A DNA stretch of 64,000 bases. It comes from Zootoca vivipara. Taxonomy: Eukaryota. The stretch's first letter is position 1; each line of letters opens with the position of its first letter. The translations under genes were made by a program, and so were the position numbers. The notes beneath the pieces were generated by a model. It was given only the letters and a program-made list of their open reading frames with translations, did not search any database and was not told where the DNA came from. Where the stretch lies: NCBI RefSeq assembly GCF_963506605.1, contig NC_083283.1:34844001-34908000 (forward strand), in the 5' to 3' direction. Below, one piece after another: positions 1 to 64,000 of the stretch.

Positions 1-306
1 GACTGTAGTATCAAGGAGGGAGAGGTGGGGTACTCAGGAGGGGCCCACTGAGAACTTCTTGCCCAAGCCCACCCCGCAAACCTGGAAGCACCACAGTCCT
101 GACACACTTTTCCTTTGACCGAAACGCTTTCAAAAAATGATGTGCTGGGTAAGACTCAGGGCACCAGCAGTTGGTCAAGTTGAACACTGGCCCAGCACCT
201 AAGAAGAATCCTTCATCAGCACAACCCAACTTGCTGCCCTCCTCACAGGCCCCATAGGTTTCACACACCCATGAGCCTGGGCACTATATTTCAGGTAAAT
301 TAAACC

Positions 307-819
307 TGTCAGCAACCACCCCGGAGGCAAACTGAGCTTGGTTCCCACTCAAAAGGTACACTGCCACCCACCATTAGTGTCAAGTTCAGGAGTTATAGTC
401 CTTTTATCACAGCATTATGTTGCAACACAAATAGACAACCCTACGCAAGGATATCAGTTGCCTACTCTGACTCCTCCTGACTTTCACAGAAAGAAGGGTG
501 CCAAAGGGACGTCCCTCCCCTACCCCACATCTCCTTTCTTCTCTGACACATTCGGACCTCCGAGTTCGGGCGGAGGGAGGGGGTTCCCCCTCACTCTCGA
601 TTGATGTATCGCTCAGTTTCTCCCTCCCTTCTGGTTGCTTAGCTACTATCTCATAGCTGGGGTACCTCCTCGCTAAACTGTGCAGCTTCTGTGTCTCTCT
701 GTCTGTCTGCTTCTGGAAATGCTGGAAGCGGGGGGGGGGGTTCCTCCTCCTCTTCTGTTAGGTCCTGATCTTCCTGTGATTGCATTCCCCAATCTTCTGA
801 TCCAGACCACCCCCTGACA
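307..819 (-). mobile_element. Probable solo LTR (Gypsy-like)
   Basis: TGTCAG...CTGACA inverted termini, ~510 bp, non-coding. Possible TATA-like GATAAAAG on the minus strand at ~401-408. No clean TSD found. Confidence 0.5.
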
Positions 820-884
820 ACTAGATTGTCAGTCCCGGCAGGTTCCCATGAGGAAGGCAGTAAGTGGTGCTGCTGCCTCTGCCA

Positions 885-1015
885 TGGCTGCATGGGTAGA
901 AGGAAAAAATGTGACAGGATCCACAAGGACACACTCTCTGAGGAGCTGGCTTTAGGCACCAGGCCCTTTGGCAGACCAACTCTGTGATACAAAGATGTCT
1001 GTCTGCAAATGTGGC
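885..1015 (+). mobile_element. Degenerate RTE-clade LINE 3' ORF fragment
   Basis: Similar to 32881-33115 (caaggac...gaggagctggct...ttggcagacca...tacaaagatgtctg). Encodes a degraded KD-L--EL--G-RP-GRP-L-YKDVC motif. Confidence 0.55.
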
Positions 1016-1294
1016 CCCTCCCCCCAGCAAATTTCAAGGACCTGGAGGGACAAAACAGGGAAAGTCCCATTGCACAAGCGGAAGATCATGCACAGGGCTT
1101 CTGCTGACAGGACTAGTTAGGTGAATTCCACCCATTGTGTATGACATTTTGTTGTCTATTGTATTGTAAAGTAAGGCTTTGATAGAGGGAGCTTGTCATG
1201 GACTCGTTGGACACAGAGGAATGGTGGGAGGAACCAGCTGGGATATACTGTAATTTTTAAATGGATATACTTTTAAAACACACGTTGACTAGCA

Positions 1295-1295
<1 letters not shown>

Positions 1296-1330
<35 letters not shown>
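1296..1330. repeat. (TGTC)n microsatellite
   Basis: Direct tandem tetranucleotide run. Confidence 0.95.
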
Positions 1331-2084
1331 ATGTGTGTGTTTAAAATAATAAATAAAAGAGAGAACTGCCATGTGGCCAAAATTATAATTCATTCCACCC
1401 CCACCAACCTCCCAAAAAACCACTCTGGCATATGGCAACCTTGCTCTTTTGTTTAGTGAACTTTTGCACTCGCCGCTTTCCCCCAGAGTTTCCCTGCATT
1501 TCCAACAGCAAACAAGCTGTGAGTTAGCATAAGAAAGCCTGATGGTCCATTCACTTGTTTCTGCTTGACGCCACCTGTGTATGCCTGAAAATGTTATCTT
1601 ATGTCCACTTTTCCTGAGGATGGTGAGGTCTTGCTCTTCCTAAAGCGATTATTTACTTCCACTGGAGCAATACCCTTGGAGAGGTTTGGTCCCCAAACTT
1701 GCCTGATTTTTTACACCAATTCATACACTTTGTCCCTGCATCTTTAGCATCTTAGTATTTATTAACAGCAGTAGCTGTGACTGAAAGTTACACTGCTGAG
1801 TTTCCCTCGTCTTCAAGATAAACGTAATGTGCTAAGTGGGAACACATTTGCAGTGCTTTGGCATCATTTATGCATGAGAGGATGCTTGATTCTAAGGCAT
1901 TTTTTAAAAAAATAAAAATAAAAATAAAACTCATTTTCTTTCCCTCCTTCTATGAAATCACCCCTTGGTGTCCTGAAGCTGTTTGTCAAATGTGTTATTG
2001 GGGTGGGGGGAAGAAGCACAGTGCTAGAGAAGAGCTCTAAAGGGAGGCAGACTTCTGCTGAGCCAGCCTTTTTGATGACTGCCC

Positions 2085-2400
2085 TCATTTCCTGACAGCT
2101 CCCTTTGGAGACCGAGAAGAAAACATGATGCCACCATGCGTACTGTTCACCGCAAACTTTCTGAAAATGTTTGGCAAAGGCTCTTCTCTGCTGATAAAAG
2201 ATTTATGACTAATGTCTCCAAAGGTTGATTCATATGTTGCTCCAGAAAAGAACGAAAATGCCACGCCACCCAACCATAAATGATGGGTTTTAATGCAAGG
2301 AAGACTGGTTGAAATTCAATGGCCTATGCAATGATGATCAACCCGAACCGTTCTGATGCTCAGTGATTATTTGCACCTGAAATGGTCATGTTGACTGGCA
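2085..2400. promoter_or_regulatory. Candidate conserved non-coding element/enhancer
   Basis: TE-free, with retained CpGs and TGACAG (MEIS-like), GATTTATGA and CCATAAAT (HOX/PBX-like) motifs. Conservation not tested. Confidence 0.3.
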
Positions 2401-2525
2401 AATGTTTAAGTGTATTCAATCAGTTCACCCAGATATTTTCCTCTAGATTCCCCCCCCCCAAAAAAAATATCTCTCAGAAAAGGCAAAAGAAACATTATTC
2501 AATTGTTTTCAATGTACTGGGCGCC

Positions 2526-2601
2526 TTCTTCTTCTTCTTTGGTGATCACTCGTAGTCGAGTAAGATTGTCTTCTATGAAAATGGTCTTAACAGTGAGTTC
2601 A
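2526..2601 (-). mobile_element. RTE LINE extreme 3' end with (GAA)n tail
   Basis: Matches 34985-35040 (atcactc.tag.cgagtaagattgtcttc.at...ttaaca.tgagt), preceded by (TTC)4. Confidence 0.7.
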
Positions 2602-3946
2602 TAACATATTGGCAACATGGTTTTTATATCATGAGTAATGATGATGTGGAGAGCTTCAAGGTGCAGGAAGAGAAGAAGTTGAGAATGGGAGCATGAAATC
2701 TTGGCACACGAAGCTAAGTATAGATGTTTGTTTGCTGCATTTTTATCTTCCTTTTCAGACAATTATTGCCTCCTAAAGTAGCTTACATCAATAAAGAAAG
2801 AGAATTAAAATTTGCAAGCCTTTAAGCTTGCAAACTACAGTGACAAGAAATGGGATAGTAGGGGAAAGATAGAAAAGGTAGATCAGTTCTTCAAGACCAA
2901 ATAAAGTGATGACCTATTAGAGGGCATTTATATCTACTTCAGGTTAGATGCCTCTTTTTCCTTTGGTCCCTTTGGTTGGAGCTAGAATATGCACGAAAGA
3001 GAAATTAGATTCAGCTTACTTCTAAAAGCAAATCTACCTAATTTGCACTTTCTCAAACATTGTGTGAACTGAAATACAGCCATCCTTCAAAATTCGCACT
3101 TCTCTGAGTTTTGCAGTTCTCTAACCAAGTGATGTGTAGAAAAAAATGCATGTACTGGGATGCATGAAAATGCACAGATTAGTGAAAATAGCATGCAAAA
3201 ATGAATTCTATTAGAGGAAATTGTCTTGCAAAAATGTGCATATTACATAAAACATGTAGATGCTGGGTGAAATTTTCATTAAAAATGCTTGCGAATTTTC
3301 ACAAGGACTTTAAAAAATTCATGCTGATGTACAAATGTGACAAAGTGAATTTATGGCTGGAAATATGAGAAACTGAAATTGACAGATTAGCCCCTCTCTA
3401 GGCTAGATGTTCCTTCTGGGAAACAGAAGGTGCAGTCTTCCAGAGGCCCAAAGTCCTCTGACCGATGGAAAAAGCCAGAGTGTGCTTCCCTTCTGCTCTC
3501 CAGTCCCAAGGCAACTTGAGGGGGTGTGAGGAAGTCTTTGTTGGGTTTTTTGTTTTTATTTTTTAACATGGTATGACTTAAGGGAAAGGATGTTTCCTGA
3601 GCTTTCTGGGAATAATTTGGTAGGCTTCTGCAGTATGTATTTATGTGCATACATATATAGCACACTAATATCAGAAAGAAAATACTTCCACTTTTGGAGC
3701 ACTACTGTACCTGCATTTGTCTGTTATAGTGGTGGAGGGGGAGGAATCCTCTGTTGGAAATTATGATCTCAGGTAGTCATGGTGAAAACCGAATCAGGAG
3801 GTGTAGGGTTTTACCCATCATTGGCTCTGGCCACTGCCAGCATGCAGTTCCTAACAGATTACCCTCAAGGGACTGCAGCCACCAATGGGAAAAAAAGGTT
3901 GCCCACCCTCACATAATGAGCTAGAAATAATCTGACATAGAATCTT

Positions 3947-4001
3947 CACACACACACACACACACAGACACACAGACACACACACACACACACACACACA
4001 C
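3947..4001. repeat. (CA)n microsatellite, interrupted
   Basis: Direct sequence. Confidence 0.95.
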
Positions 4002-4689
4002 AACATGTTTCTAGACCCCATGAAGACAGGTAGCAAATGTAGGGGCTATGTCTGCTTAACACTCAGAAAACTAATATTGAATCATGGGCAACTTTGACTT
4101 CCAGCAATCACAAAAACTACCATGTTTTTGGATACTCGTCGGATTTAACCATCCTTATTGCTCCCTCTCCCTTTCTCATTATTATTTTCTTTTAAAGTTC
4201 ATTAAAACACTCTAAATTCTGCAATAAACAAATACCATAATCTAACTAGGTTACTAAGCTATGCAAGTAAAGCGTATTTGCGCTAATAGGTGGGTAACAA
4301 TTTCATCTATAAATTGCATTGGATTTGCTTACAGCCAAATCTGTTTTCCTCTCCCTGCTCCCATCTTATTAAAAACATTAGAAAGGAAAATGAAACTACG
4401 CAAGAGGGTTATGGAATTTCCAGACAGATAGAGAGATGGGTGCCAGAAATAACTGAAGGCTACTTTGCCACTTTTCTGTCCCCATCCTAAGCATATGTAA
4501 GAGGTCCCGTTGATTCTACTTGATATATTTAAGATCACACTATTAGAAGAAAGACAAGAGGAAAGTCCCTTATGTCTTTCTCCTTCTGTTGACCAAAACA
4601 GACCAAGAGCTTTTTTTAAAAAAAAAAACACAATAAACCTTAATTGTATTGCTTCACCCAATTAGTATTCCATCCATGAGCTGCACCAT

Positions 4690-5450
4690 CAGAGAAAAAT
4701 GCTTTCTGTAACACGTGTCCGGGATAGGGCTGGTGGATCTGAGCAGGGCCTCTCCAAATACAGTGACCATCTGCTACCCAAAACATAGGGATCTGACAAG
4801 CAGGAGCCATTCAGCCCTGTTGTTGGGCCACATTATTACATATTTGACAAGGGTAATGAGAGGCTGTCGTTAACCTTACATGACAGTTGTTACAATGACA
4901 CATGCAAAAAAAAAGAAGAAGAAACAAAGAACGGAACTTGCTTTAAAAAGAGAGGGAGAGAAAGGAAACAAAATCTAGCCTACTTTCCGCTTTAACCCAG
5001 GAATTGTCAGTCATCATTATTGCTAAATAGAAAGCTGGTGGTAATGGGGTTAATTTCCATTTCTATGCTCCCTTCATTCTCTTTTTGAAATGTATCCCTT
5101 CATACCATTAAGGAAAGCAGTATTATCGAGGCAGTTGGAAAGACAATGCATTATTTATCATTACACACTGAGATGTAAGAACAGAGAAAGGCTTCCTGGA
5201 GGAAGGAACCAAACAAGACATATTTCACGAAACCCTCTGATAGTGTGAAATAACATCGCTTAACTCAGGCACTGATATTTAATGTTACCGTTGCATAAGT
5301 GTGACATTTGACTCATCCTGCAATGTATTTCCTATCAGAGTCCCCAGCCACCTTAAAGCCACATGACAATCTGCTCAGCGTGTGACCTTGCCTCTCGGTA
5401 TAAGCACGAGAAGCCCAGCCACAGAACTGAATTGTTCTTCCTAACTTCCT
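4690..5450. promoter_or_regulatory. Candidate conserved non-coding element cluster
   Basis: TE-free unique sequence dense in TGACA/TAAT/ATTA motifs. Inference only. Confidence 0.35.
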
Positions 5451-6014
5451 GCTAAGTAATAGCTACTGTCTGGTTGAAAGGATATCTGGGTCTCTTTAGA
5501 GAGAATACAAATTCCCTGACCCTAAATGAGTATCTCGGGGCAGTCGCACATTGCTGTTTTGCTGAGATACAATTGCTTTTGCAGAACAGCTGAGCATAAT
5601 CAGTGATCTCCTTGCTTCCAGAATCACCTCCCAGCTGTACTGGAAGTTGCAAGGTTGTGCCAGTGAACATGAGACCTCATCGTGAAGCATCCATTCCTTA
5701 TGAAAGCATCAAGAGAAGAGGGGGGGGAGAGAACATTCTGTCTCACTACAGGAAATTTGTAGCCAGTTCTGGAGCTAGTTGAGCCCACAAGGATCAGCAA
5801 CAGCAAGAGCCAATGAAAAAATAGGACATCAGGTGGTGGCTCACTGTAGTATGAAGATACAAGGAGCCTCTGTGGGAGGGGTGAGGGGAAGGATCTCTGT
5901 ACTGTAGAGAAGCTGTATATAAATAGCATACAAAAGCAAAGCCATGTATTTCTGTACAAAATACAGAGGAGTAAAGGATACTGATGTCCACAATGTCCAG
6001 CTTTCCGAATATAC

Positions 6015-6016
<2 letters not shown>

Positions 6017-6060
<44 letters not shown>
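6017..6060. repeat. (ATT)n microsatellite
   Basis: Direct sequence; it produces the poly-Ile run in ORF 5841-6131. Confidence 0.95.
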
Positions 6061-6164
6061 TCCAAACTAGAGTAGAAATGGCAAAGTACAGAGAGAAAGG
6101 TTTGCTGAACAAACAGAACAATGGTGACCAATTCTCTCTTTTATTTAGCATATTTACTCAGAGT

Positions 6165-6295
6165 GGAGTACATGCCCTGTCCTATTTTATCTTCACAACA
6201 ACCTTGTGAGGTAGGCCAGGTGGAGAGATAGTGAGGAAGTTTTGTGACTGGTTGGGGATTTGAATCCAGCTCTCCCCGATCTAAATCCAGCAGCC
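6165..6295 (-). mobile_element. MIR/CORE-type (Squam3-like) SINE, degenerate
   Basis: ttatcttcacaacaaccttgtgaggtagg CORE motif and ggggatttgaatcc (B-box on the minus strand). Confidence 0.55.
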
Positions 6296-7618
6296 TGCTC
6301 TTCTCCCTTTCTTCCATCACAGAACGTATAGTGGCATACTTGGTGTTCTCAGGTAGAGCTATCAGGCAGGACCTAGACATGTTTACCTTCAACAAAGGGA
6401 CTGCACCATGTGCTCTCAGTCAGACCATGCATAAACTGTGCTTGACAGATATTTATAAAAAGAAAGTGTGGTCATTCTCTAAAATGGAAGAACTATTTAT
6501 TCACTGCTGAAAAGGAGGCATGCCTTCGACAAACAAAATCCAGCCATTAGAAGATGCTAAACCTACTGGGTATTCCTAATGTTTCTACTCCATAAGTATT
6601 TTCGCTCTCCAATTAAATTAGATAGCCTTTCCTGTCTATGCTACTTCCATTCCCACATCCGAAAGCGGAAGATGGCTAAAAAAACCCCCGCCTTCCTCTT
6701 ATATGGTAGTCCACACTGTGCTAATAATAATATCATTATTTATTGCCATTGTCCTGTCTCTGGAATAACTGCATCCCAGTGGATGGGTACATTGTCCAGA
6801 TACCCTACCTCTGAATCGATAGACTTGTGAGAGCTGAGCTGTCCCAAAGGAGCTTATATGTGAAAAGTTTCAGGATGTCATTAACTGGAGCATCCTGGTG
6901 AATGTGCATGTGTACTCTATTAAGGAAGCTCTGAGGCAGTTTGCATTGCAGCACTGCTAAGAGAGCAGTGTTTACTTTGAAATGGCTGTCTTTTGCACAG
7001 ATGACTGTTGTTAAAAGCATAGACATCATATGCTTTGTTCCAGCCACTTTTGCCTCTGGTCCCAGCTACCTTTGCCTCTGGCCGTGTTTACCACTCACCT
7101 GTGGCCCCCAGAAGGCTGACCACTATGGAATGTAGCCCTTGGGCTGCAAAGGGTTTCCCACCTGTGACGTAGGTATGTGTTTGCAGCCTTACATTCTTAT
7201 AAAGGCTTCGATTCCTCACTTCAGTGACTCATGGCCTTGCACTAAGTGGTCCTTACACTATGTGTTTGGTGCAGGAGGTGGCTGAACTAGATGAGCATAA
7301 TGCAAACGTGATTCTCTCACCACCCAATGAATGGGTTTTGCTTTTACCAGTCACTCCAACCTGTGGCGTTGATAGGAAGGGGCAGGCAAAAAAAAAGGTT
7401 GCTGTGGGTTGAGGAATCTGCCAAATGTAGACATGATCTCCCATAAGAGTTATTTACATATTGTTTTGTGTAAATTGCTTAAAGGTTTCTCTCCCCCTCC
7501 CCCAAGTAGGCTATATATACAAGTTTTGTTAAATAATAAATAAACTAGCAAACTGGAAGCACGTTTCAGGAATACTGTTAAGCAGAGTGTGTTGTACATG
7601 GACAATAGCTTCAAAATG

Positions 7619-7708
7619 CATAGCTGCCAAGTTCTCCCTTTTTTTAAGGGAAATTCCCTTATGCTGAATAGGCTTCCTCGTGAGAAAAGGGAAAACTTGG
7701 CAGCTATG
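7619..7708. mobile_element. 90-bp hAT MITE
   Basis: Perfect TIRs CATAGCTGCCAAGTT/AACTTGGCAGCTATG; 8-bp TSD TCAAAATG at 7611-7618 and 7709-7716. Confidence 0.9.
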
Positions 7709-8103
7709 TCAAAATGAGCTCTGGTTTATTTCCAGAGCAGACCGGTCTTTTGTGAAGAGAGATGCTGTTAGGTAATTTTAGACTCCAGAATTAATGGTCT
7801 TATGGGACCCCTTCCTCTTTACAATATGTATTCCTCAACTTACTTCAAAATGTGGTAAGTCGGTCCTGTGGCATTTAGGAGCCCTCCTGCTCATTTTGCT
7901 GAGTGGGGGCCCTGGATGCCCAAAGTCTAGCCCTAATGGGACCACTGTTGGTCAGTAGTGTGTCACATCTTTCTTTTATCCCTGTTTTCATGTTCTCTCT
8001 GTTTTAAGCTTGGTTTTAGAGGTGCAACTCTAGAGTCGTGGTTCCTTCCAACTCTACAATTCTAAGGTTCTATGAATGCTACCTAAGTAGGTAAGATATA
8101 GGC

Positions 8104-8239
8104 CAGGCATCCCCAAACTGCGGCCCTCCAGATGTTTTGGCCTACAACTCCCATGATCCCTAGCTAGCAGGACCAGTGGTCGGGGATGATGGGATTTGTG
8201 GTCCAAAACATCTGGAGGGCCGAAGTTTGGGGATGCCTG
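8104..8239. mobile_element. 136-bp hAT (Charlie/Buster-like) MITE
   Basis: TIRs CAGGCATCCCCAAACT/AGTTTGGGGATGCCTG; 8-bp TSD ATATAGGC at 8096-8103 and 8240-8247. Near-identical to 22678-22813. Confidence 0.93.
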
Positions 8240-8532
8240 ATATAGGCTGATTAAGAAAGAAGGGGACCTGGGAAAGTTAGATTCCTAAATGGGGAATCAA
8301 GGTGAGGGCAGGAATAGAAGGAAGAAGTGCTCTCCCCCTCTCTCATAAGGCATGGCAATGAGATGGGATATAGATATAATGTTTTATTACTTTACTGCTG
8401 AGATTAAATATTAGGAATCATAGATCAGAGGCAGAACATCCACTCTGCATGCAGAAGCTCCCAATTCTGGGAGAGACCACGGTCTGAAATCCTGGAAAGC
8501 CACTGCCAGTCTACATTGACTATTGTCTACAG

Positions 8533-8648
8533 CAGGGATGTCCAACTCCCAAGAGACTATGATCTACTCACAGAATGAAAAACTGGCAGTGACTTCTAAC
8601 AACCGGGGGTCGACCTGTCGATTGCGGTCGACCTGTTGGACATCCCTG
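8533..8648. mobile_element. 116-bp hAT MITE
   Basis: Perfect 14-bp TIR CAGGGATGTCCAAC; TSD GTCTACAG at 8525-8532 and 8649-8656. Confidence 0.92.
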
Positions 8649-9597
8649 GTCTACAGTATTTAGCTCAATAGAAGACAGTTCCCTATGTTCCTATTTATTT
8701 ATGCTTCTTATTTGATTTTAGTTTTTTTTAATGAAATAAAAAGTTTTTAGTTGCTGACCACACCCACATTTCAGAATTGCATGAATCTTCATATGTATAT
8801 TCTGACTTTTTTAGGAGTGTTATGCTTTATATTTCAGCATTCTTTCCTTTTGTTTTGAAATGTATATGAGTCCTGCTGGTGACAGATAAATGTTAAAACA
8901 TTTCACTATTTTCACTATTAAAATAGAAATATAGCCATATCTGCTCTCTTAAATTTCAGGTTCATTTTATAGATTTCTGGTGCTTACATACTTAAAGAAA
9001 TTCGGAGTGAATGTGGGCTTATTTTCCCCTTTCATTTGAAAATTGGACACTCAGATGTGACTAATTAAATATTTTTAAATTGCTTAAGTGTTTGAGTTTT
9101 CTGTGCATGTGGTGGAAAGAGTATGGCATAAATCAGGCTTCAAAAAAGGGACTCAAATAGGAAACATTTATCTGTTCAAATAGAAGTGTCATGCTCATGG
9201 TGACATGCTATAAAGGAGTAATAATTTTATATATTTTGATCAAAAGGACTTGGCTCATTTTATGTGCTTAGCATATCTCGGCAAGTTGCAGGCCTCTCAT
9301 TTGCTTCAAACACTATCACAAGTCAGTTTAAACGATATTTAATGAGATTTCTGTTGAATTATGAATGGACCACCATGATGCAAAGTGGCATTCACATTTC
9401 TCTGGGAATATGCAGTGACCTAAAGACAGCTAAAGAAATTGGGCATTCAGGGGAAGCCCAAGACATTTTGCTGTGTGCAAGGTGGTACAGAAGCTGAATG
9501 GAGTATCAGTTGAATCTTCACATCAGCACTAGTGATGCTAGCACAGCAACCCAGGGCAGGTTGTGCAGCATTCAAAGCTCTATCCTGCAACATCTTG

Positions 9598-9892
9598 CCA
9601 GAATGCTGCAGCTAAACTGGTGACTGAGAGCAGCCGCTGGGACTATATTATACCAGTCCTGAAAGACCTGCTTTGGCTCCCAGTATGCTTCCGGGCACAA
9701 TTCAAAGTATTGGTGCTGACCTTTAAAGCCCTAAATGGCCTCTGCCCTTTATACCTGAAGCAGCATCTCCACGGCCATCATTCAGCCTGGACAGTGAGAT
9801 CCAGCATCAAGGGCCTTCTGGCAGTTCCCTCACTGTGAGAAGCGAAGCTACAGGGAGCCGGGCAGAGGGCCTTCTCGGTAGTGGCGCCCACC
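9598..9892 (+). mobile_element. L2-clade LINE ORF2 3' fragment
   Basis: Encodes QNAAAKLVT...IIPVLKDLLWLPVCFRAQFKVLVLTFKALNGL; homologous to 22584-23197 and 57344-57784. Confidence 0.85.
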
Positions 9893-11167
9893 CCAGGGCT
9901 GTTGTGAAGTTCCTTTACCTTGCCACTGTGAAACTACACCAGACAAAAGGGTTTCCGAATCAGAGGGTGGTGTTTTTAGATAGACTTAAGGCCTTACATC
10001 TAGTGATCAAGCACTGCCATTTTTCAAGCAGAATAAAAATTTAAAACTGTATCTAATCCATTTTTATTAGCCTCATGAAGTAACTGGAGAGGGGTGTCAT
10101 ATGAGGATAAAGAAGGTTGTATTGGGGTGGGGAAGGTCATATGAGGGAAAGGACACCTCTTTATTAGAGGGTTTTTTAAAAAGTTATGAGGGCAAAATAT
10201 TTGATATAAGCTAACACAAATGAAGGAGTGAATTGTTCCTCAAAGCATTGGTTTCAAATATGTGAGTAATAAATATGTAACAGAAAAGAGACTCTCTTCT
10301 AGCTGTCAGGCCTGAGATTTGTGCCACAGTCACTCCCCAAAGAGAGCGATGTACTTGTGTGTTTGTTTATTCCCTGCTGGAGAAGTCGTCCTTCAATGGA
10401 GGCAACAGAGCACTCCTGGGAGCCACCCATCTGTTAAGAGAGAATGGGAACTGCCACACATCTGTACAAAACTCTAATTTCTAATTCTGGGCCTTTGCTT
10501 TTTAGCGGCTTGCCCCTCTGTGGGGACTGACAAGTAGGACATAATTCTACAAAAGTTCTGTTTTGAATAGAAACCGATATAAATGTGAATGAAGATTAAA
10601 CAGGGGGGCCCAATTAAATGTAATGTTAAATGCATGTTGCTTTTCTTTTAAAAAAATGTAAATAATGGGTGTGGTGGGAGGTTACAATAACTGGGATTGC
10701 AGCAGGAAGAGGAATTTCTGCCCCTGCTGCATTCCTGAGGAAAACCCTCCTCTGAAGCTCCTCATTGCGTTGGGGTTATGTTGTTTTATTTATTCAATGA
10801 TTTTTATGCCACCTTTCAAAACATAGTTTTCCCAAGGTGGCTATAGCATGTACATATGGGTATGGGTATATATATAGTCTCTCTCTATATATATATATAG
10901 TCTTGCAACAGCTTTTGTTACCTCACTGTTGCGTGATTTAGAGCTACCACCTCACAGGAACTGATGATGCGTGTCACTGTTTGGCCAGGCCAGCAGTAGT
11001 TAACAGAAACTTGAAGAATCTAGTTTAGCGAATACATTCATTGTGGTTCAACTTTTTTTGGTTCAAACTTAAATACTCCAACATCATCCAAGGCTGTATA
11101 TGATGTCTGATCTTCTGAAGAGTTAGAAGGATGTGAGGCAATTGTGGGCCATTTATTGTTTATTATA

Positions 11168-11392
11168 CAGTGGTACCTTGAGTTACAAACGCCTCAGGTT
11201 ACAAACTCCGCTAACCTGGAAGAGTTACCTCTAGTTGAGAACTTTGCCCCAGGATGAGAACGGAAATTGTGTGCCGGTGGCACAGCAGCAGCCAGTGGCC
11301 CCATTAGCGAAAGCACGCCTCTCGTTAAGAACAGTTTCAGGTTAAGAACGGACCACTGGAATGAATTAAGTTCGTAACTAGAGTTACCACTG
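11168..11392. mobile_element. Tc1/mariner-pogo (Tigger-like) MITE
   Basis: TA-flanked, with CAGTGGTACCT...GTTACCACTG TIRs. Confidence 0.85.
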
Positions 11393-13244
11393 TATTTTTA
11401 TTGGAGAGATGTATTCAAACCAGTTCCTAAATCAACTTACAAAGAATCAAAATGCAATGGTCCGAATCCTAAGTTTGTCAGCCCCTTTGAATTCCCATTG
11501 AAATCAATGAGTCATATGTTAGTCATCTCTAAGGTGTCCCGTTGATAACAGAGGGACTTTTGGCATGACTAACTTTCTCCAGATTGAGATGAAAGGGGGA
11601 GGAAAGCATACTGATGACATACTTAAAAACAACATAACCTAAAACAGCATTGAGAAAACTATCAGCAAGACAAAGCCAATAAAATTAAACAATTAATGGT
11701 GGCTTTAAAATGACATCAAAGTGGACACTGGATGAGCAACATTGCATAATCTGAACAGTGCCACTGAACAGACCGTTTTCTTGACAGCCAGATATCTGAA
11801 GCCCGTTTCTCTTATCTTCATTGGCACCTCCGAAAAATAGCGTTGACCCAATTGACTGCTTGGGTTGCTTGTAAGGACCAGCCCTGCACGATGGCATTCT
11901 ATAAATGACAAGTAATGAATCCACCATTCCCTCCACAGAAAGCTAAGCAGCCAATACAGAGCGGATTGACCAAACAGTGTTGAATTGTGGTGAGAAGGAG
12001 AGGAAGACCAGGGGTAGGATAGAAAAGGGGGAGTCTGCTGTGTTTTCATGAGGCTGCATATCTCTGGCTTCAGATGTAGACTGAAGAACAATGTGCACAT
12101 GGTTGGAATCCTGCATAGGAACAATTGTTTATGGAGAGCGGCAGGAGCTAAAAGTTGTTGAGCACAACTGAAAAGCATGCAGAAAGTCCAAGAAGCATGT
12201 TGTACATTTATAGGTTTCCTTCTGCCAGTAAAACATGGGAAAGGGACAACGCTTGTAAAGAGTTCATTGGCTAGAACAAGTGAGTTAGCCTGATCAATAA
12301 CAACTGCACATAGGCAAAGAGCTCTTAATGGCTCTTAATCTCCATTAGGCTGTGTTGGAAGAAATTAAGGGGGGTAAGGAAAGGGCCTGCACCACACTCC
12401 AGCCATTTATAGCAGCATCCTGGTACTTTCACGGAAGGCAAGCATTAGTTTGGATGCTGAGGTGCTCTGGGACAAGAGCCATTACTAGGACAGGAAACTA
12501 TTGCATATTATGATCCAGGAAATGCTCCTGGGATCCCCCCCGGGGTATAAGTCTCCATGGTTTATACATATTTTAGCAGGATTTTAGCAGGAGGGTCACC
12601 CAAAAGAGCTTTGAAGCATAAAGTTTTCCTGACATCTGTTAATTAAATGTGAGCCATTCTGTCCTGCTGTTCAGAGCCTTCTTTTTGCTTCGGAATGGGT
12701 CGACCACTAAGAGCAAATGCTAATTAATGGGCAACCAGGGATGTCACACCCTGTTGGCAGGGTGGGAGTGAAAATGGGGCAGGCATTAAGCTAACTGGCC
12801 TGTAATTTCCAGGTTTCCCTCTAGATCCCTTTTTAGAAATTGGTGTTACATTAACTACATTACTAATCCTCAGGTATGGAGGCTGATCTGTGGGACAAGT
12901 TAAATCTCTTAGTTAAAATACTGTATCAATATTTTCACATTTGAGCTCTTGGAGAACTTATTTGTTTTCGTTTTTTGGCGGTTAGGCCTAGAATTTCATT
13001 TCTCACCCCCACTATCTGGCTAAGTTTTTCAGACTTCCCTCTTGCAAAAGTTAACTTATCATGCACTAGGATCTAACCTGTATTTTCCACTGTAAAGACA
13101 TGTGCAAATAATTCATTCAGCTTTTCTGCAGTCTTCTTACCCTCCATTTGGGGGACCTTTGACTTCCCTGTCATCCAAGGGTCCAAGGACAGAGAGATGC
13201 CCTATGCAGAAATTCAACCTTTATGTTTAATCAACCCACAAAGC

Positions 13245-13503
13245 CAGTGCCGTCTTAAGCGCGCCCTGGCGCCGTGGTGCGCCGGATCCTTCCGGCACCC
13301 TCCTGCCCTGCCCCCCAGCGTGGTGGGCGGGTGGGCGCTGCATGCAGCGCGGTGGGCGGGCAGGCAGGCGCAGCGTGGCTGCCGTGGGCGCAGCTGCGCA
13401 GCGGACCGGCCAGCCAGCAGGTGGGCGCAGCTCGCGGCGCCCTCCTGGTGGGCCGGCACCATGGTGCCCTGCGCCACCCAGCCTGCACGTAGGGCCGGCC
13501 CTG
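13245..13503. mobile_element. 259-bp GC-rich hAT (Tip100-like) MITE
   Basis: Imperfect TIRs CAGTGCCGTCTTA / CAGGGCCGGCCCTA (reverse complement); perfect 8-bp TSD CACAAAGC at 13237-13244 and 13504-13511. Confidence 0.9.
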
Positions 13504-14383
13504 CACAAAGCGGAAGACTGATGCTGTGAGCTCTGATCACCGATCACTGTCTATGAGGTAAAGAGGTAACTTCTAGACTCTTCCTGAGCCTTTTGTATTC
13601 ATGTACAGTAGACTCTGGAAAAACCCTTTAACTCATGAGTCATTCCTCTAATTAATGGAAGGACATAAGGATGGTAACAAAGGTTCATTCTCATTCTACT
13701 CCATCACAGGTTTATTAAATTGGACATTGTTTTTGTTTTGATCTAAAGCCATTTTTTTGTTTCTTTTTAAAATACTATGTTAAAAATAATAATTGGCATT
13801 CCTGGCACATGTTTTCAACCAGCAACTTGAAACTAGAACATAGCAGCGCTCTGGAAGAAGGCTGGTTTTAAGTATTTTGCAAATCTGCATTTTCAAAATG
13901 ACATCTGCTTTGTCTGAGGCTCAAAAATATGGAGAGAGATTTGTAAAAGGGAATACAATTATGTCTCTGGGTTTCTATAAAGGAAGATTTTAAAGGTTGT
14001 GAACCCTGAAAATTGGTACAATGCAGAAAAATATTCAACTCCGACTTGTTCTTGACACATTTTTTTTATTTAGCAGCACTACAAGACAGCAACTATTTTG
14101 AATACTTGTGTTTGCATCTTTAAAACATTTTAATAAAGTGTATTGTTACATTCATGTATTTAACCAAAGACAAATACCAATCCTGCTTGACTTGAAAGGA
14201 ATTCAGGATAGCAAAATACACAGCACAGATAAACTGCATTGGCTAACTAACTGGAGGTTATTATACGGCATCATCAGAAGGTTTCCTGTTACCTCCCATG
14301 TGTTAAACATCAATAAAAACAATAGAAGGAGAAGGAGAAGTTGCAAGGCTGGAGTATATTTCCTAAAGCAGGTTCTCCCATAA

Positions 14384-15191
14384 AGGAGAGCATGGGTTGC
14401 GGAAGGGTTAACAAGACATCCCAGGGTGGGAGAGGCGGGTCAGTTTGGATGGCCACATGTGTGACTGGTGGATGTGCTGTTGCTGGGAAAATTTGCTTGT
14501 AGCAAGTGATTGATTGACAGCCTTACCCTATATATATGCTTAGAGAGCAGCTTTCAGTTCCACTTTTGCTGCTCACAACGAATCTCCCGCCCGCCCTCCT
14601 CTAATTTTAGGTGTTTTTGCATTGACCTTGCTGCGCCTGTCATGGGGTCGCCTGTTTTGGATCAGGGGCCTGGTAGGAATTTTGCCACTTGGCTGATTGG
14701 CTGGTGTCAGGTGGTTTTTGCCTACTACGCTGCAATAAGTCACAACTTGTAAGGTTGGCGGTTAGGCATTGGTTCAAATTGGATGGTTGAGGGGTACGGA
14801 TTTGGTTGGGCCTGCCCCTCATGGTTGCTGCTGCCTTTAGGGGTATTCCTTTAAAGGAATCCTGGGGCTATACATGTATTCCGCGGATCCCCGGTAGGGG
14901 CCAGGGCCGGGCATGAGCCTCGGGGAGCATCTGAGGGATGAGGTCAAGGGCGCGGCCCCCTGCCCCGATCTCTCCCGGTAAGGGTGCTTACCTACTGGCT
15001 CCCCTACTAGGTAGTGGGGGTCAGATCTGTCCCAGGCGGGGGACAGATGGCAAGAACCAATGCCTAAGCAACCACTCACATTCAGTTGTATTTGAATAAA
15101 GTTGTGGTCAAATTAATGCCAAAAACCTTAAACTTAAAATATTGTGTGAGGTGTGATTTATTGGGGGAATGTCTTGGTACCTCGACACGCA
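14384..15191 (+). mobile_element. LTR-like terminal repeat (possibly Ngaro/DIRS-type or ERV)
   Basis: GC-richer block with TATATATA at ~14528, AATAAA at ~15095 and a CA end. No TSD seen; boundaries approximate. Confidence 0.35.
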
Positions 15192-15874
15192 ATGACACTC
15201 TGCCTTCTACACTCCATGGTTGGCCCTCAGACTTCCTTACTGAACCACAAGTACCCAGTGAGACAATGACCCCTCAATACTAGCTCAGCTGAGGACAACC
15301 GGCTCCTCCCCTTTACATCAGTGGCCATCCCAGCTTGCTTCCTCAGATGTCGAAGTGCAACAAAAAGGCTCCTTCCATTGGCCTGGCTCAGGTCAATGAG
15401 CAATGGACTCCTCCTTGTCTTGAATTGGCATTTTCAATGGCCTGGGTTTGCTTATTTTTCTCCTCCCTCCCTTCGTCTATTGAAAACTTAACCATCTATT
15501 CACATGTATTAAATTGTAAGCCGTTGTTTTAAACTGTGAAGTGCCTTGAGTGAATTGGCAGAAATAGTAAATGAATAATAAATCAATCTATCTTGAACTG
15601 CTTTACCATTAGAGGCTTTAAAGAAGAAAACTAGATTCTTTTTTTCAGAACTAGGAAACCAGCAAGTACCTTTCTGGCAACTGGAGATCCTGAGCAAACA
15701 CTTTATGGGACTTTATGAGCTCCCCCCCCCCATATATAATAATGATGTGCAAACATGTACGTAAGGAATGTTGTTCTTTTTACAACCATGTATATCCGTG
15801 GAGCAGAGATGTGCTCTACTGTTAGGCTCCTGGCATTGCTATAGGAAGCCATCACTGGCTGATATTCCTCACTA

Positions 15875-16217
15875 CAGTGGTACCTCGGTTTACAAACACA
15901 ATTGGTTCCGGAAGTCTGTACTTAACCTGAAGCATACTTAACCTGAAGCATACTTAACCTGAAGCGAACTTTCCCATTGAAACTGGATTAATCTGTTCCA
16001 GATGGGTCCGCAGAGTACTCAACCTGAAGCGTACTTAACCCAAAGTATTAGTGTAATTGGTTCTGGAAGTCCGTACTTAACCTGAAGCATACATAACCTG
16101 AAGCAAACTTTCCCATTGAAAGTAATGGAAAGTGGATAAACCCGTTCCAGACGGGTCCGCAGAATACTTAAACTGAAAGTACTCAAACCGAAGTGTACTT
16201 AAACCGAGGTATGACTG
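15875..16217. mobile_element. Tc1/pogo-type MITE with internal tandem duplication
   Basis: TA-flanked; CAGTGGTACCTCGGTTTA / TAAACCGAGGTATGACTG TIRs; repeated TACTTAACCTGAAGC units. Confidence 0.88.
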
Positions 16218-16458
16218 TATATCATTCTGATGCTTTGTGCTCTAGCTGACCATTCTGTTGTTAGAAGCACTTGGTTTCAACAGCATGTCAGCCTGTATTA
16301 ACAATACATGCAGGATAACCCTATTATAACTTTACTTAGAAGTGATTCCCATGGAACTCAATGGGGCTGACTTCTGATTCTCTGACTTCAGTGGGACTTA
16401 CTCTGAAATAACGGTCCTTACAGATAGGGGCTTAATATTATAAAGGGCCAATCAGATA

Positions 16459-16690
16459 TAGTCAAACCTTGGTTCTCGGATGGCTCCATTTTCAAACGTT
16501 TTGGCTCCCAAACGCCGAAAAACCCGGAAGTAAATTCGAATATTTTTCGTAACCCAAACGTCCGACGCAGCTTCCACTTGAGTGCAAGAAGCTCTTGCAA
16601 CCAATCAGATGCCACGCCTCGGTTATCAAACGTTTCAGAAGCCAAACAGGCTTCCGGAATGGATTCCATTCGAGAACCGAGGTTTGACTG
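16459..16690. mobile_element. Tc1/pogo-type MITE
   Basis: TA-flanked; (C>T)AGTCAAACCTTGGTTCTCG / CGAGAACCGAGGTTTGACTG TIRs. Confidence 0.88.
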
Positions 16691-18999
16691 TATCACAAAG
16701 TTTATTGGCAACAGGTTTTAAAAAATCACAACTTATTGATTTTTCCCTCGAAAGAAAGATTTGCATTAAATATGGGATAAAATATGAACTGGCATTCTGG
16801 GGAGGGTGGGAACCCTAATAAAAAAAGCATGCACGAAAGTAGATCAGTTGAGTATAAATCTAGAGTGAATATTTTGAATAATTTCTTTTATGTAACTTGC
16901 AGATGGGAAACCGGAAGTCCTTTTTATTACTCTTCTCTTCTTTTCTTTTTTCTTTTCTGTTTTCTTTTGTCTTTCTGTTTCTGCTTTTATTTACACCAGT
17001 TTCTTTTATCTTATTGCATTATGAAAAAGTTGTAATAAAATCTTACAGTATTTTAAAAAATGCATGCATGAGGAGCATCTATATAAATAATGAACACCAG
17101 TTTGGAAGCACCCTAAATGTGCATACGATTGCAGCCTTAATATTAAGCATTGGTAATAGCAAAGGAAAAGAAGGCTTATTTAAAAATTGCTTTCAGAAGA
17201 CGAGCACCAAAATGTCACAAAATTGAGAAGATGTGTAATTCTGCACACATCCCAAGACCAAATATTTGAGATGCGATAGAAAACGGTCAGTGCTGAGTTC
17301 AGTTCATTCAAGTTCAGTACTGAAGCTCTCTCAGATTCGAAGGGAAGAAAGAAAGAAAGCATATACGGTAATCTGTTTATCAATATAATCTAGGATTCGA
17401 AACATTGTCACTTTTATGACATACTAAAATGCAAAGGGCTTTTAGCACTCTACCAGACAGTTAGCTAGATAATGCAGATTCTTTGCCTAAACAAGCACAT
17501 ACCATTTCAGCAAACAAACATCACTCATACACAAATACTCAAGCATGAGCATAATTCTTCTGTCAACTTGATCTTACAGCATTACCATATGAATGGCAAG
17601 TCTCAGAAGCATTACCGCAGATAGGAGCAAAGTAAATTAGGTTTATAATATGGAGCACAATGAAATATGAAGGCAGGATTACTATCAGTAATGATAACTA
17701 CTAGAACAGAGTTTACTCTATCACATATGTACACACACTGCTATCAACAACATACAGGAGATCTACACAACAGCAGCTTTTTCAGGAGGGGGAGATGCCC
17801 CCATATTGCTTTGGGAATTGTTCCAAAAGTTTGCACAGTCTTTTCCCTTGGATTTTAAATTTACCACCACTGACTAACTACTGTCCCTCCCAACCTTAAT
17901 TAGAAATGACATTATAGCACTACCATTAAACAGATGCTAGTAAGAAACAGTTTCAATGCTGTTTTTATCTGAATGTTCAGCTTGGCTGGTAAAATCAAAT
18001 AGGCCTATACTGGGAAACACTGAGTCGCATCTATATTTGTCATATTAGCATGTCATGTGTGCACCCTTGCAAGTCCTGGTCCATTAAAAGTCATGGAACC
18101 TATTGCTATGGATTTCAATAGTATTCTGACACCTATGATCATGTTTACTAAGTTTTTGTTTCCTTCCCCTGGAGGCTGACTGACTCTCAGGAAATTCTAT
18201 TTGTGCCTCAGCTAATGCTTCTGCAAACCAAGTTGGCACTGCACCTCTAGACTGCCTGCAAACATCGCAAGCGTTATACAATAATATATTCTAAGCAGCA
18301 ACCAGGGTCCAAAAAATGCCCATTGGAAAGCTCCAACTGAAACCCTAAAGACATGTAGAAGTCACAATAGGTGTTAACTTTTTCTGAAAGTTACATGAAC
18401 TTTTCATTTGGACTGGCTCTTGGCCCAATTCAGGATGTTGGTGTTTATCTTTTAAGCCCCAATTTTCTTGGGACCTGAATATAGATAGAATTGTCATTTT
18501 ATCCTTTTGTAAACGGTTTTGTGGGGTGTGTTTTTTTACAATGAAGGAGTGCTTTGTTTCAGGGAGTATCTCAAGGCACCTCTTTTTTGTTGTTAATATT
18601 GTGGCACTTACTGCAGCAACTTCATGGTGAGTACCAGCACCTATTTTTTTCAGGGGGGAAAGCACCGCAATCAAGTGGTGTATAAATTTTATGAAACAAA
18701 CAAATAAATAAATAAGGATTGCAGCTCAAATTGCAAAAAAGGGAAAGAGTGCTTTTCTAAAGAGTGCTTATTAAATGTTGATGAATCATCTCAATATAAA
18801 ACATGACTAGGTATGGACAGGAAGTCGTAATTGTGCGACTCCAAAAAAATGAAAAAAGCCATTTTTAGTTCTGTTTTGTTGTTTTCTATGCATTTCCTCA
18901 AATAGGCCCTGTTGGTTATTCTCGTTTGGAACATTTTATTCTCCTTGTTGTCCTGCATCTTCTTCCCTTGAAGTTAAGGCTCAGATGATACCTGTTTCA

Positions 19000-19720
19000 T
19001 TAACGTCACTTGCTTTTTCATTAGCCAAGGAAAATGAGCCTCTGCAGCATTCAAGGCAACAGCCCAATAAAGATATATTACTGTCACTTTACTCTACTAG
19101 AGCAGATGGGTCATAATAGTATGTCAGATACCAATACATTTGTAGAGTCATTTTTTCTTATCAGCTAGTTAATGAAATGAATTTCTATCACAGCATCTTT
19201 AAAATGTAATACACTCACAACTGTCTTCAAAGACCTATTTTGAACTAAATATGTTATCTATCAAAATACTCATTAAAATTAGGTGCAGGCCTACAGGAAG
19301 AGATAGATTAAATCATTGAGGCATCTGGGCCTCTTATTCCTCTAATGTGACCTCATTATATCGTAATTCGTTACTGCAGAAATTTAATTTTCGAATGCCA
19401 TGGCGTTATGGAGTGATTTTCACAGTCCCGGGATTTTCATTCTACTAACCATAAACTTTTCTATCACTTTGTACAGGAGACCTGATTATTTAGAGACTTT
19501 ACGTGAACTTTAAATGAGCAACTCTTCTAAGCGAAAACTATGCCATGTATTACCAATTACACTGAGATAAATATCTCAGCCTTCATAATATCTAGCACAA
19601 TTATCAAGACATTGGAGGAAATTGCCTAGCCGCAACAAAGGCAAGATTGATTAAAATACTTGTGTGCCAAAGTGTTGGTCACGAAATGTGTTGAAAGAAC
19701 AGATTTTTAGCAAGAAGTGA
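19000..19720. promoter_or_regulatory. Candidate highly conserved non-coding element
   Basis: AT-rich, yet many CpGs are retained in 19360-19535 (tatcgtaattcgttac, ttcgaa, ggcgtt, cccggg, tacgtg). Contains CCAATAAA and CCATAAA HOX-type motifs and no TE signature. Confidence 0.45.
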
Positions 19721-19784
19721 CCCATAGATAGTTGCATAATGTTCTAACCTTCTAGCATATTGTCCCTTACTTGCTTTATCTTTA

Positions 19785-20029
19785 AACTACAAAGCCCTAC
19801 ATGGGCTCATTGGGGAATTATATCAATTAGCATATATACATTTTATGCCAACTGGTGCCTCTTTTCAACTCTTTTTTTTTGGGGGGGGTATAATTGGCCA
19901 TCCTAGATGATATAGGCCAATTATACCCCCCCCCAAAAAAAAGAGTTGAAAAGGGGCACCAGTTGGCATAAAATGTATATATGCTAATTGATATAATTCC
20001 CCAATGAGCCCATGTAGGGCTTTGTAGTT
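19785..20029. repeat. 115-bp near-perfect inverted repeat (fold-back) at the Bov-B 5' junction
   Basis: Arms 19785-19899 and 19915-20029 are reverse complements with ~2 mismatches; 15-bp spacer. Confidence 0.95.
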
Positions 20030-20033
20030 ATAA

Positions 20034-22178
20034 TTGGCCATCCTAGATGATATAGGGCTTCTTATAGCAAAATTCCAGCTTAAACTGAAGAAGGTAGGAA
20101 AAACCACTGGGCCAGTAAGATACAATCTGAATCAAATCCCTTATGAATACACAGTGGAAGTGAGGAACAGGTTTAAGGATTTAGATTTGGTGGACAGAGT
20201 GCCTGAAGAACTATGGATGGAGGCTCGTAACATTATACAGGAGGCAGCAACGAAAACCATCCCAAGGAAAAGGAAATGCAAGAAGGCAAAATGGCTGTCC
20301 AACGAGGCCTTACGAATAGCGGAGGAGAGGAGGCAAGCAAAATGCAAGGGAGATAGGGAAAGATACAGGAAACTGAATGCAGATTTCCAAAAAACAGCAA
20401 GGAGAGATAAGAGGGTCTTCTTAAATGAGCAATGCAAAGAAATAGAGGAAAACAATAGAATGGGGAAAACCAGAGATCTGTTCAAGAAAATTGGAGATAT
20501 GAAAGGAACATTTCGTACAAAGATTACCATAATCAAGGACAAAAGTGGTAAGGACCTAACAGAAGCAGAAGACATCAAGAAGAGGTGGCAAGAATACACA
20601 GAGGAATTATACCAGAAAGATATGGAGGTCTCGTACACCCCAGGTAGTGTGGTTGCTGACCTTGAGCCAGACATCTTGGAGAGTGAAGTCAAATGGGCCT
20701 TAGAAAGCACTGCTAATAACAAAGCCAGTGGAAGTGATGATATTCCAGCTGAACTGTTTAAAATTTTAAAAGATGATGCTGTTAAGGTGCTACACCCAAT
20801 ATGCCAGCAAGTTTGGAAAACTCAGCAATGGCCAGAGGATTGGAGAAGATCAGTCTACATCCCAGTTCCAAAGAAGGGCAGTGCCAAAGAATGCTCCAAC
20901 TACCGCACAATTGCGCTCATTTCACACGCTAGCAAGGTTATGCTTAAAATTCTACAAGGCAGGCTTAGGCAGTATGTGGACCGAGAACTCCCAGAAGTGC
21001 AAGCTGGATTTCGAAAGGGCAGAGGAACCAGAGACCAAATAGCAAACATGCGCTGGATTATGGAGAAAGCTAGAGAGTTCCAGAAAAACGTCTACTTCTG
21101 CTTCATTGACTATGCAAAAGCCTTTGACTGTGTTGACCACAGCAAACTATGGCAAGTTCTTAAAGAAATGGGAGTGCCTGATCACCTCATCTGTCTCCTG
21201 AGAAATCTCTATGTGGGACAAGAAGCTACAGTTAGAACTGGATATGGAACAACTGATTGGTTCAAAATTGGGAAAGGAGTACGACAAGGTTGTATATTGT
21301 CTCCCTGCTTATTTAACTTATATGCAGAATTCATCATGCGAAAGGCTGGACTAGATGAATCCCAAGCAGGAATTAAGATTGCCGGAAGAAATATCAACAA
21401 CCTCAGATATGCAGATGACACAACCTTGATGGCAGAAAGCGAGGAGGAATTAAAGAACCTTTTAATGAGGGTGAAAGAGGAGAGCGCAAAATATGGTCTG
21501 AAGCTCAACATCAAAAAAACCAAGATCATGGCCACTGGTCCCATCACCTCCTGGCAAATAGAAGGGGGAAAAATGGAGGCAGTGAGAGATTTTACTTTCT
21601 TGGGCTCCTTGATCACTGCAGATGGTGACAGCAGTCACGAAATTAAAAGACGCCTGCTTCTTGGGAGAAAAGCAATGACAAACCTAGACAGCATCTTAAA
21701 AAGCAGAGACATCACCTTGCCGACAAAGGTCTGTATAGTTAAAGCTATGGTTTTCCCAGTAGTGATGTATGGAAGTGAGAGCTGGACCATAAAGAAGGCT
21801 GATCGCCGAAGAATTGATGCTTTTGAATTATGGTGCTGGAGGAGACTCTTGAGAGTCCCATGGACTGCTAGAAGATCAAACCTATCAATTCTTAAGGAAA
21901 TCAGCCCTGAGTGCTCCCTGGAAGGACAGATCGTGAAGCTGAGGCTCCAATACTTTGGCCACCTTATGAGAAGAGAAGAATCCTTGGAAAAGACTCTGAT
22001 GTTGGGAAAGATTGAGGGCACTAGGAGAAGGGGACGACAGAGGACAAGATGGTTGGACAGTGTTCTCGAAGCTACGAACATGAGTTTGACCAAACTACGG
22101 GAGGCAGTGCAAGACAGGAGTGCCTGGCGTGCTATGGTCCATGGGGTCACGAAGAGTCGGACACGACTAAACGACTAA
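20034..22178 (+). CDS. Bov-B ORF remnant: complete reverse transcriptase domain, APE endonuclease missing
   Basis: Uninterrupted 714 codons with RT motifs NYRTIALIS, QAGFR, FIDYAKAFD, GVRQGCILSP, YADD and FLG. The TTG start lies in duplicated flank DNA; the first in-frame ATG is at 20217. Confidence 0.9.
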   Translation: MAILDDIGLLIAKFQLKLKKVGKTTGPVRYNLNQIPYEYTVEVRNRFKDLDLVDRVPEELWMEARNIIQEAATKTIPRKRKCKKAKWLSNEALRIAEERRQAKCKGDRERYRKLNADFQKTARRDKRVFLNEQCKEIEENNRMGKTRDLFKKIGDMKGTFRTKITIIKDKSGKDLTEAEDIKKRWQEYTEELYQKDMEVSYTPGSVVADLEPDILESEVKWALESTANNKASGSDDIPAELFKILKDDAVKVLHPICQQVWKTQQWPEDWRRSVYIPVPKKGSAKECSNYRTIALISHASKVMLKILQGRLRQYVDRELPEVQAGFRKGRGTRDQIANMRWIMEKAREFQKNVYFCFIDYAKAFDCVDHSKLWQVLKEMGVPDHLICLLRNLYVGQEATVRTGYGTTDWFKIGKGVRQGCILSPCLFNLYAEFIMRKAGLDESQAGIKIAGRNINNLRYADDTTLMAESEEELKNLLMRVKEESAKYGLKLNIKKTKIMATGPITSWQIEGGKMEAVRDFTFLGSLITADGDSSHEIKRRLLLGRKAMTNLDSILKSRDITLPTKVCIVKAMVFPVVMYGSESWTIKKADRRRIDAFELWCWRRLLRVPWTARRSNLSILKEISPECSLEGQIVKLRLQYFGHLMRREESLEKTLMLGKIEGTRRRGRQRTRWLDSVLEATNMSLTKLREAVQDRSAWRAMVHGVTKSRTRLND

Positions 22179-22186
22179 ACAACAAC
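20057..22186 (+). mobile_element. Bov-B LINE (RTE clade), 5'-truncated, young copy
   Basis: Recognisable Bov-B protein; 3' end GAGTCGGACACGACT followed by a (CAA)n tail; 12-bp TSD AGATGATATAGG at 22187-22198, matching 19905-19916 and 20045-20056. Confidence 0.97.
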
Positions 22187-22583
22187 AGATGATATAGGCA
22201 CACATGAAATTTTCAAAGCAGTTTAAATATTTCCTTTTGCAAGTGGATTCTTCCAGAAGTGGAAAGAGGAGACATTAAGAATTGGGGGCAGCTTGGTACA
22301 TACTATTTCAAAGGCAGGGATCTAAGGAGAGACTAGTTCTTGACTGGGTTTTTAAATAAAAAATATTCATTTTTAAAAATCCATTTATGTCCCACTTTTC
22401 TTCCATTATGGTACCCAAGGTAAAATGCCTGCATTTTCAGGGGATTTCCCATCCAGGCTCTGACCAAACACAGAACCTGCTTAGGTAAAGCAAAGTGGTA
22501 CCATTGCATGCCTTCAGACCATACCCTAAATAAGTAGCAGAAGTACAACACTAAATGCTAAATCTGAATATTCACTCCTGCAG

Positions 22584-23197
22584 ATGTATAACACCGGTCC
22601 TGAGAGATCTACATTGGCTCCCAGTACGTTTCCGAGCACAATTCAAAGTGTTGGTGCTGACCTTTAAAGCCCTAAACCAGGCATCCCCAAACTGCGGCCC
22701 TCCTGATATTTTGGCCTACAACTCCCATGATCCCAAGCTAACAGGACCAGTGGTCGGGGAAGATGGGAACTGTAGTCCAAAACATCTGGAGGGCCGAAGT
22801 TTGGGGATGCCTGCCCTAAACGGCCTCGGTCCTGTATGCCTGAAGGAGCGTCTCCACCCCCATCGTTCAGCCCGGACACTGAGGTCCAGCGCTGAGGGCC
22901 TTCTGGCGGTTCCCTCACTGCGAGAAGCAAAGCTACAGGGAACCAGGCAGAGGGCCTTCTCAGCAGTGGCACCCACCCTGTGGAACGCCCTCCCATCAGA
23001 GGTCAGAGAGATAAACAACTACGTACCTGACATTTAGGAAATACCTAAAGGCAGCCCTGTTTAGGGAAGTTTTTAATCTGTGATATTTTGATGTATTTTA
23101 ATGTGTGTTAGAAGCCGCCCAGAGTGGCACCGGGGGGGGGGGAACCCGGCCAGATGGGCAGGGTATAAATAATTTTTTTTATTGTTATTGTTATTAT
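22584..23197 (+). mobile_element. L2-clade LINE 3' fragment interrupted by a hAT MITE
   Basis: Encodes ITPVLRDLHWLPVRFRAQFKVLVLTFKALN..GLGP...RAFSAVAPTLWNALP, followed by a 3'UTR and an (ATT/GTT)n tail. Confidence 0.9.
22678..22813. mobile_element. 136-bp hAT MITE nested in L2
   Basis: Perfect 16-bp TIR CAGGCATCCCCAAACT; TSD CCCTAAAC at 22670-22677 and 22814-22821. Confidence 0.95.
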
Positions 23198-23286
23198 ACA
23201 GAGTGGGTCTCTGCTGATGTAACAAGTGCCAGTTACCCATCCTGAATCAAAAGCTGCTCATCTATCTTGATATTTTCCTCACCCTC

Positions 23287-23290
<4 letters not shown>

Positions 23291-23338
<48 letters not shown>
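23291..23338. repeat. (AT)n microsatellite
   Basis: Direct sequence. Confidence 0.95.
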
Positions 23339-23340
<2 letters not shown>

Positions 23341-23429
23341 CAATCCAAATGAACATTTCCTTTCACATTTCTCCTCTCAAAAGGATGCAGTGAAAGTTTG
23401 CAACTTACATTGTAGCAGGGTGGTGGTGT

Positions 23430-23880
23430 GTGTTTAGTCTATCGTACAATAACATCTCCCTTATTCCATTGTTGCAGCTCTTTTCATTTTCTCCCTGGCT
23501 ATTCTCCGACAGCTGCAAGCCAAGCTGCAATCTGCTGCCAGTGGCTCTCTCTTTTTCCCCTTCTTTTCTCTGCCCCCCCTCCTTTGCCCTTCAGGCTTTC
23601 TTCGCCATTGTGATGCATTAATGAAGTAGAGCTGCCCTGTCAGACTTCATCAGCAGTCCCGTGAAGGAAGAATGAAATCACTTCTATTGACCCACTGGCA
23701 TATTTATAAGCTCCCGCTTTTTGCTGAGCATGGTAGTTATCACCTTGCCATCCTCATGTTGTGTTTATTCAGCAGCAAGCTAAATCACATCTGTGCACAA
23801 ATGGGACATTAATCAGGAAACGAAAGCCACTCATAAAGACAGCCGAACCTATCTAATTACCACCAGAGCTTTCACATTCT
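23430..23880. promoter_or_regulatory. Candidate conserved non-coding element
   Basis: TE-free unique block with E-box (CAGCTG), CTGTCA and TTAAT motifs. Inference only. Confidence 0.3.
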
Positions 23881-24558
23881 ACCCATCGTCCCATGGATTC
23901 TCTTCTCCTTCCCCAAAAACAATTAAGACAACCCTCTGAGCTCACACCGTTCGCCATTTTCCTGGAACCAATTTCTACCTTTTTTGCCCTTGTTAGGATT
24001 GCCCAAGTGCATTCTGTGCAGGCTCAGTAGCATTGCCAAAGATGCTCATCAGGGTGCACAGATAGGAAGAGTTCACTCTTTTCTCCTACATCATGGTGGT
24101 GATGAAAATCCCACCCATACACCCAGGCTGCTTCCACTGGCACCATTGGGACTTCCTATTTATATACAGTAGCCTCTTAGAATAACCAAGAGACACTTTA
24201 TGTACATCGGACAGAATCCACCCAACATTAAGCACTTGTGAGATGCATTTATTTCAAGGGGAAAGTACGAAACTGTTTTGTTTTGTTTGTTTGTTTATTT
24301 ATTTGTTTGATTATTTAGCTAGTATACTGCTTCATATTTCAACAGAAATTTCTAGGCTTGCATATAAGAATGCAATGCAATTTCCCCTTTCAGAAACAAA
24401 CTATATATGAAACATACAGTATATTTAAAAATAATGGGGGGAACAATACCACAGTATTAGTGCCATTGTTTCCCCCCCCCCATTATTTTTAAATATATAT
24501 TTAACACTAATATATAACATAACATAACAACACAACATAAAACATAAGGCCTTAAAAC

Positions 24559-24698
24559 AGCTCAGGAGCATGGTGTTGATAACACCAAGGTTGCAGGTTC
24601 GATCCCTGTGCGGGACAGCTGCAGAGTCCTCTATTGCAGGGGTTGGACTCAATGATCCTCGGGATCCCTTCCTACTCTGCAATTCTATGGTTCTATGA
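24559..24698 (+). mobile_element. tRNA-Ile-derived SINE with a CR1-like 3' tail
   Basis: Head gagcatggtgttGATaacaccaaggttgcaGGTTCGATCCC resembles tRNA-Ile. Tail ggggttggact...ttctatggttctatga resembles the CR1 3' end at 57828-57890 (minus strand). Confidence 0.75.
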
Positions 24699-25089
24699 CC
24701 AATCTGCTTGAGAGACTGCTTTATCTGTTCTACAACACATAGATTGCTGCAGGTTGAGGAAGAGTTTGCCCTGAAAGTTCGAAAGATCTCAGAAGGCTGC
24801 TCTGCAATAACTCAGAGCAGGGCCTTTAGTGTGGCTGCCCCTGTTCTGTGCAACAGCATTTCTGTTGCGATACGACAGACCCCTCGTGACCTGTACTTTC
24901 CTGAAACAACTGGAGACTTGTTTGTTCCATCAGGCTTTCTCAACTGAATAAGGGGGTCTTTACCAGGAGTGTCTACTTTATATGGTTTTGTTTAGTTTTA
25001 AATATATTTGCTGCTTTGAAATGTTTTTAATTATCTTTGGTATACATTGCGTTGAGATGGTTGTTTAGAAGGCACTTTAAAATCAATAA

Positions 25090-25125
<36 letters not shown>

Positions 25126-25533
25126 TCTACATTTTAAGAAGATAATTAGAAAGTAAGTACCTTTAAGCATTGTATGCAAGTAAAACTAAATACCCCAAAG
25201 CCAGTTGTATACAAACCAAAATACATCAAGAGAGAACATTAAGGAGCTTTACAAATGTGACTCAAGTACATACAATGAATGCATAGAAGGAGGTGCAGTT
25301 GGGATCTTGCCCCCTGACCCCTACAGCATCTGATTTTCTGAAGAATTTACACATGCACAAACTATAAGTATATGGGTTTGGTTCAGAAGGTCAAATCCAT
25401 GCATGGAGATGTGGCGTAGGGTTCCAAACTATCCAGTGCCTTATTAGTCCGAAAAGAAACACCAGAACTGATGTCATAATCAAAGGCCCTCACTAGCATG
25501 TCATCAATGCAAGCCTTGCTTGGAAAAGATGTA

Positions 25534-25773
25534 CAGTGGGACCTTGGCTGTTGAACATGATCCATTCCGGAAGACCATTCGGCTTCCAAAACATTCGACA
25601 ACCGAGGCGCAATGGGCGGTCAGCAAATTCCATTGTGATAATGAAGAAACGCGCCTCAGAAACTGATCTACTTCCGAGGTGCATTCGAAAATGGAACATT
25701 CATTTCCAGGTTTTCAGTGTTCGAGTTCTGAATCATTCAGCTTCTGAGACACTCGGAAACCGAGGTTCCACTG
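25534..25773. mobile_element. Tc1/pogo-type MITE
   Basis: TA-flanked; CAGTGGGACCTTGG / CCGAGGTTCCACTG TIRs. Confidence 0.8.
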
Positions 25774-27292
25774 TATTATATTGTAGTCTAATTGTAAACT
25801 TTTCTCTCAAAGGTGTCACCATATCTTTCCACATCATGCTCTGAGATAATGTCCATTCTCCAGTCTAAGGTATTTCTTAATTAGAAAGCAATATTTTAAC
25901 CATCTCAGAAATGTGTTGAGGCCAAACCTGATTGAAAAGGGAATGTTTTCTTCCATTTCTGAGGTTGCAAAAATAACACTTACTCATTAATAAATATCTC
26001 AGAGTAGAGAATGGCCAATACTTGGCTAAATCCAACTCCTTGCTCAGTTTGAATGGAGATTTAGGAATTTCCATATAAAAAGAAGCTAGAAATCTAAGCT
26101 TGATGTATGACACCTGACAGCTCTAAATATCTTTTTCATTTAAGTTTATTGTTTTGACCATGTCATGACAAAATGAAGAATACAAAAAATGAATATGTAG
26201 GAGAACAAGATAAACAAGACTGCACAAAATGTACAAATCTGTATAAAAATGAATAAAAACAAATAATTGCATAAACAACTTGAATATTCATACTGTATGT
26301 TGCCTTTATTTCTTTGCTGACAGTGCAAAATAAGCAACCTCCTCCACAACCTGTCTGTCTTTGTCAATAATAATATTTTTAAAATACACACACAAAAACT
26401 GGGTTTTCTGATGACTAGCTCAAAATTCAAAGTAAAGTGGGAGTTAAAGGGGGGGGATGTATCTGGCCTTCTTATAAAGGAGACAATAAAAGTGATCAAG
26501 TATAGCCAACACTGTGCCCTTGAGGTGCTGTGGACTACAACTCTCATCAGCAACAGCCAATAGTCAGGGATGATAGCTGTAATCCAAAATATCTGGAGGG
26601 CACTATGTTGTTTACCCCTGAAATAGCTGGAAAATATCCTCTACCACCCCAGCCCCTCAAATGCACTGTTTCATTATAGTACCCTCAAATATGTGCTCCA
26701 GGGAATTGGAGCAGATTTTGGGAAGGTGTAGGAAGAAGAGAGGAAGAGAGATCCCTTTCAAACAGAACACTACTCGTGTTCCATTGGGTACAATGGCATA
26801 TGATTTGGCTAGTATGGCTATTCAGGTGGTTGTCAGATTGGCTTTGATGACCTTTCTTATGATTGTGAATCATGATATAGAAATTTAGCCAGATGGAATT
26901 TTACCAGTAAAGGTGGCACAATTAGAACACCTGGCAATGGTGCGAACTCATCAGTCCAAGTTAGTTTTTCTCTTTTAAGTTACAGTGGAATGGCAACTTC
27001 ACTAGGGGCTAGGGTTGGAATACACCAAAATAGTCCTGGCAGTGGAAGTCCTGCTTAACGACTTCTGCCTGTGCAACAGGGCTTTGCCTCCCGCACCTAC
27101 TCCCCTAACATGCCCTCCACATCCCCCAAATTGACTGGGGTGGTGGTGTCAGGAGAATGGCAACCAACACCATTTCCTTTAATAGCCTTGTTTGATTATG
27201 ATGGCCTTTAACACCAGATTTGTATATTTCAGGACCCACTTTATTTATTGTGACTGTATTTTGTAATTTTATAGATAGATATAGATATAGAT

Positions 27293-27626
27293 GGAACGCA
27301 GGTGGCGCTGTGGGTTAAACCACAGAGCCTAGAGCTTGCTGATCAGAAGGTCGGTGGTTCGAATCCTTGTGACGGGGTGAGCGCCAGTTCCTCGGTCCCA
27401 GCTCCTGCCAACCTAGCAGTTCGAAAGCACGTCAAAGTGCAAGTAGATAAATAGGTGCCGCTACAGTGGGAAGGTAAACGGCGTTTCCATGTGCTGCTCT
27501 GGTTTGCCAGAAGCGGCTTTGTCATGCTGGCCACATGACCTGGAAGCTGTATGCCAGCTCCCTCGGCCAATAATGCGAGATGAGAGCACAACCCCAGAGT
27601 CGGTCACGACTGGACCTAATGGTCAG
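27293..27626 (+). mobile_element. Sauria SINE (3' end lost in assembly gap)
   Basis: A-box-like GGTGGCGCTGTGG; B-box GGTTCGAATCC at 27356-27366; near-identical to 43244-43592; Bov-B-like GAGTCGGTCACGACT near the 3' end. Confidence 0.92.
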
Positions 27627-27803
27627 NNNNNNNNNNNNNNNNNNNNNNNNNNNNNNNNNNNNNNNNNNNNNNNNNNNNNNNNNNNNNNNNNNNNNNNNNN
27701 NNNNNNNNNNNNNNNNNNNNNNNNNNNNNNNNNNNNNNNNNNNNNNNNNNNNNNNNNNNNNNNNNNNNNNNNNNNNNNNNNNNNNNNNNNNNNNNNNNNN
27801 NNN
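27627..27803. other. Assembly gap (177 N)
   Basis: Run of N. Confidence 1.
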
Positions 27804-28889
27804 ATTTTAAATTGTTGTAACCCACCCTGGGAATTTAGGGTGAAGGGCAAGTAATGAATTTTAAATAGTAATAGTAATAATATTTCTTTGTTCTCATGAA
27901 ATCCCATTTTCCCCTAAGGGATGAACTAGAGTAGATGGCAGGATTTGGATCAAGACCACAGCACTGGGAGAGGATTATTGAACACTTCTCCTTCCAGTTG
28001 TTTTCTCAATGAAAACCCCACCATTAATGAAATTTGACCCAGGGTCATTAGAGAAAGCTTAGAGATACATACATGTAAGTTGTCGTTAATGGCACAAACA
28101 GCTTAAAGGAGAGGAGTTCTTATCTGGATAAAAGCACAGAGGAAAAGGTTTTTTAAAAAATTAGATGTAGAATTAGATTTAGAATTAGAATTTAGAATTG
28201 TTTTCTAAATGTGGTTTTATGGAGGGAAATGGCAGAATCTCCAGTCATTCCATCTCATATAGCTGAACCTCAAGCACAAGAGTTTTGACCTGCTCTTCTG
28301 AAAAGGACACTTCAACATTTCTGTTTCACCCTTGCAGTTTTTCCCCACCACTGCAGACTGGATCAAAGCCTTCTGCCCGCTTGCAAGTTAAATATTTATA
28401 ATTTAATGGGTTTTAATAATGAATAGTTTTCAACTTCACATACTACTGATAGCATACTGTTGATAACAAGCTGCAACCTTGAAACTGATGTTAGGGTTTA
28501 TCACCGCTAACCCAGTTTCTTGCTCCAGTGGAAGAAATATGGCAAGGTAAGGGGTGGGATGAGATGCGATGGACATGAAGTGCTCCCGCTGGTTCCTGTG
28601 CCATAAGGGAAGCATCTTAGGTCGAAGCATGGTAGATGGCGGAAGTGTTACATACAAGCCCTACCCTAACATACCTCCTCAGACAACACACCTCTGGTGC
28701 ATGCAGACTTTGTTGCTGATTTGGGTAGCAGGCATGCGTATGAAAGCGGGGAGAATGCAGAAAACTTGGTGTCAGCGGTTAATGGGTATTTTATTTGACC
28801 TAGAAGGTTTCTACTGACAGTAAGAATTGCAGCATAGAAGAGCTTTCTGCAACCTGGTTGGGCTACAACTGCCATCGGGCCCAGCCAGC

Positions 28890-29713
28890 CAGTGGCTTAG
28901 CATGGGTTGCCAGTTCCTGGGCCACACAGCGGCGTTGCTAGCCTTCTGACTAGCGGGGGCGTGGCGTCCGTCACACACATGCGTCACGCTATGGAGCGGG
29001 TTGCCGGGGGCGGTGCTCCAGCACCCGGATCCTTGGAGCACCGCCGCCACTGGAGCACCGCCGTCGGCAACCCGCTCCGTAGCGCAATGTGTGCTTCTTC
29101 CTACTCAGGCGGAGCAGTGAGGGGCGTCTCCATTGACGCCCCCCACCGCTCCGCCTCTGCCTGAGTAGGAAGAATGCAAAGCGTGCTATGGATTGGCTTG
29201 CGGCGCGCTTTGTCTTCTTCCTACTCAGGCGGAGGTGGAGCGGTGAGGGGCGTCAGCGGCGGCCGCTGACGCTGCTCTCTGGCCCGGCCCTTGCCTCCGC
29301 CCCACCAGGAAGTAGTGAGGGATGAGGCCAGAAACATCAGGGCCTCCGCGATGGCGGTCGCGCCACTGCCACAGCAGCGGGGGGCACCGTGCTGCCCCCT
29401 ATTGCAATGCCCCTGGGGCCACACAGAGGGGAAGGGTAGATGGGAGAGGAATGGACGGGGTATGCCTGCTCATTCAACTGCCTAATGGCATCCACGTCAC
29501 CCAGGACATCACAACCACAGAGATCAGAAAAGAAGAGTCATCCCATTGTCTGGAAAGGTCACTTCCTGGTTTGCATGGAGAAGCAATGGAACCCGGTGAC
29601 AGAAGCTCACAGCTGTATTGAGGCAGCACCAGCTGCTGAAATTTTTGCACCCCCTAACAATTTTGTGCCCTGGACAACAGCCCCTGTGCCCCACCCCCCA
29701 CGCTACACCACTA
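28890..29713. mobile_element. 824-bp GC-rich non-autonomous hAT element with internal hairpins
   Basis: TIRs CAGTGGCTTAGC / TAGTGGTGTAGC (reverse complement); degenerate 8-bp TSD CAGCCAGC/CAGCCAAT. Confidence 0.7.
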
Positions 29714-32540
29714 CAGCCAATACAGACAAAACATCTCGAAGTGCCTTCCATTTCACACAGATAACCAAGCAAGAGAAAAAAAATTCTCCTGAAATGGCAG
29801 GGAATGATTCTTGAGACATTAGCGTGAAATTTTGGAAACAGCAGCCTATATTATCAGGTGTAGGCAGTATGTTGCTATGTATCTGAGGGAGTGTTTTTGT
29901 TTACCAAAAGCTCATGTTGCTATAATAAGTGTAAAGGTACTGCCAGGACTCTGTTGCTTTCACTTCAACAAACTAACTTGGTTACTCTTTTTGGACTGTG
30001 CCCTCATGGGAAGCACTGGATTGAAACCTATGAAGCGGAAATCAAACAACCTCGTGGAGAAACTCACCCAGGAGCAGACAGAGAATGTCTTATTCATCCT
30101 ATACATAAAAGAAAGAAGTCTAGGCTGTAGCCAAGGAATTTTATGCCAGAATGAACTGGTCAGTCTTTATAGTCCTGCAGGACTCTTTGCTAACCCTCCC
30201 TTCCACATACCCTAGCTCCTTTTATTTGATATGGCCTGTTCATTCTGGAGAGAGAAACATAGCATATAATACCTCTATATTTATTTTATAGTCCTCCTGT
30301 GATGCTACCTATTCCTCCTTATGTTCAATGTTAGGAAAAATCCTGGGCTGGAGAACCAAGGCCATTCATCAAAATGCAAAAATGTTGATGGCATTGCCAA
30401 GATACTTAATTTAATGGTATGGACAAAATTAATTGGCTGGGCATGAATGTATTTGACTACCATTATATTTTTCTTACTTTTGGTGGTATAGAACTTTTTT
30501 GGCAAAGAAAACAATGTGTATTATTAACTCATACCTTCTGGAAAAAAGGGACATCCCCTTTGTTTGCACAAGATCTTGGTGGTCATTTTGAGTGTCGTGA
30601 TCTTGCATGCTCTCACACCCCAAGAAAAGTGCTTTTTCGGGGCTGTGATCTTGCATGGCACTCAAAACCACATGATCACCCCGACAAAAAGGGCTCTTTG
30701 AGGGTGAGGGTAAGGCACAGGTCATGTGACTTGCCTGGGAGAGTGTCCCAGAAGATGTGCATCACAGTTTTGCGTTGGAAAAAGTTAGTCAGTATGTTAA
30801 CTGCATTATATTGTATTAGGATGAGGTTTATTCATTAAATTTATATGTGACCCTTCTGCTGAGGATCACAGGGTGATTTACAGTAAAAAAAATACTATTA
30901 TATAGTGTAATTATTGAGTAGGATAAATGTCATCACCACCATCTAAAATCTGGTATTTATTTTAGATTGTAAGCCCCTTGGGCTGTGTTGGGGGCATTGT
31001 GGGATATTTAAATGTTGTCAGCAAGTGATGATCAGAGGGCTGAGTACTGTTTAGTCCTGGTTAGTCAAGGCCAACCAAGACGTTAGCCAAAGCTTGCCAA
31101 TATAGATCGGGACACCCAGACATGTGAGATGGGTGACTGATGTAAGAGATAACCCAACAAAGGCACTTTGCTAACAGTTCCGTCAAGGCTGGAGCTAGCC
31201 TAAATAAAAGGGTGTTTTTTTAAAAAAAGAGGTGGTCTTTATCATATTAACAAGTGCTTTGTCTTGTATCCAGTGCTGTACTAATGTAAATGACCCATTA
31301 GCACGGGTTTTCCTGCTTGCAGAACAGGACTTTCTTCTCCTCTCCTTCCCTCACCCTTGCCCCAAATCTGTTCTGGGGATTCCCACAACCCTCCAGACCA
31401 GATTTGAGGAGAGTGTGGAGTTCACATAGGAGAAGGAGAGGAAGAAGGTCCACTGTACAAGCAGGAATCCTCGTGCTGAAGGGACCCTTACTTAGCACTC
31501 CATTGGGTTTAAGTGTTTGGATTCGGTAGGTTAAAAACACCATCTACTGACACAAAAGTCGAAGCTTTCGCTACATGTCAATTGTGTTTTACAGTAACCT
31601 GATGTTGTCAGAATTGTCTGGAATCCGTTTTTGAGGCACAGAGGATTAATGCCCAGCAATTTTTTTTTAGACAAAACAAAACCCAAAAACAAACAGGAGA
31701 ACAAGACAGACATCAGAAAGCTATGGAAATTTGACAAATGCTTTTTTTCAGCATTATGTCAAACATGTTTACAGAACTGTGCAATTAATAGAAAAGGCCA
31801 TGCTGGAGTCCCTAATTACTATTCTACACAGGGTGGAACATTCCTTCATTATCCTTTTTTGAATTGATTGTGTACATCAAACAGTTGAGATATAAGTAAA
31901 ATATGCCTGCATGCATAAACCCCTCACATTAAAGCATGAGGCAATTAACCTATGATTTTTTCATTAATTAAATTAAAATAGCCCTCCAAAAACGTCTTAA
32001 AACCAAAGCAGATTTCATTTGGGGTACTTTTACCCTCCTGGATAATGAAGACCAGGCATTTTAAAGAAATTTCAGTAGTCCTCTTAAATTGCAGTGTATC
32101 TTCTCAGTTTTATCAATAATCAGCAATTTTCTCATGAGGCTCCAGGGCTCCAACTAGCTAAATGCTAAACCCAATTACAATATTGGTTTTCCTTGTCCTT
32201 CTTTAAAATCATATTTGCAAAGTCTTCCCTGCTCTCCACTTGTGTGTTTAAATTCTCCTTGTCTAATTATATTAGGTGCTTCACAAAATTATTCTAGGGT
32301 TAAATCTGTATTAAAATTGGTAGCTGTGATCTGCCCTGGCTGGGAGTCAGTTTTTGAACATTCGTGGTTATGTATGATAGATGAATTTTACGTGTGTGTG
32401 TGTGTGTGTAATGATCTAACTCTTTACTTAGTCTTTTCAACATTTATACTCCACCTAACAAATATGCAACATAGCTTGCAGTTTTGCAGTCAGCATAAAA
32501 CAATTTTCAATAATTAAAATGAGGAATATAAATAAATCCA

Positions 32541-32729
32541 AGTAAAGGTAAAGGATCCCTGGTTAAGTCCAGTCAAAGGCGACTATGGGATTGCAGCGCT
32601 CATCTCGCTTTCAGGCCGACAGAGCCAGCGTTTGTTCACAGACAGCTTTCTGGGTCATGTGGCCATGACTAAACAGCTTCTGGCGCAATGGAACACCATG
32701 ACAGAAACCAGAGCACATGGAAACACCGT
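32541..32729 (-). mobile_element. Sauria SINE 3' half (older subfamily)
   Basis: gtaaaggtaaagg is the reverse complement of the (ACCTTT)n tail; gctcatctcgc and ggtcatgtggcca match the SINE core. Confidence 0.8.
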
Positions 32730-32880
32730 GCCAGCCCGCCAGCCCGCCCGCCCGCCGCGCAGCAGTACCTGTGGCGGCCGTGCAGCGCTGCGCCCGCCCA
32801 CCCACCACGCTGGGAAACGGGGCAGGGGCGCCGGAGGGATCCGGCACACCACGGCGCCAGGGGCGCTTAAGACGGCCCTG
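32730..32880 (-). mobile_element. Half copy of the GC-rich hAT MITE family of 13245-13503
   Basis: Reverse complement begins CAGGGCCGTCTTAAGCGCCCCTGGCGCCGTGGTG, matching 13245 onward. The other end is missing. Confidence 0.85.
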
Positions 32881-33115
32881 GTCATATCCATAGAACAGAA
32901 GATAGCAGAATCACCAAGGATGTGCTCTGTGGGGAGCTGGCTTCCGGCAGCTGGTCACTTGGCAGACCATCTCTGCATTACAAAGATGTCTGCAAACGTG
33001 ACATGAAGGCTGGCAACATCAACCCTGCCCTGTGGGAATCCCTTGAAAACTACCTCAGTGCCTGACAACAGGCGGTCAAGTCCATAGCACTGACCAGAGG
33101 AGGAATGACTGTTGG
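32881..33115 (+). mobile_element. RTE-clade LINE 3' ORF fragment
   Basis: Translates to HIHRTEDSRITKDVLCGELASG...GRPSLHYKDVCKRDMKAGNINPALWESL. Confidence 0.75.
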
Positions 33116-33329
33116 GACATGCGCAGAAGCGATTTCCGGTGCCGGGCTGCCCGTGTCTGCATGTCTGGGCACCAGAGATCGCTTCTGTGCATGTGCAGAC
33201 ATGTGCAGACAGCCGGGAGCCGGGACATGGCAGGAGCTTTACGGGATATAATCAATTCGGGATAACAGCGGGGAAACGGTAACAAAATACGGGGGTTTCC
33301 CACGAAAAATGGGAGACTTGGCAGCTATG
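33113..33329. mobile_element. One-ended hAT element sharing the TIR of 7619-7708
   Basis: Ends in ACTTGGCAGCTATG; has subterminal CGGG repeats. Confidence 0.7.
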
Positions 33330-34906
33330 TTAGGTATATGAGAGTCAGTGTGGTGTAATGGTTAGAGTTTCAGACCAAAACCATAGAGACCCAGTTCAAA
33401 TCCTTACTCCGCACAAAGCTTGATCAGGAAATGGGTTATTCATGCAGGGATCTATGTACCGGTACATTTGAGTGTTTATAGGTAGGTTCTGTAGCATGGG
33501 GACCTTTGAACACATGGAGGTCGTGAGTGGGGTCAGGGGGTGTGACCCTCTTTTTTATTTGAATGAATGGTTTCAATTGGGGAGGGAAAGAGAATCTTTG
33601 AGAAATTTCAGTGCTGTTACAGCTCATTGACAATTAATGCTTCACTGAACAACTGGTATGAAATTTCCCATCTAAGAAACTGAATTGGATTTTCTATTAT
33701 AATACAAATAATGGATCTCTAGCATTTCCTCACCGTGTCTGCTTTGCCATGAGGAAAGACAAAAACATGACAGGTATGAGAGTTTATTGGTACAAATACC
33801 CTGAAATGCACCATCATATTGTCCCTATGTGTCAAGAAAGGAGAAAAGTAGTAAACACTAATTTTGTTTGTTTTCAACTGTCTAAACAAGCAGAGCTAAA
33901 GATGATCTCCTACAAAATATGCATTTACAAGGTATGGCAACCAGGTCATTGCAGAAAATCTGACAAATCTGCAAAGTAGGAAGCAATATTTAAAACCACG
34001 AGCTTGACTCATCCGATTTGTTGGCAACATTCCTTGAAGATGTAACATGGTTTGCCTAGGACTGAAACTCAATCCAAATCAGAGTGCAGCAGAGAGATCT
34101 GGGGGTTAGCAGAGGATTTGTATGTGGTAACACAAGTCAAAGTGGTGCCTCTTGAAATGCATTGTGGTACCTCAGTTTGTGTAGGCAAGTGTCAACAAAA
34201 AGTAAAACTGTCTCTACGTTTACTATAGCTGGGGCAACCCAGTCAGCAATCTTTATGAAATTTGGCAGGATTCTCACCCTCAGAAGTGGCACCCATGCCT
34301 CAAAAAATATCCAATTCTGCCCCCAAAAAGCTTGATTTGAAATTTTAAAATTTCAAGGAAAAGACATTTAAAAGTGCCCTAGAGGAAATCCATTAACCTG
34401 TTTACCTGTAACTTGCTAGGCATTATTTACTGTGGAGGGGTTACTGTACCTTGCAAGTTTTATCTACTTCTGTTAAAAGTAAATGGTTTTAGCCATTTTA
34501 AAAAATTCCCACAAAATACGAATGGCAGAAAACAAAGCAGACTTGAACAGATCACGATGCACATTGGCATGTGCTAACGAGGAAATGATTGCCTTTATGA
34601 GCTATACATTATCTTGAAAATGCTAAGACCATTTTCCTTGGCTATGTGCTGAGAAATAAATGATGCTCTGACCTTTCCTGCTGTACATGCATTGATTCTC
34701 TGCTATAGAAAGATTCTTTTTAAAAAAATCCCATTTGTCTCAAAAGTAAATCTTCATGGTCTCTTCCAGAAATGTTGAAAGGGAACACATCTTTTCCCTA
34801 CACATTGAATGTTAAAAGTTATGCAGTTAACAATTAAACAACTTCATTCTCTGCCTTGTGCTCAGTTACATGTCTAATATGAGAGCTACTGCAATGATAC
34901 AGCTCT

Positions 34907-34984
34907 TTCTTCTTCTTCTTCTTCTTCTTCTTCTTCTTCTTCTTCTTCTTCTTCTTCTTCTTCTTCTTCTTCTTCTTCTTCTTC
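34907..34984. repeat. Perfect (TTC)26 / (GAA)26 microsatellite
   Basis: Direct sequence; forms the 3' tail of the adjacent RTE element. Confidence 0.97.
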
Positions 34985-35398
34985 TATCACTCATAGCCGA
35001 GTAAGATTGTCTTCCATAAACACGGTTTTAACAATGAGTCCGTAAGTGACTGTGGAGGCCAATTCTGGATCCACACGTCCTTCCACAGTGGGGACATTGG
35101 TTTCTGGGTGGGAGTTGATCACGGTGCCTTCCTCTTAGCACGTTTCTCCCTTGCGTCCTGAGTTCGAGCATCTTCAAGGCCGATGACACTTTTGGTAAAG
35201 GCTGTTCTCCAACTAGAGCACTCGTGGCCAGTGTTTCCCAGTTGTCTGTGTTTATACTACATTTTTTAAGACAGTCTTTAAACCTCTTTTGTTGACCACC
35301 AGCATTACGCTTTCCATTTTTAAGTTCGGAATAGAGTAGTTGCTTTGGAAGACGATCATCAGGTATCTGCACAACATGACCAGTCCAACGAAGTTAAT
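34907..35398 (-). mobile_element. RTE-clade LINE 3' end with C-terminal C2H2 zinc finger, 5'-truncated
   Basis: Encodes LRWTGHVV..PDDRLPKQLLYSELKNGKRNAGGQQKRFKD...CPHCGRTCGSRIGLHSHLRTH (frameshifted); (GAA)n tail. Confidence 0.88.
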
Positions 35399-35416
35399 GT
35401 GATTCTGTGGCTGAAG

Positions 35417-36089
35417 CAGGGCTGTCTCTAGGCCTGGGCTGGGTGGCGCAATGCGCCAGGGCGCCTGGCCACCAGGGGCGCTGCTGCGCCCGCCAGACAG
35501 CTGATGTCTGAGCCCTATGGCTCTGCCGTTTCCTCCTCTCCTTCGGCCTATGGGAATCCCCTCAGCCGCTGCCCGCGGAGCCGCTGTCGCCTGCAGGAGC
35601 AGCGGAGGCGGGAGCGGCTCCCGAGGGGCCTCTTCCACATCTGGTGCCTGCCACCCCACCACCACCACTCCTGGGGAACAGGCGGCGGCGTGGCAGCCGC
35701 CTCCTGCTCCTCAGGCCGCTGGGAGCACAGCGAGAGAGCGCAGGCGGAGGCAGCGGTGGACCGGTCAGTCGGCCAGGGAACAAGCGGCGCACTGCGGGAC
35801 CCAGAATTCACCGCTCAAGCTTGTTTCCTCCAGTGCAGATGGCGGCCTCCAGGCCAGGGAGGTGGCGGGAGGTGGGGAACTGCCTGTGCCCTAGCTGGGG
35901 TGGAGAGGGGTCAGCGGCGTGACTTGGGCTGGTAGCGGGACACCGCGCAGCAGGTGAGGGGCAGCGGGAAGCCTGGGTTGGTGGCGCTGGGGACCCTGAG
36001 CCAGGGCAAGAGAGAGCAGCTTGGGGAAAGGGAGGGGGTGCCGGAGGGACCTTTGCACCACGGCGCTGGATTTGCTTAAGGCAGCCCTG
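35417..36089. mobile_element. 673-bp GC-rich non-autonomous hAT element
   Basis: TIRs CAGGGCTGTCT / CAGGGCTGCCT (reverse complement); TSD GGCTGAAG/GGCTGAAC. Both ends are homologous to 13245-13503 in the opposite orientation. Confidence 0.88.
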
Positions 36090-36224
36090 GGCTGAACTTA
36101 TGCCCAGGTGATATTTACTAAAACAATACTCTTCTCTCTTCCATCTGCACCATCTGATTTCCTCTTTCAATTCACCATCTTGACTGGAGATGCAACAAGG
36201 TAGAGGATACGCTCTTTCAAATGT

Positions 36225-36790
36225 GGTGGACCTGTAAAAGGGTAAAAGAGTACTGGGAAATAATTTATAATGAATTGGGGGGGAAATGTTTAAAAGCACT
36301 CCCCCCCCCAAAAAAGTGTCTTTTTTGTTAAGGGTAATTCAGAGGGAAATTCCCAGGTGTCAAAAAAGGTTATTTATGTATGCCACTACTGCGGCCTGTG
36401 TTTTGTTAGCCCCCAAATGGAAAACGAGCAAGGTCCCGACTAAAGAATGGCAACTTAAACTGATGGAATATGCACAGCTTGCGGACCTAACATACAGAAT
36501 AAGAGAACAAGAAGAACATATGTTTAAAGAAGATTGGGAAATGTTTATTGAATATATGGGAAATAATTGTGTACAGCTGAAAACGCTGGCAGCATTAAGA
36601 TAAATTCAACAGTGTAAATAAGTTTTGATAGATGTAATAACGGAATACTGAATGTTTTAGTTTATATAAAATGTGCAGGGATTTATGTTATGCAAAACAT
36701 AAGGGAAGGGAAAATCTTTGATATTTTAAGGTTGTATGAATGAATATTCTAAATTGTAAAACAGAAAAATTAATAAAATTATTATTATTA
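36225..36790 (+). mobile_element. L1-clade LINE ORF2 C-terminus and 3'UTR
   Basis: Encodes LFMYATTAACVLLAPKWK...VPTKEWQLKLMEYAQLADLT; followed by an AT-rich 3'UTR with AATAAA. Confidence 0.75.
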
Positions 36791-50075: not shown

Positions 50076-51469
50076 AGTCCAAGAGTTACTTCAAAGCAGT
50101 GGTGGGGGACCTCTGAAGTGCAAGCTTAGCTAGACCTGCCAGGCCTCCCACTTTGGCCCACAAGGCCATTTCAGCTAAGTCACACTCACCTGCCTCTGTG
50201 TGCCAAAAACTTTTGCCCACACAGTTTGACTTAGCTGTCAGGTGATAGCCAGGTGGGTGACCCTGCCCACCTGTAAAAATTGACCATCTGTCATAGCCTC
50301 ATCTGAGTCCTGTTGCCGAGCAAGCAGGGGATAGGAGTCTCCGAGGTACAAAGGTATAATAATCATAATCATAATCATAATTTTATTTATACCCCGCCTG
50401 CCCTGGCCAGGACCGGGCTCAGCATGGCTAACACCAAATATATGATGCATTAAAAACACAATCAAAAGAAACTATCTGTAAAGTAACAGCTTATAGCATG
50501 CCAACCCTAGTAGTTAAAGTCAGATCTCTAAACTCTAATCTGCCCAGACTGGTACACCAGCAGACCAGCATGTGTCGCTGATGCTAATATGATTAGGATT
50601 AATTTAGAGAGAAGAGTTCTACCTGTTTCTTAGGGGAAAAACAAGCCTTCAGTATTCTAAGCCAGTAGTCTGTGTACAAGCATTCAACAGCCTTTGGAAA
50701 CTGTCAAAAGAACTCATTGAAGTTGCTTGGGTCAAGGAGAGTTCCCGGATTATTTCTAAGACAAAAGTGTTGACCAAACATGCCCTTCATCCCATGCCAC
50801 CTGGATTCTTTCATAGAGGAACAGAACTTTGTCCCAAAAGTCAGCCTATGAATATATGTGTGTGTGCATGTATACATTGTAAACAGTTTTATCTTGAATG
50901 TCCTGTATTGTGGCGAAAGGCTTATGGAGAGCAAAGGGAGACTCCACTATTCATTTTAAGCGAGTTTAAAGTCCATGTTTCCCTTGAAGACTCCTAGTTT
51001 TGCTAAGAATTATGGCTCAGTTAAGGGTAAACTACATTTCCCAAGGTGGGGGAGGGAGACACACATGTTTGCTTTAAATGTGTGTTAAATGTGATTTTAA
51101 ATGTATGGAGTGCATCACACAAAGACAAAGCAATGAGCACTGCAAAGTCCCTGAGCCTGCGAGCACAGCAGATATATGCATGTATCTTCAGTAAATGGGA
51201 GGACCAGGAGTTATTAATAGCAGAATCCAGAAATTCAAGTGAGAGACTTAAATTACATAGGAGTGACATACCTACTACATCAGGAATCGACACATCTCTA
51301 TTATAGGAAAAGAGGAGCAAGACCCAGTTAAGAAACCCAAGTGACCTATTTAGAATATAAATTAGATGGATTGGTTGCAGTTTTTAATAGATTTATGACA
51401 AAGCCATAGACCCGGATAGTAACTCAATAGGCCATTTGCAACAGCATTTTCTGGACTCAGAAATCTTTA

Positions 51470-51640
51470 ACTCAGCACTGTTGAGGCCAGATGTGGAGCA
51501 CTTTGGATGGGGACCACAGTTCAAGAAGGATATTGCTAAGTTGGAAAGGATTCAGGGGAGAGATTATAAAAGCTGCCATGTTGGCAAAGTATAAATATTC
51601 AAAAAGGAGAAATGTCTTATGAGGAAAGGCTGAAAATTAC
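51470..51640 (+). mobile_element. Old CR1 ORF2 fragment
   Basis: ccacagttcaagaaggatattg..aagttggaaaggattcag and tatgaggaaaggctga match the CR1 peptide PQFKKD..KLER.Q...YEERL seen at 58171-58461. Confidence 0.6.
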
Positions 51641-51831
51641 TTATAGTTCACTTAAAAGAGGTAAGGAGAGGGAGGGGAGGGGGAAGGGGAAGCAAGAGAA
51701 GAAGAGGAAACCTATCGATGAAACATATTGATTGGGTTCTGCTACTATGGGACACCTCTATAGAAAAGTGGTGTAAGAACTTTGTTCTATCTGCCCTAGG
51801 TTTTCCTGCTCCGTTCTTCTTTCTCTTAGCA

Positions 51832-52076
51832 CAGGGGTCAGCAAACATTTTCAGCACGGGGCCGGTCCACTGTCCCTCAGACCTTGTGGGGGGCTGGACT
51901 ATATTGGGGGGGGTGGACGAGTTCCTATGCCCCACAAATAACCCAGAGATGTATTTTAAATAAAAGAACACACTCTACTCGTGTAAAAACATGCTGATTC
52001 CTGGACCGTTTGCAGGCCGGATTTAGAAAGCAATTGGGCCGGATCTGGCCCCCGGGCCTTAGTTTGCCTACCCATC
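51832..52076. mobile_element. 245-bp hAT (Charlie-like) MITE
   Basis: CAGGGGTCAGCAAAC...GTTTGCCTACCCAT(C); TSD TCTTAGCA at 51824-51831 and 52077-52084. Paralog at 61218-61466. Confidence 0.9.
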
Positions 52077-52568
52077 TCTTAGCAGAAGGGGAAGAGGTGG
52101 CGATAGGATGGTGTACTCTGAGGAAGCAGTAGCTATAGCAGTCACAAACGGAGACCCACCTCTGCTGATAATTTATTTGTACATATTCATTCTGCCTGAG
52201 GTCTCCAAGGACAGGGATCCAACATTCCACCCAATGAGTAACCTGCCAAATCCTAACATAAATTGTTAATATGTGAGATGGACTTAATTAATGATGGATA
52301 TGCTCTGTTCCCAATGCCCCCACTCGTGCCTCCCCACGCTATTTCAGTTGCTCTGCTGTCTTTGCCATCAGAACAGCTCTGACAATAGAGAATCCCATCA
52401 GCATATCATAAGAGTTCTGCTAGTATAACTGATGTGCCAGCAAAGTAGCTAGCACAGGAGGACTGCTGTTCAATCCCAAAGCCCTTTTAGCAAGCCTAAC
52501 TCTGACAAAAGTTTGCACCCTTATATTATATTTGCAACAACCTACGTATTTCCAATGTGCACCTTAAG

Positions 52569-53195
52569 TGGAGTGTATGGGATATTAGGGGAGGGGTAGT
52601 GACAGCAGCCACACTCTGGGGGGGGGGGCTTTGACTGGCTGGCTAAATCAGGTGAGGGTAGCTGATGGGTCTCAAACCCTCAGTGAGTTAGGGACTTCCC
52701 CTGCATGTGAAGATAGGCTCTGGAGGATTGAGCAGACAAGACCAATACTGAGTCCAACAGTCAAGAAGGTGGTTTCTGCACATGCTGTAGTGAGGGGCAG
52801 GTGGGGCTCATCCACCTGGAAAGGATAGGTAAAACTCTGGTTCTTAACCTCCACTGCCTTGTGGGATATCTTCAGGAGAAGAAAAGGCTAAGGAGTAAAC
52901 CCTATACAAATCCAAAGTGGAGTACCTAAGATGGTTGTACGGCACCTTGTACGCCTCTCTCTGTCAACTCCTGCAGCCAAGCTGGTGCCAAATATATTGC
53001 TCTGCTTTCCTTTGGACCACATCAGCGAGGCTGAGAGAGGAGTCTTGTCATCTGGGCAGCCCAGGACCTCCATACATACTGCCCAGGCCTGTGCCCCAGA
53101 GGAGATTACTTTAGTGCTGCTAATGGAACACTTTGACTTCATCCCCTGAGGCTCACTCCATTGTCTCTCGAGACAGATGGATGCCAAGAACAGCA
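52569..53195 (+). mobile_element. 627-bp non-coding retroposon (RTE 5'UTR-like, SINE-like)
   Basis: 10-bp TSD GCACCTTAAG at 52559-52568 and 53196-53205; 3' stem-loop CCATTGTCTC-TC-GAGACAGATGG (53158-53180) and a short CAA/CAG tail. No TIR or LTR termini. Confidence 0.7.
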
Positions 53196-54261
53196 GCACC
53201 TTAAGCAGGTGTTATAAGGAGGCAGACACAGGCATGAAGGCAGTCCCAGATTCCTGCGCCAGAGTAACTGATCAGTTCTCCTGAAATCCAGACCTGCTGG
53301 TTTTCTCTTTCTGCTTTCAAGTCCTGTGGTATCAATGAACTTCACCACCTTAGAAAAGCTGCAAGTGCCGATCACATCCATCACCCAGCTAGGCTGAAAG
53401 GAATTGCAAAAAAGCATGAAACAACAATATGAATAGTGCTTTCGGGATCACCTTGTTCATAGAGACTGTGCGCCACAAGGCCGTGAGTCCAAGATAATAA
53501 ACAAGCCTGTGCTTCTCTGAACAGTGATACACACACAATTCACAGTGCAATGTGAAATTTATGTAGGAGAACAATTAACTGTGAAAAGAGCTGACACTTG
53601 CAAGCCATATTCTCTGGATTTAGTGAACTTCTCTTTGTGCAAGATTCCTGTGCAAAATGGTAGACAGGTGGGTGGGGTGGAACAGGCTTTCCATGTGGGA
53701 ATGCAAGATCCATCATGCGGAACAGTTTCTCTGCATTGTATCATTTGTTGTTTACTTCAAAGAAGGAGCTAACCTTTTGCTTCAAGTCTACCCTTCAGTT
53801 CTTGCATATTAAAAAATTGAGCTTCTGAAGTGCAGAACAAAAGGTACTTCTTTCTAATCTTTTAATAGCCAAAACCCTTAGACTATAAAATGAGACCTAT
53901 TAAATACTAATTAACATTAATGAAAATGGCCTGATTCTCACCTAGGTGACTACAAATAATACAGCAATGTCTAGACGGAGAACTGTTTCGTTTCACAAGT
54001 GAATTGACTGTCAAAGACAATGGATGGCATCTGCATAAAACAGATGACAAAGGTGGGAGGGGCGAGGAGGGGATCACACTAGCTTCCCAAAAAGCAATAT
54101 CACTTTTGTTACTTCTCTATTTTTTTCCTCGTACACTGAGGAGCTAATTAATCACCTACCAATGGTGGAGTTAAAAGATTCAACAGTATATATGCTTATT
54201 AGGAAATATCTGCAGGAATCACATTCATGTTAAACTGCAAAGATTCATGTCATTTCTCACA

Positions 54262-54460
54262 GAACCATAGTCAGGCACCTCAAAAGTCATGCAGTCCAAC
54301 GCCCTGATGGTGCAGAGAATTAGCTGCTGCAGCATCCCTAAGAGGTAGCCATCCAGCCTCTGCTTAAAGACCTCTGATGAAGAAGAGGCCACCACCTATT
54401 GAGACAAGCCTCTTCCCCTGCCAAGCAGCATGGACCATCAGGAAGTTCTTCCTACTGTTT
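54262..54460 (-). mobile_element. Old CR1 3' fragment
   Basis: agcctctgcttaaagacctc and tcaggaagttcttccta match the CR1 copy at 57828-58474. Confidence 0.7.
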
Positions 54461-55566
54461 ATCACAGTCCTCTTCTTTATCATCTGATAAGTTGCTCCTG
54501 TTCTTTCTATGAATTTGATGATATGGCTTTACGCTTTAGTTTGCTATGATGCAACCTGCTCTGGGACCATCAGTCAATGTAGGAAAGACTAGAAATTTAA
54601 CAAGCAAACAAAATAAACTATCAGGGGTTGGGTTGGGAGGAGCTGGAGCACCCTGAGAAAGACTTGCCTGGGTCTCAAGAAAGAAAAAGAGAAGAGGGAA
54701 GCAGGAAAGAACTTGTTTGTTGAGGCTTCTAGCTCTAGTCTAGTGTTTGTCTGTTGGCATCAGCTTTTGCCAACCTGCTGCCCTCCAGATGTTCTGTACT
54801 AAAAAAACCACACCCATTGGCCCCAGCCAACACAGCATCCTAAAACACAGATGCATTTATCAATGTATTCTGAAAACAACACGGAAACAAAGCAGTAGGA
54901 AGGAAAGAACTTGCATTTTTCCTTGTTCTGATCCTGATCCTGATCAAACCGTTTAATGATGCCTTTTTTGGATTGTGCACACTAAAGAGCATTACTTTAA
55001 ACCCCACCCCCATATACAAGCTAAGCAAGATCTTCCTTTCTGTCTCTGTGTATAGGAGTAGATTCACAGACGGCTCTTCGCATTTCGTTAAACGAGCGTT
55101 CAACTCCCTGATTCCTATTGATTTTGTGTATGCAATGCAGTTAAAATGAATTAAAAGTCAGACTCCATGCGGTGCAGAATTCCCACAAGTAGAACTTCTA
55201 CAACCTAGGTCAGTTCTAGACAATACTGTATTTGCTATTTTCAGGAGGGATGCAAAATCACATGTCAGCAAATTCTGGTTGTGCAGTTATAGCTGATTGG
55301 GAGGTTTTGCCCAACAAACTCACTTTTCCAAAAGATCAGACTTCTTGCAAGAAGGAAAGTGAACGAGAAATGCCCTGGGAAGTATGGAATAATATTTGTT
55401 TTGACTCAATGTCATCTAACCTTCCTTGAAAACAAATCAGAATGAACGCTCAGAAAAGAGGTTGTTTGGAAATGCCCCTACAACCAAGTGTTAAACTTGT
55501 TTCAAGCAGCCATGGTGCATATGTGTGAGAGAAACATAACTGGCTTCCTGCAGCAACCCTATTGAG

Positions 55567-55702
55567 CAGCACAGGCAAACTCCGGCCCTCCAGATGTTAT
55601 GGGACTACAATTCCCGTCATCCCTGACCACTGGTCCTGTTAGCTAGGGATGATGGGAATTGTAGTCCTAAACATCTGGAGGGCCGGAGTTTGCCTATGCC
55701 TG
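55567..55702. mobile_element. 136-bp hAT MITE
   Basis: Same family as 46879-47013; TSD CTATTGAG/CTATTAAG. Confidence 0.88.
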
Positions 55703-57343
55703 CTATTAAGTGTGTCTTTAAACCTTTCTTGGGAAAAGGGCGCATTAAAAGGTGATGTTTCTACCCACCAGAGTTAATAGCAATTTTCTGAGGGGATGAT
55801 TTAAAGTTGGATAATGACAAAGAGGGGAAAGTGTTAACAGTGCAACCTGGCAAATCTGTGTCCATTTGCAGTTATTTTAAAAGAGTTGAATTTTGTTAGG
55901 AGGTCCAGTTGTGTGTAGTTTGGCACCCAAGGTCTTCACCTCACAGAACAGCAGTTCACAGTGTGGAATTCAATTGGCTGTAGCGCCTCCTGCAAGGACC
56001 GCACTCTCTGAAGTGAGGATCTCAGAGCAGGAATTTCCTCCTTCCCTGAAATATGACTGATCCTCTTTTGCCAGCCCTGACCAGTTTTAAGAAACACAGT
56101 AATGTAATTTTGGATACACTAACCTACTTTTGGATACACGTAAAAGGGGGAAAGGTGGTTACTCTGTCTTGCAAGTTCGGTTTTTATTACACTGCTAAAA
56201 ATACACAAACAAAAAGAAGGAAATAGTATCATGAGCCACTAGTATAAAGGAAAGAACCGGGAGTAACGCTTAAACAGAGTAGATGAATCTTTTGAAATAA
56301 GAGAAAAATAGAGCAGAGATGAAGATTTTAAATTCAGTTCAATTCCCCCCCCCCCCCTATTATGCAGGACTTCAGCATCAACAACTAGCAATTGAGGAGA
56401 GAGATACACCATTATACTTATTTATAGCATTAACTCTTTTGCATTTATCCACACAAATGAAACTATAAAAGAAACAAAATATAAAAGGAACGTGTGGTTC
56501 TTTCATTAGCTTGTCTGTAATGTTGGATTGGACCCCATAAATTAATGTGTATAAGGGGGAAAGGGAAAGGGGGGTGGGGGGGGAGAGAAGAATTCAAAGC
56601 TTTGCCATTGTAATTACAGCTCTTTAAATATCAAAAGACACAAAAGAAGATTCCTTTTGAAAAGGGTGCTGACATTCTTGGCAAGCTGCTATTAAATACT
56701 TGCATAAATCTGCAGTTTGTATCTCCTTGGCAAGCATAGGTGACATTGCTATAATAGTATAGGTCTTTGTTAAGGCGACTAGGTGTGCTTCCTGGGTTTC
56801 TTGTGTCTTCTCTGTGAGAGGGTCCCACTTGTTGTTCTAGTACAATACTTCAAAATGGAGACCAAAGTAGAGTAAGAGCAGGATGCCTGTCTGAAAAACA
56901 ACCTGGGCCAAGGCTTTGTCATACAGAGCAGGGACCAGCATATTGGAGTAATTCCTGATCTGATGGTCATGGTACACTAGTGGACAGAATGATTTCCACC
57001 AAGACCGAGATGGGGAACCTCAGGTCCAGGGGTCAAATTGAGCTCACCAGGAAGACTCTCCATCCCCCCTCTGCAGACTGCATGTCTCACTGGTCCTGCT
57101 CCACACCCTCCTCAAGTACTTTTGATGGACTGCATTCTTGGACTATGACAATGCCTTGTGTTTGTTTGTTTGTTTTATAAAATGTATTAACCAGGTTTTT
57201 CAGATTAAAATTTTACAGTCAAATATCCAACATACAACATAAAAATGAGATTCCAAGGAATCTCCTGGACTTCCCTTCCTCCCCTTTGTGGGTCCCATTT
57301 CCTCCTGCATCTTTTATGATAATCCAAATCTTTCACCTCTCCA

Positions 57344-57784
57344 TTGTTGTTGTTGTTGTTGTTGTTGTTACTTTATTTATTTATTCATTTATACCCTGCC
57401 CATCTGGCTGGGTTTCCCCCGCCACTCTGGGCGGCTTCCAACAAATACCAAAATACATTAAAATATCACAGATTAAAAACTTCCCTAAACAGGGCTTCCT
57501 TTAGGTGTTTTCTAAATGTCAGGTAGTTGTTTATCTCCTTGACCTCCGATGGGAGGGCGTTCCACAGGGCGGGCACCACTAACAAAAAGGCCCTCTGCCT
57601 GGTTCCCTGTAGCTTTGCTTCTCGCAGTGAGGGAACCGCCAGAAGGTCCTCAGCGCTGGATCTCAGTGTCCGGGCTAAACAATGGGGGTGGAGACGCTCC
57701 TTCAGGTATACTGGACCGAGGTCGTTTAGGGCTTTAAAGGTCAGCACCAACACTTTGAATTGTGCTCGGAAACGTACTGGGAGG
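57344..57784 (-). mobile_element. L2-clade LINE 3' end
   Basis: ORF 57466-57798 encodes LPVRFRAQFKVLVLTFKALN...LWNALPSEVKEINNYLTFRKHLK; (AAAT)n/(AAC)n tail. Confidence 0.92.
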
Positions 57785-57827
57785 TCTCTTGTGTCCAAAA
57801 TTGTGTCACTACAAGCTATATTCCAAT

Positions 57828-58474
57828 CATAGAATCATAGAGTTGGAAGAGAAGAGACCACAAGGGCCATCCAGTCCAACCCCCTGCCAAGCACGAAACA
57901 CCATCAAAGCATTCCTGACAGATGGCTGTCAAGCCTCTGCTTAAAGACCTCCAAAGAAGGAGACTCCACCACACTCCTTGGTAGCAAATTCCACTGCCGA
58001 ACAGCTCTTACTGTCAGGAAGTTCTTCCTAATGTTTAGGTGGAATCTTCTTTCTTGTAGTTTGAATCCATTGCTCCGTGTCCGCTTCTCTGGAGCAGCAG
58101 AAAACAACCTTTCTCCCTCCTCTATATGACATCCTTTTATATATTTGAACATGGCTATCATATCACCCCTTTACCTTCTCTTCTCCAGGCTAAACATACC
58201 CAGCTCCCTAAGCCGTTCCTCATAAGGCATCGTTTCCAGGCCTTTGACCATTTTGGTTGCCCTCTTCTGGACACGTTCCAGCTTGTCAGTATCCTTCTTG
58301 AACTGCGGTGCCCAGAACTGGACACAGTACTCCAGGTGAGGTCTGACCAGAGAAGAATACAGTGGTACTATTACTTCCCTTGATCTAGATGCTATACTCC
58401 TATTGATGCAGCCCAGAACTGCATTGGCTTTTTTAGCTGCTGCATCACACTGCTGACTCATGTCAAGTTTGTGG
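57828..58474 (-). mobile_element. CR1 LINE 3' end, 5'-truncated, one frameshift
   Basis: Encodes [19 protein letters not shown]...[15 protein letters not shown] and RTRSNGFKL...RKNFLTVRAVRQWNLLP; (ATTCTATG)n tail. Confidence 0.95.
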
Positions 58475-59770
58475 ACATCCTACTAACGATTTTTAACTGT
58501 TTTCAATGGTCTTTAAGATAAGTTATAAATTTTCCCCATTCCTTATTCGTATTTTGGTCTTCCCGGTTTCTAGTTTCTAATTCTTCCAGTTATTTTAGCC
58601 ATTTGGACATAATCCATCAACTTTATCTGTCATTCTTCTCTGGTAGGGACTTTTATCTTCTTTCCATCTCTGGCAGGACGATGCCTTGTTTGCCTGGATG
58701 GAGGATGGGAAGCCTGGTATGACTCTTACACAACTGGCTTCCGCTACAGTCTGTTTTATTGTCTTATACTTATATACTTCTGATATATTTTTATGAAGTG
58801 GTGGTATACATTCCTCAAATAAATAGTAAAATATTAAACACTTAGGGTCCTTCCAGGTGGCCGTTTATTGTGGGCATGCAGGTTTTGCACAGCTTCCACA
58901 CAACATCCTCTCATCCAAATGCTGTTCTGTTCTATTTTCCCATTTAATCTGGATTTGTTGTTTCTGGGGGAAATCCAGTAAAACAACACCGACTTACAAA
59001 TGTAGAAAATATATGCTTGGATTAAATTGGGGGAAGAGGGTGCAAAAATATGGGATGGCATTTCAATGAGGATGAGACTACGTAAAACTTTAGAAGCACC
59101 CTTAACATTTTTGCCGCTAGGTAGCTTGATATTAATCTCCTCCAATGACCAAAGAGAAAAAAATAGTTTTGTTATACGTGTAGCCTGTGCTCATTGTCTT
59201 CAAGAACACCATGGGAAATCGTCCAAACTGACAGACTGCAGAATTCTGTGTAAAAAGGAACATGAGTTGTGGGGTGGGCTTTTTCCTCCTTTGAAATATC
59301 ACTATTAAAAATACTGCCTTTATTTAAAAAGTAGAAATCCATTTGGACTCCTTGAGACAGTCCTAAACTACCTTGCAAGGCTGTTGTAAGAATAAAGAGG
59401 GTGGGGACCAGATGTGCCCCCGTGAACTCCTTGGAGAAAAGGCGGAATATAAATGAAATCAGTACTTTGTGACTTAACGGTGAAATCCTATATGCTTACT
59501 CGGAAGTAAGACCCATTGAACTGAAGGAGTCATAGGATTCTACTTTGACACAACTTAAGTATGTTGTCTCCTATTGTCATATTAACTCATTGTGGAATAT
59601 GAGAAGAGTCGATGATGCCTTTAAAAATGGAGTGGGTATCTTTAATTTTACTGCTTTTCTTCCATTTTCTACAGCTGCTATTATAGCTGAAAAAATGCTT
59701 GTGTGTCGAAACACCTTATCTAGACAAAACAAAATGTGGCTTGCTCTGAAATAGCTTGAAAATCCTGCTC

Positions 59771-59789
59771 TACTGCCATCTGCCGGTGA
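59771..59789 (-). promoter_or_regulatory. Candidate CTCF binding site
   Basis: Minus strand CCGGCAGATGGCAGTA fits the core CC[AG][CG][CT]AG[AG][GT]GGC[AG][CG]T[AG]; lies in non-repeat sequence. Confidence 0.5.
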
Positions 59790-59928
59790 ACTAAAGTTTT
59801 TTTAAAAGCTATTTTCACCCTTTCAGAACATGAATGCCCTTAATTTCTATTGGTGTTTGGTTTGGTTTGTTTGTGGGGGAGAAGAACCATATCACTCTGA
59901 ACCATTTTAACTGGCTTGAACTGGTTAA

Positions 59929-60015
59929 GAGTGTATCTGAAGAAGTGTGCATGCACACGAAAGCTCATACCTATGACAAACTTAGTTGGTCTCTAAGGTG
60001 CTACTGGAAGGAATT
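59929..60015 (+). mobile_element. Penelope-like element terminal fragment
   Basis: gtgtatctgaagaagtgtgcatgcacacgaaagctcatac...ttagttggtctctaaggtgctac is the typical reptile Penelope pseudo-LTR motif. A short stub that may be related sits at ~61815-61838. Confidence 0.75.
59933..59970 (+). ncRNA. Minimal type I hammerhead ribozyme
   Basis: GUAU-CUGAAGA-A-GUGUGCAUGCACAC (stem II)-GAAA-GC-UC^-AUAC. Catalytic boxes intact; predicted cleavage after C59966. Confidence 0.75.
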
Positions 60016-61217
60016 TAGTTATTTTTTGTTTTGGTTAAGAGTTTGACAGATTGTGGAAGTAACAAAGGAACTGGAGATACAACAGATACAACAGATACAA
60101 CTTTGAGTGCCTTGCTATGCAGGGCACCCAGGGTGAAATGTTATGGATCACATGCTCCCTACTTTTATAAATGCAGTTTTCATCCCAGGATTCACTTAGG
60201 TTTGTATGGGGGTCAGATCTCAAGGAACAACTTGATGCATCTCACTGGATAACGATCTGGTCTACCAAGGATCTGTGTTGTCCAGGGATGGAAAACCTCT
60301 GGCCCTCCCGTTCTTGCTCAATTCCATTTCCCATTAGCCCCAAGAGAGCATGGCCAATGACCGGGGATGATGGAAGCTGCAGTCCAGCAACTTAGAGATT
60401 GCCACTGATTTCCCATTCATGGTTTAGCGCATACAGAAAATGTTCAAAAGTTAGGCTGGGAAACTATCATACATTAGATAGGCCTTTTCCACTATGATGA
60501 GGAATCCTGGCATACCTTTCACTTCTCATTTCTTAGCAAAATGACAGCGTATGTTTTATAAACTCGACCGTGGAATAATGATCATCACTAAGTTCTCAGT
60601 GATTCACCAAGATGTTGGCAGGATTTAGATAAGAGAGGGAAACTAGATCATCTTTATCTGCAAGAGCAAGTTCTAATCATCCAAATATGCTGCAAGACAC
60701 AGTCCAAAATGAAGCTAGAAAAATAAATGAGGAACAGGTTAAGCCTCCATCCCAGTGGCATTGACTTTCCTTTCACCCGTATAACTGCCTTTTAGCACAT
60801 TATAAGGTTAAAATATAGCTCCACACTGGGGGCCTTTGGCTGCATTCAACATAGCAATGGTGCAACTATGCTTGCATAAAAATAATTCACAATTCCTTCC
60901 TATTGTAATTCCTTGCTCACTGCTGAAAGTCTCTCCTGAGACCCACCAGAAAGGCCTAGGATATGGGGCAGGGGCTGTGGTGTGAGAAGGAAATTGGGGG
61001 TAATAGGTGGAGGCAGACTGTGCAAGCAAAGTAGTGTCCAGGGGAACACTGCAGGCTCCAATACATATTAGTTTATCATAATTTCCATTTCCTTAACCAC
61101 TTCATTCATAAAGCTCTGAGCCAATGAGCACTCCTACAGCATAGGAATACATCTACACCTATCTTTGAAGTTGCACTTTCCCCAACTTGAACCATTCCCC
61201 TTCTACACAAGTTAGAT

Positions 61218-61466
61218 CAGGGGTCAGCAAACGTTTTCAGCAGGGGGCCGGTCCACTGTCCCTCAGACCTTGTTGGGGGCCGGACTATTTTTTTTGGGGG
61301 GGGGAACGAATTCCTATGCCCCACAAATAACCCAGAAATGCATTTTAAATAAAAGCACACATTCTACTCACGTAAAAACACACTGATTTCCGGACCGTCT
61401 GCGGGCCGGATTTAAAGGCGATTGGGCCGGATCTGGCCCTCGGGCCTCTTGGTTTGCCTACCCATG
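61218..61466. mobile_element. 249-bp hAT (Charlie-like) MITE
   Basis: CAGGGGTCAGCAAAC...GTTTGCCTACCCATG; perfect TSD AGTTAGAT at 61210-61217 and 61467-61474. Confidence 0.92.
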
Positions 61467-62531
61467 AGTTAGATGCTCAATAGAATCTAAATTGGAAGAA
61501 CTCACAACATAGGGCTCTAACAGAATAAGGGAATTCTATTCCACAACTTTGTCCACCAATCTTCTGCCATATCCCTAATTCTCCTTTCTATTCTCTTGCA
61601 TAAATCTATCCTGGCGTTCAATACCAGGCAACACAGCATGGGTACCAGCAACCTACTTTTAGGTTAGCTTGCTGCAGTGACCTGTTCATTTGATTATTCA
61701 TTTGATGTTTTAATACATACTAAGAGAACAAACATATCAGCGTTGATCTAACATCAGTCAGGTATTCAAATATATGCTATGGGACAGACCAAATCTTAAA
61801 CATTCAGAAGTTCTAGTTACAGGTAGGTAGCCGTGTTCAGAAGTTGTGAGTGACATCCAAGCACTAAGATTTTTTTGATTTACTGTACTGTTCTTGTGAA
61901 CAGTCTTTATGCTCACATGAAACTATGTAAGAAACCCACAGTCAATTAGATCAGCAAGGATTTGCTGTTCTGGAGATTCAATGTATTGTGGCAGATTTAG
62001 AGATATCGCTGAGTAAACGATCAGCACAATGCTTGCAACTCTGTCACAGACCTGGCTTTGTTACCTGTCTTCCCACAGAGGAATCCCTGATAAGTTCCCA
62101 TAGAAGAGTTTTAAAGCTATGTTATAACAGCTGTCCTACATAAATTCCATTGGGAATCCACAAGTGTCATTACTAAATCCGATAGCGCTTACGTAGCTTT
62201 CACATGTGCTTTGAAACCCACCACAACATAGTAAGGCTAAAGTGATTAGTAATTTCTGTTCTATTCCAGAGAGATGACAAAACGACAAAGTTCCTTCTTT
62301 TCTTTTTTTTGACAAAGTTACTTCTTGCCTTCCTTTTATGCAGTGTCTATCACTGGAACTATATTTACTCCATGAGTAATGTTCCTTAAAATTCTCATGC
62401 TTTTAAATTCCATCATGTCCTGAGCTATAAATACTCTATCCGTGTCAACTGGAATTTCCTCTGTATTTATTACACTCTGGCAAATGCCACTCATTGGAAG
62501 AGCAGTCATCCCAACTATTATAGGGAAATTT

Positions 62532-62533
<2 letters not shown>

Positions 62534-62566
<33 letters not shown>
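62534..62566. repeat. (GT)n microsatellite
   Basis: Direct sequence. Confidence 0.95.
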
Positions 62567-62568
<2 letters not shown>

Positions 62569-63736
62569 TTTCCACACTGGAATAGCAACAAGCTGTGTGG
62601 TATCTAACACAAACAACTCTGTCCGCGTTCAGCGTTCAGTCGCAGTTGGAGCCTATTAACACTTGATTTAGATTAACATCAGTGCATGGTTTCATTTGGG
62701 TAAATAGACTACACATTCTTGTTTCTTGTAGCACTACTGTAAATCATTTTTGAGAATATTTTCTAGTGCACATTATCCAGTGCAGCACATAGTTCCTTCA
62801 TGCATGCAAAGCAGCTCAAGGTGGAGAAAAGAAATATCAAGAATTTTATTGCAAGAGTTCAGGGATCCTCATATCCACCAGCAGATAATTTTTCCCAGTT
62901 TGGGGGCCATGTTTCCTTCTGGACATCATTTCAGGGGCCACATACCATTGGTCAGATGCAAAAGGGGGCAGAGCAAATGCAAATTTTACTTCTGTGGTTT
63001 CTTCACACTCTCCCACTCCTTTGTGCTCCATTTAGCAAACAAGCAGTATTGAACAGCATTTGAGCAGGAATCAAAGGAAGGTGCAGTTTGGGAGGGTGTG
63101 GGGCCTCAGGAAAAGCCCAGATATGAGAGGCCTGGAAAGCTGCATTGCCCCCGGGTCTGAGGCTCCCCATCCTTGATATGCTAACACAAAGGATTTCATT
63201 TCAGTTATGTGCTTATTATTTCTGACTATAGAGGCCTTATAAAATTGGATACTACCACAGAGAGGTCCCAACCTTCATGAGTGGTGGTGTATGTGGAAGA
63301 ACGCGTGGCCCGCTGTGTACACACACAAGTCACTTTGTGGTTCTTTGGATGCCAGCCAATAACTTTTCATTGGCTTTATGTTGAAGATAAGACTATTCCT
63401 CTTGATGTAATTCTTCCTCTCACAGTAATTAGGACTCTGGTTTTACTCTTATGGAAGCCACATTCCGAGACTTTGCTGTGAATAAGCTGAAGATACATTT
63501 TTTGGGTGTGAAGACTCATGAGAAAAAAAACATTTTTAAAAAAGAAATCTAACATATGATGGAAGCTGTGGAGATTTGTGCATTATTCAGACCATTAAAT
63601 AGGACTAGACTCTCAAAAACATGTGATGGGGAAAAGGAAGCAAACTTCAGTAAAGTGTTTGATGCTTGCAACAGGCAGATGATAGAAATGGCTCTGGGAA
63701 CATCCCTATGTGTATCTATCTCTAAAAACCATTGCA

Positions 63737-63963
63737 CAGTGGTACCTCTACTTACGAATTTAATGCGTTCCGAATGCACATTTGTAAGTCGAAAAAAATT
63801 GCAAGTCGAATCCCATGGGAATGCATTGGGAGAAAAAATTCGTTAAGTAGAAGCAACCCTATCTAAAAATCGTAAGTAGAAAAAATCCTATCTAAACCAC
63901 ATCCAAGATGGCGGACGGAGCTCCATTCGTAAGTAGAAACATTCGTAAGTAGCGGTACCACTG
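63737..63963. mobile_element. Tc1/pogo-type MITE with a YY1-like motif
   Basis: CAGTGGTACCTCTACTTACGAAT / ATTCGTAAGTAGCGGTACCACTG TIRs; flanked by CA (mutated TA) and TA. Confidence 0.88.
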
Positions 63964-64000
63964 TAGAGTCCAAGACTGCCCTTAATAAGGTTTTGCATCT

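Follow-up and report, generated by a model that had tools for sequence, protein, structure and literature searches.

How does a LINE insertion come to be preceded by an inverted copy of its own upstream flank and by an additional copy of its target? The question is raised by a locus of Zootoca vivipara that lies in a stretch of 64,000 nucleotides (NC_083283.1, positions 34,844,001 to 34,908,000 of the forward strand), which we call the window and whose own coordinates are used throughout. The completion of the 5' junction is still a poorly understood step of LINE insertion, and for RTE and Bov-B elements junction data were sparse in the literature searched.

The junction and its element

An earlier note on this DNA had described a target present three times, an inverted copy of the upstream flank behind the first target copy, a direct re-copy of 28 bp and then a truncated LINE, and each part of this description was confirmed. 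By sequence comparison, the original flank (19785..19899, plus strand) is the left arm of a 115-bp inverted repeat and the fold-back (19915..20029, minus strand) is its inverted copy; the arm alignment leaves a loop of 15 nt between them (19900..19914, plus strand). The arms are identical at 113 of 115 positions. One mismatch is found at 19860/19954 and the other at the boundary of a T/G homopolymer at 19880/19934. The divergence is slightly above that expected from the age of the element (P of 2 or more 0.04-0.12). The palindrome is predicted to form a hairpin at -136 kcal/mol. Except for its own inverted copy and an 81-bp match of 75%, the upstream flank is single-copy in the 1.44-Gb genome.

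The fold-back runs into the direct re-copy (20029..20056, plus strand), which matches 19889-19916 at 28 of 28 positions. The target AGATGATATAGG begins at 19905, 20045 and 22187, and when the window was scanned with up to one mismatch no further match was found, the mean expected by chance at that tolerance being 0.42. All three copies are 12 bp long and on the plus strand. Copy 1 (19905..19916) has the modal TSD length of the family, copy 2 (20045..20056) lies inside the re-copy and copy 3 (22187..22198) is the 3' TSD. Copies 1 and 3 have a 13th base in common (C19917 and C22199), and the microhomology at the start of the fold-back is therefore 2-3 nt (GG/CC or GGC/GCC). At the second junction, between the fold-back and the re-copy, the homology is 1 nt (T). 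The third, between the re-copy and the element, shares 0 nt with the upstream sequence of the family; we regard it as free of microhomology because 29 of 29 close copies extend upstream of 20057 with a different sequence.

The element itself (20057..22186, plus strand) is a 5'-truncated LINE corresponding to nt 1092-3221 of a full-length family copy. The family, with its length of 3221 nt, a single frame of 1010 aa and an (AAC)n tail, which the truncated element also carries, is not L1. The element keeps one open frame of 714 aa with a reverse transcriptase domain (Pfam RVT_1, E 8.9e-41; 20865..21605, plus strand; residues 270-516 of the translation from 20058). Because the nearest other family copy differs from it at 6 of 2130 bases, we consider it young, and it is the only copy of its family inside the window. 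It probably belongs to Bov-B, in the RTE clade; the name is that given in the earlier note, to which we add a (CAA)n 3' end, a Tn-TA signature with a TSD starting at A, and the reverse transcriptase domain in a long ORF. The same target signature, TSD start and (CAA)n 3' end have been described for Bov-B of reptiles (PMC13295347, sections 3.2 and 4.1). No Rfam family was found in the 5' 500 nt of the element.

The nicks can be placed from the family signature. In the 112 young copies whose TSD is at least 9 bp long, T stands at -1 in 98 and A at +1 in 93, and the TSD is mostly 11-13 bp long with a mode of 12 bp. Since this agrees with Tn-TA, the first nick is expected at 19904/19905 and the second at 19916 or 19917, at the end of target copy 1. 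The sequence around the putative first-strand nick (19894..19905, plus strand) has TT about one turn upstream and T and A on the two sides of the nick, in agreement with the family and with PMC13295347 (section 3.2). The re-copy thus crosses the first nick and stops at the second. Elsewhere in the window, an inverted repeat at 22678-22813 (57-nt arms, 86% complementary, 22-nt spacer) resembles a small MITE, and a run of 177 N occupies 27627-27803.

Other 5' junctions of the family

The 5' junctions were compared in 268 copies that have an intact 3' end, measure 100 bp or more and are flanked by 300 bp or more on each side; 404 loci had been reduced to 323, from which 16 were then dropped as too short and 39 for their short flanks. 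Because the copies were the best BLAST hits and the first matches on contig C1, this is not a random sample. Controls were 268 positions in the 3' flanks. Fold-backs of at least 30 nt whose end lies no more than 35 nt from the 5' end were found in 3/268 copies and 0/268 controls, which leaves 2/267 unselected copies when that of the window is excluded; at a threshold of 20 nt the counts were 2/230 and 1/231 (p=0.62). The number of fold-backs alone is not significant. What the scan of young junctions, a proposal of the earlier note, did bring out is a second locus with the same layout, and the weight of the class comes from this matching anatomy, not from the count.

The second locus (L149, also numbered L201) lies on another contig (C7, about 33.368 Mb). 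It has a 12-bp TSD, an inverted arm identical at 90/90 positions, a direct re-copy of 14 nt that ends at the TSD end, a join on 1 nt and a truncated element. In L105, an older copy, a fold-back of 34 nt abuts the element without a re-copy. Other candidates were rejected: L249 is a TA microsatellite, the repeats of L184, L292, L027 and L026 are distant from the junction, and the 14-nt arm of L116 is likely the end of a neighbouring MITE.

Direct repeats of at least 12 nt ending no more than 10 nt from the element occurred in 14/267 copies (that of the window excluded; some of the 14 are without a called TSD or include element sequence), compared to 2/268 controls (p=0.002). Of the 10 young flank re-copies of at least 10 nt, 8 cross the first nick, since they begin upstream of the TSD, and 7 stop no more than 2 nt from the TSD end. 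The re-copy is preceded by element-like bases in L029, L296 and L033 (4-5 nt in two of them). Short inverted pieces taken from the sequence immediately inside the truncation point, resembling a snap-back of the cDNA, were present in 7 of 231 copies (L205, L278, L095, L087, L176, L066 and L255). Most junctions were plain, with 6 or more extra bases in 25 of the 122 young copies that have a TSD.

Target re-copies and stutters at the 5' junction were noted in L019, L022, L029, L008, L033, L296, L260, L248 and L328, with several rounds of re-copying in L033, L248 and L260. The young copies L137 and L167/L205 adjoin or are nested in older Bov-B copies.

Origin of the flank copies

We prefer an explanation in which each of the two free 3' ends was first lengthened by copying local DNA and the ends were then joined, giving the inverted and the direct copy of the flank; our confidence in it is evenly balanced between belief and doubt. 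The endonuclease would nick the bottom strand at 19904/19905 and TPRT would make cDNA to nt 1092, after which the top strand would be nicked 12-13 nt downstream. The cDNA end might next transfer to the free end of the top strand, with no homology involved, and be extended leftwards by 28 nt, past the first nick. The resected top-strand end would fold back on 2-3 nt and copy about 113 nt of itself, and the two extended ends would join on 1 nt, followed by fill-in. The order of these steps, the strand and direction of synthesis and the enzymes are what we infer. The earlier note had the target 3' end snap back on 2 nt (GG/CC), which fits the first junction once widened to the 2-3 nt given above.

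Because the re-copied stretch crosses the first nick, a polymerase extending the top strand after TPRT would be without a continuous bottom-strand template. A cDNA end copying along the top strand needs no bottom strand and is therefore more likely to have made the re-copy, and its jump onto the free top-strand end would let the re-copy start exactly at the nick without homology. It is because the bottom strand is cut, and because most re-copies in the family cross the first nick and end at or near the TSD end (8/10 and 7/10), that extension of both ends is preferred. The element-like bases ahead of the re-copy in L029, L296 and L033 weakly suggest that cDNA was already present. A point against this explanation is that none of the three fold-back arms stops more than about 5 nt from the first nick, a proximity that would not be expected from a pure snap-back but is expected from the one-path cDNA synthesis discussed below. 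The slightly high divergence of the arms is a further point against it.

Templated insertion by Pol-theta (TMEJ) uses about 2-6 nt of microhomology at each switch. The homologies at the successive switches were 2-3, 1 and 0 nt in the window and 1, 1 and 0 nt in L201, and the 0-1 nt at the second and third junctions would seem to suit a jump of the reverse transcriptase or end joining at least as well as Pol-theta.

The main rival, which we hold to be doubtful, is one continuous synthesis on the cDNA side in which the target end never folds back. The cDNA would jump to the top-strand end, copy 28 nt, switch to the upstream bottom strand at 19785, run to the end of that strand at the first nick and anneal there to the overhang on GG/CC. 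It ranks first among the alternatives because each arm stops close to the TSD start, at the point where the bottom-strand template would be exhausted: the offsets are -5 in the window, about +2 in L201 and about +2 to +3 in L105. The cDNA ends of R2 use cDNA, or in fewer cases nearby target DNA, for further priming (PMC11371274), and cDNA-on-cDNA snap-backs were present in 7/231 Bov-B copies. However, on this path the cDNA would have to enter duplex DNA 90-115 nt upstream with 1 nt of homology, the arm ends come from three events only, and a short loop is equally expected with an overhang of about one TSD length.

In the path of the earlier note, the top-strand end alone makes all three switches: after snapping back it moves to 19889, is extended as far as the nick and finally transfers to the cDNA. 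Its premise that the extra DNA was made at the insertion stands, but the single strand now appears unlikely, because standard TPRT has already cut the bottom strand inside the re-copied stretch, as it would in the 8 of 10 re-copies that cross this nick, and the template would be lacking. The path would be workable if the top strand were cut first with the bottom strand intact, or if the sister chromatid served as the template; a sister template, however, offers no reason for the stop at the nick. Gap filling would likewise stop at the nick, as 7 of 10 re-copies do to within 2 nt, and two rounds of a short top-strand snap-back could account for L019. On the other hand, the element-like bases of L029, L296 and L033 stand ahead of the re-copy.

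Long palindromes are a recognised source of chimeric reads, and the palindrome could in principle come from a fold-back chimera or a mis-join in the assembly, which we regard as quite improbable. When contigs of 4 public runs (X1, X4, X15 and X19, of 24 listed) were compared with 19660-20095, no spanning read was observed in them, a point that would favour an artefact. Over the arms, the contigs of X1, X4 and X19 provide no usable cover, and none of the pieces compared spans the filled junction. X1, possibly the source sample, has zero cover over 19945-20049, where such holes prove nothing, and one 15x piece over 19900-19914 that is readable as the hairpin loop or as the empty allele. An artefact is, however, hard to reconcile with extra DNA that begins and stops at the TSD end and recreates the TSD, with the same layout on another contig, with direct re-copies concentrated at 5' junctions and not at controls, and with arms that are not identical. 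X15 and X4 have in common an alternative allele whose sequence departs from that of the window beyond 19735, at a point 50 bp ahead of the arm, and the first 20 letters of it have no match in the window.

The comparison with an empty allele, also proposed earlier, was possible in X15, which is labelled as the same organism and is another sample. A single contig of depth 2.3 reads 19850-19917 and continues with 30 letters that match 22200-22229 at 28/30, so that it carries one target copy, no palindrome and no element. Four other letters and a 3-base gap in 71 indicate a diverged haplotype, and the support of this contig for the absence of the inverted duplication from the pre-insertion allele is weak but direct. 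Because the ends of the extra DNA coincide with the second-strand nick, the empty allele is without it and a second locus has the same layout, we believe that it was made at the insertion, and the structure is very probably a real by-product of that process. That the palindrome was older than the insertion, or arose later and independently of Bov-B, is scarcely credible, since it is absent from the X15 contig, its ends coincide with the nick and the arm of L201 is identical at 90/90, although the arm divergence of 2/115 slightly exceeds the 6/2130 between the element and its nearest copy.

Known relatives and inversions near nt 200

The closest known relative is a class of L1 junctions. Foldback inverted duplications of 52-220 bp, 5' of the target sites, were reported for 3 + 1 L1 insertions (0.3% and 0.1%; PMC10191854). 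They have in common with the Bov-B cases TPRT, a TSD, a tail and an inverted duplication of the upstream flank, here of 115, 90 and 34 nt, and they are rare there as they are here (2/267 unselected copies). The locus in the window shows a TSD of 12-13 bp, an (AAC)n tail and a 115-bp inverted upstream duplication. The differences are that ours is an RTE-clade element in an assembled genome, whereas theirs are somatic human L1 insertions, and that at two of our loci a direct re-copy up to the nick triplicates the target, of which there is no mention in the part of PMC10191854 covered here. The junction works like the L1 foldback class; it looks real and recurrent, a known class in another LINE clade with a repeated triple-target layout.

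Among other L1 insertions, three have been described in which the reciprocal end carries an inversion and three in which locally templated sequence is present, and a fold-back of the resected reciprocal end was proposed (PMC11702581, Fig. S9A legend); both the resected end that folds back and the local templated sequence resemble our junctions. The case in that figure, however, is an inversion of about 900 bp with hairpin cleavage and 14 bp of homology, whereas at the Bov-B junction the flank is duplicated and fully kept, and the homology amounts to 1-3 nt. L1 ORF2p jumps between templates, and a model of it includes a jump of the cDNA onto target DNA (PMC10830420). Snap-back 5' junctions of R2 are seen in PRINT (PMC11371274), and duplications of the 28S target occur at 5' junctions of R1 and R2 (PMC2718515); the likeness to Bov-B lies in DNA-templated synthesis primed by the cDNA 3' end and in short target duplications, and the difference is that R1 and R2 are site-specific (PMC11371274, PMC2718515). 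Because the duplications of R1 come from 28S sequence on the RNA (PMC2718515), that explanation is inapplicable at unique Bov-B sites. Our literature search, whose scope did not extend to a key study (doi 10.1093/molbev/msn061), found no Bov-B or RTE fold-back junction and no fixed-site 5' inversion. PMC13295347 covers Bov-B TSDs and not rearrangements at the 5' junction, and its main text has zero occurrences of 'inversion', 'inverted', 'junction' and 'microhomology'; in the parts covered of PMC5389967 and PMC6007223 nothing relevant was found.

A second type of junction appeared in 10/231 3'-anchored copies: the insertion opens, on its upstream side, with an inverted 5'-end piece of the element that starts at nt 192-203. 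With nt 177-200 as an anchor, 2,472 exact matches were found, and the first 100 places listed gave 101 5'-end pieces. Among those listed, 25/101 stop at nt 200-209 and lie head-to-head with a 3' piece, 2/101 (one locus) stop there without a partner, 5/101 are head-to-head from other positions (233, 439, 592, 2031 and 2526) and 69/101 run through nt 200-209. The anchor motif omits pieces that end before nt 200, so that the lower edge of this peak is biased and the upper edge is unbiased. Among the 25 listed head-to-head cases, 14 were tested and 11 of these have a TSD common to both pieces; those with a TSD mostly show an overlap of 1-4 nt with the RNA sequence. The first in-frame ATGs, at nt 181 and 211, are close to this site, and the second priming lies 1.6-3 kb from the stop of the sense piece. 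These features suggest that the second strand may be primed at a fixed site on the Bov-B RNA. Head-to-head examples include L304, L305, L332, L336, L338, L364, L366, L374, L387, L389, L247 and L212.

The usual twin-priming geometry was also observed, in L401 (1-2031 with 1991-3115) and L403 (3-2526 with 2513-3221, TSD found). L046 and L111 have lost internal sequence, so that nt 1-266 or 1-195 is followed directly, and in the same orientation, by the 3' end, and the break in L111 is near the same nt 200 site.

In twin priming of L1, inverted pieces as a rule begin close to the point of inversion. The Bov-B inversions are alike in that the top-strand nick appears to prime an inverted piece within one TSD on 1-4 nt of complementarity, and differ in that the priming clusters at nt 200-209 of the element's own RNA, far from the stop of the sense piece; twin priming by L1 includes U5 snRNA primed at one loop (PMC4476161). 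We tentatively propose that the second-strand end of Bov-B is a routine primer for the reverse transcriptase, with fold-back (~1%), cDNA re-copy (~5%) and priming near nt 200 as its outcomes.

The exact 36-nt 3' end of the family occurs 14,841 times genome-wide, so that junction types of young copies can be counted at scale. A fold-back with a re-copy up to the nick, now seen twice, locates the second nick with an accuracy of one base and shows that sequence at the junction was templated locally. Each such event leaves a near-perfect palindrome of 90-115 bp with a spacer of 9-15 nt. Long palindromes of this kind are generally held to be unstable. At about 1%, a rough extrapolation from 2/267, the family may have left perhaps on the order of a hundred palindrome sites in this genome. 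The inversions near nt 200, with their sharp position on the RNA, are the stronger and more surprising lead.
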